From: Shigella phage ESh36
DNA: 64,000 nucleotides
Reading direction: 5' to 3' (one strand)
Sequence record: ON528746
Position numbers and translations under genes: made by a program. Within the stretch, counting starts at the first letter, position 1. Every line of letters begins with the position of its first letter. Shown piece by piece: positions 1-64,000 of this stretch. The notes below the pieces were generated by a model. It searched no databases, was not told the origin of the DNA, and saw only the letters and a program-made list of their open reading frames with translations.

Positions 1-1
1 G

Positions 2-388
2 AATGTCGAAGCACTTATTCCTGAAGCACAGGGTCGCTTTGACGAATTGTCTTCTGCTTTAAATAAAGACGATATAAATACAATTGTCGAGAATATGCTT
101 GATGATGAAACTGATTTAGCGATTGCATTAGCTTCTATTAATGAAGATATGCCGCTAAATGAATTCATCGTTAAACATGTTTCTGCTCGTGGTGAAATTA
201 CACGTACTAAAGACCGCAAGACGCGTGAACGTAATGCATTTCAAACCACCGGGCTGTCTAAAGCAAAACGTAGACAAATTGCTCGCAAAGCTACCAAAAC
301 GAAGATTGCCAACCCAGCAGGTCAATCTCGTGCTCAGCGTAAGCGTAAAAAAGCTCTTAAACGCCGTAAAGCATTAGGATTAAGCTAA
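2..388 (+). CDS. 68: prohead core protein gp68 (5' end outside window)
   Basis: Frame open from window edge; Lys/Arg-rich C-terminus; stop overlaps gene 21 start (TAATG); sits immediately upstream of 21-22-23 as in T4. Confidence 0.55.
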
Positions 389-1026
389 TGAATGAACCCC
401 AATTACTAATTGAAACTTGGGGTCAACCTGGCGAAATTATTGATGGTGTGCCAATGCTTGAATCTCATGATGGAAAAGACCTCGGTTTAAAACCTGGTTT
501 ATACATCGAAGGAATATTCATGCAAGCGGAAGTCGTCAATAGAAATAAACGTCTTTATCCAAAACGCATATTAGAAAAAGCGGTAAAAGACTATATCAAT
601 GAGCAAGTTTTAACTAAACAAGCTCTCGGAGAATTAAATCATCCTCCACGCGCTAATGTTGACCCGATGCAAGCCGCTATCATTATAGAAGATATGTGGT
701 GGAAAGGAAATGACGTATACGGACGAGCTCGTGTTATTGAAGGTGACCATGGTCCTGGAGATAAATTAGCAGCTAATATTCGTGCCGGATGGATTCCAGG
801 AGTTTCTTCTCGTGGATTAGGTTCATTGACTGACACAAATAAAGGTTATCGTATCGTAAACGAAGGATTCAAATTAACTGTAGGTGTTGATGCAGTATGG
901 GGTCCAAGTGCTCCAGATGCATGGGTAACTCCTAAGGAAATTACCGAATCACAGACGGCGGAAGCCGATACAAGTGCCGATGACGCCTATATGGCTCTCG
1001 CAGAGGCCATGAAAAAAGCGTTATAA
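388..1026 (+). CDS. 21: prohead core scaffold protein and protease gp21
   Basis: 212 aa, same length as T4 gp21; N-terminus [29 protein letters not shown]; conserved position. Confidence 0.9.
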   Translation: MNEPQLLIETWGQPGEIIDGVPMLESHDGKDLGLKPGLYIEGIFMQAEVVNRNKRLYPKRILEKAVKDYINEQVLTKQALGELNHPPRANVDPMQAAIIIEDMWWKGNDVYGRARVIEGDHGPGDKLAANIRAGWIPGVSSRGLGSLTDTNKGYRIVNEGFKLTVGVDAVWGPSAPDAWVTPKEITESQTAEADTSADDAYMALAEAMKKAL

Positions 1027-1029
1027 ATA
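1022..1029 (+). promoter_or_regulatory. late promoter (TATAAATA) for gene 22
   Basis: Exact TATAAATA 28 nt upstream of the gene 22 ATG. Confidence 0.7.
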
Positions 1030-1056
1030 TTATTATCTAAACAACAGGACTACAAA

Positions 1057-1866
1057 ATGCTTAAAGAACAACTGATTGCCGAAGCGCAGAAAATTGATGC
1101 TTCCGTTGCTCTTGATAGTATTTTCGAATCAGTTAATATTTCTCCGGAAGCAAAAGAAACTTTCGGCACTGTATTCGAAGCTACCGTCAAGCAGCACGCC
1201 GTTAAATTAGCTGAATCTCATATCGCTAAAATTGCTGAAAAAGCAGAAGAAGAAGTAGAAAAAAATAAAGAAGAAGCCGAAGAAAAAGCTGAGAAGAAAA
1301 TTGCTGAGCAAGCTTCTAAATTCATCGACCATCTTGCAAAAGAATGGCTCGCTGAAAATAAATTAGCAGTTGATAAAGGCATCAAAGCCGAACTGTTTGA
1401 ATCCATGCTAGGTGGATTAAAAGAGCTCTTTGTTGAACACAACGTTGTTGTTCCAGAAGAATCAGTTGATGTTGTAGCTGAAATGGAAGAAGAGCTGCAA
1501 GAACATAAAGAAGAATCAGCTCGTCTGTTCGAAGAACTCAATAAGCGTGACGCATATATCAATTATGTGCAGCGTGAAGTGGCATTGAGCGAAAGTACTA
1601 AAGATCTGACTGAGTCTCAAAAAGAAAAAGTCTCTGCTCTGGTCGAAGGTATGGATTATTCAGATGCATTCTCAAGTAAATTGAGTGCAATCGTAGAAAT
1701 GGTGAAGAAATCTAATAAAGATGAAAGCACTATTACTGAGAGTATAAATACTCCTGATACTGAAGCAGCCGGACTGAATTTCGTCACTGAAGCTGTAGAA
1801 GATAAATCTGCACCTGGTGCAGAAGATATTGTAAGTGTATATGCGAAAGTCGCATCTCGTTTCTAA
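1057..1866 (+). CDS. 22: prohead core scaffold protein gp22
   Basis: 269 aa, acidic Glu/Lys-rich coiled-coil protein; T4 gp22 length and position; TATAAATA late promoter upstream. Confidence 0.9.
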   Translation: MLKEQLIAEAQKIDASVALDSIFESVNISPEAKETFGTVFEATVKQHAVKLAESHIAKIAEKAEEEVEKNKEEAEEKAEKKIAEQASKFIDHLAKEWLAENKLAVDKGIKAELFESMLGGLKELFVEHNVVVPEESVDVVAEMEEELQEHKEESARLFEELNKRDAYINYVQREVALSESTKDLTESQKEKVSALVEGMDYSDAFSSKLSAIVEMVKKSNKDESTITESINTPDTEAAGLNFVTEAVEDKSAPGAEDIVSVYAKVASRF

Positions 1867-1884
1867 TTTTAAAGGTTAACACAA

Positions 1885-3450
1885 ATGACTATCAAAACTA
1901 AAGCTGAACTTTTGAACAAATGGAAGCCATTACTGGAAGGTGAAGGTTTACCGGAAATTGCTAATAGCAAACAAGCGATTATCGCTAAAATCTTTGAAAA
2001 CCAGGAAAAAGATTTCCAGACAGCTCCGGAATATAAAGACGAAAAAATTGCTCAGGCATTCGGTTCTTTCTTAACAGAAGCTGAAATCGGTGGTGACCAC
2101 GGTTACAATGCTACCAACATCGCTGCAGGTCAGACTTCTGGCGCAGTAACTCAGATTGGCCCAGCTGTTATGGGTATGGTACGTCGTGCTATTCCTAACC
2201 TGATTGCTTTCGATATTTGTGGTGTTCAGCCGATGAACAGCCCGACTGGCCAGGTATTCGCACTGCGCGCAGTATACGGTAAAGACCCAATCGCTGCCGG
2301 CGCTAAAGAAGCATTCCACCCAATGTATGGTCCAGATGCAATGTTCTCTGGTCAGGGTGCTGCTAAGAAATTCGCAGCTCTGGCTGCTAGCACACAAACC
2401 ACAGTAGGTGATATCTATACTCACTTCTTCCAGGACACTGGTACTGTGTATCTGCAAGCTTCTGCTCAAGTAACAATTAGTGCAAGCGCAACTGATGCAG
2501 CTAAATTAGATGCTGAAATTAAGAAACAAATGGAAGCTGGTGCACTGGTAGAAATCGCTGAAGGTATGGCTACTTCTATCGCTGAACTCCAGGAAGGTTT
2601 CAATGGTTCTACCGATAACCCATGGAATGAAATGGGCTTCCGTATCGATAAACAAGTTATCGAAGCTAAATCTCGTCAGTTGAAAGCTGCTTACTCTATC
2701 GAATTAGCACAGGATCTCCGCGCTGTTCACGGTATGGATGCTGATGCTGAACTGTCTGGCATTCTGGCTACAGAAATTATGCTGGAAATCAACCGTGAAA
2801 TTGTTGATTGGATTAACTACTCAGCTCAGGTTGGTAAATCTGGTATGACCCTGACTCCGGGTTCTAAAGCTGGTGTATTTGACTTCCAGGATCCGATTGA
2901 TATTCGTGGTGCTCGCTGGGCAGGTGAATCCTTTAAAGCTCTGTTGTTCCAGATTGACAAAGAAGCAGTTGAAATTGCTCGTCAGACTGGTCGCGGCGAA
3001 GGTAACTTCATTATCGCTTCCCGTAACGTAGTTAACGTTCTGGCTTCAGTTGATACTGGCATTTCTTATGCTGCACAGGGTCTGGCTACCGGCTTTAACA
3101 CTGATACTACCAAGTCAGTATTTGCTGGTGTTCTGGGTGGTAAATACCGTGTATATATCGACCAGTATGCTAAACAGGATTATTTCACTGTAGGTTATAA
3201 AGGTCCGAATGAAATGGATGCTGGTATTTACTACGCTCCATATGTAGCTCTGACTCCGCTGCGTGGTTCCGATCCGAAGAACTTCCAACCGGTAATGGGA
3301 TTCAAAACTCGTTACGGTATCGGTATCAACCCATTTGCAGAATCCGCTGCTCAGGCTCCGGCTTCTCGCATCCAGAGCGGTATGCCTTCTATTCTGAATA
3401 GCCTTGGTAAAAACGCTTACTTCCGCCGTGTATATGTTAAAGGTATCTAA
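1885..3450 (+). CDS. 23: major capsid protein gp23
   Basis: 521 aa; N-terminus MTIKTKAELLNKWKPLLEGEGLPEIANSKQAIIAKIFENQEKDF as in T4 gp23; strong terminator downstream. Confidence 0.95.
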   Translation: MTIKTKAELLNKWKPLLEGEGLPEIANSKQAIIAKIFENQEKDFQTAPEYKDEKIAQAFGSFLTEAEIGGDHGYNATNIAAGQTSGAVTQIGPAVMGMVRRAIPNLIAFDICGVQPMNSPTGQVFALRAVYGKDPIAAGAKEAFHPMYGPDAMFSGQGAAKKFAALAASTQTTVGDIYTHFFQDTGTVYLQASAQVTISASATDAAKLDAEIKKQMEAGALVEIAEGMATSIAELQEGFNGSTDNPWNEMGFRIDKQVIEAKSRQLKAAYSIELAQDLRAVHGMDADAELSGILATEIMLEINREIVDWINYSAQVGKSGMTLTPGSKAGVFDFQDPIDIRGARWAGESFKALLFQIDKEAVEIARQTGRGEGNFIIASRNVVNVLASVDTGISYAAQGLATGFNTDTTKSVFAGVLGGKYRVYIDQYAKQDYFTVGYKGPNEMDAGIYYAPYVALTPLRGSDPKNFQPVMGFKTRYGIGINPFAESAAQAPASRIQSGMPSILNSLGKNAYFRRVYVKGI

Positions 3451-3465
3451 TCTTTGACGATTTAA

Positions 3466-3495
3466 GGGACCTTCGGGGTCCCTTTAGTTGTTTTT
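3466..3495 (+). terminator. rho-independent terminator after gene 23
   Basis: GGGACC-TTCG-GGGTCCC hairpin followed by a T-run. Confidence 0.8.
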
Positions 3496-3499
3496 ATGG

Positions 3500-3507
3500 T
3501 ATAAATA
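3500..3507 (+). promoter_or_regulatory. late promoter (TATAAATA) for gene 24
   Basis: Exact TATAAATA 27 nt upstream of the gene 24 ATG, just after the gene 23 terminator. Confidence 0.75.
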
Positions 3508-3534
3508 AATCATATAAACCAAAAGGAAAGCGCA

Positions 3535-4818
3535 ATGGCTAAAATCAACGAACTTCTGCGCGAATCAACCACAACGAATAGCAACTCAATCGGTCGCCCA
3601 AATCTCGTTGCTTTGACTCGCGCTACCACTAAATTAATATATTCTGACATTGTAGCAACGCAAAGAACTAATCAACCTGTTGCTGCTTTTTATGGTATCA
3701 AATACCTTAACCCGGATAACGAATTTACATTTAAAACTGGTGCTACTTATGCTGGCGAAGCTGGGTATGTAGACCGAGAACAAATCACAGAATTAACAGA
3801 AGAGTCTAAATTAACTCTCAATAAAGGCGATTTATTCAAATATAATAATATCGTTTATAAAGTATTAGAAAATACACCATTTGCTGATATTGAAGAAAGT
3901 GATTTAGAATTAGCTCTTCAGATTGCAATTGTTCTTTTAAAGGTTCGTCTATTTTCTGATGCTGCAGTAACAAGCAAATTTGAAAGCTCTGATAGTGAAA
4001 TTGCGGATGCTAGATTCCAGATTAATAAATGGCAAACCGCAGTTAAATCTCGTAAACTTAAAACTGGCATTACAGTTGAATTAGCACAAGATTTAGAAGC
4101 AAATGGATTCGATGCTCCTAATTTCTTGGAAGATTTGCTTGCAACCGAAATGGCAGATGAAATCAATAAAGATATTCTGCAGTCTTTGATTACAGTGTCA
4201 AAACGCTATAAAGTTACAGGAATTACTGATACTGGATTCATTGATTTGAGTTATGCATCTGCACCTGAAGCTGGTCGTTCATTATACCGAATGGTGTGTG
4301 AAATGGTTTCACATATTCAGAAAGAATCAACTTATACAGCAACGTTCTGTGTTGCTTCAGCTCGTGCTGCTGCGATTCTTGCTGCATCAGGTTGGTTAAA
4401 ACATAAACCAGAAGATGACAAATATCTTTCACAAAATGCCTATGGGTTCTTAGCTAATGGTTTACCGCTTTATTGCGATACTAACAGCCCATTAGATTAT
4501 GTAATCGTTGGCGTAGTAGAAAATATTGGTGAAAAAGAAATTGTTGGATCAATTTTCTATGCTCCGTATACAGAAGGTCTTGACTTAGATGACCCTGAAC
4601 ATGTAGGTGCATTTAAAGTTGTAGTTGATCCAGAAAGTTTGCAGCCATCTATCGGTTTATTAGTTAGATATGCTTTATCTGCAAATCCTTACACTGTAGC
4701 AAAAGATGAAAAAGAAGCAAGAATAATTGACGGTGGAGACATGGATAAAATGGCGGGTCGTTCAGATTTGTCTGTTTTATTAGGTGTTAAGCTACCAAAA
4801 ATTATCGTTGATGAATAA
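3535..4818 (+). CDS. 24: capsid vertex protein gp24
   Basis: 427 aa, gp23 paralogue; late promoter TATAAATA at 3500-3507; follows gene 23 directly (no segD-like ORF between). Confidence 0.9.
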   Translation: MAKINELLRESTTTNSNSIGRPNLVALTRATTKLIYSDIVATQRTNQPVAAFYGIKYLNPDNEFTFKTGATYAGEAGYVDREQITELTEESKLTLNKGDLFKYNNIVYKVLENTPFADIEESDLELALQIAIVLLKVRLFSDAAVTSKFESSDSEIADARFQINKWQTAVKSRKLKTGITVELAQDLEANGFDAPNFLEDLLATEMADEINKDILQSLITVSKRYKVTGITDTGFIDLSYASAPEAGRSLYRMVCEMVSHIQKESTYTATFCVASARAAAILAASGWLKHKPEDDKYLSQNAYGFLANGLPLYCDTNSPLDYVIVGVVENIGEKEIVGSIFYAPYTEGLDLDDPEHVGAFKVVVDPESLQPSIGLLVRYALSANPYTVAKDEKEARIIDGGDMDKMAGRSDLSVLLGVKLPKIIVDE

Positions 4819-4824
4819 AACAAA

Positions 4825-4848
4825 GGGACCTTTCGGTCCCTTTTTATT
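4825..4848. terminator. bidirectional terminator between gene 24 and rnlB
   Basis: GGGACC-TTTC-GGTCCC hairpin flanked by A-run upstream and T-run downstream, between convergent genes. Confidence 0.75.
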
Positions 4849-5852
4849 TAACTTACCAATTCAATCCAAGCCGGACGAAGTACATCTTGTACCATTTTAA
4901 CTAATTCCTTCTTAATCAAAGAAGGATTATCCGCTTGAGCTAAAGTAATACCTTCACGAGAAGTTTCTTCCAAAATATCTTGAACAGTTAGTCCCATCAC
5001 CTTTCCAAAATCCTTTGGACCAATTTCGCCAATTTTAGAAATAACGTTATTTACTCGATTCAGTGTAACGTAACAAGCTAAAATTCCAACCAATTTGTTA
5101 TCAGCTTCTGACAGTTCAACTTTAGCTTTAATAGGCTTATCAGACTTTTTCTTTTCACTAAATTTAGAGTTCTTGCATTTGATGGCTACACGATTGCGAT
5201 TAGGCAGCCAAGAAGGATAACAAGGTTTCAATACATATCCTTCAGCGGTAAATACTTCGCCTTTTGCTTCGGCATTCCAAACGCATTTATTTGCATCAAC
5301 TAATCCAGCGTGGTCTACCGTAAAATTATAATCTTGGACGACGGAATCTAAATCATTTGGCAATTTAATAAGTTCTTCAAATTTACCGCGACCTAAAAGT
5401 GGAGCCATTTTAAATTTAAATGTATTGCAGAATGATTCCATCATATAATCATCGACATAAGTTACATCACCACTTTCGGTAGTAACAATAATGTCAAATA
5501 CATAAAAATCTTTATCGCCATAATCAACATTCTTCTGAATGCCAGGTCCAGCGAATTCGCCAAAAACTTGATAAGTCACAACAGCTGAAGTTTCCATAAT
5601 TTCTTGGACAGCTTTAATAGAATCTTCGTAATTCTTTAAAATAATTTCATAACCGAAGAAATCTTCAGCAGGAAGAATTGGTCCAGTACGTTTAGCGCAA
5701 GTTACTTTATCACGCTCAATAATCAATGAGAAATTTGTGCCATGAATCTTTTCACGAGCTACCCATTCGCCGCCAGTCAATCCTAAACTGTAAAGTTTTT
5801 CAATGAATTTAGAATTGTAATGATTTTCAAGACTGCTATACTTTTTAAACAT
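4848..5852 (-). CDS. rnlB: RNA ligase 2 (Rnl2)
   Basis: 334 aa; nucleotidyltransferase lysine motif EKIHGTN (KxHGxN); T4 rnlB length and position after gene 24. Confidence 0.85.
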
Positions 5853-5861
5853 AATTAATCC

Positions 5862-6140
5862 TCAAAATGTAATTTCTAACCAATCACCATCACGCTGATC
5901 ACTATTAACTTTAAAGCTGAATCCTTCTTTTCTCAGCCAATCACCAATTTCTTCAGTAATCAATTTATCGCGAGCAGTACAATAATAACTAAAATATGTT
6001 TTACCTTGTTCAGCTGCTTTATTAGCAAGTTCCGAAAAATCTTTAATAAAACACTCTAGCTTAAACTGTTTACTTTTAAGTGCTTTTTCACGTAATTGAT
6101 TAGCAAAAGATTCATTTTCATAAAAATCATACTGTTCCAT
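5862..6140 (-). CDS. hypothetical protein (T4 24.2 position)
   Basis: 92 aa ORF, codirectional, tightly packed between rnlB and hoc. Confidence 0.5.
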   Translation of the reverse strand: MEQYDFYENESFANQLREKALKSKQFKLECFIKDFSELANKAAEQGKTYFSYYCTARDKLITEEIGDWLRKEGFSFKVNSDQRDGDWLEITF

Positions 6141-6342
6141 TTTTCACCTTTTTATTAATATGTCTTTTTCTATAGACAACTTTTTCTCGAGTCTCAAATT
6201 TATTCTTAGCAGTCATAGCTCGAGCCCATAATACAGCCACTTCTTTTGCCTGTAAATTCAATTCACGAGCAATTTCAATGAATGACTTTCCAGACTCATG
6301 AAGAGTAAACACCACAACCTCAGTTCTCATAATCAATCTCAT
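6127..6342 (-). CDS. hypothetical protein (T4 24.3 position)
   Basis: 71 aa ORF overlapping the downstream ORF start, as is typical for T4 early genes. Confidence 0.45.
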   Translation of the reverse strand: MRLIMRTEVVVFTLHESGKSFIEIARELNLQAKEVAVLWARAMTAKNKFETREKVVYRKRHINKKVKNGTV

Positions 6343-6410
6343 GTTATCGAGTTGGTGCCATTATATACATCATTTTCTGAGTGTGTTTTGTGTGCTTTCA
6401 AAATGAAGAA

Positions 6411-6426
6411 AGGGGCCGAAGCCCCT
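6411..6426 (-). terminator. terminator hairpin after hoc
   Basis: AGGGGC-TTCG-GCCCCT on minus strand followed by TTTCTTCATTTT. Confidence 0.65.
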
Positions 6427-6430
6427 AAGA

Positions 6431-8137
6431 TTATGGATAGGTATAGATGATACCAGTTTCTAAAGCAGTTTTATGAATGATGTATCCATTACGCGATTCT
6501 TGGACATCAACTTCTGGATAGTCTTTCATCATCTTCTGAAGAGTGTAACGATGCAGGTAGTATTTACTATCTGGATCTTCAGTTTTCCAATCTTTACCTT
6601 CTTCAGTCATTTTTTGGATTTCATCCATAACCCACCAACCGCACCAGATATAAGCTGAAGTACGATGTGGAAGAGGATGAACATAAGGCAATTCACCTTC
6701 TGGTTCTGGAGCAACTTTATCAGTTACCTGAACTTGGCCTTCTGCTGTGATAGTTTTGCTATCATAATCAGTAGCGGTAACAGTTGCAGTAACTTCAATA
6801 GTTTGACTTCCAATAGATGATGTATCAACGGTGTATACATTAGTTGACCCTTCTACAGGAGAAGAATCTTTCTTCCATGAGTATTCGATTTGTGCTTCTT
6901 CTGGAGCATCCGTAACATTAGCCGTAAATGTAGCCGAAGCATCTTGCTGAACGTTAATAGAAGGAGGAGTCAATGTAACCTGTGGATTCATTGTTTTCTT
7001 ATTAACTGTCAATGATACTTCATTAGAAGTAACTTCCTTTTCATTGTAATTTTCTGCAGTTACTTGCGCTACACACTTAACTGTTTTAGCTCCAACTGTG
7101 GTAGGAGTATAGTTAAATGTAGTAGTAGTTTCTCCATCGACCAGAGAACCGTCAACATACCACTGATACGTAGCAGACGCTCCTGGTGGCTGTGAAGCCA
7201 AGGCAGCAGTAAATTGAACTGGGGTTCCAATTACTCCGGCAGCAGGATTAGCAGGAGTTACGGCTAACGTAGTTGTCTGTGTCTTCTTATTAACTGTTAA
7301 TGATACTTCATTAGAAGTAACTGTTTTTGCGTCATAATCTGTTGCTGTTACTTGCGCTACGCATTTAATTCTTTTTACTCCACTTGTAGTTGGAGTATAG
7401 CTAAATGTAGCAGAAGTCGCTTCACCAATTTGAGAATCATCTACATACCACTGATACGTAGCAGATGCCCCATCAGGTTGAGAAGCTAAGGCAGCAGTAA
7501 ATTCAACGGCTGTTCCAATCACTCCAGCTGGAGGACTATCAGGAGTTACTGCCAAGGTAGTCGTCTGCGTCTTTTTATTAACAGTCAGTGACACTTCATT
7601 AGAAGTAACGCTCAATGTATCGTAATCAGTCGCGGTTACTTGAGCTATACACTTGATTTTTTTAACTCCGCTTGTGGCAGGAGTGTAATTGAATGTAGCA
7701 GAAGTTGCTTCGTCTACAGGAGAACCGTCAACGTGCCATTGATACGTAGCGTTTGCACCTGATGGCTGTGAAGCTAAGGCAGCGGTAAATTCAATTGGAG
7801 TTCCAATCACTCCAGCATCAGGGCTACCAGGAGTTACAGCTAAAGTAGTTGTTTGTGTCTTATTTTGAACTGTGATAGTTGTACTAATTTCTGCTGTTTC
7901 AGGTTCAGATTCTGCAACTTGATTGGTTGCAACTACTTTAATAGTCTTTTGACCGGCAGGTCCTTTTAGTACATAACTAAAAGTTGCTGACGTTTCTTCC
8001 TGTGGAGCGTCGTCTACAGTCCAAGCATATGTAATAGGTCCATCTCCAGTTTGACCACTGGGTGTAGCAGTAAACTGCTGAGTCTGATCTATAACTCCAG
8101 TAGGTGTTTTAGGAGTTATATCAACTGTAAAAGCCAT
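6431..8137 (-). CDS. hoc: Hoc outer capsid decoration protein with expanded Ig-like domain array
   Basis: 568 aa; N-terminus MAFTVDITPKTPTGVIDQTQQFTATPSGQTG and C-terminal capsid-binding region (...PYVHPLPHRTSAYIWCGWWVMDEIQK...) match T4 Hoc; three near-identical 96-aa Ig-like repeats in the middle. Confidence 0.9.
   Translation of the reverse strand: MAFTVDITPKTPTGVIDQTQQFTATPSGQTGDGPITYAWTVDDAPQEETSATFSYVLKGPAGQKTIKVVATNQVAESEPETAEISTTITVQNKTQTTTLAVTPGSPDAGVIGTPIEFTAALASQPSGANATYQWHVDGSPVDEATSATFNYTPATSGVKKIKCIAQVTATDYDTLSVTSNEVSLTVNKKTQTTTLAVTPDSPPAGVIGTAVEFTAALASQPDGASATYQWYVDDSQIGEATSATFSYTPTTSGVKRIKCVAQVTATDYDAKTVTSNEVSLTVNKKTQTTTLAVTPANPAAGVIGTPVQFTAALASQPPGASATYQWYVDGSLVDGETTTTFNYTPTTVGAKTVKCVAQVTAENYNEKEVTSNEVSLTVNKKTMNPQVTLTPPSINVQQDASATFTANVTDAPEEAQIEYSWKKDSSPVEGSTNVYTVDTSSIGSQTIEVTATVTATDYDSKTITAEGQVQVTDKVAPEPEGELPYVHPLPHRTSAYIWCGWWVMDEIQKMTEEGKDWKTEDPDSKYYLHRYTLQKMMKDYPEVDVQESRNGYIIHKTALETGIIYTYP
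6999..7862 (-). repeat. 3 x 288 bp in-frame tandem repeat inside hoc (Ig-like domain units)
   Basis: Repeat units start near 6999, 7287 and 7575, each beginning ttattaac(t/a)g...cttcattagaagtaac; roughly 85-90% identical. Confidence 0.85.
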
Positions 8138-8146
8138 AAGTTATCC

Positions 8147-8827
8147 TTATTTTAATGTTACGAAAGAAGAATTACGTGTTTCACGAATTAGAACTGATCC
8201 GTCGCGATTAATGTAATAAATTAAGCTAAATAAAGTTTGGTGTGCAGACGCATGTTCAAAACTAGTTGGGTGAGATTTCCAATCTGGAGTTTCAGCAATC
8301 CATTGGTAAATCCACCAAGGAACAGTGCAGAATCCTGGATTTTTTCCAATCAGCTGAAGATTTGGGCTAAAGTTTTCCGGAAGAGTAAATACGGACGGCT
8401 TTTCAGATTCAATAATCTCAGCTACAGCCTGCTCGAATTTTTCTTCAACAAAAGGAGTATCTTCAATCAAAACATCGGTATTTTCAGGAATTTTATCCGT
8501 TTCTACTACTTCAATTTTAATGTCAGATTTAACCGGAGAATCAATCAGAAGTGCTGCCTCTGGATTGACTTCTTCATCGTCATATTTTAATCCGTCTGCA
8601 GCATCAGCAGCATCAATTAAGTCTTTAATAGATAACCCATCAGTCTCTGGCATAGGTTCACTAGCGAGCTTCTGGAGGGCTTCTTCAATATCATTAACGA
8701 TATTATCAAAAGATTTATTCTTTTTGACTTTTATACCAAACTGTTCAGCATATTCAGCTAATTTAGCTTTAGCTTCTTTATTATCATCAAGAGCCTTCAG
8801 CTCTGCAATATAATCTTTATCTATCAT
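8147..8827 (-). CDS. inh: acidic head protein, probable Inh (inhibitor of prohead protease)
   Basis: 226 aa acidic ORF directly downstream of hoc, matching T4 inh position; assignment is positional. Confidence 0.5.
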   Translation of the reverse strand: MIDKDYIAELKALDDNKEAKAKLAEYAEQFGIKVKKNKSFDNIVNDIEEALQKLASEPMPETDGLSIKDLIDAADAADGLKYDDEEVNPEAALLIDSPVKSDIKIEVVETDKIPENTDVLIEDTPFVEEKFEQAVAEIIESEKPSVFTLPENFSPNLQLIGKNPGFCTVPWWIYQWIAETPDWKSHPTSFEHASAHQTLFSLIYYINRDGSVLIRETRNSSFVTLK

Positions 8828-8840
8828 AATATTTCCTCAG

Positions 8841-8848
8841 TATAAATA
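8841..8848 (+). promoter_or_regulatory. late-promoter-like TATAAATA upstream of segE
   Basis: Exact TATAAATA 28 nt before the segE ATG in the inh/segE divergent region. Confidence 0.4.
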
Positions 8849-8876
8849 TAGATATATTTATTACTCGGAAAATAGT

Positions 8877-9494
8877 ATGTACCACTTTGTATATGAAACA
8901 ACAAATCTAATAAATGGTAAAAAGTATATAGGAAAGCACTCTACTGACGACCTGAATGATGGCTACCTTGGTTCCGGTAAGGCAATTCAGCAGGCTATAA
9001 AGAAATATGGTGAAAACAATTTCTCTAGAAAAATACTAAAAGAGTTTAAAACTTCCGAAGAAGCGTACATGTATGAAGAAGAAATTATAACTCCTGAACT
9101 GATAAAAAGCAAAAATTATTATAATATGAAACCTGGTGGAATTGGTGGAATTGTTATGACTACAGAGGTTATAGCAAAGATGAAAGAATCTTCCGCTAAG
9201 AGATTTGAAAACTCACCGGGCACGGTATTAGGTACAACTTGTTACACTAATGGAACTAAAAATATTTTTATTAAGCCTGGAGAACTTGTTCCAGAAGGAT
9301 TTGTAAAAGGGATGGTTCATCCTAATAGAAAGTCCAGAAAAGGATGTAAAGTCAAACCGACTACAACAGGAACTTTTTGGGTCAATAATGGCGCAATAAA
9401 TAAATTAATACAACCAGACGGTATTATTCCCGACGGATTTATTAAAGGTCGTCTCATGAAAAGAGATTCTAAAGGCAAATTTAGTAAGGCATAA
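8877..9494 (+). CDS. segE: GIY-YIG homing endonuclease, SegE-like
   Basis: 205 aa; N-terminal GIY-YIG module (HFVYETTNLINGKKYIGKH...YLGSGKAIQQAIKKYG...RKIL); C-terminal repeated NG..N.L..P.G.IP.GF.KG DNA-binding-like modules; between inh and uvsW as in T4. Confidence 0.8.
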   Translation: MYHFVYETTNLINGKKYIGKHSTDDLNDGYLGSGKAIQQAIKKYGENNFSRKILKEFKTSEEAYMYEEEIITPELIKSKNYYNMKPGGIGGIVMTTEVIAKMKESSAKRFENSPGTVLGTTCYTNGTKNIFIKPGELVPEGFVKGMVHPNRKSRKGCKVKPTTTGTFWVNNGAINKLIQPDGIIPDGFIKGRLMKRDSKGKFSKA

Positions 9495-9496
9495 TT

Positions 9497-11005
9497 ATGG
9501 ATATTAAAGTACATTTTCACGACTTCAGTCATGTACGCATCGATTGTGAAGAGAGCACGTTCCACGAATTAAGAGATTTCTTTTCGTTTGAGGCCGATGG
9601 ATATAGGTTTAATCCTCGCTTCAGATATGGCAACTGGGATGGACGAATCCGTCTTTTAGATTATAATCGCCTTCTTCCATTCGGCTTAGTTGGGCAAATT
9701 AAAAAGTTCTGTAATAACTTTGGCTATAAAGCCTGGATTGACCCGCAAATTAACGAAAAAGAAGAATTATCAAGAAAAGATTTTGATGAATGGCTTTCTA
9801 AATTAGAAATCTATTCAGGAAATAAAAGAATTGAACCACACTGGTATCAAAAAGATGCAGTGTTCGAAGGATTAGTTAATCGTCGTAGAATTCTTAATCT
9901 TCCAACATCTGCAGGTAAATCTTTAATTCAAGCTTTGCTTGCTCGATATTATTTGGAAAATTATGAAGGTAAAATTCTTATCATTGTTCCAACAACTGCT
10001 CTGACAACTCAGATGGCTGATGACTTTGTTGACTATCGTTTATTCAGTCATGCAATGATAAAGAAAATTGGCGGTGGAGCATCAAAAGATGATAAATATA
10101 AAAATGATGCACCAGTCGTTGTTGGTACATGGCAAACTGTAGTAAAACAACCAAAAGAATGGTTCTCACAGTTTGGAATGATGATGAATGATGAATGCCA
10201 TCTTGCTACAGGAAAAAGTATTTCATCTATCATATCAGGTTTAAATAACTGCATGTTTAAATTTGGTCTATCTGGTTCATTACGTGATGGCAAAGCCAAT
10301 ATCATGCAGTATGTTGGAATGTTTGGTGAAATATTTAAGCCAGTAACGACCTCTAAATTAATGGAAGATGGACAAGTAACTGAGCTAAAAATTAATAGTA
10401 TTTTTCTTCGCTATCCCGATGAGTTCACTACTAAATTAAAGGGAAAAACTTACCAAGAAGAAATAAAAATTATTACTGGGCTCAGTAAAAGAAATAAATG
10501 GATCGCTAAATTAGCTATTAAGCTTGCACAAAAAGATGAAAACGCTTTTGTCATGTTTAAACATGTGTCACATGGTAAAGCTATTTTCGATTTAATTAAA
10601 AATGAATACGATAAAGTTTATTACGTATCAGGGGAAGTTGATACCGAAACCCGCAATATAATGAAAACCTTAGCTGAAAATGGCAAAGGAATAATTATAG
10701 TAGCTAGTTATGGTGTATTTTCTACTGGTATTTCAGTTAAAAATCTGCACCACGTTGTTTTAGCACACGGTGTTAAATCAAAAATCATTGTATTACAAAC
10801 AATCGGTCGTGTATTACGTAAGCATGGTTCTAAGACAATCGCAACAGTCTGGGACCTCATAGATGACGCGGGCGTAGTTTCTAAATCAAAAACATCTTCT
10901 AAAAAATACTCGCATTTAAACTATCTTTTAAAACATGGACTTGATCGTATTCAGCGTTATGCTGATGAAAAGTTTAATTATGTGATGAAAGAGGTTAAAC
11001 TTTGA
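9497..11005 (+). CDS. uvsW: UvsW DNA/RNA helicase
   Basis: 502 aa; Walker A (LNLPTSAGKS) and DECH box (MMMNDECHLATGK); SF2 helicase; T4 UvsW length. Confidence 0.9.
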   Translation: MDIKVHFHDFSHVRIDCEESTFHELRDFFSFEADGYRFNPRFRYGNWDGRIRLLDYNRLLPFGLVGQIKKFCNNFGYKAWIDPQINEKEELSRKDFDEWLSKLEIYSGNKRIEPHWYQKDAVFEGLVNRRRILNLPTSAGKSLIQALLARYYLENYEGKILIIVPTTALTTQMADDFVDYRLFSHAMIKKIGGGASKDDKYKNDAPVVVGTWQTVVKQPKEWFSQFGMMMNDECHLATGKSISSIISGLNNCMFKFGLSGSLRDGKANIMQYVGMFGEIFKPVTTSKLMEDGQVTELKINSIFLRYPDEFTTKLKGKTYQEEIKIITGLSKRNKWIAKLAIKLAQKDENAFVMFKHVSHGKAIFDLIKNEYDKVYYVSGEVDTETRNIMKTLAENGKGIIIVASYGVFSTGISVKNLHHVVLAHGVKSKIIVLQTIGRVLRKHGSKTIATVWDLIDDAGVVSKSKTSSKKYSHLNYLLKHGLDRIQRYADEKFNYVMKEVKL

Positions 11006-11694
11006 ATTATAAATTAATATATGATAATTTAATTAATAGAGCCCAGAATCGGGCTCGCCTTAATGGATACACTGAAACGCATCATATAATTCCTAGATGT
11101 ATGGGTGGTACAAATGATAAGTGTAATTTAGTAGAACTAACGGCTGAAGAACATTTTATAGCCCATAAACTTTTAGCTAAAATTCATCCAAACCATTACG
11201 GTATAATTAAAGCCGTTATATGTATGGGAATGAACTCAAAGACTCATGAAAGACACGTTAATAAATCTTACGCATGGGAACGTCGTAAAATGGCAGAACT
11301 TCAATCCGGTGAAGGTAATCCATTTTACGGAAAACACCATACGGAAGAACATAAACAATATATGTCAAAACTCATGAAAAGTCGTCCAATTACATGGGGA
11401 AATAAAATTAGTAAAACTAAAAGAATGAACCCAACGAAATGGACCGAAGAAGCTAAAAGATTACATTCAATCAATCAATCGGGTAAAAATAACGGCATGT
11501 ATGGAAGGAAACATTCCGCTAAATCTATTCAGAAAATTAAAGATAACATGCCAGATAATTCAGGAGCTAATAACCCAGCTGCTAAACCTATAGAAGTAAA
11601 TGGTGTTAAGTATAAATGTATGAAAGACGCTTCTAAAGCTACTGGATTATCAATGTACAAACTAAGAATACTTAGAAAAACAGTTAATTTATAA
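11002..11694 (+). CDS. HNH homing endonuclease-like protein (freestanding)
   Basis: 230 codons; HNH core GYTETHHIIPRCMGGTNDKCNLVELTAEEHFIAH; NUMOD3-like repeats (NPFYGKHHTEEHK, NGMYGRKHSAKS); C-terminal HTH-like tail; no ATG at 5' end, apparent TTG start overlapping the uvsW stop (tTTGA). Confidence 0.65.
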   Translation: MNYKLIYDNLINRAQNRARLNGYTETHHIIPRCMGGTNDKCNLVELTAEEHFIAHKLLAKIHPNHYGIIKAVICMGMNSKTHERHVNKSYAWERRKMAELQSGEGNPFYGKHHTEEHKQYMSKLMKSRPITWGNKISKTKRMNPTKWTEEAKRLHSINQSGKNNGMYGRKHSAKSIQKIKDNMPDNSGANNPAAKPIEVNGVKYKCMKDASKATGLSMYKLRILRKTVNL

Positions 11695-11708
11695 GGGCTT
11701 CGGCCCTT
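11693..11708 (+). terminator. stem-loop after the HNH ORF
   Basis: AAGGGC-TTCG-GCCCTT then TT; short T-run, so may be an attenuator or stability element rather than a full terminator. Confidence 0.4.
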
Positions 11709-11719
11709 TGGAGAAAAAG

Positions 11720-11950
11720 ATGTTACTAGGATTTAAACAATTTCTTTATGAAGCTTCTATTGATGAATTTATGGGTAAAATTGCCTCTTGTCAAACATTA
11801 GAAGGTTTAGAAGAACTTGAAGCTTATTATAAGAAAAGAGTTAAAGAAACTGAATTAAAAGATACTGATGACATCTCTGTGAGAGATGCTTTGGCAGGAA
11901 AAAGAGCTGAATTAGAAGATTCAGACGATGAAGTAGAAGAAAGTTTTTAA
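11720..11950 (+). CDS. uvsW.1: hypothetical acidic protein (T4 uvsW.1 position)
   Basis: 76 aa from ATG at 11720, preceded by GGAG; the ORF track extends it to a TTG at 11708. Confidence 0.55.
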   Translation: MLLGFKQFLYEASIDEFMGKIASCQTLEGLEELEAYYKKRVKETELKDTDDISVRDALAGKRAELEDSDDEVEESF

Positions 11951-12005
11951 ATTAAAAAAGGCCCAACCAAAAAGGAAGGGCCAAAACTATAGACTAAAGG
12001 TCACA

Positions 12006-12173
12006 CTATAGCAAAAGTTGTGTTTCATTTAATTGTTCTTCCGAACTTTCTGAAACTGGTAGTTCTTTAATGTAATTATAACAAGGCCCAGGATGTACAG
12101 GACCTTTGTCTGTTTCAACAACCAATGCAGAATCGATTGGAGTTTTACAGACAACGCAAATCTTATCTGACAT
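12006..12173 (-). CDS. small Cys-containing protein (T4 uvsY.-2 position)
   Basis: 55-codon ORF MSDKICVVCKTPIDS...GPCYNY, below the 60-aa cutoff of the supplied track; ATG overlaps nothing; codirectional with uvsY. Confidence 0.45.
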   Translation of the reverse strand: MSDKICVVCKTPIDSALVVETDKGPVHPGPCYNYIKELPVSESSEEQLNETQLLL

Positions 12174-12201
12174 GATTGTCTCCTCTAAATTATATATCTA
12201 T

Positions 12202-12426
12202 TTATATAACTCTCATATGCATATCAATGCCCATATCTTTGGAATAAAAATATTCATCAAGATATCCGGCAAATTTTCCTTTAATATAAAGTACATCTTC
12301 ACCGCATGGGTGGTCGGCCAGGATACGAATATCCTGACGCTTGAGATTATACTTTTTCATTAAGAATTGAATTTCCGTTTCAAATTCTTCTTCATAATTA
12401 AAAGCATCATCAATGCTATATCTCAT
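12202..12426 (-). CDS. hypothetical protein (T4 uvsY.-1 position)
   Basis: 74 aa ORF immediately downstream of uvsY with start/stop overlap. Confidence 0.55.
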   Translation of the reverse strand: MRYSIDDAFNYEEEFETEIQFLMKKYNLKRQDIRILADHPCGEDVLYIKGKFAGYLDEYFYSKDMGIDMHMRVI

Positions 12427-12839
12427 TATTTTCCAGCCTCAAATGCTCGCATGTCTTGAATATGCTTAATAGCAAATCCTCGTGATTTGATAGCATCAAG
12501 AGCTCCGCTACAGAAATCTAATAAAATTCCCCAATATTGTAATGAAGTATCAACCTTTAAAACATCCTTATCAGCTGATAGAACTGTCTTCATTTCTGAT
12601 TTCTCGTAACGATCCATACTAAATTCATCACCATCTCCTCGTCCCGAGTAGTAGTCTAATCTAGCTTTAAGAGCAACTTTTTTCTGTGCATCAATTCTAA
12701 GCATTTCCTTTTTAATACTTGAATGCTTATTAAGCCATTTACTATATAACATCACATTATTAGCTGCTTCATACTGTAATTTAGTCGAATCTATAAACAC
12801 ATCTTTCTTCAATTCTTCTTGAAGATCTTCTAATTTCAT
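12426..12839 (-). CDS. uvsY: UvsY recombination mediator
   Basis: 137 aa; MKLEDLQEELKKDVFIDSTKLQYEAANNVMLYSKWLNKH... matches T4 UvsY; MotA-box middle promoter upstream. Confidence 0.9.
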   Translation of the reverse strand: MKLEDLQEELKKDVFIDSTKLQYEAANNVMLYSKWLNKHSSIKKEMLRIDAQKKVALKARLDYYSGRGDGDEFSMDRYEKSEMKTVLSADKDVLKVDTSLQYWGILLDFCSGALDAIKSRGFAIKHIQDMRAFEAGK

Positions 12840-12879
12840 ATTGTTCTCTATTCAATTGTTATTGGATGGACTTAGATTC

Positions 12880-12907
12880 ATTATACCACGTTTTAACGTG
12901 AAGCATT
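12880..12907 (-). promoter_or_regulatory. MotA-dependent middle promoter for uvsY
   Basis: Minus strand reads AATGCTTCA (MotA box) then 13 nt then TATAAT, upstream of the uvsY ATG. Confidence 0.6.
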
Positions 12908-13304
12908 ATACCCTATTACTCGAAGCCAGTTGCAGTTTCATCTGCTCAATATCATCAGGGTTATCGATGACCGAAAAGCGTATTTCTACTATTAGAGTAT
13001 AATCATCATAAACTGGTATTACATTAACTGCTAATTTATCAATACGTGGCTCGTAGTTTCTTACTGCGCTTTCAATGTTACGCTCAACAGTATCAGCAGT
13101 AAGAGGAGTCATATTCTCAAAAAGCTGATCAGATAAATCGCATCCAAATTCTGGGTCAAATGGCCTTGACCCTTTCCTGGTTGTAATAATTCCTAAAAGG
13201 CTATTTTTAATTGACCTTAATCCAAGAGATCTTGAAACATCTTTGTCCCAATCCATTTTCATTTCTGGGTCAATGTCAGAATAAAGCTTATTAATATTTG
13301 CCAT
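12906..13304 (-). CDS. 25: baseplate wedge protein gp25
   Basis: 132 aa; T4 gp25 length and position. Confidence 0.9.
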   Translation of the reverse strand: MANINKLYSDIDPEMKMDWDKDVSRSLGLRSIKNSLLGIITTRKGSRPFDPEFGCDLSDQLFENMTPLTADTVERNIESAVRNYEPRIDKLAVNVIPVYDDYTLIVEIRFSVIDNPDDIEQMKLQLASSNRV

Positions 13305-13930
13305 TACAATAGCTCAAAGAATTCTTTGAGTCCTCTTATTACATGAGCGTGAGTTTTTCCACACTCTGGACACTTAATTGGAACAGCCAAATAAACAGTA
13401 GGCTTTAAAAGCATATCTTTTATAGCTACAATATCTGACTCTGTGATGATAGAATATAAATCTTCCAGTTCTTTTTCATTTAAGTCTTCAACTGGAATGC
13501 TTTCACCGTTAGCATGAATCGTTTCTATACATGATACTATCATGTGGGCTATATTTTTATCATCAAAAATTTTAGGGTAATGGAACTTAATTTTAATGCC
13601 ACCCAGTGTATACCAGAGGTCTTCTGGTGCATCTATTTGTGTATGTAATAGATTTATATGGGTTGGTATTTCAGTTTCACAGGTGCACTTCCAGGAGTTT
13701 TCATGATTAACTTCTCCAAGAGAATGCGCCCATAAATGAATCAGCAGTAGTTCTGATTCTTGGCGGTTTAAATCTTTTGCATTTGTGCAGTCTTTAATTA
13801 GCTTTTTAACGATCTCTTCTACTGAACCGTTCTTTTTAGCAGTAATAAGCTCTAGATATTCTTTAAGAGTAAATGCGCGACAGTTGATTATTTTAGAACC
13901 AACTCTCACATCAAATTTGTATTCATACAT
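13304..13930 (-). CDS. 26: baseplate hub protein gp26
   Basis: 208 aa; T4 gp26 length and position; late promoter on minus strand at 13952-13959. Confidence 0.85.
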
Positions 13931-13951
13931 ATTTAGCTCCTTTATTTATCA

Positions 13952-13963
13952 TATTTATAAATA
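13952..13963. promoter_or_regulatory. overlapping divergent late promoters for genes 26 and 51
   Basis: Palindromic TATTTATAAATA gives TATAAATA on both strands between divergent late genes. Confidence 0.65.
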
Positions 13964-13980
13964 GAATAAAAGGAGCATCT

Positions 13981-14730
13981 ATGGCAAACATTATTCGTTG
14001 TAAATTACCAGATGGTGTTCATCGTTTTAAACCATTTACGGTAGAAGATTATCGAGATTTTTTGTTAGTTCGAAACGATATAGAACATCGGTCACCACAA
14101 GAACAAAAAGAAATAATTGCTGATTTAATTGCTGATTATTTTGGAGACTATCCGAAGACTTGGCAACCATTTATATTTTTACAGGTATTTGTAGGGTCAA
14201 TAGGCAAAACTAAAGTACCGGTCACATTTGTATGCCCAAAATGTAAAAAAGAAAAGACAGTTCCATTTGAAATATATCAAAAAGAATTAAAGGAACCTAT
14301 TTTTGACGTAGCTAATGTTAGAATTAAATTAAATTTTCCTTCTGAGTTTTATGAAAATAAAGCAAAGATGATTACTGAAAATATTCATTCTGTTCAAGTA
14401 GATGAAATATGGTATGATTGGAAGGAAATTAGTGAATCAAGTCAAATAGAACTTGTTGACGCCATTGAGATAGAAACATTAGAAAAAATTCTCGATGCAA
14501 TGAATCCTATTAATTTAACACTGCATATGTCGTGTTGTAATAAGTATGTAAAAAAATACACTGATATAGTAGATGTGTTTAAGCTATTAGTTAACCCAGA
14601 TGAAATATTTACTTTTTATCAAATTAATCACACACTTGTAAAAAGTAATTATAGCTTAAATTCAATAATGAAAATGATTCCTGCTGAGCGCGGATTCGTA
14701 TTAAAACTGATTGAGAAGGATAAACAATAA
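13981..14730 (+). CDS. 51: baseplate hub assembly catalyst gp51
   Basis: 249 aa; divergent from gene 26 as in T4; TATAAATA at 13956-13963. Confidence 0.85.
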
Positions 14731-15905
14731 TGAGTATGTTGCAACGCCCCGGATATCCAAATCTCAGCGTTAAATTATTTGAGAGTTATGACGCTTGGAG
14801 TAATAATAGATTTGTTGAATTAGCTGCTACTATTACCACATTAACTATGCGGGATTCTCTTTATGGTCGAAATGAAGGAATGCTACAGTTTTATGATTCT
14901 AAAAATATCCATACAAAAATGGATGGAAATGAAATAATTCAGATTTCTGTAGCTAACGCAAACGATATTAATAATGTTAAAACACGAATTTATGGATGTA
15001 AGCATTTTTCTGTATCTGTAGATTCAAAGGGCGATAACATCATTGCTATTGAATTGGGAACTATTCATTCCATAGAAAATCTTAAATTTGGCAGACCGTT
15101 TTTCTCTGATGTAGGTGAATCTATAAAGGAAATGCTTGGCGTCATTTACCAGGATCGCACATTATTAACTCCAGCAATAAATGCTATAAATGCTTATGTT
15201 CCTGATATTCCATGGACTAGCACATTTGAAAACTATTTGTCATATGTCAGAGAAGTTGCTCTAGCTGTAGGAAGTGACAAATTTGTATTTGTATGGCAAG
15301 ACATCATGGGAGTTAACATGATGGACTATGATATGATGATAAATCAAGAACCATATCCAATGATTGTCGGTGAGCCATCTTTAATAGGTCAATTCATCCA
15401 AGAATTAAAATATCCATTAGCATATGATTTCGTTTGGTTGACTAAATCGAATCCTCACAAACGTGACCCAATGAAAAATGCTACTATCTATGCTCATTCA
15501 TTTTTAGATTCTTCATTGCCAATGATTACTACAGGAAAGGGCGAAAACTCTATTGTAGTGTCAAGGTCAGGTGCTTATTCTGAAATGACTTATAGGAATG
15601 GCTATGAAGAAGCTATTCGTCTTCAAACTATGGCGCAATATGACGGCTATGCTAAATGTTCTACTGTCGGTAATTTTAACTTGACTCCTGGCGTTAAAAT
15701 TATTTTTAATGATAGTAAAAACCAATTTAAAACAGAATTTTACGTTGATGAAGTTATCCATGAATTATCCAATAATAATTCAGTAACTCATCTATATATG
15801 TTCACTAATGCAACGAAACTGGAAACAATAGACCCAGTTAAGGTTAAAAATGAATTTAAATCTGATACTACCACTGAAGAAAGTAGTTCTTCCAATAAGC
15901 AATAA
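14730..15905 (+). CDS. 27: baseplate hub protein gp27
   Basis: 391 aa; T4 gp27 length and gene order. Confidence 0.9.
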
Positions 15906-16383
15906 AGAAGTTTCTATTCCTAAAATGGGTCTTAAACATTATAACATTTTAAAAGATGTTAAAGGTCCTGATGAAAATTTAAAACTTCTTATTGATTCTA
16001 TTTGTCCGAATTTATCACCAGCAGAAGTTGATTTCGTTTCCATTCATTTATTGGAATTTAATGGAAAGATTAAATCCCGTAAAGAAATAGATGGTTATAC
16101 TTATGACATTAATGATGTTTATGTGTGCCAAAGATTAGAATTTCAATACCAAGGAAATACATTTTATTTTAGACCTCCTGGAAAATTTGAGCAATTTTTG
16201 ACAGTAAGCGATATGTTATCTAAATGCTTGCTTAAGGTCAATGATGAAGTTAAAGAAATTAATTTTCTTGAGATGCCAGCATTTGTATTAAAATGGGCAA
16301 ATGATATTTCTACAACTTTAGCAATTCCTGGCCCTAATGGTCCAATAACTGGAATTGGCAATATTATTGGATTATTTGAATGA
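15850..16383 (+). CDS. 28: baseplate hub distal subunit gp28
   Basis: 177 aa; overlaps the 3' end of gene 27; T4 gp28 length. Confidence 0.8.
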
Positions 16384-18152
16384 AAAAGCCACAAGAAATG
16401 CAAACGATGCGTAGAAAAGTTATTTCAGATAATAAACCAGTTCAGGAAGCGGCTAAATCCGCTTCTAATACTTTATCTGGACTTAACGATATATCTACGA
16501 AATTGGATGATGCTCAAGCTGCTTCAGAATTAATTGCTCAAACTGTCGAAGAAAAATCGAATGAAATAATTGGAGCAATTGACAATGTAGAAAGCGCAGT
16601 GAGTGATACTACTGCTGGTTCTGAGTTAATTGCTGAAACTGTTGAAATTGGCAATAATATTAATAAAGAAATCGGCGAATCGCTCGGGAGCAAATTAGAT
16701 AAATTAACAAGTTTACTAGAGCAAAAAATTCAGACAGCTGGAATTCAACAGACTGGAACTAGTTTAGCCACGGTTGAAAGCGCTATTCCTGTTAAAGTTG
16801 TTGAGGACGATACAGCTGAATCTGTGGGTCCTTTATTACCGGCTCCTGAAGCAGTTAATAATGATCCTGATGCTGATTTTTTCCCTACCCCTCAGCCAGT
16901 TGAACCCAAACAAGAATCGCCAGAAGAAAAACAGAAAAAAGAAGCATTTAATTTAAAATTATCTCAAGCTTTAGATAAATTAACAAAGACTGTTGATTTT
17001 GGATTTAAAAAATCCATTTCAATTACTGATAAAATATCAAGTATGCTATTTAAGTATACTGTCAGTGCTGCTATTGAAGCTGCTAAAATGGTTGCATTAA
17101 TAATGGCTGTTGTTATTGGAATAGACCTACTGATGGTTCATTTTAAATATTGGTCAGATAAATTTTCAAAAGCCTGGGATTTGTTTAGCACTGATTTTAA
17201 AACTTTTTCAAGCGAAACCGGAACTTGGGGTCCTTTATTACAGAGCATCTTTGAATCTATTGATGAAATTAAAAAGTTCTGGGAAGCTGGAGACTGGGGT
17301 GGATTGACAGTAGCTATTGTGGAAGGACTTGGAAGTGTTCTTTATAATTTAGGAGAACTTATTCAACTTGGAATGGCTAAATTATCAGCAGCAATTCTTC
17401 GAGTTATTCCTGGTATGAAGGATACCGCTGATGAAGTAGAAGGAAGAGCATTAGAAAATTTCCAAAATTCTACTGGAGCATCTCTCAATAAAGAAGACCA
17501 AGAAAAAGTAGCAAATTATCAAGATAAACGAATGAATGACGATCTTGGTCCAATAGCAAAAGGATTAGATAAAATTGCTAATTGGAAAACCCGTGCATCT
17601 AACTGGATTCGTGGTGTTGATAATAAAGAAGCATTGACAACCGATGAAGAACGCGCAGCAGAAGAAGAAAAATTAAAGCAACTTTCACCAGAAGAAAGAA
17701 AAAACGCTTTAATGAAGGCTAATGAAGCTCGTGCTGCGATGATTCGTTTTGAAAAATATGCCGATTCAGCTGATATGAGTAAAGACTCAACAGTTAAATC
17801 AATTGAAGCCGCTCATGAAGACCTTAAAAAACGGATGAATGACCCGGATTTAAATAATTCACCGGCAGTTAAAAAAGAACTTGCTGCTAGATTTTCTAAA
17901 ATTGATGCTACTTATCAAGAGCTTAAGAAAAATCAACCTGAGGCCAAACCTGAAACTTCTGCTAAATCGCCAGAAGCAAAACAAGTCCAGGTAATAGAAA
18001 AGAACAAAGCGCAACAAGCTCCTGTTCAACAAGCATCTCCTTCAATCAATAATACTAATAATGTTATTAAGAAAAATACTGTCGTTCATAATATGACACC
18101 TGTTACGAGTACAACTGCTCCTGGTGTATTTGGCGCGACTGGAGTTAATTAA
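16380..18152 (+). CDS. 29: baseplate hub / tail length determinator gp29
   Basis: 590 aa; extended helical, Ala/Glu/Lys-rich; T4 gp29 length and position. Confidence 0.9.
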   Translation: MKKPQEMQTMRRKVISDNKPVQEAAKSASNTLSGLNDISTKLDDAQAASELIAQTVEEKSNEIIGAIDNVESAVSDTTAGSELIAETVEIGNNINKEIGESLGSKLDKLTSLLEQKIQTAGIQQTGTSLATVESAIPVKVVEDDTAESVGPLLPAPEAVNNDPDADFFPTPQPVEPKQESPEEKQKKEAFNLKLSQALDKLTKTVDFGFKKSISITDKISSMLFKYTVSAAIEAAKMVALIMAVVIGIDLLMVHFKYWSDKFSKAWDLFSTDFKTFSSETGTWGPLLQSIFESIDEIKKFWEAGDWGGLTVAIVEGLGSVLYNLGELIQLGMAKLSAAILRVIPGMKDTADEVEGRALENFQNSTGASLNKEDQEKVANYQDKRMNDDLGPIAKGLDKIANWKTRASNWIRGVDNKEALTTDEERAAEEEKLKQLSPEERKNALMKANEARAAMIRFEKYADSADMSKDSTVKSIEAAHEDLKKRMNDPDLNNSPAVKKELAARFSKIDATYQELKKNQPEAKPETSAKSPEAKQVQVIEKNKAQQAPVQQASPSINNTNNVIKKNTVVHNMTPVTSTTAPGVFGATGVN

Positions 18153-18160
18153 GGAATAAT

Positions 18161-19264
18161 ATGGCAATTGTTAAAGAAATAACTGCTGATTTAATTAAAA
18201 AGTCTGGCGAGACAATTTCAGCTGGACAGAGTACTAAATCAGAAGTAGGAACTAAAACATACACAGCCCAGTTTCCAACTGGGCGTGCTAGTGGTAATGA
18301 CACTACAGGGGACTTCCAGGTAACAGATCTATATAAGAATGGATTATTATTTACTGCATACAATATGTCATCTAGGGATTCTGGAAGTCTCAGATCGATG
18401 AGATCTAACTACTCTTCTTCATCTTCGAGTATTTTACGTACAGCCAGAAACACTATTAGTAGTACAGTATCAAAACTATCAAATGGATTAATATCAAATA
18501 ATAATAATAATAATTCAGGAACAATAAGTAAAGCTCCTATCGCAAATATTCTTTTACCGAGATCTAAATCCGATGTTGACACATCATCACATAGATTTAA
18601 TGATGTTCAAGAAAGCCTTATTAGTAGAGGCGGAGGTACTGCTACTGGTGTGCTAAGTAATATTGCTTCAACCGCAGTATTTGGGGCACTGGAAAGTATA
18701 ACACAAGGTATAATGGCTGATAATAATGAACAGATTTATACGACAGCCAGAAGTATGTATGGTGGTGCTGAAAATAGAACTAAAGTGTTTACATGGGATT
18801 TGACTCCACGTTCAACAGAAGATTTAATGGCTATTATTAATATCTATCAATATTTTAACTATTTTTCTTATGGTGAAACGGGTAAATCTCAATATGCTGC
18901 TGAAATAAAAGGATATCTAGATGAGTGGTATCGCTCTACTTTTATTGAGCCATTAACTCCAGAAGATGCAGTTAAAAATAAGACGTTATTTGAGAAAATG
19001 ACATCGAGTTTAACTAACGTTCTTGTAGTTTCAAACCCGACAATTTGGATGGTGAAAAACTTTGGCGCAACATCTAAGTTTGATGGAAAAACGGAAATAT
19101 TTGGTCCATGCCAAATACAGAGCATTAGATTTGATAAAACACCTAATGGTAACTTTAACGGATTAGCTATTGCTCCAAACCTCCCTAGTACATTTACTCT
19201 CGAGATTACTATGAGAGAGATTATCACGTTAAACCGTGCTTCTTTATATGCGGGGACTTTTTAA
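18161..19264 (+). CDS. 48: baseplate tail-tube junction protein gp48
   Basis: 367 aa; position after gene 29. Confidence 0.85.
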   Translation: MAIVKEITADLIKKSGETISAGQSTKSEVGTKTYTAQFPTGRASGNDTTGDFQVTDLYKNGLLFTAYNMSSRDSGSLRSMRSNYSSSSSSILRTARNTISSTVSKLSNGLISNNNNNNSGTISKAPIANILLPRSKSDVDTSSHRFNDVQESLISRGGGTATGVLSNIASTAVFGALESITQGIMADNNEQIYTTARSMYGGAENRTKVFTWDLTPRSTEDLMAIINIYQYFNYFSYGETGKSQYAAEIKGYLDEWYRSTFIEPLTPEDAVKNKTLFEKMTSSLTNVLVVSNPTIWMVKNFGATSKFDGKTEIFGPCQIQSIRFDKTPNGNFNGLAIAPNLPSTFTLEITMREIITLNRASLYAGTF

Positions 19265-20229
19265 TGTATTCTTTAGAGGAATTTAATAATCAAGCAATAA
19301 ACGCAGATTTCCAACGTAATAATATGTTTAGCTGCGTTTTTGCAACAACTCCATCAACTAAAAGCTCTTCGTTGATAAGTTCAATTAGCAACTTTTCTTA
19401 TAATAACTTGGGCCTAAATTCAAATTGGTTAGGATTAACTCAAGGTGATATTAATCAGGGAATTACCACGCTAATTACAGCTGGCACACAAAAACTGATA
19501 AGAAAATCAGGGGTTAGTAAATATCTTATTGGTGCAATGAGTCAACGCACAGTTCAAAGTTTATTAGGTTCATTTACAGTTGGTACATATTTAATTGACT
19601 TCTTTAACATGGCATATAACTCATCTGGATTGATGATATATTCTGTAAAAATGCCAGAGAATAGATTATCCTATGAAACTGACTGGAACTATAACTCTCC
19701 TAATATTCGTATAACTGGGAGAGAATTAGACCCTTTGGTTATTTCATTTAGAATGGATTCAGAAGCTTGTAACTATCGTGCAATGCAAGACTGGGTTAAC
19801 GCTGTTCAAGACCCAGTAACTGGACTGCGTGCTTTGCCACAAGATGTCGAGGCAGATATTCAGGTTAATCTTCATGCTCGTAATGGATTACCTCATACTG
19901 CGGTGATGTTCACCGGATGCATTCCAGTGTCAGTGAGCGCTCCTGAGTTATCATATGATGGAGATAACCAAATAACTACATTTGATGTTACTTTTGCGTA
20001 TAGAGTGATGCAGGCTGGAGCAGTTGATAGGCAAGCTGCGCTTGAATGGCTTGAATCTGCTGCCATAAACGGTATTCAAAGCGTTCTCGGAAATAGTGGA
20101 GGTGTTACTGGACTATCTAATTCGCTTTCACGACTCAGTAGATTAGGTGGAACTGCAGGAAGCATTTCAAACATTAATACTATGACAGGAATTGTCAATT
20201 CGCAAAGTAAAATATTAGGAGCAATATAA
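19264..20229 (+). CDS. 54: baseplate tail-tube initiator gp54
   Basis: 321 aa; position after gene 48; terminator hairpin follows. Confidence 0.85.
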   Translation: MYSLEEFNNQAINADFQRNNMFSCVFATTPSTKSSSLISSISNFSYNNLGLNSNWLGLTQGDINQGITTLITAGTQKLIRKSGVSKYLIGAMSQRTVQSLLGSFTVGTYLIDFFNMAYNSSGLMIYSVKMPENRLSYETDWNYNSPNIRITGRELDPLVISFRMDSEACNYRAMQDWVNAVQDPVTGLRALPQDVEADIQVNLHARNGLPHTAVMFTGCIPVSVSAPELSYDGDNQITTFDVTFAYRVMQAGAVDRQAALEWLESAAINGIQSVLGNSGGVTGLSNSLSRLSRLGGTAGSISNINTMTGIVNSQSKILGAI

Positions 20230-20233
20230 CAAT

Positions 20234-20262
20234 GGGGACCTTTCGGTCCCCATATTTTTATT
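20234..20262 (+). terminator. terminator after gene 54
   Basis: GGGGACC-TTTC-GGTCCCC hairpin then ATATTTTTATTT, between convergent genes. Confidence 0.75.
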
Positions 20263-20548
20263 TACGGAATGAAATAAAAGCAGCAACTGAAGCAACTAAA
20301 CTGTCTTCAATATAAACTTCAATTTTTACCGGAGCTTCTGACTCAAATTTACCTGTTACTACACCCTGAAAAATACTTTCAGTCTGTTCTGGCTTTGAAA
20401 AATTTTCAGAAGGAAAAATTCCAAACTTTTTATCTGTTCCGAAAATTTTGATAAATTCATCATAAACTGCTTCATTAAAAGCATTATCAGCAGGAATAAC
20501 GCCTTCAACTACAAGTTCTTGACCTAAAAAGCGTAAAGAAGATTTCAT
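20258..20548 (-). CDS. hypothetical protein (T4 alt.-3 position)
   Basis: 96 aa ORF with its own early promoter upstream (GTTTAC-N18-TATAGT). Confidence 0.5.
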   Translation of the reverse strand: MKSSLRFLGQELVVEGVIPADNAFNEAVYDEFIKIFGTDKKFGIFPSENFSKPEQTESIFQGVVTGKFESEAPVKIEVYIEDSLVASVAAFISFRK

Positions 20549-20579
20549 TTTGTGTTCCTCATGTTATGTCAGTAAGACT

Positions 20580-20609
20580 ACTATAACACAACACGAGGGA
20601 CTTGTAAAC
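20580..20609 (-). promoter_or_regulatory. early promoter upstream of the alt.-3-position ORF
   Basis: Minus strand GTTTAC-N18-TATAGT, then conserved leader CTTACTGACATAACATGAGG before the ATG. Confidence 0.6.
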
Positions 20610-20784
20610 TACATTTTGAACTTTTTAGTACGCGTAATAGGCATGCGTCGATTTTATACTGTTTCATTGTTTGAAGAGCAGTATCAAAAACAGCATTAAT
20701 GACACCAATTGGATTTCCACTCAAGTTTTTAAGCTTAACTAATGATAGTTTCTCATTAACACCTATCATTACGATATGCATCAT
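20581..20784 (-). CDS. Alt N-terminal paralogue fragment (T4 alt.-2 position)
   Basis: 67 aa ORF MMHIVMIGVNEKLSLVKLKNLSGNPIGVINAVFDTALQTMKQYKIDACLLRVLKS aligns with Alt residues ~62-128 (MMHIVPFTLTAKGSIAKLKGLGPSPINYINSVFTVAMQTMRQYKIDACMLRILKS). Confidence 0.5.
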   Translation of the reverse strand: MMHIVMIGVNEKLSLVKLKNLSGNPIGVINAVFDTALQTMKQYKIDACLLRVLKSSKCSLQVPRVVL

Positions 20785-20969
20785 TTTATCGCCTGGTTTA
20801 ACGTTTTATTTGTATCACCGCCAGAGGTGTATGTACAAAATCTAAATCCAGGAAGCACGCTTTCTTCGCCGGCTTGAATAGCAAAAATTTGAGGTATTTT
20901 ATGCTTAGGATTTAAGTTAATAACCGGCGCCGAAGCGCCGTCAAATAATTATGTAATAAGTTCCATGAT
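20785..20969 (-). pseudogene. decayed duplicate of the alt 5' end (T4 alt.-1 position)
   Basis: DNA closely parallels alt codons 1-60 but reads MELIT-TAA-LFDGASAPVINLNPKHKIPQIFAIQAGEESVLPGFRFCTYTSGGDTN; in-frame stop at codon 6 and a frameshift before alt.-2. Confidence 0.55.
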
Positions 20970-23021
20970 TTATCCTTGAACGAACTTGTAAGGCATGTTT
21001 GCAATATCTATGCAAGACGCAATAATTCCAAGAGATGATTCTACTTTCTGTTTAACATTTGATGAAACAAATGATGCAAAGTCAACTCTGTCTTCTATAT
21101 CACCTGTCATTGTAACCAATTCACCAGTTTCCATTAAATGGTCTCCGTCATAGATTACCGATTCGGTGAGTTCTTCTGTGGTCATAACTTCAGCTTGAAT
21201 AAGCTTGTTGTTAGTTCTAACTGTTCCATCGTTGTAAGATGCATCGGTTATTTTATTAACTTTGACCATTAATCCACGTGGCAAAATGACTTCCATTTCA
21301 TTTGAAGGCGCTAAACTTCCACCGGGTAAAACAACATTAACCTTATCAGCCCCAGTAATAACCCATCCAATTCCAACTAAATTATCGCTAGAATTTACTA
21401 GTCCTTCATCAGTTTTATCAATAGAAACACTTAGACGCTTTTCGTCTGGTAAAACACCCACAGATGAATCAGTCATCCAAGTACCAAAAATATTTGGATA
21501 TAATGATGTTGACACAAAGTTTCTAAAATAAAAAACTCGATTTTTTACCATTGCTTCGTATATTGAAGGTAACATTCGTTGTGAACGATACAAAGTAATA
21601 CCTTTTGGTAATCGTTCACCATTTTTAAAGGCTGAATCTAAATTATCAATGGCTTGTTCTATTTCAGGTGCTGTTAAAATACTTGTACGCTCATCTGGAT
21701 TATATAATCCCAAAAGAGCATTATTTATGTCTACATATCCTGAACCTACGTATTCACGAATTCCGCGTTTTTGTGCTGGTGTGTATTTAGATGAATCTTT
21801 ATTTTCGACTATAGGATGTAATGACCATCCAGCGGTAAGAGCATATCCACGTAATTCTCTTCGAATAATCTTTGTTTTTATTGCATTCCAAGAATTTTGT
21901 ACTAACTCATTTGCAGCATCTTGGTTTAAATGCGAATGTCTGTTAATATTTCTTTCAAACCAAGCACCTTTATATTTTTCTAAAGTATCATCGACGATAG
22001 AAGCAATAGTTTCTAAAGTTTTTATTGAAGTAATAGATTCTTTTCGTAATTTTTCTAAAGCTTTATTTTTTATTTCTGCATTAATAATGGATTCTTTATC
22101 TTCAGGAATTATAGAAGCTTCTCTGAATGCCATCCCAGCTGTAACACTGCTAAGAGCATTCTCTAGTGCAAATCCTGAAGTAGAAATTACCGTTAATTCA
22201 TTAGAATCAGAAATTAAAGGAGCGTCCGCTGGTTTATTTAATTCTGCCGCTGAAGCCTCAAATTTTTGAAACATCGGTGTTTCAAATCTAGAAGATTCCA
22301 ACGACTGACTTTGTGCAATTGCTCTACGGGAAATTTTAACTTTAACGATTACGGCTTGATCAGAACGTTTATCATTTTCTTGTGCAATAGATGCTGCAAT
22401 TGCCTCATTTTTAGTTACTTGGGCTCCAGTATCTTTATTGATATAAACATCACCGACCTTCGATTCAACTTTAGTAAAGAGCTCAGTACTAATTTCAGGA
22501 ACTCCTGGAATGTCTTCTAATGATACATTTTTGCGATGTATAAGAATATATGCATACTTTTTATCGTAATCCCAGAGTTCCTTAAGAAGGACGTATCTGC
22601 CACCTGAACGACTACGGATAAGTCTATCAGCAATAACTTGAATTTGTCGAGCTTGGCCAGCAGTTTTAGACTTAAGAATACGAAGCATACAAGCATCAAT
22701 TTTATACTGACGCATCGTTTGCATTGCAACAGTAAAAACCGAATTGATATAATTAATTGGGCTTGGACCAAGACCTTTTAATTTAGCAATTGAACCTTTA
22801 GCAGTTAATGTAAAAGGAACAATATGCATCATTTTATCGCCCATCTTTAAATCACGATTAGTATCACCTCCAGATGTATAAGTACATAAACGAAAGCCTG
22901 GTTGTTCAATTGCGTCATCAACATGAACTGAAAAAATTTGCGGTATTTTCTTCTTTGGATTTAAGTTTGTAATCGGAAGAGTAGTATCTTCGTCAAATAA
23001 TTCTGTAATGAGTTCCATCAT
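20970..23021 (-). CDS. alt: Alt ADP-ribosyltransferase (virion-packaged)
   Basis: 683 aa; T4 Alt length and position before gene 30; late promoter TATAAATA on minus strand at 23042-23049. Confidence 0.9.
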   Translation of the reverse strand: MMELITELFDEDTTLPITNLNPKKKIPQIFSVHVDDAIEQPGFRLCTYTSGGDTNRDLKMGDKMMHIVPFTLTAKGSIAKLKGLGPSPINYINSVFTVAMQTMRQYKIDACMLRILKSKTAGQARQIQVIADRLIRSRSGGRYVLLKELWDYDKKYAYILIHRKNVSLEDIPGVPEISTELFTKVESKVGDVYINKDTGAQVTKNEAIAASIAQENDKRSDQAVIVKVKISRRAIAQSQSLESSRFETPMFQKFEASAAELNKPADAPLISDSNELTVISTSGFALENALSSVTAGMAFREASIIPEDKESIINAEIKNKALEKLRKESITSIKTLETIASIVDDTLEKYKGAWFERNINRHSHLNQDAANELVQNSWNAIKTKIIRRELRGYALTAGWSLHPIVENKDSSKYTPAQKRGIREYVGSGYVDINNALLGLYNPDERTSILTAPEIEQAIDNLDSAFKNGERLPKGITLYRSQRMLPSIYEAMVKNRVFYFRNFVSTSLYPNIFGTWMTDSSVGVLPDEKRLSVSIDKTDEGLVNSSDNLVGIGWVITGADKVNVVLPGGSLAPSNEMEVILPRGLMVKVNKITDASYNDGTVRTNNKLIQAEVMTTEELTESVIYDGDHLMETGELVTMTGDIEDRVDFASFVSSNVKQKVESSLGIIASCIDIANMPYKFVQG

Positions 23022-23041
23022 ATCCTCTCTAGTGTTTATTC

Positions 23042-23049
23042 TATTTATA
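23042..23049 (-). promoter_or_regulatory. late promoter (TATAAATA) for alt
   Basis: TATAAATA on minus strand about 20 nt upstream of the alt ATG; Alt is a virion-packaged late protein. Confidence 0.6.
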
Positions 23050-23054
23050 AAATT

Positions 23055-23072
23055 AAAGGCCCGAAGGCCTTT
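23055..23072 (-). terminator. stem-loop between the alt.1-position ORF and alt
   Basis: AAAGGCC-TTCG-GGCCTTT hairpin on minus strand followed by AATTTTAT. Confidence 0.5.
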
Positions 23073-23259
23073 AATAATCTATTGGTAAGAGAGTACGATA
23101 TATTTCAAACTTTGGACCTTTTTCATAGGCATCAAATGTTTCTGTGAATTTATTATAAGCATACGCATCTATAAATTCAATCATAATTTGTGATACAGAA
23201 GTAGAAACATCTCCACCTTCTTTTTGAGCCACGACAATTGTTTCTAAGTAAGCTTTCAT
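23071..23259 (-). CDS. hypothetical protein (T4 alt.1 position)
   Basis: 62 aa ORF between ligase and alt; start overlaps ligase stop. Confidence 0.45.
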   Translation of the reverse strand: MKAYLETIVVAQKEGGDVSTSVSQIMIEFIDAYAYNKFTETFDAYEKGPKFEIYRTLLPIDY

Positions 23260-24719
23260 AGACCAGTTACCTCATGAAAATCACCAAATACATCCTCAAA
23301 TGTATTAGCTTTAGTTTTATCTTCACGTAAACGAATCGCAATCGGAAGAAATAATTTAACGTAATCAGTGCGGCCGTCAGATTTTAACCAACCGTTGCAT
23401 TCGCACTCTAGAATTTTTCCAATATAATAATTTTGGTTTTCCATAATGCGAGTACGGTCAAGTTCATGTGATTTTACACCGGCTTTATCTTTTAAGCCTG
23501 AACCAGCATTTACCTTAATTTTTCCACACTCTGACTCAAGAATAAATCCACCCGCTTTAGTAGGGTCTTTACGGTGAGGATAAATTCCTACAATTTTTAA
23601 ATCAACATCAATTACTTCTTTAAATTTATAAAGATTTTTTGAACGAGCATTTTCCCATAATCCATCGATATTTTTGAGAATAATACCTTCAAGACCTTGG
23701 TCAATATACTTTTTATAAATTACCTTAGCTTCATCTAGGTTATTTACTACCTGGTTTTCAATTAAAATTACTTTATCATAGCCTGATGTCATTTGTTCTA
23801 GTTTAGAAAAACGTACATCATATTTCAAACGAAATGCAGGAAGACCGTATATTTCTACCAATGGAACATAATCCCAGACCTGAAACTTCATGCATTGAGC
23901 TTCTTTTTCAGAAATGGTTCCCTTTAAAGATTTATTAGCGATTCCATTAGAAGTAGTACGTGATTCAGCTACTTCGGCGAATTCTTTGGCTTTACTAATT
24001 TCAGGATAAGCATCAAAAAGAAAATCTAGGCCTTCTGGCTCCTTTTTAACTTGCTCATGGTATACCAATTCGCCATCAATTAACACGCCTTCTGGATGAA
24101 TCTGGCGGGCTTCAGCGGTCATTTTGATTAATTCTTCCTTAAGAAGATCTAATCCTAGATATTCATTACCGGCTCGTGATAAAAGACGAACATCATCTAA
24201 TTCATCACCTCTGACTTCAGCAAAGCACCGAGCTCCATCAGCTTTTAATTGGGCAAAGGCTGGAAATTTGATATTCTTATTAATGCCTTTTTCATCATAA
24301 GAACTTGCCAGCATTTGAGGTTGTTCAGGAATTAAACCTGGCCAAACTTTGTTTGCAATAGATACTGAAGCACCGCATTCAAGGTCTCGCATCATCACCC
24401 GACGCAAAACTTCAACATCATCTTTTTTACCGTCAGCAATATATCCAGTTAATTCCTCAATTGCCGCATTTCCAGTCAATTTCCGAGTAGCTAATGTGAA
24501 TTCAATGAAGTCAAGCATATCGGTAATAGTCAGCATTCCAAAACTCTGGGTAGCAATACCAGGCTTAGGCCATTTCTTGATATAATACTGTAACCCACGA
24601 GAATAAGTCAGACGATATACTCGTTTAAGCAATTCATTATCTTTATTCTTTTCAAGAATTGCTTGCTTCTGCTTAGTTGATCCAATAGATGCTATTTCAT
24701 TCAGAATTTTAAGAATCAT
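23256..24719 (-). CDS. 30: ATP-dependent DNA ligase gp30
   Basis: 487 aa; N-terminus MILKILNEIASIGSTKQKQAILEKNKDNELLKRVY as in T4 DNA ligase; adenylation lysine motif region present. Confidence 0.95.
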   Translation of the reverse strand: MILKILNEIASIGSTKQKQAILEKNKDNELLKRVYRLTYSRGLQYYIKKWPKPGIATQSFGMLTITDMLDFIEFTLATRKLTGNAAIEELTGYIADGKKDDVEVLRRVMMRDLECGASVSIANKVWPGLIPEQPQMLASSYDEKGINKNIKFPAFAQLKADGARCFAEVRGDELDDVRLLSRAGNEYLGLDLLKEELIKMTAEARQIHPEGVLIDGELVYHEQVKKEPEGLDFLFDAYPEISKAKEFAEVAESRTTSNGIANKSLKGTISEKEAQCMKFQVWDYVPLVEIYGLPAFRLKYDVRFSKLEQMTSGYDKVILIENQVVNNLDEAKVIYKKYIDQGLEGIILKNIDGLWENARSKNLYKFKEVIDVDLKIVGIYPHRKDPTKAGGFILESECGKIKVNAGSGLKDKAGVKSHELDRTRIMENQNYYIGKILECECNGWLKSDGRTDYVKLFLPIAIRLREDKTKANTFEDVFGDFHEVTGL

Positions 24720-24985
24720 TGTTCATCCTTCAGAGTTTGATTTACAGCTCTATTATAAATCAATTCATCATTAAGCTCAGTTAAAGACCTATGATATGTA
24801 GTTCTAACTTTATTTCCTTGCATCCAGTGCTTGATATAAATGAAACCTTGCTCGACACATTTTTTAAAAATTCGTTCGTCTTTTTGAGCTCGGAATTCTG
24901 GATTGCATCTAAAAAATTGATTTACGTGACCGTAATCACGTGTAGTATTACCTTCATTTTCATAAATAGTGTGAACAACAAACAT
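24716..24985 (-). CDS. hypothetical protein (30.x cluster, 1st ORF)
   Basis: 89 aa; overlapping start/stop with neighbours. Confidence 0.5.
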   Translation of the reverse strand: MFVVHTIYENEGNTTRDYGHVNQFFRCNPEFRAQKDERIFKKCVEQGFIYIKHWMQGNKVRTTYHRSLTELNDELIYNRAVNQTLKDEQ

Positions 24986-25824
24986 TAGAATGCTCCTTGG
25001 AAAATATTATCACCACAAGTAGGTCTATTATACAAATACTCTATACCGCCGGGTTTAATATAGTTCCATGTCTGAAACGGATGTGTCTGATATGGATGAT
25101 ATAGATGATTATAAGGATTAAATCCAGGAGTTCTCCAGGTAGTGTTCCAACGAAAAGAATCGTTTTTAATCATCTTTTCAATTACATCTTTTATAGCTTT
25201 TTCACTATCAAAACTTTCTTTATTTTCCTTCGATGGAAAAAGCTTATTCTCTACATCGTTCCATGTATAAACTCGCTGAGCAGTTTTTGGAATACTGTCA
25301 CGTTCCCCTCGAGCCATCCAATAAACAGGAACACTTAATATTTCACTCGCGTGATCGCAGTGGTGAGCGAGATCGTCAATATAACAAATTACGTTATATT
25401 TCTCTTTTGCCTTTTTGAACAACTCTTCTTTTGAGGAATCATGACCACACATCAATACTTCCGAGAAAGCACCAGGAAAAAGAGCATTCAAATTAAATTG
25501 ACGATTCAACAGAGCGTCAATAGAATCACCCAGCGCTGTAACAGCTACAAAATTATAATCTTCTTTTAATTTGTTAATTACACACAGAGCATCTTTATAT
25601 GGAGACAAGTAACGAATAAAATCTGAACGATTGTATTTTTCAATTAACTTGACACCAAGTTCTTCATCACAATTAAAAAGTTTACCAGGAGAAATAAATT
25701 TTTCATCTTGGATCATTTTTAAAATATGTTCCAACGGAAGATTATATTTCTGAGCAAAATAAGGAAGGCCTGATTGCCAGCTTAAACACACTCCATCAAT
25801 ATCAGTTAAAATAGTAGGCTTCAT
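24985..25824 (-). CDS. HAD-like hydrolase-family protein (30.x cluster, 2nd ORF)
   Basis: 279 aa; N-terminal ILTDIDGV motif typical of HAD phosphatases/nucleotidases. Confidence 0.55.
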   Translation of the reverse strand: MKPTILTDIDGVCLSWQSGLPYFAQKYNLPLEHILKMIQDEKFISPGKLFNCDEELGVKLIEKYNRSDFIRYLSPYKDALCVINKLKEDYNFVAVTALGDSIDALLNRQFNLNALFPGAFSEVLMCGHDSSKEELFKKAKEKYNVICYIDDLAHHCDHASEILSVPVYWMARGERDSIPKTAQRVYTWNDVENKLFPSKENKESFDSEKAIKDVIEKMIKNDSFRWNTTWRTPGFNPYNHLYHPYQTHPFQTWNYIKPGGIEYLYNRPTCGDNIFQGAF

Positions 25825-26285
25825 AGAGAGTCTCTTAATAGGTTTAACACATCAATAAATTCAGCTTCGGTTAGTATTGTATCATCTTTTGTTAGACCAC
25901 TAGCCATGCTGTGCTTCAAAACTTTTCCTTTCGAGGCTTGTAATGCATCACGAAAGCCCTTGTTTTGGATCGCTGCTTCAAAATATGCATTTGTGTATAA
26001 TTCTTTCCACGCCGGGGAGTATCTTGAAAATGGAACTCCAAGCCAGAAGAGGGTCCCACGGTCCTGAGCTCTAGCATAAGACCTTCCAGCTTGTTGAGCG
26101 GCAAGCCCGGATAACCCAAATATACGACGTTGTTGTTCAACGTTTTTCACCTTGCATCCTTGGAGGAATCCTTCAAGACCTCCAAATTGAATACCATCCA
26201 TAACGAAAGGCCATTGGGCGAAATTACTTAATGCGCATGATGGCCATCTAAAATTGCTTCTAATCTCTAACTCAGACATTTTCAA
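25821..26285 (-). CDS. NADAR (YbiA-like) domain protein (30.x cluster, 3rd ORF)
   Basis: 154 aa; LSNFAQWPFVMDGIQFGGLEGFLQGCK closely parallels the E. coli YbiA signature FSNFAAWPIKVDGKTWPTSEHYFQAQK. Confidence 0.7.
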   Translation of the reverse strand: MKMSELEIRSNFRWPSCALSNFAQWPFVMDGIQFGGLEGFLQGCKVKNVEQQRRIFGLSGLAAQQAGRSYARAQDRGTLFWLGVPFSRYSPAWKELYTNAYFEAAIQNKGFRDALQASKGKVLKHSMASGLTKDDTILTEAEFIDVLNLLRDSL

Positions 26286-26478
26286 TACTTATAATTTCAA
26301 CATCAGCCCAATGACCATAGCAAGGAAGACGAAATTCAACTGGCCAGTTAGGGTCCTTTTCTAATATAATAGACTGAACTTGTGGCTCTTCATATTCATC
26401 GGTATACGGACCTTTATACGTTACTTTATATGTGACCTTAATGTACTGAATTCCAAAAATCTTATTAATTATATTCAT
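26272..26478 (-). CDS. hypothetical protein (30.x cluster, 4th ORF)
   Basis: 68 aa ORF, codirectional, overlapping junctions. Confidence 0.4.
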   Translation of the reverse strand: MNIINKIFGIQYIKVTYKVTYKGPYTDEYEEPQVQSIILEKDPNWPVEFRLPCYGHWADVEIISIENV

Positions 26479-26672
26479 ACTAATTCCTTTAATCCGTAAA
26501 TAGGAGATAATTCATCGCCCATACGAAGGTCTTCATTTCCATCTACCCAAGAAACAATATAAGCCTCTTTTATTTGAACACCACTCCATTTAAATGGAGG
26601 TAAAACCTTAGAAATTAATCCAGGTATACCAACTCCCTTTAATTCAACAGTTTGACCTAAAAAGAATTTCAT
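26475..26672 (-). CDS. hypothetical protein (30.x cluster, 5th ORF)
   Basis: 65 aa ORF. Confidence 0.4.
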   Translation of the reverse strand: MKFFLGQTVELKGVGIPGLISKVLPPFKWSGVQIKEAYIVSWVDGNEDLRMGDELSPIYGLKELV

Positions 26673-26959
26673 TAGAACCTCATCTGAAAACCATGCGATT
26701 TAACATTACCTCCGCCAATATCAGAAATATTAATTTCACGCGCAATTGAAGGGTCAATGTCAATTTCACGATTGAGTTTAGCGATAGCTAAAGTATCGCG
26801 CCCATTTACTGTACGGAACTCTAAAGGACAGACTGCATTAACGTAGTTTTTAATCGATTCACTGGTAGGTTGCAAATGAGCAGGAAGGTCTTTAGGCGCC
26901 TTAGAGAAAACCACTTCACAGAAATTTTTACGGGTATCAAAATAAGTAGTCATAAACAT
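26672..26959 (-). CDS. hypothetical protein (30.x cluster, 6th ORF)
   Basis: 95 aa ORF; GAGG 8 nt upstream of ATG. Confidence 0.5.
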   Translation of the reverse strand: MFMTTYFDTRKNFCEVVFSKAPKDLPAHLQPTSESIKNYVNAVCPLEFRTVNGRDTLAIAKLNREIDIDPSIAREINISDIGGGNVKSHGFQMRF

Positions 26960-26975
26960 AGTATTTTCCTCAGTA

Positions 26976-26991
26976 AGGGGCCGAAGCCCCT
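26976..26991 (-). terminator. GC stem-loop between the 7th and 6th 30.x ORFs
   Basis: GGGGC-TTCG-GCCCC tetraloop hairpin; no T-run on the minus strand, so function uncertain. Confidence 0.35.
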
Positions 26992-27000
26992 CATTTTATT

Positions 27001-27366
27001 TTAAATATCAAATTCGTTAAGAACTACATCAAAGATTGCTTCAAGATGCTCAGGTTTAGCTCTGTTACTCAAAATATGACGAATCCAAGTTTTAACCAGA
27101 AGCTTACGATTAACGCCATTCCAGCAAGGATGAGTCCCTAAATCGCGTTGACGAAAATCATCATCCAAAGCGATTTTGAAGTTGGAACCTTCCATTGTGA
27201 TTGAAACTGTGATGCCATTTTCAAATCGCATATAAACGTAGTTAGGAGTCATATACTGTTCAATTTCGCATACTGATCCGTTTTGATGTTTCCAAAGGCA
27301 AATAGTATCAATAGAACCTGCAATACCATTAGAAACATATTTACGTTCAAAGTTGATGTAGTTCAT
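27001..27366 (-). CDS. hypothetical protein (30.x cluster, 7th ORF)
   Basis: 121 aa ORF. Confidence 0.5.
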   Translation of the reverse strand: MNYINFERKYVSNGIAGSIDTICLWKHQNGSVCEIEQYMTPNYVYMRFENGITVSITMEGSNFKIALDDDFRQRDLGTHPCWNGVNRKLLVKTWIRHILSNRAKPEHLEAIFDVVLNEFDI

Positions 27367-27434
27367 TTTTATTCTCCGAGATGTTTAATTGCGGTACAGG
27401 TATATAATATCATATCCTGTACCAAAGTAAACAA

Positions 27435-27767
27435 TTATTTTACTACTTTCCAGTGCTGCATGTCAAGTTTACCAACTTTTTTCATCTTCTCAATTAAGCG
27501 TTCGGCGCGTTGGCGAGCTGTAACATAATACCATTCACCCAATTCATTTTGTTCAATTTTTCCAACGATTACTGTGTTCAATTCATAAATCCAACCAGTA
27601 AAGAAATTATGAACTTGAATTGTAAAGGTGAAATCTGTTCCCATACCTTCTGTTGTTTCTACTTCAATAATATCACCTTCAACTGCCATTAAGAACCACA
27701 TAGTTTCATCATATTTACCGTTGAAGCATTTAGTTTTAACTGCAGCGTTCAGATTAATCGTTTTCAT
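27435..27767 (-). CDS. hypothetical protein (30.x cluster, 8th ORF)
   Basis: 110 aa ORF preceded by terminator plus early promoter module. Confidence 0.5.
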   Translation of the reverse strand: MKTINLNAAVKTKCFNGKYDETMWFLMAVEGDIIEVETTEGMGTDFTFTIQVHNFFTGWIYELNTVIVGKIEQNELGEWYYVTARQRAERLIEKMKKVGKLDMQHWKVVK

Positions 27768-27794
27768 TTTATTCTCCTTTGTTTGTGTAAGATA

Positions 27795-27824
27795 ATACTA
27801 TCACAAAGGAACCATGCTGTAAAC
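27795..27824 (-). promoter_or_regulatory. early promoter upstream of the 8th 30.x ORF
   Basis: Minus strand GTTTAC-N18-TAGTAT immediately after a terminator hairpin. Confidence 0.55.
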
Positions 27825-27844
27825 AACTTTGTGCAATCTTTGGA

Positions 27845-27872
27845 AAATAAAAAAGGACTCCCGAAGGAGTCC
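27845..27872 (-). terminator. rho-independent terminator after the 9th 30.x ORF
   Basis: GGACTCC-TTCG-GGAGTCC on minus strand followed by TTTTTTATTTT. Confidence 0.75.
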
Positions 27873-27877
27873 TCAAC

Positions 27878-28054
27878 TTATGCTTTCTGCTTACCAAAAC
27901 GAGAAGCATCATCTCGAAGAACCGCACGTGCTCGGCGCATGATCTTCTCAACAGTTTGATTGATACGAGAGTTCGACCCACGCTTGTAGCCAGCGCGTTT
28001 AGAATCACCAACTTTCTTTTCAACTGCTTTCTTTGCTTTAGCTTGTTTTGCCAT
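27878..28054 (-). CDS. small basic protein (30.x cluster, 9th ORF)
   Basis: 58 aa from ATG at 28054 (MAKQAKAKKAVEKK...); the track extends it to 72 aa; terminator hairpin directly downstream. Confidence 0.45.
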   Translation of the reverse strand: MAKQAKAKKAVEKKVGDSKRAGYKRGSNSRINQTVEKIMRRARAVLRDDASRFGKQKA

Positions 28055-28450
28055 TATAAATTCTCTTTTAAATGAAAATGCAGGACTTATTGGCATTGCC
28101 TGCGCAAGCCCTCAAGGGGAACATAGGTTTTGAATATTTACCGACAGGATAACCATAAACCCGTCAACATACCTTATAGCTCTTATCTGTTGCACACCGT
28201 TAGCTTAAAGGTTCCGGGTTCGATTTCTCGAGGATAAGATATATACTGATGGATATATAGGCCTTGAGGCGTACTCCCGATTGGCCATCACCTCGGGGTA
28301 GCATGCACTTGCCGCTATAAGAATAACATTCAAGAGGTACACCGTAAAACTGCCGGGGTCTTAAAACTATAATGATTCGCAAATCATTAATCAGACAGTT
28401 CGACGGCTCCTCGATTTTAGCTCACACTAAGGCAGTGAATCTCCAATAAA

Positions 28451-28699
28451 TTACTTCAGTGTTACCACAAAGTGACGAACTGCTTTTCGTGCAGCAGAAG
28501 CCAGAGGCTTAGCATATTTAAGTTCATCTTTTTCCTGAAGCTCAGCGGCTAATGCAGTTTGAGCAGGATTCAGATGTTTGAAATAACGCAGGATTTCAAG
28601 AGCTTCGGCTTCAACATCAATAGATGCGCCATAGTTTTCGTGACCATTATTCCATGCGTTTCGTTGCAGTTCAAGAGCGTGTTGTAATTGTTTAATCAT
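28451..28699 (-). CDS. rIII: rIII lysis-inhibition accessory protein
   Basis: 82 aa; MIKQLQHALELQRNAWNNGHENYGASIDVEAEALEILRYFKHLNPAQTALAAELQEKDELKYAK; T4 rIII length and position. Confidence 0.85.
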   Translation of the reverse strand: MIKQLQHALELQRNAWNNGHENYGASIDVEAEALEILRYFKHLNPAQTALAAELQEKDELKYAKPLASAARKAVRHFVVTLK

Positions 28700-28846
28700 T
28701 TAAAAATTCTCGTTAGAGATTAAAACTCGGTAGTCACGTTCTTCTGAATTTCATCTTCTTTCGACAGATCTCTCAGTTGTAGACTACCACGTAGAATTGT
28801 TCGGTTAACTTATTATTCCGACACCCAATTCATATTATTATTTATA

Positions 28847-29182
28847 TCACTTATAAAGACACGGAATAGCTTTATAGTGACAGGTAACGAATTTTTGTTT
28901 AATTTCTTTTGGCTGCTTAAGTCCCAAGGCTACAAAAGGATGCGGAACGTTTCGAATTTGACCAACTGGAAGAGAAGTCAAATCACCAACTTCACAGAAA
29001 CCTTCAGGAACATCAGGACCAACAGAGTGAACTACACACAGTTCAGGAACTTCACCTTGAACACGTTTACCGATAATAAGTCCTGATTCTGTAACTTCTT
29101 CATCACCGGCTTGTGCAGGTTCAGAAACTAAAATAACATACTCACCGACAGCACGAATTGGTAGCTGTTGTACTTCAGACAT
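28847..29182 (-). CDS. 31: co-chaperonin gp31 (GroES analogue)
   Basis: 111 aa from the second Met; [62 protein letters not shown]. Confidence 0.9.
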
Positions 29183-29238
29183 CATTTTTCCTTTTTGTTA
29201 ACAGATGAATTAATAATAACAAATAATTCTTAAAGCAT

Positions 29239-29547
29239 TTATTTACCAATAAATTGAAGCAAATGCTCAGCTTTCATACCATTAACGGAAATCAATTTGT
29301 CAATAGAAAAACCTCGCCACACGCCAAGCTCAACATCAAATACTGGAATCATATCAGTAGATTCTTTCCGAGCAGATTCAGTCAATTTACCAGTTTGCAT
29401 GGTTGGCATAAAGTCCGCATCACGAGTGCCTTTCATAGTACGAATAGTACCATCAGACTTTTCAAAAACTACGTTTGAAACCCCCATGGACAATTTAGTT
29501 TTCAAAATTTCACGAATTGCTATTTTTTGTTCAGTCGTCAGTTTCAT
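29239..29547 (-). CDS. hypothetical protein (T4 31.1 position)
   Basis: 102 aa ORF. Confidence 0.5.
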   Translation of the reverse strand: MKLTTEQKIAIREILKTKLSMGVSNVVFEKSDGTIRTMKGTRDADFMPTMQTGKLTESARKESTDMIPVFDVELGVWRGFSIDKLISVNGMKAEHLLQFIGK

Positions 29548-29784
29548 TTATTTACCTATCACAGTTTTAATATGAGTTGTTCCACGTTCTTTAAGTGTGG
29601 AAAGCAGTTTTTGGCATTTTTCTAAATCAGATTTCCAACTATATGGATTATCAATACAAACCCAGTTTGACTTATAATACTGTTTCCATTTAGAGAAAAA
29701 ATATTTCTTATACTCTACAGCAAATGAAATGTTCTCATTAGAATAAGAACTAATTGCTGTGAGTTGTACCAAACGAAATTTCAT
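29548..29784 (-). CDS. hypothetical protein (T4 31.2 position)
   Basis: 78 aa ORF. Confidence 0.5.
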   Translation of the reverse strand: MKFRLVQLTAISSYSNENISFAVEYKKYFFSKWKQYYKSNWVCIDNPYSWKSDLEKCQKLLSTLKERGTTHIKTVIGK

Positions 29785-30365
29785 TATTCACCGCAGAATT
29801 CGTTGATATTTTCCCAGTTTAACTTATTCAAGTTTTTCTTAGGAACATTAAACACTTCAATACCTGCATTTCGCAGAATATCATCCCAGCCAGGTTTATT
29901 TTTATCGTATGTTTCGCAATAAACCAGCTTTTTAATACCAGATTGAGCTATCGCTTTTGCACAATCTGGGCAAGGAGAAAGTGTTACATACATAGTAGCA
30001 CCTTCAATTGAAGAACCGTTTCGTGCAGCAAACAAAATCGCATTTAGTTCAGCATGAATTTCATTTTTAGACGACCATTCAGAGTGAGCGCTGCGGTGTT
30101 CTTTCGCCAAAACAAAACGATCAGTTGAACCAAATGATACACATTCGGGCTTATGACCTTGAATGATAGTATGTTTAGGCTTATTCAGCAACCAACCTTG
30201 CTCAGCAGCATAATCGCAGCAATTCACACCACCTGCCGGAGAACCATTATATCCGGTAGAAATAATACGTCCATTCTTTTCAATTACTGCTCCTACCTTC
30301 CAGGAGCAACATTTTGATTCTTGTGATACTAAATATGCAATTTGAAGTACTGTACTCGCTTTCAT
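29784..30365 (-). CDS. cd: dCMP deaminase
   Basis: 193 aa; zinc-binding deaminase motifs HAELNAI and PCPDCAKAI. Confidence 0.9.
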   Translation of the reverse strand: MKASTVLQIAYLVSQESKCCSWKVGAVIEKNGRIISTGYNGSPAGGVNCCDYAAEQGWLLNKPKHTIIQGHKPECVSFGSTDRFVLAKEHRSAHSEWSSKNEIHAELNAILFAARNGSSIEGATMYVTLSPCPDCAKAIAQSGIKKLVYCETYDKNKPGWDDILRNAGIEVFNVPKKNLNKLNWENINEFCGE

Positions 30366-30700
30366 TTCATAATCACCAGATAAGCAGATTTAGCAGTTTC
30401 AACACGATAAATTTCGTGACGAAGTTTAGTTATACTTTTAATAACAGAACTAATTATATTCTGCCCATCTTTAAAGCGGTTTTTCTTATCAATAAAAATT
30501 GCGCCAACCATCTTTTTGTGAAGCTCAACTGGGTACTTCGTCACAATAATAGCATCATACACAGAAGGATGAATACTATTCACTAGAGTGTCATTCATTA
30601 AAGTTATTCTAATGAACTGTGCTGTTTCAGAGTCAAGCGCTCTATGATCGCCAGTATCATTTTCAAGACAATTATCAATTATATCAGTTAAATTCATCAT
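30362..30700 (-). CDS. hypothetical protein (cd.x cluster, 1st)
   Basis: 112 aa ORF. Confidence 0.5.
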   Translation of the reverse strand: MMNLTDIIDNCLENDTGDHRALDSETAQFIRITLMNDTLVNSIHPSVYDAIIVTKYPVELHKKMVGAIFIDKKNRFKDGQNIISSVIKSITKLRHEIYRVETAKSAYLVIMK

Positions 30701-30933
30701 AGTACGCCATACACCCTTTGTGCTTCAACTAATCCATCAAAATCCAATTTGAGATGTGTTATTTGGTCACCATCACCTGGATTCACAATTACTAATACTG
30801 AACGAGGAGTTTCGGTAATAACACGAACCGATGTTTCTGGAAATCGTTCAGAAACCTTATTTACCAATTCCTGAGCAAATAGTTTAACTTTTTCTTGGAA
30901 TTCTTTAACAGTAATTGGTTTTTCACTTAGCAT
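30697..30933 (-). CDS. hypothetical protein (cd.x cluster, 2nd)
   Basis: 78 aa ORF. Confidence 0.5.
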   Translation of the reverse strand: MLSEKPITVKEFQEKVKLFAQELVNKVSERFPETSVRVITETPRSVLVIVNPGDGDQITHLKLDFDGLVEAQRVYGVL

Positions 30934-30995
30934 TTTGTTTTCCTCATTTGTTTTGGTAGAGCTATAATATCACAACTCTACCATAAAGTAAACCA

Positions 30996-31277
30996 TTAAA
31001 TTGCTTTGAATTCTGATGTCTGTGATTCAAAGCGAATATCGCCTTTGATGACTAGCTCAGCATCAAGACCAAATACGACAATGATATGCGCGGAACCCGG
31101 ATACAGCGTAATTGCAATAGAATCCACCTGGTCTGGAAGCAAAGTGTTCAATACATGAGTCACTTGAGCATGAATTCGAAGCTCGGCTGCGTTATCAAGC
31201 TTTTCAAACATATTATTAGCGATAATTTGACTAAACACTACTTCTACGATTTTAGAATAAGTCGGAAACATATTCAC
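30996..31277 (-). CDS. hypothetical protein (cd.x cluster, 3rd)
   Basis: 93 aa ORF. Confidence 0.5.
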   Translation of the reverse strand: MNMFPTYSKIVEVVFSQIIANNMFEKLDNAAELRIHAQVTHVLNTLLPDQVDSIAITLYPGSAHIIVVFGLDAELVIKGDIRFESQTSEFKAI

Positions 31278-31466
31278 CCCACATAATTTTCTTCAAGCCA
31301 ATTAATAACATCCAACGCATTATCAAAAGTTGAACCATCTACTATGTCTTCTGTTTCATAATCAAGAATATCTAAGTCTATTCTTCCATCAACAATAGGC
31401 CATAAACAAAATAGATATTTCTTTTCTTTTTCAATTTTATCGCAAAGTTGATAAATCTTTTCTATG

Positions 31467-31474
<8 letters not shown>
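31274..31474 (-). CDS. hypothetical protein (cd.x cluster, 4th)
   Basis: 66 aa ORF. Confidence 0.45.
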
Positions 31475-32889
<1,415 letters not shown>

Positions 32890-32892
32890 TTA

Positions 32893-33123
32893 TTATTTCT
32901 CAACCAATGATTGAATATAATCATGCAGGTCTTTAGATGCTTTACCCCACTTATTTTGGTATTCATTTTTAAGATTAGCACGAGATTGAGCTAATAAAAC
33001 ATCATTAGTTGGAGGTAAAGATTCTAACCGCTGAATCTGGCGTCCGTAAATCATTGCAGCCATCTCGGATTCATAAATCAATCCTTTGAGATGTTCAAAT
33101 TGATGCCATGAAATCATTTGCAT
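32893..33123 (-). CDS. hypothetical protein
   Basis: 76 aa ORF overlapping the o-spanin ORF by 10 nt. Confidence 0.4.
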   Translation of the reverse strand: MQMISWHQFEHLKGLIYESEMAAMIYGRQIQRLESLPPTNDVLLAQSRANLKNEYQNKWGKASKDLHDYIQSLVEK

Positions 33124-33413
33124 TTATCCTCTTTTAACTCTTGGCGATAATAACATATCATAGTTTTCTGATCATGTACATATCGTTTTACATCATTAAG
33201 CCAAATACGAAATTCCTGAGAATCTTCAAATGGCATACCGACCCAAGCTTTACCATCAATAACTTTAACTTGCCAGGATAGTTTAGCTTCATCATATGAC
33301 TTTATTTGTACTGGCCAATTAGGATGAACTGTTTCTTTCTTTACTTCTAGAGGCTTTGTCGAACAACCAACTAGAAGACCAATAGATAATATTACTGCTG
33401 ATAGTCTAATCAT
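33114..33413 (-). CDS. pseT.2: o-spanin (outer-membrane lipoprotein)
   Basis: 99 aa; signal peptide with lipobox MIRLSAVILSIGLLVGC; adjacent to i-spanin-like ORF. Confidence 0.65.
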   Translation of the reverse strand: MIRLSAVILSIGLLVGCSTKPLEVKKETVHPNWPVQIKSYDEAKLSWQVKVIDGKAWVGMPFEDSQEFRIWLNDVKRYVHDQKTMICYYRQELKEDKCK

Positions 33414-33763
33414 TTAGAAAGGTCCTGGATGTCTTCTGCGAACTTGTTGAAGGAGTTGTTGATTTGTTTTTCAACCAATCCTGGCTTATGAGCCACCACA
33501 TCCGCCTTCTTTGCATCTTTGCGCAGTTTTTCATTTTCACGCTCAATAGCAGCAATTGCCTCACGATTTTTATTATTCATCGCATCAATATAATTATACT
33601 GAATTCGCAAATTATTTAATGCTAAAGCGTTTTCATTGGCCGTTTTTGTAATTTCTACAACAGACGTTTCTAATCTTTCAATTTTATTTTTTAAAATTAA
33701 AGAAGTTCCGCCTAATGCAATTACAATTAATAGCAAACCTGCTGTCGTATTACTTAATTGCAT
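33410..33763 (-). CDS. pseT.3: i-spanin (inner-membrane spanin subunit)
   Basis: 117 aa; N-terminal TM helix (AGLLLIVIALGGTSLIL) then coiled-coil-like region. Confidence 0.65.
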   Translation of the reverse strand: MQLSNTTAGLLLIVIALGGTSLILKNKIERLETSVVEITKTANENALALNNLRIQYNYIDAMNNKNREAIAAIERENEKLRKDAKKADVVAHKPGLVEKQINNSFNKFAEDIQDLSK

Positions 33764-34260
33764 AAAGTTTTAATAACCTCTATAATATCGTCTTGAGAAA
33801 GACCGTTAATTAAAATATGATGTTCAGCAGGAGATTTAGAAATTTTAAAGCATGCCTCAACATCTTCTGCCATATCCGATGCGCTACGATTTGGATTACT
33901 AATTCCAAGACGATGTTTTCCCGTCAAAGGATTAACGATGATATAGCATTTACAGTTGTTAATATGAACATTAGGTTGAGTCTGATTAATGAACACATCA
34001 CAATCATATTTCGCAAGCTGATTTTCTAAAAATACTTTCATCTCCTCAACTGCATCAGGAAGCATATCACGGGCTTGCTCAAGACGACGATTTCGATATT
34101 CTTTAATAGTCGTTTTCCGCTTAACTTGCTTAGCTAAATCTTTCTTAAGATCGGTGATATATCCAACTCGACGATTTCCTTTAAATACAGAAATCCCATC
34201 TGTAGTATCACCGTATGCTTCAACGACCATCTCAGTAGTAATAAGCTGCAAATCCATCAT
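33754..34260 (-). CDS. alc: Alc, inhibitor of host transcription
   Basis: 168 aa from ATGATG at 34260, preceded by GAGGGG; T4 Alc length and position; early promoter at 34290-34319. Confidence 0.75.
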   Translation of the reverse strand: MMDLQLITTEMVVEAYGDTTDGISVFKGNRRVGYITDLKKDLAKQVKRKTTIKEYRNRRLEQARDMLPDAVEEMKVFLENQLAKYDCDVFINQTQPNVHINNCKCYIIVNPLTGKHRLGISNPNRSASDMAEDVEACFKISKSPAEHHILINGLSQDDIIEVIKTLCN

Positions 34261-34289
34261 AAAGCCCCTCATGTTATGTCAGTAAGATT

Positions 34290-34319
34290 ATTATAACACA
34301 GCATAAGGGACTTGTAAAC
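34290..34319 (-). promoter_or_regulatory. early promoter for alc
   Basis: Minus strand GTTTAC-N18-TATAAT with the same conserved leader as the promoter at 20580-20609. Confidence 0.6.
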
Positions 34320-34322
34320 AGC

Positions 34323-35910
<1,588 letters not shown>

Positions 35911-35940
35911 AATAAAATGGGCCTTGCGGCCCACTCCTTA
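35911..35940 (-). promoter_or_regulatory. hairpin-split ribosome-binding site of denA (and possible nrdB terminator)
   Basis: mRNA reads UAAGGAG-UGGGCC-GCAA-GGCCCA-UUUUAUU-AUG; the Shine-Dalgarno is 23 nt from the AUG in linear sequence but about 7 nt if the GNRA-tetraloop hairpin forms. Confidence 0.5.
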
Positions 35941-36440
35941 AAAGTATTTTTTAAAACTCATCATAACTTTATCATCAACATCATTATCAATCTGTGCAAC
36001 AAGGTAAGATGACAATTCTACTTCTTGTGGCGCAGATTGAACATTATCAGAATTAAGGTATTCACGAATCCAAGGATATGGATGTTTAACCGGAGCATCG
36101 GTAATTGGGCATGGAAGACCACACTGTTTCATACGAGATACAGTTAAGTAATCAATAAAGCTCCACATGCTATTTGTATTTAATCCAGGAACATCACCAT
36201 CTTTAAATAAATGAACTGCCCAGTCTTTTTCTTGACGGTTAACTTCCATGAAAATATCAACTGCTTCTTGTTCACACTCTTGGGCGATTTTAACCCATTC
36301 ATCACCATCAGTGCCAAGTTGAAGTTGACGAATAATATATTGGGTGCCTTTAAGGTGAAGCTGCTCATCACGTGCAATGAACTTCATAATCTTGGCATTA
36401 CCTTCCATGATTTCCATGTTCTTATGGAAGTTAAAGGTAC
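35938..36440 (-). CDS. nrdB: ribonucleotide reductase small subunit NrdB, exon 2
   Basis: Continues NrdB after the exon 1 stop; ...TFNFHKNMEIMEGNAKIMKFIARDEQLHL... matches E. coli NrdB FAFAERELMEGNAKII; 3' splice site placed by homology and is approximate. Confidence 0.8.
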
Positions 36441-37027
36441 CGTTATGTTCGATTGAGCTCGCTAATTCTCAACCCGTTCTCTTATGAACTGCTACATATT
36501 ACTATGCAGACCAGACTATATCACAATCCCAGAGGGATTCTCCCCATTTCGAGTCGCTTGACCCTACGTCCGAAGACTAGTCGTTGAACCTTGCTTTGCA
36601 ATTGTCGCCGTGCCATCGTTTATATGTTGATGGTGATAAATCTTTCTTATCACAATATGGACAATTCAATTGAATTCTATTTGGATTTAATTTACATCTG
36701 TCATTATGTTTTAGATAAAATCCAGGACCTTTACCAATGTGACCGCAGAAATCACATGTGATTTCTTTTTGTGCAGTCTTAACCATTTCTAATGTTTTTG
36801 CTGATGTCTTTTCTTATGGTCTTCCATCAGAATCTTTAGGTATAGGTCCGTTAGCATCTATCCAAATTTTTCTATAGTTCAATTGTGCATCCTCTTAAAA
36901 GTATAATCATATTTATGTTATACTAATTAAAGGTGCAAGCAAAACCTTGGCTGCTAGTTTTCCTATAAAGGACTTTCCAGCAATTAAAGGAGTTTTCGAT
37001 AAACGTTACCGTTTAAAGGCGCATTTT
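36441..37027 (-). mobile_element. group I intron interrupting nrdB (approx. 587 nt)
   Basis: NrdB frame stops (TAA) straight after ...FYVSFA and resumes about 590 nt downstream; proposed 5' exon ends in U and intron ends in G, as group I rules require; contains a decayed HNH endonuclease ORF. Confidence 0.7.
36577..36882 (-). pseudogene. I-TevIII: decayed intron-encoded HNH homing endonuclease (I-TevIII-like)
   Basis: Reads (L/M)NYRKIWIDANGPIPKDSDGRP-TAA-EKTSAKTLEMVKTAQKEITCDFCGH...CPYCDKKD...; HNH-type N-terminus then in-frame stop, HNH catalytic core missing, zinc-finger-like tail retained. Confidence 0.6.
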
Positions 37028-37703
37028 ACGCAAAAGATACATAAAAACGAATAGCTTCTAAGGCATTAATAACGTGCAAACAGAGGTAAAGAGATTTCAT
37101 TAGCTCACGCTTCCAATATGTCTCATGCTCAATAGCATCTTCAATAACGTCTTCGTCTGCATTAATTTCTTTTTGGTATTCGATATCAGCTTTAGCGTTT
37201 TCCCAATAACGAGTTTTAATCAGAACATCATCATAATAGCGACCGATAGATTCAGCACGTTTCATGATAGCTTCATCTAATACAATCTCATCAAATACCT
37301 TTGACGGATCAGTATAAAGATTTCGCATGATATGAGTATATGAACGACTGTGAATAGTTTCACTAAAAGTCCATGTAGCAACCCATGTATCAAGACTTGG
37401 GTCTGAAAGCAATGGCATAAGTACAGCAGACGGCGCACGACCTTGAATACTATCAAGTAATGATTGATACTTCAGATTATTAGTAAAAATATTTTGTTGA
37501 TACTGAGGAAGCTTATTAAATTGAGTAGCATCCATCATCAAGTTTACTTCTTCAGGACGCCAGAAAAACGAGAGCTGACGTTCAATAAGTTCTTCAAATA
37601 CCCTATGTCGTTGAATATCATAACGCGCAATTCCAAGACCAGACCCAAAAAACATGGGTTCTGTTAAAACATCAACCTGTTTAGTATTAAAAACTGTACT
37701 CAT
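37028..37703 (-). CDS. nrdB: ribonucleotide reductase small subunit NrdB, exon 1
   Basis: 225 codons ending ...LHVINALEAIRFYVSFA; ferritin-like di-iron protein. Confidence 0.85.
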
Positions 37704-39337
37704 TATTTTGTCCTGTAAACTAAATTTCCACAGTCCCAGATTCTTCTAAGACCATTTGCATAACAATTTTCTACTTCAGTTATTGTATCATCATAATTTT
37801 TAAGCTTGTTTTTAAGCTTATGTTTCATATAGCTTGAGCGGTGAAATACCTCTCCTTTATCGACATACCAATAACATGGCTCAGAGATATGACTAAATTC
37901 CATGACAGAGTCATAAACATTTGATAATGTACTGCACCATCTTCGATTGCCATAAGATAGACAATTAATTCCTTTTAATAATTTTGAGGCTCCTCCTACA
38001 ACACAAACCCCCAATTTTGAACACATCCTTAAAAGTTCATCACCTGTGCTATATCTAGATTTACCGATAGAAATAATTTGAACTAACTCATTATTGTAAT
38101 AAAGTCCTTTATACGTATGAGCTCCCGAGCAAAATCCTTGAAGATGATTCTTATTAATAAATTCTTTTGCCTCATCCTTATTAACAAAACGCGCTTTGCA
38201 TTTTCGGGCTGGTATTCTTTCTGATAATCCTAATTTATGCTTTATAATGGATTTCCAGATCTCTCTTTTTGTATCATCAATCCATTCATTTTCGAAGATG
38301 TGAAGTAATTGAATTCCTTGTGCTTCACACATCTCTGTCTTCATCAAATGATAAGTTTCTTTAATTTTATCTGTTTCCTTTGACCCGCTAGAATGCCAAT
38401 AAATTCCATCATATTCTATAGCCATTTTTTTCTCAGGAATGTAAATATCTAATTCATACGGAGGAATAATTTTTCTAGTTTCTACGCAATCAAATCCTAG
38501 ATCTAAAATGAATTGCTCTATAGAACTTTGAGTATAATGAACGTCAATTAGTCCTTTGGATGAAAGAGCTCTATAAGCCGTCATCCGAGAACAATTTGCT
38601 AATTGTTGTAGTTCTTCTATAGAAATTTTGTAATTGATTTTATCTAGTATATCATGATTAATATGACCGTTATTTTTAATAGATTTTCCTATAGATGAAT
38701 ATAACGATGCCTTATATTCTTCAGTCCAATTTAATTTAGTCTTCTTAGATTTTTCGCGAGATTTTTTAGAATGCAGAATATCAACTGATTTACCGTTTTC
38801 TATAACTTTTCTCGCTTCTTTCACACTTTCTAATTGTGAATTATGCGTTACCCCATATCGTTCAATTAAAGTTTTTCTATTTTTATTTCTTGAAATTTTT
38901 TGATGAGTTGTTCCATATTTTTCTAAAGAATTTTTGTGTTGAAGTTCAGACAAATATTTTTTATATTTTTCTTTTCCGCCAAAATTTGTATCACGGCTTT
39001 GAATTCTCTTATCCGCGAAAAATATCCCTGAGCAGGATTTACTACATGTTGCTGGAAATACACGTTTCTTTGCTGTTTTCAGAGAAATGAAATTTCCACA
39101 AACTGCACATTTTAGATCGTTAATGTCAATGCCTTCCATAATTTGGAACACATTGAGCTTAAAATCTATTCCATCAGTTAGAAGAGCTTTATCTTCTTCT
39201 GTTAGTCTAGATTTAAGTTTTTCTTCTCCAAATGGAAGAAACTTTCCGTTTTTGTATATATTATCAAACATAGCGTTATTCTTAGTTAACCACATCCTTG
39301 TGGTAATTATATCATAATTTACAGGATGAACAATCAT
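37703..39337 (-). CDS. modular putative homing endonuclease with Vsr/DUF559-like nuclease motif (mobE position)
   Basis: 544 codons; Cys cluster CAVCGN...CSKSCSG; NUMOD3-like repeats; HTH-like segment; AIEYDGIYWHS...ETDKIK...GIQLLHIFENEW resembling Vsr-like PD-(D/E)xK domains; ATG lies 26 nt inside nrdA 3' end; true start uncertain. Confidence 0.5.
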   Translation of the reverse strand: MIVHPVNYDIITTRMWLTKNNAMFDNIYKNGKFLPFGEEKLKSRLTEEDKALLTDGIDFKLNVFQIMEGIDINDLKCAVCGNFISLKTAKKRVFPATCSKSCSGIFFADKRIQSRDTNFGGKEKYKKYLSELQHKNSLEKYGTTHQKISRNKNRKTLIERYGVTHNSQLESVKEARKVIENGKSVDILHSKKSREKSKKTKLNWTEEYKASLYSSIGKSIKNNGHINHDILDKINYKISIEELQQLANCSRMTAYRALSSKGLIDVHYTQSSIEQFILDLGFDCVETRKIIPPYELDIYIPEKKMAIEYDGIYWHSSGSKETDKIKETYHLMKTEMCEAQGIQLLHIFENEWIDDTKREIWKSIIKHKLGLSERIPARKCKARFVNKDEAKEFINKNHLQGFCSGAHTYKGLYYNNELVQIISIGKSRYSTGDELLRMCSKLGVCVVGGASKLLKGINCLSYGNRRWCSTLSNVYDSVMEFSHISEPCYWYVDKGEVFHRSSYMKHKLKNKLKNYDDTITEVENCYANGLRRIWDCGNLVYRTK

Positions 39338-41576
39338 CTGCTTTAGGAGTTTCTATTTCGTAATCATCAGTACCAGAACCATCGCGGGTATTATGATAAT
39401 AGAAATTTTTAATGCCATAATACCATCCGTATAGCATATCATCAATCATTATTGACATTGGAACCTTTCCTTTTGGAAAAATCTGCGGGTCATAATATGT
39501 ATTCGCTGAAGCTGATTGACATACCCATTTCAGCATAATAGCTACCTGCGTAAGATAAGGTTTATTACCTTTCTTAGCTAATTTCCATGTATAATCATAT
39601 AGGTCTATGTTATGTTCAATATTGGGCACGACTTGATTAAAGGAACCCTCTTTTGATTCTTTAACAGAGACTGGTCCACGTGGAGGCTCGATACCGTTTG
39701 TACTGTTAGAAACTTGGGAAGATGACTCACATGGCATAAGTGCTGATAATGTGCTATTACGGATGCCAAAGAGCTTAAGGTCTTCCCGCAGCGACGACCA
39801 GTCACAAACGTATTTTGGAGCTGCGATTTGGTCAATCTTTTTATTGTACCAGTCGATAGGTAATTCGCCTCGAGACCAACGAGTGTCTGAATAATATTCG
39901 CAAGGTCCTTTTTCTTTGGCGAGCTTAATGGATGCTTTAATGAGTCCATACTGTAATCTCTCAAATAGTTCATGTGTTAAATCGTTAGCATCTTCATAAG
40001 AAGCAAAGTTACTTGCCAGCCAAGCTGCATAGTTGGTAACACCTACGCCAAGATTTCGACGCTTTTTAGCTTTTTCTGCTTCAGGAACCGGATATCCTTG
40101 GTAATCCAAAAGATTATCAAGAGCACGAACTTGAACTTCTGCCAATTCATTAATTTTATCTTGGTCTTGCCAGTCAAAATTATCTAGTACGAATGCAGAG
40201 AGAGTACACAATCCAATTTCAGCATCAGGACTATTCACATCATTTGTTGGAATAGCAATTTCACAGCACAAGTTACTCTGACGAATAGGTGCCTTTTCAC
40301 GAATAAACGGAGTATAGTTATTCGTATTATCAATGAACTGTACATAAATCCTTGCTGTTCCTGAACGTTCAGTCATGAGCAATTCAAACAGTTCACGGGC
40401 TTTAATACGCTTTTTACGAATATTAGGGTCTTTTTCTGCTGCTTCGTATAATTCACGGAAACGGTCTTGGTCTTTAAAATAAGAATAATAAAGTTCGCCA
40501 CCCATTTCATGCGGACTGAACAAAGTAATGTAATCATTCTTTCCGAATCGTTCCATCATTAGGTCATTCAGTTGAACGCCATAATCCATATGACGGATAC
40601 GGTTTTCTTCTACGCCTTTGTTATTTTTCAAAACGAGAAGATTTTCAACTTCCAAATGCCAAATAGGATAATAAGCAGTAGCAGCGCCGCCACGAATTCC
40701 ACCCTGTGAGCATGATTTAACAGCAGTCTGAAAATGTTTCCAAAAAGGAATAACACCAGTATGGCGTACTTCACCCATGCCAATCTTAGAACCTTCGGCA
40801 CGAATCATACCAACGTTAATACCAATTCCAGCGCGTTTAGAGATATATTCAACAATCGAAGCGGAAGCCTTATTGATAGACTTCAATGAATCTCCTGCCT
40901 CAATAACAACACATGAACTAAACTGTCGAGTCGGAGTACGGCAACCAGCCATAATAGGAGTTGGCAATGAAATCTGTCGAGTAGATACTGCTTCATAAAA
41001 ACGAATAACATGTTTTAATCTATCAACAGGTTCATCTTGATGCAATGCCATTCCAATAGTCATAAATGCAAACTGTGGAGTTTCATAAATTTGACCAGTG
41101 GTTTTATCTTTAACTAAATATTTTTCTTTTAATTGCATCGCCCCGGAATAAGTAAATTCCATATCCCGTTCGTGCTTAATTTTTGATTCTAAAAATGTAA
41201 TTTCTTCTGCTGAATATTTTGACAATAATTCAGGGTCATATTTACCTGCATTTACACAATAAGAAATATGGTCAATAAATGAACGTGGTTCATATTGCCC
41301 GTAAACATGCTTACGAAGAGCGAACATTAAACAACGTGCAGCTACATATTGATAATCAGGCTCTTCAACCGAAATAGAATTCGCAGCAGCCTTAATTACA
41401 ATGGTTTGAATGTCATCAGTTGTCATTCCATCACGGAGATATGATTTAATATTTTCATATAATTCATAAGGATCTACAGATGTTCCTTCAGCTGCCCAAG
41501 ATAAAACTTTAATAATTTTTTGCGGGTCAAAGCTCTGAGAAACACCACTACTTTTGATAACATTAATTAATTGCAT
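39312..41576 (-). CDS. nrdA: ribonucleotide reductase large subunit NrdA
   Basis: 754 aa; N-terminal ATP-cone ([31 protein letters not shown]); T4 NrdA length. Confidence 0.95.
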   Translation of the reverse strand: MQLINVIKSSGVSQSFDPQKIIKVLSWAAEGTSVDPYELYENIKSYLRDGMTTDDIQTIVIKAAANSISVEEPDYQYVAARCLMFALRKHVYGQYEPRSFIDHISYCVNAGKYDPELLSKYSAEEITFLESKIKHERDMEFTYSGAMQLKEKYLVKDKTTGQIYETPQFAFMTIGMALHQDEPVDRLKHVIRFYEAVSTRQISLPTPIMAGCRTPTRQFSSCVVIEAGDSLKSINKASASIVEYISKRAGIGINVGMIRAEGSKIGMGEVRHTGVIPFWKHFQTAVKSCSQGGIRGGAATAYYPIWHLEVENLLVLKNNKGVEENRIRHMDYGVQLNDLMMERFGKNDYITLFSPHEMGGELYYSYFKDQDRFRELYEAAEKDPNIRKKRIKARELFELLMTERSGTARIYVQFIDNTNNYTPFIREKAPIRQSNLCCEIAIPTNDVNSPDAEIGLCTLSAFVLDNFDWQDQDKINELAEVQVRALDNLLDYQGYPVPEAEKAKKRRNLGVGVTNYAAWLASNFASYEDANDLTHELFERLQYGLIKASIKLAKEKGPCEYYSDTRWSRGELPIDWYNKKIDQIAAPKYVCDWSSLREDLKLFGIRNSTLSALMPCESSSQVSNSTNGIEPPRGPVSVKESKEGSFNQVVPNIEHNIDLYDYTWKLAKKGNKPYLTQVAIMLKWVCQSASANTYYDPQIFPKGKVPMSIMIDDMLYGWYYGIKNFYYHNTRDGSGTDDYEIETPKADDCSSCKL

Positions 41577-41893
41577 AAGTCCTCAACTTGAAAATCGTCT
41601 TTAAACAACCGGTTAACTATATGAGCTATTATATCACCATGACACGGCTTCGGTTTACATGTGCATCCTAGCCTCATTCCACGTAAAGGCTCTAAATGTG
41701 CTTTAGTTATTTCTCCGGATTTAATTCGACGTATAAAATCTTTTTTGAATAATTCAATGGCAGCCTCCCGGCTGCCAGCATCTTTACCGACGTAATTTCC
41801 CCAAAATGTACCACGGTGAATATTAACATCAAAGTCGGATTTATATTTATTCACTACCTGACATAGACGGCCCGCGCGGTGATAATTCGTCAT
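41567..41893 (-). CDS. hypothetical protein (T4 nrdA.1 position)
   Basis: 108 aa ORF; contains [11 protein letters not shown] motif. Confidence 0.5.
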
Positions 41894-42122
41894 ATTGTTT
41901 TTCCGTTAAAACAGTAATATCATAATAACAATCAGAAGAAGTTTTAACTGTAGAAATTTTATTATCAAAATACTCACGAGTCATTTTATGAGTATAATAT
42001 TTTTTGCCATAAATGATAATAGGCTGATTTGGTCCTGGAACTTCTAACTCGCTTGGATTAGGAAGTGTAAAAAGAACGACACCAGAAGTATCTTTAAATC
42101 GTAAAATCATATATCCTCGCAA
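41847..42122 (-). CDS. hypothetical protein (T4 nrdA.2 position)
   Basis: 91 aa ORF. Confidence 0.45.
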
Positions 42123-42133
42123 TTAAATTAAAA

Positions 42134-42994
42134 TTATACCGCCATCTTTCCTTTAATTGGCGGGTGAGATACATAGTTGTTAAGAACAAAATCTTTAGGC
42201 CTAAGTTTAAGAACATATTTTAATTGTTCTTTAGTAGAAAGATATCGGAATTTATAAGGTAGACCGCCTATTACCAGCTCACAAAGCTCTTTAGGTTCAC
42301 GCCTCAAAATTTCTTTACATTGTTCTACATGATTCATATAGATATGAGTATTACCGCCAGAAAATATCAAATCTCCCGGAATAAGATTACACATCTTAGC
42401 TACAATATGAACTAACGTAGCATATGATGCAATATTAAATGGAAGACCGAGGAAAACATCTACCGAACGTTGATACCACTGCAAATCCAAATAGCCATTA
42501 CGCACATTAAACTGATAGAACATATGACAAGGCGGTAATGCCATATATTTAAGTTCAGCTGGATTCCATGCTGAAACAATTTGACGCCTATCATTTGGCA
42601 ATTTTTTAATACGATCAACAACTTCTATAATTTGGTCTACACCGCCAAAATCGCGCCATTGTTTTCCATAAATTGGACCAAGTTCACCGCTATGGTATCC
42701 TAAATCTTTTGCTTGATTTTCGTAATTTTCATCCCAGACTGTTTTGCCTTGAATTAATGAATCATGTTGAATTAATCGCAAATCATTGACATTTGTACTT
42801 CCCGATAAAAACCATATTAGCTCAGCAATGCAAGCTTTCCAGGCGAGCTTCTTAGTTGTTACGGCAGGAAAACCTTTAGTTAAATCCCAGCGTAATTTAG
42901 TACCGAACAAAGCAATTGTTCCTGTGCCTGTTCGGTCATCGGTTTCATAGCCATTTTCAAAAATGTCTTTAATTAAATCCTGGTATTGTTTCAT
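42134..42994 (-). CDS. td: thymidylate synthase (uninterrupted, intron-less)
   Basis: 286 aa continuous ORF with thymidylate synthase motifs (PPCH...QWYQRSVD); no intron. Confidence 0.95.
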   Translation of the reverse strand: MKQYQDLIKDIFENGYETDDRTGTGTIALFGTKLRWDLTKGFPAVTTKKLAWKACIAELIWFLSGSTNVNDLRLIQHDSLIQGKTVWDENYENQAKDLGYHSGELGPIYGKQWRDFGGVDQIIEVVDRIKKLPNDRRQIVSAWNPAELKYMALPPCHMFYQFNVRNGYLDLQWYQRSVDVFLGLPFNIASYATLVHIVAKMCNLIPGDLIFSGGNTHIYMNHVEQCKEILRREPKELCELVIGGLPYKFRYLSTKEQLKYVLKLRPKDFVLNNYVSHPPIKGKMAV

Positions 42995-43038
42995 TTAGTA
43001 CCTTATATAAATTATAATACATTTTATGAAGCTAATAA

Positions 43039-44238
<1,200 letters not shown>

Positions 44239-44248
44239 ATTATTTTCC

Positions 44249-44491
44249 TTAAACAGACTTTTTCACAATTTTCCAATCAACTTTAAACTGTTCAACATCA
44301 GAATGGTAAATCCAGAATCCTGCGCTTTCTCCATCCTCATAAAGAGGGCATCCATCACATTCATCTTCCCATCCCATATCACGCAAAAGACGTTCAGCTT
44401 TTTCAACAAGTTCAGAATTTTTACCGATGATATTAAAATACCATTTACCTCTAACTTCTGAATCTTTAATACTCTGGCGTTGTAATCTCAT
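44249..44491 (-). CDS. hypothetical protein (frd.x cluster)
   Basis: 80 aa ORF. Confidence 0.45.
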   Translation of the reverse strand: MRLQRQSIKDSEVRGKWYFNIIGKNSELVEKAERLLRDMGWEDECDGCPLYEDGESAGFWIYHSDVEQFKVDWKIVKKSV

Positions 44492-44546
44492 TTTATTCTC
44501 CTTAGTTGATAGGGTAATAGTATCACACTACTACCCTACCTGTAAA

Positions 44547-44912
44547 CTACTTTTTGAAAGTTTTTCGCAAAAGTTCAATGATTTCGTCTACATTGTTTTC
44601 GTCAACAATGCAATGAATTTTTGTTACACCAGAAACCTTGTCTTTGACTTCATCTTCTTCAGAAGTCGGTTCTTTATATTCACGGAAACAATGAAATTCA
44701 TCTTCGCAAACGTTAAAGTAAAAATGCTTTCCATTTGCGCATTCAATGTGTTTTATTACTCTAAATCCATCGGCAAAGAAAGCTTCTTTAACTTCAAACC
44801 ATCCGCCATTTTCTTGAATAATTTTAACTATTGATGAATTAGAACGTGGGCGATAACTAATAAATGTATCAATAAGTCTTGGAACAAGCTCATACTTTTT
44901 GCCAATATACAT
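44547..44912 (-). CDS. hypothetical protein (frd.x cluster)
   Basis: 121 aa ORF. Confidence 0.5.
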   Translation of the reverse strand: MYIGKKYELVPRLIDTFISYRPRSNSSIVKIIQENGGWFEVKEAFFADGFRVIKHIECANGKHFYFNVCEDEFHCFREYKEPTSEEDEVKDKVSGVTKIHCIVDENNVDEIIELLRKTFKK

Positions 44913-44956
44913 TACGGTTTCCTCATTTTGATAGGGGCTTTATAGCCCCTTGATAA

Positions 44957-45205
44957 TTATTGTTCAATCAGTCCCATGTAAAATTCTGCATCTTCAGAAT
45001 CCATACCATCACAATATTCATTAGCCATAAAGCGAGTGAGGTCTTCAAGAGGACCTTCAATAACGATTTGAATACTCCAAAACTTAGAATCTTGTACGCT
45101 TGTGATACTAAGTTCAGGATAACGATTACGAATAATTTCTTCAATATATTCAAAATCAACGATGTCAATATCAACTTTAGCCATATTATTTTCCTCTTTA
45201 ATCAT
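44957..45205 (-). CDS. hypothetical acidic protein
   Basis: 82 aa ORF directly downstream of a terminator plus early promoter module. Confidence 0.5.
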
Positions 45206-45227
45206 CAGCAGTATTGCCGATAGTTGT

Positions 45228-45257
45228 ATAATACCACAGTTCTTATAGTATGTAAAC
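45228..45257 (-). promoter_or_regulatory. early promoter downstream of the gene 32 terminator
   Basis: Minus strand GTTTAC-N18-TATTAT with A/T-rich upstream element AAAAATTTTTCACAAAACG. Confidence 0.6.
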
Positions 45258-45274
45258 CGTTTTGTGAAAAATTT

Positions 45275-45306
45275 TTGAAATAAAAAAGGGGACCTCTAGG
45301 GTCCCC
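45275..45306 (-). terminator. rho-independent terminator after gene 32
   Basis: GGGGACC-CTAGA-GGTCCCC on minus strand followed by TTTTTTATTTC. Confidence 0.75.
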
Positions 45307-45328
45307 AATTAATTAGTAATATAATCTA

Positions 45329-46237
45329 TTAAAGGTCATTCAAAAGGTCATCCAGGTCCGTGTCATCAGCACTAGATGAACTGCCAGAGCTTGAGCTCAT
45401 AAAATCATCTTCAGTTTTTGTATTAAAGTCATCAACATTGAATGCATCCAAATCATCAGCAACTTTATCAGCTTTCTTAGCGGCAGTCGCTGCGGCACCA
45501 CCCATAGCAGCAGTTCCCATAACTTGACTGAACTTAGTGCTCAGTTCTTCAAACGATTTGAATTTATCTTTAGAAGTCATTTCAGAAAGGTCAACCATTT
45601 GTTCAAACAGTTCTTTCTGGAAAGATTCATCATCAATATTTGGAATCGCAGATTGATTCAGGAATTTAGATTCGTCGTAGTTACTAAAACCAGAAACTTG
45701 TTTAACTTTCAGTACAAAGTTAGCACCTTCCCACGGACAAGTTACATCAACCGGAGTTTCACCCATTTCAACATCAACTGCAATCATTGCATTGATTTTA
45801 TCCCAGATTTTCTTACCGAAGCGGTATTTAAATACTTTACCTTCATTTTCTGGAGCAGCTGGGTCTTTTACTACAAGAATGTTAGCCCAGTAAGAAGTTT
45901 TACGTTTAACAAGACCGTATTCTTTATTGTCAGTATTGTACAAATCATTTTTACTGATGTACTGACATACTGGACAAGAATCGTAATCACCGTGGGTAGA
46001 TGAACAGTTTTCAATATACCATTTACCATTTTTCTTGAAACCGTGATTTACAAGAATTGCGAATGGTGCTTGTTCATCATTTTTAGACGGAAGAAAACGA
46101 ATTACTGCTTGACCGTTACCCGCATTGTCGAGTTTCAGTTTCCACTCGCCTTTATCTTCAGAAGAAAAACCACCTTTATTTCCAGCCAGTTTAGCCATTT
46201 GTGCAGCGAGTTCAGCAGTAGATTTACGTTTAAACAT
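45329..46237 (-). CDS. 32: single-stranded DNA-binding protein gp32
   Basis: 302 aa; [17 protein letters not shown]...; acidic Ser/Asp-rich C-terminal tail; upstream pseudoknot operator. Confidence 0.95.
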
Positions 46238-46303
46238 TTTTATTTCCTTTTTAATTTAATTAACAGTTGGTGCTATGACGATGTATGACCTCATAGCTGG
46301 TCA
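46238..46303 (-). promoter_or_regulatory. gene 32 translational operator (pseudoknot plus A/U-rich leader)
   Basis: mRNA reads TGACC-A-GCTATGA-GGTCA-TACATCG-TCATAGC (interleaved stems of an H-type pseudoknot) followed by an unstructured A/T-rich stretch up to the ATG. Confidence 0.7.
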
Positions 46304-46320
46304 GTGAGATAATTATAATT

Positions 46321-46328
46321 TATTTATA
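46321..46328 (-). promoter_or_regulatory. late-promoter-like TATAAATA upstream of gene 32
   Basis: TATAAATA on minus strand about 85 nt upstream of the gene 32 ATG. Confidence 0.4.
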
Positions 46329-46336
46329 ATAAGCAA

Positions 46337-46990
46337 TTAATACTTACAAGATTTCACAGTTTCAATAAAAACTTTTTTAGCTTCCTGTGAATCAATATTT
46401 AAAATTTTTCTATAAGCCTTTAATTTTATAGAATAATTATTCCAGACTAAATTATCAGTCTGTTCATCATGTTTATCGATTATATTTAAAAACGAATCAA
46501 GCAAGATAAACGTCTCAAACGAAATTATATTCGATTGAAGTAGTTTAAAAATATAACTTGATTGGACTTTTGGATTATATTCAAAGATTTCTTTAAAAGC
46601 AGAAACTTCAACTTTTTTACTAAAATAATAAATGTTGCGAATATCTTCTTCAAACTTAAATTTAATTTGCTTTAAGCGTCCGATATATTCACGATAAAAC
46701 ACAAGTGCATCAGCGTCAGAGATGTCACCAATCCAAGCATCCTGGTTAGCAACCAGATTGCTTATAAAGATTAAAGCAAGTTCCTTTAATTTATATTTTT
46801 CTGATAACTTCTGGAAAAAATACTTATCCCTTCGCTTTTGATAAGCGGCATCAGACACCCGCATGCACCAATTATACTTAATTACATCATACTTTCCATT
46901 CATATGTTGTTTTATCATTAAGTATAATTTATAAACTGATTTACCATCAATGTATCTTTCACCACCAGCAGGCATGCGGAGTTTAATCAT
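46337..46990 (-). CDS. 59: helicase loader gp59
   Basis: 217 aa; T4 gp59 length; directly follows gene 33 and precedes 32, with no segG-like ORF between 32 and 59. Confidence 0.85.
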   Translation of the reverse strand: MIKLRMPAGGERYIDGKSVYKLYLMIKQHMNGKYDVIKYNWCMRVSDAAYQKRRDKYFFQKLSEKYKLKELALIFISNLVANQDAWIGDISDADALVFYREYIGRLKQIKFKFEEDIRNIYYFSKKVEVSAFKEIFEYNPKVQSSYIFKLLQSNIISFETFILLDSFLNIIDKHDEQTDNLVWNNYSIKLKAYRKILNIDSQEAKKVFIETVKSCKY

Positions 46991-47325
46991 AGTAGAAAAT
47001 CTAATGTATTAGTTTTTTCACAACGAACAACAGAAGGACGTAAAAGATTTTCGTCAATAGCTTCTGACTGAATTTTTTCAATTATACCCGAAGGAATAAA
47101 TTTAGCAAATTGAGTTTCAGGAATAGAGTTTTCTTCCAAAAATGCTGTTGTAGCTTCAAGATAACTCATTCCAAACTCTTCTACCATTTTTTCAATAATA
47201 AATCCGTTTTCTTGACGATCAAGAAGCTTTGCAATTTCATCCTTTTCTTTCTTAATTGAAAGTTCTTTTTCTGAAAGACCGGTCTCATCGACCGGACGAA
47301 TATCATTTAGAGAAAACTGTGTCAT
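46987..47325 (-). CDS. 33: late transcription co-activator gp33
   Basis: 112 aa from MTQFSLNDIRPVDETGLSEKELSIKKEKDE... Confidence 0.85.
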   Translation of the reverse strand: MTQFSLNDIRPVDETGLSEKELSIKKEKDEIAKLLDRQENGFIIEKMVEEFGMSYLEATTAFLEENSIPETQFAKFIPSGIIEKIQSEAIDENLLRPSVVRCEKTNTLDFLL

Positions 47326-47572
47326 AAAGTTCAACTACCTCTTCAGTTTCAGCTTCAAACACATCACGATTATCTTTATGATACAAAGCTAATAGACGAT
47401 TAAACATCTTACCATCAACGCCAAGTTCATCTTTGGCACGAATTCGAATATCTTTAATCAGTTCATTATAACCGGAAATTTTCAGTTTATGATCAGATGC
47501 TTCTTTAATAAATTTAGCCAAGTCTTCGCCGTGGATAGCTTCATCAAATTCAACCATTTCTTTTTTAGCCAT
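47303..47572 (-). CDS. dsbA: double-stranded DNA-binding protein DsbA
   Basis: 89 aa; position between rnh and 33. Confidence 0.75.
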   Translation of the reverse strand: MAKKEMVEFDEAIHGEDLAKFIKEASDHKLKISGYNELIKDIRIRAKDELGVDGKMFNRLLALYHKDNRDVFEAETEEVVELYDTVFSK

Positions 47573-47580
47573 TATTCACC

Positions 47581-48498
47581 TCAAAATTCATTAATGCTAT
47601 TAGTTAATTTAGAAAGACCCGCTTTTACAAAATATGAATAAATTTTGCCACGCGGTGGTAATTTATATGAATTATAGTAATTCACAATGTTTGAAGCAAT
47701 ATTATCAGGAATATAATCAAAATCAATTAGAACTAAATTTTCTTTATAACGATTATATTCAGATTCTGTGAGAAGCACCTTAGCTTGCTCACGGTCATTA
47801 GCAATAGCTTCGACAATAGAGGTTTTCATTGAAGGAGTTCGTTCACCTTCAACTCTCGTAAACCAAAAGTCAGATCGTACTTTAACTGAAGCAACGTTAT
47901 CCTTTTTGTCGCCTTTAAGGATTTTAGTCATACAGTCAATTTCAGCTGAACCGCTTTTAATTTTAACCCATTTCTTGTGCATCGGTGACCATTGCTTAAC
48001 ATTTGGGTATTTGTGAAGTTGAGTAAAGTCACCATCCGACGAAATGATTAAAATCTTATGTCCTTCTAAAGAGAACTTTTTAACAAGAACAGCAATGTGG
48101 TCATCTGCTTCATACTTATCAATATCCATAACAATGTATGGCATATAAGCTTTCAATTCATCTATAACTTTATGACTGGATTCAAAATAACCTTCCCAGT
48201 CCCAAGTAGATTCTTCTCGTGCTTTTCCACGGTTTTTCTTATAATAATAAGCGAAATCACGACGCCAGTATCCAGATTTCGCGTTATCAATACACAGTAC
48301 AATTTTAGTGTATCCAAGCGTTTTTGCTTTTTTGACATTAAACTTAATTGAGTTCAATATCAAATGACGAACCATTGATAAATTAATTTTTTCTTTATCT
48401 GGGAAGTTTACTAAAGCAGTTGAAAGAGCAATTTGACTAAAGTCAATAAAGCAAATTCCTTCTTTGTAATCTTCATCCAGCATCATTTCTAAATCCAT
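47581..48498 (-). CDS. rnh: RNase H (5'-3' exonuclease / flap endonuclease)
   Basis: 305 aa from MDLEMMLDEDYKEGICFIDFSQIALSTALVNF...; GAGG upstream of ATG; early promoter GTTTAC-N18-TATAAT upstream. Confidence 0.9.
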   Translation of the reverse strand: MDLEMMLDEDYKEGICFIDFSQIALSTALVNFPDKEKINLSMVRHLILNSIKFNVKKAKTLGYTKIVLCIDNAKSGYWRRDFAYYYKKNRGKAREESTWDWEGYFESSHKVIDELKAYMPYIVMDIDKYEADDHIAVLVKKFSLEGHKILIISSDGDFTQLHKYPNVKQWSPMHKKWVKIKSGSAEIDCMTKILKGDKKDNVASVKVRSDFWFTRVEGERTPSMKTSIVEAIANDREQAKVLLTESEYNRYKENLVLIDFDYIPDNIASNIVNYYNSYKLPPRGKIYSYFVKAGLSKLTNSINEF

Positions 48499-48527
48499 AT
48501 GAACCTCGTTCAATTAGTGAGATTTCT

Positions 48528-48557
48528 ATTATATACTATCTAAATCTTAAAGTAAAC
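48528..48557 (-). promoter_or_regulatory. early promoter for rnh
   Basis: Minus strand GTTTAC-N18-TATAAT about 30 nt upstream of the rnh ATG. Confidence 0.6.
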
Positions 48558-48560
48558 AGG

Positions 48561-48568
48561 TATAAATA
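48561..48568 (+). promoter_or_regulatory. late promoter (TATAAATA) for gene 34
   Basis: Exact TATAAATA 35 nt upstream of the gene 34 ATG. Confidence 0.7.
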
Positions 48569-48602
48569 CTTATTATTGAAAACACAATAGGAGCCCGGGA
48601 GA

Positions 48603-51600
48603 ATGGCCGAGATTAAAAGAAAGTTCAGAGCAGAAGATGGTCTGGACGCAGGTGGCGATAAAATAATCAACGTAGCTTTAGCTGATCGTACCGTAGGAAC
48701 TGACGGTGTTAACGTTGATTACTTAATTCAAGAAAACACAGTTCAACAATATGATCCAACTCGTGGATATTTAAAAGATTTTGTAATCATTTATAATAAT
48801 CGTTTTTGGGCAGCAACGGATGATATTCCAAAACCTGCTGGAAATTTTAATAGAATTCGTTGGAAAGCATTACGTACTGATGCTGTATATACAACCGTAT
48901 CATCTGGACCATATCAATTAAAATCCGGAGAAGCAATTTCAGTAGATACATCAGTTGGCAATGACATTGAGTTTACTTTACCACCTTCTCCGCTTGATGG
49001 AGAAACCGTAATAATTCAAGATATCGGTGGAAAACCTGGCATAAATCAGGTTAAAATAAATTCTTCAAATCAGAGTATTGTCAATTTTAGAGGTGAACAG
49101 GTACGTTCAGTTTTAATGACTCATCCAAAGTCACAGATGGTATTCATTTTTAATAATCGTTTGTGGCAAATGTATATTGCTGATTATAGCAGAGAAGCTG
49201 CGATTGTTACTCCATCGACTGCGTATCAAGCACAATCTAATGATTTTATCGTACGTAGATTTACTTCTGCTGCACCAATTAATGTTAAACTTCCGAGATT
49301 TGCTAATCATGGCGATATTATTAATTTCGTTGATTTAGATAAACTGAATCCACTTTATCATACAATTGTTACAACATATGATGAAACCACTTCAGTACAA
49401 GAAGTTGGAACTCATTCCATTGAAGGCCGTACAACGATTGACGGTTTCTTGATGTTTGATGATAATGAGAAATTGTGGAGATTGTTTGACGGGGATAGTA
49501 AAGCGCGTTTACGCATTATAACGACTAATTCTAATATTCGTCCAAATGAAGAAGTTATGGTATTTGGTGCGAATAACGGAACAACTCAGACAATTGAACT
49601 TCAGCTTCCGACTGATATTTCTGTTGGTGATACTGTTAAAATTTCCATGAATTACATGAGAAAAGGACAAACAGTTAAAATCAAAGCTGCCGGTGAAGAT
49701 AAAATTGCTTCTTCAGTTCAATTGCTGCAATTCCCAAAACGTTCAGAATATCCGCCTGAAACTAAATGGGTAACTGTTCAAGAATTAGTTTTTAATGGCG
49801 AAACTAATTATGTTCCAGTTTTACAGCTTGCTTATATAGAAGATTCTGATGGAAAATACTGGGTTGTACAACAAAACGTTCCAACCGTAGAAAGAGTTGA
49901 TTCTTTAAATGATTCTACTAGAGCAAGATTAGGCGTAATTGCTTTAGCTACACAGGCTCAAGCTAACGTCGATTTAGAAAATTCTCCACAAAAAGAATTA
50001 GCAATTACTCCAGAAACATTAGCTAACCGTACTGCTACAGAAACTCGTAGAGGTATCGCAAGAATAGCAACTACTGCTCAAGTGAATCAGAACACCACAT
50101 TCTCTTTTGCTGATGATATTATCATCACTCCTAAAAAGCTGAATGAAAGAACTGCTACAGAAACTCGCAGAGGTGTTGCAGAAATTGCTACTCAGCAAGA
50201 AACAAACGCAGGAACAGATGATACAACCATCATTACTCCTAAAAAGCTTCAAGCTCGTCAAGGTTCTGAATCATTATCTGGTATTGTAACTTTTGTATCT
50301 ACTGCAGGTGCTACTCCAGCTTCTAGCCGTGAATTAAATGGTACGAATGTTTATAATAAAAACACTAATAATTTAGTTGTTTCGCCAAAAGCTTTGGATC
50401 AATATAAAGCTACTCCAACGCAACAAGGCGCAGTAATTTTAGCAGTTGAAAGTGAAGTAATTGCTGGACAAAGCCAAGAAGGATGGGCAAATGCGGTTGT
50501 AACGCCAGAAACGTTACATAAAAAGACATCAACTGATGCAAGAATTGGTTTAATTGAAATTGCTACACAAAGTGAAGTTAATACAGGAACTGATTATACT
50601 CGTGCAGTCACTCCTAAAACTTTAAATGACCGTAGAGCAACTGAAAGTTTAAGTGGTATAGCTGAAATTGCTACGCAAGTTGAATTCGACGCAGGCGTCG
50701 ACGATACTCGTATCTCTACACCATTAAAAATTAAAACCAGATTTAATAGTACTGATCGTACTTCTGTTGTTGCTCTATCTGGATTAGTTGAATCAGGAAC
50801 TCTCTGGGACCATTATACCCTTAATATTCTTGAAGCAAATGAGACACAGCGTGGTACACTTCGTGTGGCTACACAAGTTGAAGCTGCTGCAGGAACATTA
50901 GATAATGTTCTAATAACTCCTAAAAAGCTTTTAGGTACTAAATCTACTGAAGCGCAAGAAGGCGTTATTAAAGTTGCAACTCAATCTGAAACTGTAGCTG
51001 GTACATCATCTAATACTGCTGTATCTCCAAAGAATTTAAAATGGATCGTGCAGAGTGAACCTACTTGGGCAGCTACTACTACAGTAAGAGGCTTTGTTAA
51101 AACTTCATCTGGTTCAATTACATTCGTTGGTAATGATACAGCTGGTTCTACGCAGGACTTAGAGCTATATGAGAAAAATAGCTATGCAGTATCACCATAT
51201 GAATTAAACCGTGTATTAGCAAATTATTTGCCGTTAAAAGCAAAAGCCGTAGATAGTAATTTACTGGATGGTCTAGATTCATCTCAGTTCATTCGTAGGG
51301 ATATTGCGCAGACAGTTAATGGTTCACTAACCTTAACCCAACAAACGAATCTGAGTGCCCCTCTTGTATCATCTAGTACTGCTACGTTCGGTGGATCAGT
51401 TTCAGCAAATAGTACATTAACTATTTCTAATACTGGAACGGCAACTCGTCTGATTTTTGAGAAAGGACCTCAAACTGGAACAAACCCAGCTCAAACGATG
51501 ACAGTCAGAGTGTGGGGAAATCAATTTAGTGGGGAATCAGACACAACACGTTCTACCGTATTTGAAGTTAGTGATGAAACGTCTAGTCATTTTTATTCTC

Positions 51601-52472
51601 AGCGTAATAAAGCTGGAAATATAACATTTAATATCAACGGTACAGTAACACCGATAAATGTTAATGCTTCAGGAACATTGAATGCAAATGGCGTTGCAAC
51701 ATTCGGTAGTTCAGTTACTGCTAATGGCGAATTTATCAGTAAATCATCGAATGCTTTTAGAGCAATAAACGGTGATTATGGATTCTTTATTCGTAATGAT
51801 GGTGCTAACACCTATTTTATGCTTACTGCATCTGGCGATCAGACCGGTGGATTTAATGGATTACGTCCTTTAACTATTAATAATGCATCTGGTCAAGTAA
51901 CGATTGGTGAAAGCTTAATCATTGCCAAAGGTGCTACTATAAGTTCAGGTGGTTTAACTGTTAACTCGAGAATTCGTTCTCAGGGTACTAAAACAGCTGA
52001 TTTATATACCCGTGCGCCAACATCTGATACTGTAGGATTCTGGTCAATCGATATTAACGATTCAGCCACTTATAACCAGTTCCCGGGTTATTTTAAGATG
52101 GTTGAAAAAACTAATGAAGTGACTGGGCTTCCATACTTAGAACGTGGCGAAGAAGTTAAATCTCCTGGTACATTGACTCAGTTTGGTAACACGCTTGATT
52201 CACTTTACCAAGATTGGATTACTTATCCAACGACTCCAGAAGCACGTACCACTCGCTGGACACGTACATGGCAGAAAACCAAAAACTCTTGGTCAAGTTT
52301 TGTTCAGGTATTTGACGGAGGTAACCCTCCTCAACCTTCAGATATAGGAGCGATCCCATCTGATAATGGAATAATAGGTAATCTTACTATTCGCGATTTC
52401 TTGCGAATTGGTAATGTTCGCATTATTCCTGACCCAGTGAATAAAACGGTTAAATTTGAATGGGTTGAATAA
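48603..52472 (+). CDS. 34: long tail fibre proximal subunit gp34
   Basis: 1289 aa; late promoter TATAAATA at 48561-48568; T4 gp34 length. Confidence 0.9.
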   Translation: MAEIKRKFRAEDGLDAGGDKIINVALADRTVGTDGVNVDYLIQENTVQQYDPTRGYLKDFVIIYNNRFWAATDDIPKPAGNFNRIRWKALRTDAVYTTVSSGPYQLKSGEAISVDTSVGNDIEFTLPPSPLDGETVIIQDIGGKPGINQVKINSSNQSIVNFRGEQVRSVLMTHPKSQMVFIFNNRLWQMYIADYSREAAIVTPSTAYQAQSNDFIVRRFTSAAPINVKLPRFANHGDIINFVDLDKLNPLYHTIVTTYDETTSVQEVGTHSIEGRTTIDGFLMFDDNEKLWRLFDGDSKARLRIITTNSNIRPNEEVMVFGANNGTTQTIELQLPTDISVGDTVKISMNYMRKGQTVKIKAAGEDKIASSVQLLQFPKRSEYPPETKWVTVQELVFNGETNYVPVLQLAYIEDSDGKYWVVQQNVPTVERVDSLNDSTRARLGVIALATQAQANVDLENSPQKELAITPETLANRTATETRRGIARIATTAQVNQNTTFSFADDIIITPKKLNERTATETRRGVAEIATQQETNAGTDDTTIITPKKLQARQGSESLSGIVTFVSTAGATPASSRELNGTNVYNKNTNNLVVSPKALDQYKATPTQQGAVILAVESEVIAGQSQEGWANAVVTPETLHKKTSTDARIGLIEIATQSEVNTGTDYTRAVTPKTLNDRRATESLSGIAEIATQVEFDAGVDDTRISTPLKIKTRFNSTDRTSVVALSGLVESGTLWDHYTLNILEANETQRGTLRVATQVEAAAGTLDNVLITPKKLLGTKSTEAQEGVIKVATQSETVAGTSSNTAVSPKNLKWIVQSEPTWAATTTVRGFVKTSSGSITFVGNDTAGSTQDLELYEKNSYAVSPYELNRVLANYLPLKAKAVDSNLLDGLDSSQFIRRDIAQTVNGSLTLTQQTNLSAPLVSSSTATFGGSVSANSTLTISNTGTATRLIFEKGPQTGTNPAQTMTVRVWGNQFSGESDTTRSTVFEVSDETSSHFYSQRNKAGNITFNINGTVTPINVNASGTLNANGVATFGSSVTANGEFISKSSNAFRAINGDYGFFIRNDGANTYFMLTASGDQTGGFNGLRPLTINNASGQVTIGESLIIAKGATISSGGLTVNSRIRSQGTKTADLYTRAPTSDTVGFWSIDINDSATYNQFPGYFKMVEKTNEVTGLPYLERGEEVKSPGTLTQFGNTLDSLYQDWITYPTTPEARTTRWTRTWQKTKNSWSSFVQVFDGGNPPQPSDIGAIPSDNGIIGNLTIRDFLRIGNVRIIPDPVNKTVKFEWVE

Positions 52473-52480
52473 GAGGTATT

Positions 52481-53596
52481 ATGGAAAAATTTATGGCAGA
52501 GTTTGGACAAGGATATGTCCAAACGCCATTTTTATCGGAAAGCAATTCAGTAAGATATAAAATAAGCATAGCGGGTTCTTGCCCGCTTTCTACTGCGGGG
52601 CCATATGTTAAATTTCAGGATAGTCCCGTTGGAAATCAAACATTTAGTGCAGGTCTTCATTTAAGAGTTTTTGACCCTTCCACCGGAGCATTAGTTGATA
52701 GTAAGTCATATGCTTTTTCGACTTCAAATGATACAACATCTGCTGCTTTTGTTAGTTTCATGAATTCTTTGTCAAACAATAGACTTGTTGCTATATTAAC
52801 TAGCGGAAAGGTTAATTTTCCTCCTGAAGTGGTATCTTGGTTAAGGGGAGCAGGAACTTCAGTTTTTCCATCAGATTCAGTATTGTCAAGATTTGACGTA
52901 TCATATGCTGCTTTTTATACTTCTTCTAAAAGAGCTATTGCATTAGAGCATGTTAAACTAAGTAATAGAAAAAGCACAGATGATTATCAAACTATTTTAG
53001 ATGTTGTATTTGATAGTTTAGAAGACGTCGGAGCTACAGGATTTCCTAAAAGAACATACGAAAGCGTTGAGCAATTTATGTCTGTGGTTGGTGGAACTAA
53101 TAACGAAATTGCGCGATTGCCAACTTCAGCTGCTATAAGTAAACTTTCTGACTACAATTTAATTCCTGGTGATGTTCTTTATCTTAAAGCACAACTATAT
53201 GCTGATGCTGATTTACTTGATCTTGGAACTACAAACATATCCATTCGTTTTTATGATGCATCAAATGGATATATTTCCTCTACCCAAGCTGAGTTTACTG
53301 GGCAAGCTGGGTCTTGGGAATTAAAAGAAGATTATGTAGTTGTTCCTGAAAATGCAGTAGGATTTACGATATATGCACAAAGAACTGCTCAAGCAGGTCA
53401 AGGCGGCATGAGAAATTTAAGCTTTTCTGAAGTATCAAGAAATGGCGGCATTTCAAAACCTGCCGAATTTGGCGTCAACGGTATTCGCGTTAATTATGTC
53501 TGTGAATCGGCTTCACCTCCAGATATAATGGTACTTCCTACACAAGCCTCTTCTAAAACTGGCAAAGTGTTTGGGCAAGAATTTAGAGAAGTTTAA
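52481..53596 (+). CDS. 35: long tail fibre hinge protein gp35
   Basis: 371 aa; position after 34. Confidence 0.85.
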   Translation: MEKFMAEFGQGYVQTPFLSESNSVRYKISIAGSCPLSTAGPYVKFQDSPVGNQTFSAGLHLRVFDPSTGALVDSKSYAFSTSNDTTSAAFVSFMNSLSNNRLVAILTSGKVNFPPEVVSWLRGAGTSVFPSDSVLSRFDVSYAAFYTSSKRAIALEHVKLSNRKSTDDYQTILDVVFDSLEDVGATGFPKRTYESVEQFMSVVGGTNNEIARLPTSAAISKLSDYNLIPGDVLYLKAQLYADADLLDLGTTNISIRFYDASNGYISSTQAEFTGQAGSWELKEDYVVVPENAVGFTIYAQRTAQAGQGGMRNLSFSEVSRNGGISKPAEFGVNGIRVNYVCESASPPDIMVLPTQASSKTGKVFGQEFREV

Positions 53597-53600
53597 ACTG

Positions 53601-53627
53601 AGGGAGCCTTCGGGTTCCCTTTTTCTT
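53601..53627 (+). terminator. terminator after gene 35
   Basis: AGGGAGCC-TTCG-GGTTCCCT hairpin (one G-U pair) followed by TTTTTCTTT. Confidence 0.7.
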
Positions 53628-53635
53628 TATAAATA
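53628..53635 (+). promoter_or_regulatory. late promoter (TATAAATA) for gene 36
   Basis: Exact TATAAATA 24 nt upstream of the gene 36 ATG, immediately after the gene 35 terminator. Confidence 0.7.
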
Positions 53636-53658
53636 ATATTAAAATAAAGGGGCATATA

Positions 53659-54321
53659 ATGGCTGATTTAAAAGTAGGTTCAACTGTAGGTGGATCTGTC
53701 ATTTGGCATCAAGGAAATTTTCCATTGAATTCAGCCGGTGACGATGTACTCTACAAATCATTTAAAATATATTCAGAATATAATAAACCGCAGGCAGCTG
53801 ATAACGATTTCGTTTCTAAAGCTAATGGTGGTACTTACGCCGCGACTGTTCGATTTAATGGAGGAGTACATGTTCCTACTATAGGTAGTAGTCAACAGTG
53901 CGGTGTTTATCCAGGTAACGGTGATGCAGCTACCTTTGCTATGGCAAATATTGACATCGTTTCGTGGAATGGTATTGGTTTTAAATCATCACAAGGTTCA
54001 GCAGACCGAACTGTTGTAATTAACGCTCGTACCGGTGATATCAGCACTAAGGGCGGTTTTTATGCAACTGGTCCTGTCCGTTCTAACGCTACTGCTCCTA
54101 TAGCAGCGAATGACCTTACTAGAAAGGACTATGTTGATGGAGCAATAAATACTGTTACAGCAAATGCGAACTCTAGAGTGTTGCGTTCTGGTGACACTAT
54201 GACAGGTAATTTAACAGCGCCAAACTTTTTCTCACAGAATCCTGCATCTCAACCTTCACACGTTCCACGATTTGACCAAATCGTAATTAAGGATTCTGTT
54301 CAAGATTTCGGCTATTATTAA
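53659..54321 (+). CDS. 36: long tail fibre distal connector gp36
   Basis: 220 aa; late promoter at 53628-53635. Confidence 0.85.
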
Positions 54322-54329
54322 GAGGACTT

Positions 54330-57314
54330 ATGGCTACTTTAAAACAAATACAATTTAAAAGAAGCAAAACTGCAGGTCAACTTCCTGCTGCTTCAGTATT
54401 AGCCGAAGGTGAATTGGCTATTAATTTAAAAGATAAAACAATTTTCACAAAAGATGACTCAGGTAGTGTTATAGAATTAGGTTTAAAATATGGAGGAACT
54501 ATAAATGGGTCTTTAGAGGTTACAGAAAATATAACTGGAGCTTTAATTGGAAATTCTAGCACAGCTACTAAATTGCAAACACCTAGGAAAATTAATGGTA
54601 TATCTTTTGATGGGTCAAAGGACATTACCCTAACTCCATCTGACATAAATGTCAATAGCACAACATTTATAAAAAATAATGGTGAATTACCTACTGATGC
54701 TAATTTAGATACGTATGGGCCCATTGAAGAATATCTTGGTGTTTGGTCGAAATCTACTTCAACAAATGCGCAACCAGCAAATAAATTCCCAGAAGAAAAT
54801 GCCGTAGGTGTACTAGAAGTATTTGTGGCCGGCCAATTTGCTGGCACTCAGCGTTATACTGTAAGATCTGGTAACGTCTATATTCGTTCCTTATCTGCTA
54901 AATGGAATGGCGTCGATGGTCCATGGGGTGTGTGGCGTAATGTTCAAGCGTCAACTCGTCCACTTTCACAAACGATTGACCTTGATAGCTTGGGAGAATT
55001 AGAACATTGTGGCTTATGGCGAAACAGTTCAAGCGCAATCGCATCATTTGATCGCCATTATCCAGAAGAAGGATCAGCCGCACAAGGATTTTTAGAAATA
55101 TTTGAAGGTGGTTTATACACAAGAACGCAGCGTTATACTACCCGCATGGGTATGGTTTATACTCGTTGTCTCGCTGCTGCATGGGATGCTAGTGCACCTA
55201 AGTGGGAGGAATGGAAGCAGGTTGGTCATGGCACACCAGCGACTTTCTATGATGGAGATCTGAATGATTTTAAAACTCCTGGGTTATATAACATTTTAGG
55301 CACTGATGCCGTTATTAACTGTCCTACTGGTGAAGGTTTACCAGCCGTTATTGTTGGTTTGCTGGAAGTTAAACAGCGTGCTTCTGGCGGTGCTATTTTC
55401 CAAAAATTTACTACTGCCGGAACGGGTGAAACTACGCGATCTCGCGTGTTTGAACGTGCGATGACAAATAACATCTGGGGAAATTGGTACGAAGTATATA
55501 CGTCCTATTCTATGCCGATCACTCTGGGTATGGGTGGTATTAAAACTCAATTAGCGGAGCTAGATTGGCAAACATTTGATTTTGTTCCTGGTAGTATGTT
55601 TAGCGTTCCTTTGAACAAAATAAAGAACATGCCAGCAAATATGGATTGGGGGACGATTGACGGAAACCTGGTTATGTTTTCCGTTGGTCCTAGCGAACAC
55701 ACTAGCACAGGGCGTACTGTTCAGGTTTGGCGCGGTACTGTATCCCAGACAAACTACCGTTATTTTGTCGTTCGTGTGTTCGGTAATTCTGGAAATAGAA
55801 CTTGCACAGTCCGCCGTGTTGTTCTTGAAGATGGTCGCCACACATGGACAGCTCAACAAGATTTTAATGGTGCTGTTAACTTCGGTGCTCCTACCAATTT
55901 TAACTCTACTGTTAACCTTAATAACACTACCACATTTAAAACAGAAGTTAAATTCCGCTCATTGAATGCATTCCGTATGTATGGCGGAAAATTTGGTACA
56001 ATTTTCCGTAATGATGGAGAGAGTCTTTATATTCTTTCCACCGACGAAAATGATCAAGATGGAAACTTTAATACAAATAGACCTTTCCGTTATGAATTAA
56101 GAACTGGTGATGTTACTTTGGGTGGTACTAGTGGTGCTAACGTTTTAAAATTAAAACGCGATTCTCTCACCGCATTTTTTGGTGGTGATATTAATATAAA
56201 AGGCTTGATGACTTTTGATGCCGGACGTTTAGGATCACGAGATTATTTTAAATTTAACCATTGGGGTGATAGTAATAATGCGCGCGATAACATTATTCAG
56301 TTAGAAGACAGCAAAGGCGTTCATTTTTCCACTGAACGTACTTTAGCGACTGGTGCAATTAAAACTAAATTCTTTGGTGAAGTTGAATCCGAAGGTAGAT
56401 TGATTATTAAACGTCCGGGTGATTCTATTGTATTATCAACAACTGCTGGTAATGCTTTGCATATTCGCGGTGACATAGACGGGACTGGTAACTGGTATAT
56501 TGGCAAGGGTGGTGCTGATAATTCGCTAGCATTTTATAGCTATGCTACTCAGGCGGCAGTACATATCACAAACAATGGTGAGATTTCGCTAAATCCACAA
56601 AATATCGCAATGGTTAACGTTAACCGCGATCGTGTACACATTAACGGTTCTGGATGGATTGCTAGACAACCGGGTGATTGGGGCAACCAATGGCGAGTAG
56701 AAGCTCCATTATTCGTCGATCATGGTTATGTTTCACAGGATTGTTATTATCCAATTATTAAAGGAAAAAGTGTAATCACCAATCAAGGGTTTATAACTGC
56801 CGTCGATCTTGGTATTCGTCGTGTCCCTAACAATTGGGGGCAAGCAATTATTCGTGTTGGATCTGCAGAGGCATCGCCAGCGGCTGGACACCCTAACGCG
56901 GTATTTGAATTTCATTACGACGGTACTTTCTATTCTCCTGGTAATGGTAACTTTAACGATGTGTATATTCGTTCCGATGGTCGTCTTAAGATTAATAAAA
57001 AAGAGCTAGAAAACGGAGCACTTGAAAAAGTATGCCGACTGAAAGTTTATATTTACGATAAGGTTAAGTCTATTAAAGACCGTAGTGTTATTAAACGCGA
57101 AGTTGGTATTATTGCTCAGGACCTTGAAAAGGAATTACCGGAAGCTGTGTCTAAAGTTGAAGTTGATGGTTCTGATGTTCTGACAATTTCTAACTCCGCT
57201 GTGAATGCTCTTTTAATTAAGGCTATCCAAGAAATGAGCGAAGAAATTAAAGAATTAAAAACGCCTTTCTTCACTAAAATTGCTCGCAAAATTAGTAATT
57301 ATTTTAAATTCTAA
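54330..57314 (+). CDS. 37: long tail fibre distal subunit gp37 with C-terminal intramolecular chaperone domain
   Basis: 994 aa; N-terminus [33 protein letters not shown]; C-terminal ~110 aa ([18 protein letters not shown]...[19 protein letters not shown]) resembles self-cleaving chaperone domains of tailspike/endosialidase proteins. Confidence 0.9.
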
Positions 57315-57320
57315 CAACAA

Positions 57321-57337
57321 GGGGCTTTGCCCCCTTT
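57321..57337 (+). terminator. weak stem-loop between genes 37 and 38
   Basis: GGGGC-TTTG-CCCC then TTT, immediately before the gene 38 GGAG ribosome-binding site. Confidence 0.4.
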
Positions 57338-57347
57338 GGAGATAATT

Positions 57348-58148
57348 ATGGCAGTAGTTGGTGTTCCCGGTTGGATTGGAAGTTCATCCGTAAATGAAAC
57401 GGGTCAGCGCTGGATGAGTCAAGCGGCTGGTCAATTAAGATTGGGTGTTCCTTGCTGGATGAGTCAATTTGCAGGTCGCTCACGAGAAATTATTCATACC
57501 GTAACAGCAAACCATAACTTTAATGGTCAATGGTTCCGCGACCGTTGCTTTGAAGCTGGCGGTGCACCCATTGTATTCAATATTGTTGGTGATATCGTTT
57601 CTTATTCTAAAGATGTGCCACTTTTCTTTATGTATGGGGATACGCCTAATGAATATGTTGTTCTTAATATTCATGGTGGTGTTCATATGTGGGGTCGTGG
57701 TGGTAATGGTGGATACACTCACTCAGGAGGCGACGGTAACGGTACACAAGGCGGTCATGTTATTCAAAATGATATCGGTGGACGGCTTCGTATTTGGAAC
57801 TACGGTGTTATAGCTGCTGGCGGTGGCGGTGGCGGTGGTATTGCATATCGTCCACACTCAGGGGCAAACTGGCAAGATATCGGCGGCGGCGGCGGTCGAC
57901 CTTTCGGTGGTGCTGGCGGCGGCCGTTATTCCGGTGGTGCTGCTTCGTATGAAGGTCCGGGTGGTGGTTATGACTATGGTAACGCACACTCCGGCGCAGG
58001 TGGTAATGCTGGTGCTGCTGGTCAGAATGCATGGTCTGACGGCGGTAAAGTTCTTAAAGTTGGTGTTGGTGGTGCGTCTGGTCATGCAGTGTTTGGATCT
58101 TCTCCAACTTGGGGTGCTGTTGGAACAATTTACGGACCAAGAGTATAA
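57348..58148 (+). CDS. 38: gp38 receptor-recognising adhesin (T2 type, glycine-rich motifs)
   Basis: 266 aa from ATG at 57348 ([50 protein letters not shown]); poly-Gly motifs (GGGGGGG, GGGGG) separating variable segments; unlike the T4 gp38 chaperone. Confidence 0.85.
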
Positions 58149-58178
58149 TTTGAATAAATATCCTTAAAAGGAGGGTCT

Positions 58179-58835
58179 ATGGCAGCACCTAGAATATCAT
58201 TTTCGCCCTCTGATATTCTGTTGGGTGTTCTAGATCGCTTGTTCAAAGATAACGCTACCGGGAAGGTTCTTGCTTCCCGGGTAGCTGTCGTAATTCTTTT
58301 GTTTATAATGGCGATTGTTTGGTATAGGGGAGATAGTTTCTTTGAGTACTATAAGCAATCAAAGTATGAAACATACAGTGAAATTATTGAAAAGGAAAGA
58401 AATGCACGCTTTGAATCTGTCGCCCTGGAACAACTCCAGATAGTTCATATATCATCTGAGGCAGACTTTAGTGCGGTGTATTCTTTCCGCCCTAAAAACT
58501 TAAACTATTTTGTTGATATTATAGCATATGAAGGAAAATTACCTTCAACAATAAGTGAAAAATCGCTTGGAGGATATCCTGTTGATAAAACTATGGATGA
58601 ATATGCAGTTCATTTAAATGGACGTCATTATTATTCCAACTCAAAATTTGCTTTTTTACCGACTAAAAAGCCTACTCCCGAAATAAATTACATGTACAGT
58701 TGTCCATATTTCAATTTGGATAATATCTATGCTGGAACAATAACCATGTACTGGTATAGAAATGATCATATAAGTAATGACCGCCTTGAATCAATATGTG
58801 CTCAGGCGGCCAGAATATTAGGAAGGGCTAAATAA
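58179..58835 (+). CDS. t: holin T
   Basis: 218 aa; single N-terminal TM (VAVVILLFIMAIVWY) and large periplasmic domain; T4 t length and position after 38. Confidence 0.9.
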   Translation: MAAPRISFSPSDILLGVLDRLFKDNATGKVLASRVAVVILLFIMAIVWYRGDSFFEYYKQSKYETYSEIIEKERNARFESVALEQLQIVHISSEADFSAVYSFRPKNLNYFVDIIAYEGKLPSTISEKSLGGYPVDKTMDEYAVHLNGRHYYSNSKFAFLPTKKPTPEINYMYSCPYFNLDNIYAGTITMYWYRNDHISNDRLESICAQAARILGRAK

Positions 58836-59108
58836 TTATTTGTTCGTATACATCTCTAGATATCGATATACACCCTCAAAACCCTCGTTGAATTCGTCGA
58901 TGAGGGTTTTCTTATCTTCTTGAGTTAATTCAGAAACAATTTTACGGAATGAATTCTGATTTAACTTTCTACCTTCATGCGTTACTCCAATCTCAGTCAG
59001 AAATGCAATAAAATTAGCACGATTCTCAACAATATCTTCTCGGGAAAATTTAATCAAAATAGACGCAACAGTAATAATTTCACGAACTGTATCAATATTT
59101 TTATTCAT
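58836..59108 (-). CDS. asiA: AsiA anti-sigma70 factor
   Basis: 90 aa; MNKNIDTVREIITVASILIKFSREDIVENRANFIAFLTEIGVTHEGRKLNQNSFRKIV. Confidence 0.9.
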   Translation of the reverse strand: MNKNIDTVREIITVASILIKFSREDIVENRANFIAFLTEIGVTHEGRKLNQNSFRKIVSELTQEDKKTLIDEFNEGFEGVYRYLEMYTNK

Positions 59109-59114
59109 TAACTA

Positions 59115-59273
59115 TACCACTCAATTAGTTGACTTTACTATAATATCATCAGACGCTTGATTTGTAAACTGGTCTGTGGTATTTTCTTCAAAAATTTTTT
59201 CTACGAATTCCTTGAACGACTTACGTTCCTGAGCTGCATTATGCTCGATTACCTTTTCAAGATTATGACTCAT
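59115..59273 (-). CDS. small protein (asiA.1 position)
   Basis: 52-codon ORF MSHNLEKVIEHNAAQERKSFKEFVEKIFEEN...; ATG overlaps the upstream stop (ATGA); below track cutoff. Confidence 0.4.
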
Positions 59274-59548
59274 TCGAAATAATCTTCAATTTCATAATCA
59301 TGGACATAAATCATTATAGTTTTTAATACATCATCAATACTTTTTCCTGGAGCTGGAATTACGTAAAAATATCCCGCCTTTGAATTATCTTTATAAGTTC
59401 CAACCAAGAAATCATTATTCTCGAGATGTAGTTCTTCAACTAATTCATTAACAATTGAGTGGTATAAATTTGGTAGTAACTTGTATAGCTTTTCTAGAAT
59501 ATCAATTTTGATTGTGTATTGAACCACAGACTGAGAATCAATAATCAT
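59270..59548 (-). CDS. arn: probable Arn (anti-restriction nuclease, McrBC inhibitor)
   Basis: 92 aa acidic ORF between asiA and motA; length and position match T4 arn; assignment is positional. Confidence 0.6.
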   Translation of the reverse strand: MIIDSQSVVQYTIKIDILEKLYKLLPNLYHSIVNELVEELHLENNDFLVGTYKDNSKAGYFYVIPAPGKSIDDVLKTIMIYVHDYEIEDYFE

Positions 59549-59631
59549 AGACCTTCCCCTTATGTTTCTGTTTGCGATTAGATTCTTTAAACGCTTTCTT
59601 CTTATCCTTATGGACAGAAGCTTTATTAAAA

Positions 59632-59850
59632 TTATGTTTTGCGACTAAATTGTTCATAGTGCTGAATTACCTCTCTTAAACATTTGCATGTGAATGAAAA
59701 CTTTTTAGCTACACCACATTCAAATATATGTTCTCTTAAATCGCGTGTGTCAGTATATCCCATCTCAACGATAAAATGTCTTATTAAATTTTTATCTTTA
59801 TCATTGAGAGAATTAAAATAATCGGATTTTGAATTAATTTCCCTGGCCAA
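59632..59850 (-). CDS. hypothetical protein
   Basis: 72 aa ORF. Confidence 0.45.
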   Translation of the reverse strand: MAREINSKSDYFNSLNDKDKNLIRHFIVEMGYTDTRDLREHIFECGVAKKFSFTCKCLREVIQHYEQFSRKT

Positions 59851-60130
59851 ATTGAATAACCTTTAGTTGACGTTTTAGTTCTTTTATCATTTCTTCGTTC
59901 ATCGCAATATAAAGATCGCGTAAAGCAGGTTTTAGCATTCCATTTACTGGAGAACTAAATGGGCACACATAATCTTTTCCTACGAGCTTTTTAGTTAATT
60001 CCATGTCACAGAACTGAAATGCCGGTTCATTGGCATAAATTCCCCAATTAGTTGACATCATTTTATTGGCATATTCTAGTGCCTGGATTTGATTCTTAAT
60101 TCCATCAATTTGAAACTTTTTAATATTCAT
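59834..60130 (-). CDS. hypothetical protein
   Basis: 98 aa ORF. Confidence 0.45.
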   Translation of the reverse strand: MNIKKFQIDGIKNQIQALEYANKMMSTNWGIYANEPAFQFCDMELTKKLVGKDYVCPFSSPVNGMLKPALRDLYIAMNEEMIKELKRQLKVIQFGQGN

Positions 60131-60591
60131 TAGTAAAGGTCCTCAGAGTAAAGTTCTTTTTCACTACCACCGCGTTCAATACGTACTTGTCCGGCGTAAG
60201 TTGCAATAATCATTGCTTCTTCACGTGTCCAATAATTACTATATTGGTCAATAAACCCTTGGTCATCATCACAAACTTGTTGAGTAACTAATTGAGGTTT
60301 AACTACATCTAAAACTTCTGCCATATCTTTAGAATAATGACGAGCACCCGGAATAACAAGAGTTCGTCCATCTTTTAATTTAAAACGGTTGGCTGCGCAA
60401 ACAATTCGTCGTTGATATTTTTGGTTTTCGTCCCAATACGCAGTCTGCCAACAGATTTCAGGAACTTCTGTAAGAATATCTTCTTCTGTGCATTTATAAC
60501 CATGCGCTTTAAATTTTTCAACAAGACTTTCTGGAGTTTCACGAGATAAAGGCACATTCAGCATTTTTAAACGATTAATAAATGGGTTCAT
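60130..60591 (-). CDS. hypothetical protein
   Basis: 153 aa ORF. Confidence 0.5.
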
Positions 60592-60917
60592 TTAAACCAT
60601 CCTTTAATACGCTGCCACAAATTTTTCTGTTGAGCTTTATTAACACCAATTGAGCGAATAACTGGTTGAGATTCCTGGAATTCTTTATAATCAGCAAGGT
60701 AAATTTCGTAAGCTGCATCCGTAAATGAACTTATCGCCGCCATAAAATTATTGCGAATACCTACTGGAGCATCTTTACTTTCACGAATAATCATGTATTT
60801 ACCAGTCTTAATCTTTACGATAGTTCCAAGATAAGCTCCATGGTACCAGATGTCCCACCCCTCTTGAGTGGGTTCTGCACAACGACGAAGTTCATTAACA
60901 ATTTCTAACTTGTTCAT
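60588..60917 (-). CDS. hypothetical protein (motA.1 position)
   Basis: 109 aa ORF immediately downstream of motA. Confidence 0.5.
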
Positions 60918-60927
60918 TATTTATTCC

Positions 60928-61563
60928 TCACAGTTCAGATGCTACGGTGATTACTGCTTCAATGTTTTCTGCCGAGCGTTTAATGTCAAGATACACATTA
61001 CCGTTTTTAGCGATTTTACATGACATTCCGATATCAGTAAATTTCTGAATATGGTGTTCCATCATTTTGTATCCAAAAATTCGCATATTTCCATTGTTGT
61101 TAATTTCAAAATTGCGAATTCCGTGAGTGCGTTTTTCTAAAATAGCAAGATAATTACTGCGGTAAGTTTCAACCTTTTTAAGAATAAATCCATTTTCATC
61201 TAAAAGTTTTAACATGAAGTCTTTATCTTCTTCCATATCGGAAGTAATCTCACGAGCTTTACGAGTTGCTCGTTTTTTCAGCAGTTCAGGAGCATTTTCC
61301 TGTGCATATAAAGTTGCCGCATTTGAAATAATATCCTGAGCTTCACCAGTAATGATTAATCCATCACCAGATTTCTCTACCAGGCCTTTTTTAATCAATA
61401 CCCCAATATTACTATTAACTACTGCATTACCTAAATCTGGATGCACCTCACGAACTTCTGCAGCTGTAATGAAATCTTTCTTAGCAATGGTAATTAAAAT
61501 CGCAGCAGTTTTTTCATTCAGAACATCGTTAGAAGCTTTGATGATGTAAGTTACTTTAGACAT
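60928..61563 (-). CDS. motA: MotA middle-transcription activator
   Basis: 211 aa; MSKVTYIIKASNDVLNEKTAAILITIAKKDFITAAEVREVHPDLG...; early promoter upstream. Confidence 0.9.
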   Translation of the reverse strand: MSKVTYIIKASNDVLNEKTAAILITIAKKDFITAAEVREVHPDLGNAVVNSNIGVLIKKGLVEKSGDGLIITGEAQDIISNAATLYAQENAPELLKKRATRKAREITSDMEEDKDFMLKLLDENGFILKKVETYRSNYLAILEKRTHGIRNFEINNNGNMRIFGYKMMEHHIQKFTDIGMSCKIAKNGNVYLDIKRSAENIEAVITVASEL

Positions 61564-61604
61564 TTTCTAATCTCCGTAATTCTGTATCAGTAGTTGATAG
61601 TTGT

Positions 61605-61634
61605 ATAGTACCACAGTATGCTTTGGTTGTAAAC
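61605..61634 (-). promoter_or_regulatory. early promoter for motA
   Basis: Minus strand GTTTAC-N18-TACTAT with the same A/T-rich upstream element as the promoter at 45228-45257. Confidence 0.6.
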
Positions 61635-61649
61635 CGTTTTGTGAAAAAT

Positions 61650-61683
61650 TTTTGAAATAAAAAGGGAGAGCCTCGGCTCTCCC
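61650..61683 (-). terminator. rho-independent terminator after gene 52 and the small membrane ORF
   Basis: GGGAGAGC-CGAG-GCTCTCCC on minus strand followed by TTTTTATTTC. Confidence 0.75.
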
Positions 61684-61688
61684 TAAAA

Positions 61689-61838
61689 TTACTGCATGAC
61701 TGTGATAACTGTCATGATAACGCGTTGAATTCCGAACGCAAGAAGACCTCCTGCTACGGCTGGAACAACACCTAAACCCGCCAGTAAAATGCCACCAGAT
61801 ACTAATGCAGCGCTTGTAATACCAATGAATGGACTCAT
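61689..61838 (-). CDS. small hydrophobic membrane peptide
   Basis: 49-codon ORF MSPFIGITSAALVSGGILLAGLGVVPAVAGGLLAFGIQRVIMTVITVMQ; ATG overlaps gene 52 stop (ATGA); terminator follows; below track cutoff. Confidence 0.4.
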   Translation of the reverse strand: MSPFIGITSAALVSGGILLAGLGVVPAVAGGLLAFGIQRVIMTVITVMQ

Positions 61839-63163
61839 TTGATTTCCTCTAAATCTTTAGTATATTCGGTAACTACATCAGTAGTTTTCCAATATTCGTT
61901 TTCTTCTTTTTTAGCTTTAGCTTCTTCAGCAAGTTTCTTTGCTTCGTCGGAAGTCATATGAAAAATGTTCATTCCAACTAGTTTATCAACATAAGAAGAA
62001 TACATATCAATTTTAGAAAGTTCTTCGGTCAGTTCTTTACGAGTTTTACCTTGAACAACAATTTCACCTGAAATTACTTTCTTAATGAAATGTGCCTTGG
62101 CAAAAGCTAAACGAAAAGCTGACTCGGTTTCTTTAATTTTATTATCAATTCGTTTTTGGACATAAGTTTTACGAACTTCAACAAAGTCTTTGATTAAATC
62201 AACTACGTTATCGTAAACTTGTAGCTTTCCTTTCTCATTAATAACCGTAATATTCTGAGAACGACGCTCAATCAACCCGAAGTCTTTCATAATTTTTGCA
62301 TGGCGTTCTTCTTCATTATCGCTCAAAGAATATTCTTTACGGAATTTAACTTTAAAGCCAAAACCATGCTCACCACAAGCATCATCCCATGTAATGAAGC
62401 CTTTATCTTCAAGCGGGTCTAAGATTTTACTCACATAAGTTTCACGATCATACTTATACGGAATCTCAGTGATGTGCATTTGAGTTCGTGAAGTAAACTT
62501 ATATGTTCCACGAATTTCATATTGCCCATCAATTTCAACGACTTCACCACGAAATTCTGGGAATTCTACCTTCGGTTTAGTTACTTTCTTTCCTTGAAGA
62601 GCTTGTAGTACAGCTTTCTTGACAGAAGAAACACTATGAGGAAGAATGTAAGTTGCATAACCAGTTGCAATACCGGAAACGCCATTAAGAAGAACAGTAG
62701 GAATAACAGGCAAATAGAAAGCAGGCGGAATGTGTTCTTTATCTTGATGTACCGGAGCATATTCAGTATCTTTATATACGTTATAGAAATTTTTACTTAC
62801 ACGAGCAAAAATATAACGACTTGCCGCTGCTTTTTGAACGGTACGAGAACCAAAGTTTCCTTGACCATCTAACAAAGGAAAGTTATTATTCCAAGTATTA
62901 GCCATCAAAGCCCCAGCATCTTGTGCAGAGTTTTCACCATGATGATATCCAAGGTCTGCTACACCGCCTGCGATAGAAGCGAGTTTGTGAAACTTATCTT
63001 TATTTCCTCGTGCCAAATCAAGAGCTCGAGCAATAACAAATCGTTGAACTGGCTTAAATCCATCAATCATATTTGGAATGGCACGATTTTCAACCGTGTA
63101 CATAGCATAAGCCAGTGCTTCATTATCAATGATACTTTTTAAATCGCGATTATTCAGTTGCAT
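61835..63163 (-). CDS. 52: DNA topoisomerase II medium subunit gp52
   Basis: 442 aa; GyrA/ParC-like N-terminus (AIPNMIDGFKPVQRFV). Confidence 0.9.
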   Translation of the reverse strand: MQLNNRDLKSIIDNEALAYAMYTVENRAIPNMIDGFKPVQRFVIARALDLARGNKDKFHKLASIAGGVADLGYHHGENSAQDAGALMANTWNNNFPLLDGQGNFGSRTVQKAAASRYIFARVSKNFYNVYKDTEYAPVHQDKEHIPPAFYLPVIPTVLLNGVSGIATGYATYILPHSVSSVKKAVLQALQGKKVTKPKVEFPEFRGEVVEIDGQYEIRGTYKFTSRTQMHITEIPYKYDRETYVSKILDPLEDKGFITWDDACGEHGFGFKVKFRKEYSLSDNEEERHAKIMKDFGLIERRSQNITVINEKGKLQVYDNVVDLIKDFVEVRKTYVQKRIDNKIKETESAFRLAFAKAHFIKKVISGEIVVQGKTRKELTEELSKIDMYSSYVDKLVGMNIFHMTSDEAKKLAEEAKAKKEENEYWKTTDVVTEYTKDLEEIK

Positions 63164-63167
63164 AAAT

Positions 63168-63308
63168 TTACCATACTAGTGAATGTAGTGCCATAATAAC
63201 ATCAGAAATGAAAAGCACGACTTGAATTAATCCGAACATTACGCCATAATATAGTGCTACTAATAAAGTAGCAAGGGCTAATGAATAGCCCAAGATTTTC
63301 TTAATCAT
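63168..63308 (-). CDS. small hydrophobic membrane peptide (52.1 position)
   Basis: 46-codon ORF MIKKILGYSLALATLLVALYYGVMFGLIQVVLFISDVIMALHSLVW; below track cutoff. Confidence 0.4.
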   Translation of the reverse strand: MIKKILGYSLALATLLVALYYGVMFGLIQVVLFISDVIMALHSLVW

Positions 63309-63459
63309 TAGTAGATAACAACACAAATGTTAAATATGCACACATACCCTGGGCTAAAGCTTGTGAAAACACACTGCTAGCATCGATACAGATAGTTAAA
63401 ACACATGCTACTATCCAACAAATAAATGAAATAACTCCTAATAATTTTGCGATATTCAT
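63301..63459 (-). CDS. ac: Ac (acridine sensitivity) small membrane protein
   Basis: 52-codon hydrophobic ORF MNIAKLLGVISFICWIVACVLTICIDASSVFSQALAQGMCAYLTFVLLSTND between stp and 52. Confidence 0.55.
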   Translation of the reverse strand: MNIAKLLGVISFICWIVACVLTICIDASSVFSQALAQGMCAYLTFVLLSTND

Positions 63460-63466
63460 ATTTTCC

Positions 63467-63547
63467 TCACTGGCGTCCGAAGACGCCTTTGGTTTTAAGA
63501 TTGTTACGATAGAACTGCATCACATGTTCGTTGTGGAAATTACTCAT
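63467..63547 (-). CDS. stp: Stp peptide (modulator of host restriction / anticodon nuclease)
   Basis: 26-codon [29 protein letters not shown]; ATG overlaps upstream stop (TAATG). Confidence 0.7.
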
Positions 63548-64000
63548 TAATATGCCTGCAAAACAAATTTAAAGTTATCAGCTAACATACGGTTCATTTC
63601 TTCAAGTGTTTGATACTCAGAATGATGATTACGAGTAAACGCCAAAGCTAACTGACCTTTTCCAAATCCTGTCGTCAAAGGTTTCATCTTAGAAGCAGGA
63701 AGATAAAATACTGTGTATGGAACATTGTTATTTGCAATAGTACGCGCAAGCTGAGACCGACGCTGACGAATATGACTTAGAACTGCACTGAACCCTTGCT
63801 TAGAACGCTGATTACCTACATAAAATCGTGCAGATACGCATGGACTACTAAATGGACCACCAAATTTGCTCACTAAAAAGTAAAATCCAGGGTTAGACAA
63901 AATGTCTTTATGCGGAGTTCCAAAAACCCATTCACCGCCCTTGATTGTACCAATAACAGTAGCACCTGCATTATTCAGATCAGTAACAGTCATGTATTTC
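63547..64000 (-). CDS. ndd: probable Ndd nucleoid-disruption protein (5' end may lie outside window)
   Basis: 148+ aa ORF upstream of stp, matching T4 ndd position and approximate size; assignment is positional. Confidence 0.45.

Follow-up and report, generated by a model that had tools for sequence, protein, structure and literature searches.

By sequence identity, the open reading frame (ORF) lying between nrdA and nrdB in Shigella phage ESh36 (record ON528746, of which a stretch of 64,000 nucleotides, hereafter the window, was analyzed) is hef, the selfish homing endonuclease gene already named and characterized in phage U5, and judging from profile comparison the C-terminal third of its product resembles the DNA-modifying enzyme Mom, with the Mom-type residues kept. 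The explanation favored here, with a probability of about 0.9, is that hef is a free-standing homing endonuclease gene that took the place of the short nrdA-nrdB spacer in a Tequatrovirus phage and that encodes a zinc ribbon, repeats, a nuclease, and a Mom-like domain. The identity of the gene, the folds of its product, the residues of both active sites, the cassette boundaries, and the near-identity of hef despite differing flanks are observed, while site-specific cleavage and homing are attributed to Hef from the literature on the U5 protein (PMC2988022).

According to the proposed mechanism, a C4 zinc ribbon would stand at the N-terminal end of a protein of most likely 522 aa, DUF7487 helical repeats and a probable helix-turn-helix (HTH), which vary between family members, would bind the target, a Vsr-like PD-(D/E)xK domain of the EDxHD kind would cut it, and a Mom-like GNAT domain would follow the nuclease domain at the C-terminus. 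During mixed infection with a hef-less relative, Hef would cut the DNA of the relative near the nrdA-nrdB junction (in nrdB, according to the literature), and recombinational repair would then copy hef and flanking sequence from the hef-carrying genome.

Identity, reading frame, and boundaries of the hef cassette

Exactly one ORF is listed at 37703..39337 (-) of the window, with 544 codons plus a stop, which fills the nrdA-nrdB gap of this T4-like phage as the first-pass annotation had described; the peptides quoted there (CAVCGN, CSKSCSG, KYGTTHQKIS, RYGVTHNSQ, ISIEELQQLANCSRMTAYRAL, IPPYELDIYIPEKKMAIEYDGIYWHS, ETDKIK, and GIQLLHIFENEW) all occur in its translation. This longest ORF corresponds to the hef annotation of the phage U5 record (AY262133.2, "hef: Hef homing endonuclease"), with 99.8% nucleotide identity over 100% coverage at the same locus, and the two differ by 3 nt and a single residue (M305L). 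The frame is intact, with none of the frameshifts that could have split it, and PHROG 3339, labeled "homing endonuclease", is matched at E 1.9e-150. The earlier suggestion that an endonuclease-like protein of a different fold occupies the nrdA-nrdB slot holds, but the occupant is the known hef rather than a new one.

The upstream flank is nrdA (39312..41576, (-)), the last ~700 bp of which are 99-100% identical among hef-carrying phages, and the downstream flank is nrdB exon 1 (37026..37703, (-)), reported in the literature as the gene cut by Hef (PMC2988022). The first ATG of the ORF lies 26 nt within the nrdA 3' end, as had been noted; the overlap with nrdA is accurate for that ATG but not for the likely real start. 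The real start is most likely M23 (39271), giving a coding sequence of 522 aa at 37703..39271 (-) that does not overlap nrdA, because all 39 aligned homologues begin at this position (MFDNIY...), residues 1-19 have a pLDDT below 50 in the AlphaFold model, and the gene is annotated as 522 aa in the SG1 and F26 genome records. At the other end, where the stop had been said to abut nrdB exon 1, the hef TAA and the nrdB ATG at 37703 have one base in common (TAATG), and the last hef codons contain the nrdB ribosome-binding site. A promoter and terminator scan of 37500..39600 yielded nothing exceeding chance, and hef therefore appears to be part of the nrdA-nrdB transcription unit; Rfam gave no match at gathering threshold within 35800..39500.

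Alignment of the junctions with hef-less T2 delimits a cassette at 37717..39304 (-) that has no counterpart in that phage. Homology to T2 stops 10 nt past the nrdA stop (TGATATAATT) and restarts at a GGA ~13 nt upstream of the nrdB ATG, so that the T2 spacer of 51 bp is swapped exactly for the hef cassette. Across SG1, SP21535, and U5, the gene shows 99-100% identity, compared with 91-99% for its flanks, and it is found in only 16 of the 389 records having the same nrdA 3' end; such sporadic distribution combined with near-identity is what would be expected of a mobile gene. Residues 75-542 match PHROG 559 (E 1.4e-76), among whose members are endonucleases carried by group I introns in terminase genes (PMC11878797), and four free-standing Hef-like genes have been described in LIMEstone1 (PMC3296691). 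Both the hef identity and the position support the earlier view that a free-standing homing endonuclease sits where T4 has mobE.

The Vsr-like nuclease and its N-terminal companions

The nuclease domain (aa 268-365; 38243..38536, (-)) is assigned to the Vsr-like, EDxHD type of PD-(D/E)xK enzymes on profile, Foldseek, Pfam, and PADLOC evidence, with Q270, D297, E308, D310, H315, H330, and K333 as key residues. A 40-member family profile has the catalytic domain of I-Bth0305I (3R3P) as its best match among PDB sequences (E 7.7e-5); the family profile was needed, as a search of the same sequences with the single protein returned a chance match only. Foldseek retrieves Vsr (1CW0_A; probability 0.99, E 0.067, TM 0.51), and the Pfam signals are confined to the Vsr clan, namely MTES_1575 (E 4e-5), DUF559 (0.011), and Vsr (0.13), all under curated cut-offs. 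PADLOC provides a weak "HEase" match on this domain (E 1e-4) and nothing indicating a host defence system, and NCBIfam contains no family for the window protein. These results bear out the Vsr/DUF559-type, EDxHD-kind assignment made from the sequence at first reading.

The slot is the same as that of T4 mobE, and PHROG 559 is labeled "HNH endonuclease", both of which would suit an orthologue of MobE, or some other endonuclease of the HNH or GIY-YIG type, that had diverged too far to be recognized easily; such an origin is nevertheless hardly credible. MobE orthology is rejected by BLASTP against T4 MobE (E 0.94), and HNH, GIY-YIG, and NUMOD domains are rejected with no Pfam match at E<=1, in agreement with the earlier statement that no HNH or GIY-YIG motif was visible. 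The PHROG label is contradicted by an InterPro VSR signature (PMC11878797), and the fold and profile evidence (Foldseek Vsr, 3R3P) corresponds to Vsr/EDxHD. The profile search, structure prediction, and T4 MobE alignment that the first-pass annotation had proposed as checks find a nuclease fold and no MobE likeness.

Within the Vsr-like domain, D297, E308, H315, H330, and K333 show no substitution in any of 120 homologues. In an equivalence based on profile alignment, D196, H213, and N208 of I-Bth0305I correspond to D297, H315, and D310, respectively. The first EDxHD position (E170 in I-Bth0305I) is Q270 here, glutamate being found in 100 of the 120 relatives and glutamine in 19, and the last position (D222) is H330, a histidine in all 120 Hef-like proteins. 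The catalytic chemistry of Hef may, on account of Q270 and H330, differ in detail from that of I-Bth0305I, and the variant motif is regarded as functional because U5 Hef has been reported to be active. Experimental evidence that U5 Hef is a homing endonuclease dates from 2005 (Sandegren et al. 2005, as cited in PMC2988022), in a review U5 hef is called a "unique endonuclease" whose cleavage target is nrdB (PMC2988022), and "bacteriophage Hef type homing endonucleases" were placed in the Vsr-like EDxHD family by Taylor et al. in 2011 (PMC3239194). Both the gene (hef, 2005) and its Vsr-like fold (the Hef-type EDxHD assignment, 2011) are thus already known, and with respect to the nrdA-nrdB hotspot the present analysis is a rediscovery that adds nothing new.

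Three further elements precede the nuclease. A C4 zinc ribbon (C77, C80, C98, and C102; 39020..39124, (-)) is indicated by cysteines that are all invariant in 40 of 40 sequences and by weak profile matches to the FCS, YacG, and TRASH/L24e zinc-binding domains (E 0.05-0.5). It is followed by helical "KYG" repeats (38816..39019, (-)), which are presumed to bind DNA and are of the DUF7487 type, this Pfam family being matched at a sub-threshold E of 0.0057 in the window protein and by 30 of 40 relatives, at best with E 8e-25. The initial description of these repeats as "NUMOD3-like" is not sustained, since no NUMOD domain is matched in Pfam at E<=1. For the putative helix-turn-helix (aa 236-260; 38558..38632, (-)), also proposed earlier, the AlphaFold model does contain two helices (240-247 and 251-260), but the profile support is weak (Pfam HTH_11, E 0.064-0.13). 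In 52 of the 120 best homologues, the N-terminus is unrelated and the nuclease and Mom-like pair is retained.

The C-terminal Mom-like domain

The C-terminal domain (aa 370-544; 37706..38230, (-)) adopts a GNAT fold whose nearest structure is Mom, with H398, R437, GGAS451, N464, R466, and Y475 as key residues, and it has the highest model confidence in the protein (AlphaFold pLDDT 93-98). Mom is a tRNA-dependent, adenine-modifying GNAT enzyme of phage Mu (PDB 8BV8) in which R111, S124, and R151 are essential; its chemistry has been identified as tRNA-dependent glycylation of adenine, at N6 in double-stranded DNA with glycyl-tRNA as donor, and an HTH-like insertion late in the fold is required for activity (Silva et al. 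2026; PMC13219725). Profile-profile alignment (hhalign) of the Hef family against the Mom family gives a moderate probability of 74% (E 2.8e-5), while the comparison with the single Mu Mom sequence is too weak (5%). In Pfam, the Mom family (PF25680) is not matched by the window protein at E<=10; among the relatives, its gathering score is reached by P0053, P0057, and P0118, and E<=0.01 is obtained for 6 of 40 aligned proteins.

At the moderate confidence of that alignment (P 74%), Mom R111, S124, and R151 correspond to R437, S451, and R466, and 119, 117, and 120 of the 120 homologues, respectively, retain these residues. The counterparts of Mom H58 and Y159 are conserved as well, the five positions being kept in 116-120 of 120; R437, S451, R466, H398, and Y475 persist in 97-100% of these proteins, even where identity to the query falls to ~35%. 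No such retention is seen for Mom W48 and Y59, and N takes the place of D149 in 87 of 120. Helices predicted at 500-527, between the last strands, align in sequence with the start of the Mom insertion (Mom ~175-209). The nuclease and Mom-like pair is present in 120 of the 120 best homologues, the Mom-like domain never being lost, and more than 1,800 homologues were detected for the family.

Because the two domains always occur together and the Mom-type active-site residues are retained, we infer that the Mom-like domain works together with the nuclease. Its most likely role would be in target binding, with the Mom-type pocket holding the DNA and perhaps accommodating a flipped adenine, and it may also dimerize. 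Actual acyl or aminoacyl transfer to DNA by this domain is a minority possibility, and it is a tentative proposal that Hef-type homing endonucleases would be two-enzyme proteins, in which the Vsr-like nuclease is joined to an active Mom-type transferase that would use aminoacyl-tRNA or acyl-CoA as donor and modify an adenine within the target site or close to it.

It is likewise possible, if doubtful, that the GNAT domain has lost its catalytic function and persists as a relic, serving only as a scaffold for dimerization or non-specific DNA contact, and that Hef works like I-Bth0305I, which functions without such a domain (PMC3239194). Degenerate domains are frequent in homing endonucleases, and the loss of W48 and Y59, the replacement of D149, and the lack of any Pfam Mom or acetyltransferase match in the window protein are in keeping with a relic. 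The near-complete retention of the five Mom-type residues would be unexpected in one, however, and the domain has been maintained in all of the best homologues while the N-termini were swapped freely, with a model confidence exceeding that of every other region.

An improbable alternative is that Hef is a one-polypeptide weapon resembling a restriction-modification system, whose Mom-like domain would modify the phage's own adenines and whose nuclease would destroy host or superinfecting-phage DNA that lacks the modification. Jumbo-phage proteins that combine a Mom domain with a REase-fold nuclease have indeed been predicted to play a restriction-modification role (Iyer et al. 2021; PMC7824862), and the conservation of the five Mom counterparts is compatible with it. 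The structural neighbours found for the Hef C-terminal domain include a "putative homing endonuclease" of PA5oct, a phage to which five momylating enzymes are attributed (PMC7824862); that neighbour may be one of the five. Weighing against such a weapon, members of the Hef family occupy homing positions, either in group I introns (PMC11878797) or as multiple free-standing copies beside conserved genes (PMC3296691). The distribution and near-identity of hef follow the pattern of a mobile gene, glucosyl-hydroxymethylcytosine already gives T-even DNA protection, and most family members have N at the D149 position. Moreover, U5 Hef is reported to be site-specific and to act close to its own gene, and in the 2005 work it reportedly cut hef-carrying DNA as well.

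What emerges under the homing reading is a validated homing endonuclease that carries a Mom-like GNAT domain with the essential residues of Mom intact, the nuclease and Mom-like pair forming a core that stays constant across a very large phage protein family. If the transferase proposal were true, the activity could shield the hef-carrying allele against re-cutting or be an obligatory step in target recognition, these would be the first homing endonucleases able to modify DNA themselves, and the "Mom-REase restriction-modification" fusions of jumbo phages would have to be reread as mobile homing genes. Mom chemistry was settled only in 2026, which makes DNA modification by Hef a concrete question. 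No searchable paper joins Hef, Mom, and homing endonuclease, and the likeness to Mom is mentioned in no searchable Hef paper; the comparison links two literatures on the same proteins, one on "Hef-like homing endonucleases" and the other on "Mom-REase momylation systems".

Comparison with known systems

The closest known system is U5 Hef (ABI48935.1; Sandegren, Nord & Sjoberg 2005, Nucleic Acids Res 33:6203), which is the same gene in the same nrdA-nrdB position, with an intron-containing nrdB downstream as in the window. There is no substantial difference, except that the GenBank record uses the 544-aa start and the homologue alignment favors M23. T4 MobE, an HNH enzyme of 141 aa, shares the slot and also targets nrdB (PMC2988022), but is an unrelated protein.

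I-Bth0305I, the EDxHD representative (3R3P, PMC3239194), likewise has a Vsr-like nuclease after an N-terminal DNA-binding region, which in Hef is a presumed one. It is an intron-encoded protein of 266 aa that ends with the nuclease, whereas Hef is twice as long and free-standing, adds a zinc ribbon as well as a Mom-like GNAT domain at the C-terminus, and shows E replaced by Q and the last D by H in the motif.

Mu Mom (8BV8) resembles the Hef C-terminal domain in the profile-profile match, the conserved residue counterparts, and the predicted extra helices aligned with the start of its essential insertion. The identity is only 19%, the D149, W48, and Y59 positions differ, and Mom stands alone whereas the Hef domain is fused to a nuclease; at the position of the Mom NSES, the GGAS loop of Hef resembles the CoA-binding loop of ordinary GNATs. 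The Mom-REase fusions of jumbo phages (PMC7824862) have the same two-domain core, consisting of a REase-fold nuclease and a Mom-family GNAT, with the PA5oct protein as a structural neighbour, but they have been interpreted as restriction-modification-like, without a link to the homing endonuclease Hef.

Identity and extent of the hef gene

The single 544-codon minus-strand ORF that the first-pass annotation placed between nrdA and nrdB was recovered by the ORF listing at 37703..39337 (-), with nrdA (39312..41576) upstream and nrdB exon 1 (37026..37703) downstream, and every peptide string quoted for it is found in its translation. Across the wider window, identity to several sequenced phages is about 95%, and the sequence is that of a T4-like Tequatrovirus. 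A megablast search of phage records matched 100% of the ORF at 99.8% identity to phage U5 (AY262133.2), in which the gene between nrdA and nrdB is annotated as 'hef: Hef, homing endonuclease'; they are separated by 3 nucleotide differences and 1 residue change (M305L). In PHROGs, the protein belongs to phrog_3339, 'homing endonuclease' (E 1.9e-150). The hef gene was described by Sandegren, Nord and Sjoberg in 2005, who reportedly found that hef replaces mobE in U5 and that Hef cleaves site-specifically near its own gene, cutting DNA with and without hef alike. With a probability of about 90%, the published explanation holds and the ORF encodes a free-standing homing endonuclease. Both the gene and its nuclease fold were already known; the earlier observation was confirmed, and its interpretation was supported.

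The first ATG, from which residues are numbered here, lies 26 nt within nrdA, and the stop codon TAA shares one base with the nrdB ATG. The initiation inside nrdA described earlier holds for the longest ORF but not for the probable start: since all aligned homologues start at M23, residues 1-19 have a pLDDT below 50 in the AlphaFold model, and 522 aa is the annotated length in two genome records, the true CDS is probably 37703..39271, without nrdA overlap.

Mobility of hef and neighbouring elements

In T2, a phage lacking hef, the nrdA-nrdB spacer is just 51 bp; homology with the window ends 10 nt past the nrdA stop codon and picks up again at the ribosome-binding site of nrdB, placing the hef cassette at approximately 37717..39304. 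Among the hef-carrying relatives SG1, SP21535, and U5, hef is 99-100% identical, compared with 91-99% for the flanking genes, and the last ~700 bp of nrdA show high identity like that of hef, which is present in only 16 of the 389 records matching the nrdA 3' end. Such a cassette, with this pattern of identity and distribution, is what would be expected from recent horizontal spread by homing.

A group I intron, 36418..37025 (-), interrupts nrdB, with an Rfam Intron_gpI match at 36492..36732 (34 bits, E 8e-7, under the gathering score). The intron ORF, 36577..36786 (-), encodes 69 aa, which match the C-terminal 65 residues of T4 I-TevIII at 98% identity. The T4 protein is already defective, and because only these residues are matched, the ORF is an even shorter remnant. 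In T4, MobE mobilises the nrdB intron in trans, and by analogy Hef might do the same, as nrdB is split in all four hef-carrying relatives inspected. Directly upstream of the intron insertion site, at the 3' end of nrdB exon 1, the patch 37046..37345 has 70-85% nucleotide identity to SG1, SP21535, and U5, compared with 95-100% in neighbouring sequence; both MobE and Hef reportedly cut nrdB, and cleavage-resistant alleles may have been selected here, or the patch may stem from mosaic co-conversion. Over the whole exon, rather than this patch, identity to T2 is 91% for protein and 87.5% for DNA, and a large share of the changes is therefore presumably synonymous. In the window, td (thymidylate synthase), 42134..42994 (-), is uninterrupted (286 aa); in SG1 and F26, another hef-carrying relative, an endonuclease gene ('homing endonuclease' or 'endonuclease') lies between two td pieces, and the F26 nrdA is split by an HNH gene. 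The mobile-element complement varies among otherwise similar phages.

The nuclease domain and N-terminal modules

For residues ~268-365, Pfam returned Vsr-clan matches only, all sub-threshold (MTES_1575, E 4e-5; DUF559, 0.011; Vsr, 0.13), and Foldseek with the confident AlphaFold model (mean pLDDT 89.3) retrieved E. coli Vsr (1CW0, probability 0.99), supporting the Vsr/DUF559-type fold proposed from the sequence. Pfam detected no HNH or GIY-YIG signal in the protein, as anticipated, and comparison with T4 MobE (E 0.94) showed no similarity, in agreement with the suggestion that a different fold occupies this site. The assignment of the fold is not new, as Taylor et al. (2011) included 'bacteriophage Hef type homing endonucleases' in the Vsr-like family (PMC3239194).

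Relative to I-Bth0305I (3R3P), an EDxHD homing endonuclease, E170 corresponds to Hef Q270 (among 120 homologues, E in 100 and Q in 19), D196 to D297 (120/120), N208 to D310 (D 65, N 55), H213 to H315 (120/120), and D222 to H330, where all 120 carry H. Based on this map and its conservation, the Hef clade appears to represent an 'E/Q-D-x-H-H' variant of EDxHD. Hef residues 75-542 also match phrog_559 (E 1.4e-76), whose label 'HNH endonuclease' appears to be a misnomer, because the InterPro signature of its members is VSR (PMC11878797); the label will spread to phage annotations.

In an alignment of 40 full-length homologues, drawn from a search returning more than 1,870, the cysteines of the N-terminal cluster noted earlier (C77, C80, C98, and C102) are invariant; the cluster is a C4 zinc ribbon and bears a weak resemblance to zinc-binding domains of the FCS, YacG, and TRASH types. 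The repeats previously called NUMOD3-like belong instead to DUF7487 (Pfam), while the HTH-like segment is plausible but weakly supported.

A Mom-like C-terminal domain

A distinct domain, not remarked on in the first-pass annotation, spans residues ~370-544 and is modelled with very high confidence (pLDDT 93-98). Compared with the PDB, the full model best matches the crystallised Mom of phage Mu, an adenine-modifying GNAT enzyme (8BV8, Foldseek E 2.3e-6), with ordinary GNAT acetyltransferases next, from E 5e-3; among viral models, Hef-like endonucleases rank first, followed by Mom of Salmonella phage FSL SP-031 (E 9e-8). Pfam Mom has no match in the window protein; its cut-off is passed by relatives, and it matches 6 of the 40 aligned ones. 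Profile-profile alignment of the Hef C-terminus with Mu Mom and 28 homologues gave P 74% and E 2.8e-5 over 127 columns, and the residues essential or important in Mom (PMC13219725) fall on conserved Hef residues: H58 on H398 (kept in 118 of 120 homologues), R111 on R437 (119), S124 on S451 (117), D149 on N464 (N 87, D 33), R151 on R466 (120), and Y159 on Y475 (116).

The nuclease and Mom-like domains constitute the conserved core, and the N-terminal modules are interchangeable, because the pair is kept up to the C-terminus in all 120 best homologues, 52 of which have nothing in common with Hef before residue ~200. A 182-aa 'putative homing endonuclease' of Campylobacter phage F336 (BFVD A0A7T3KDC2; 44% identity, TM 0.79) consists of the Mom-like domain alone, the product either of a Hef-like gene that has split or decayed or of a gene for the domain in free-standing form.

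The Mom-like domain most likely has a DNA-binding role, possibly base-flipping; true transferase activity is less likely, and the near-invariance of the Mom-type residues argues against a dead relic. No paper in the searchable literature, whose coverage lacked two relevant papers, combines Hef, Mom, and homing endonuclease, so the Hef-Mom link seems not to have been spelled out. This domain is a testable loose end and the sole remaining interest of the ORF. Jumbo-phage Mom-REase fusions were read by Iyer et al. (2021) as restriction-modification-like systems; however, the homing contexts of family members, such as intron-encoded members, several free-standing copies per genome, and the U5 experiments, suggest that these are homing genes.
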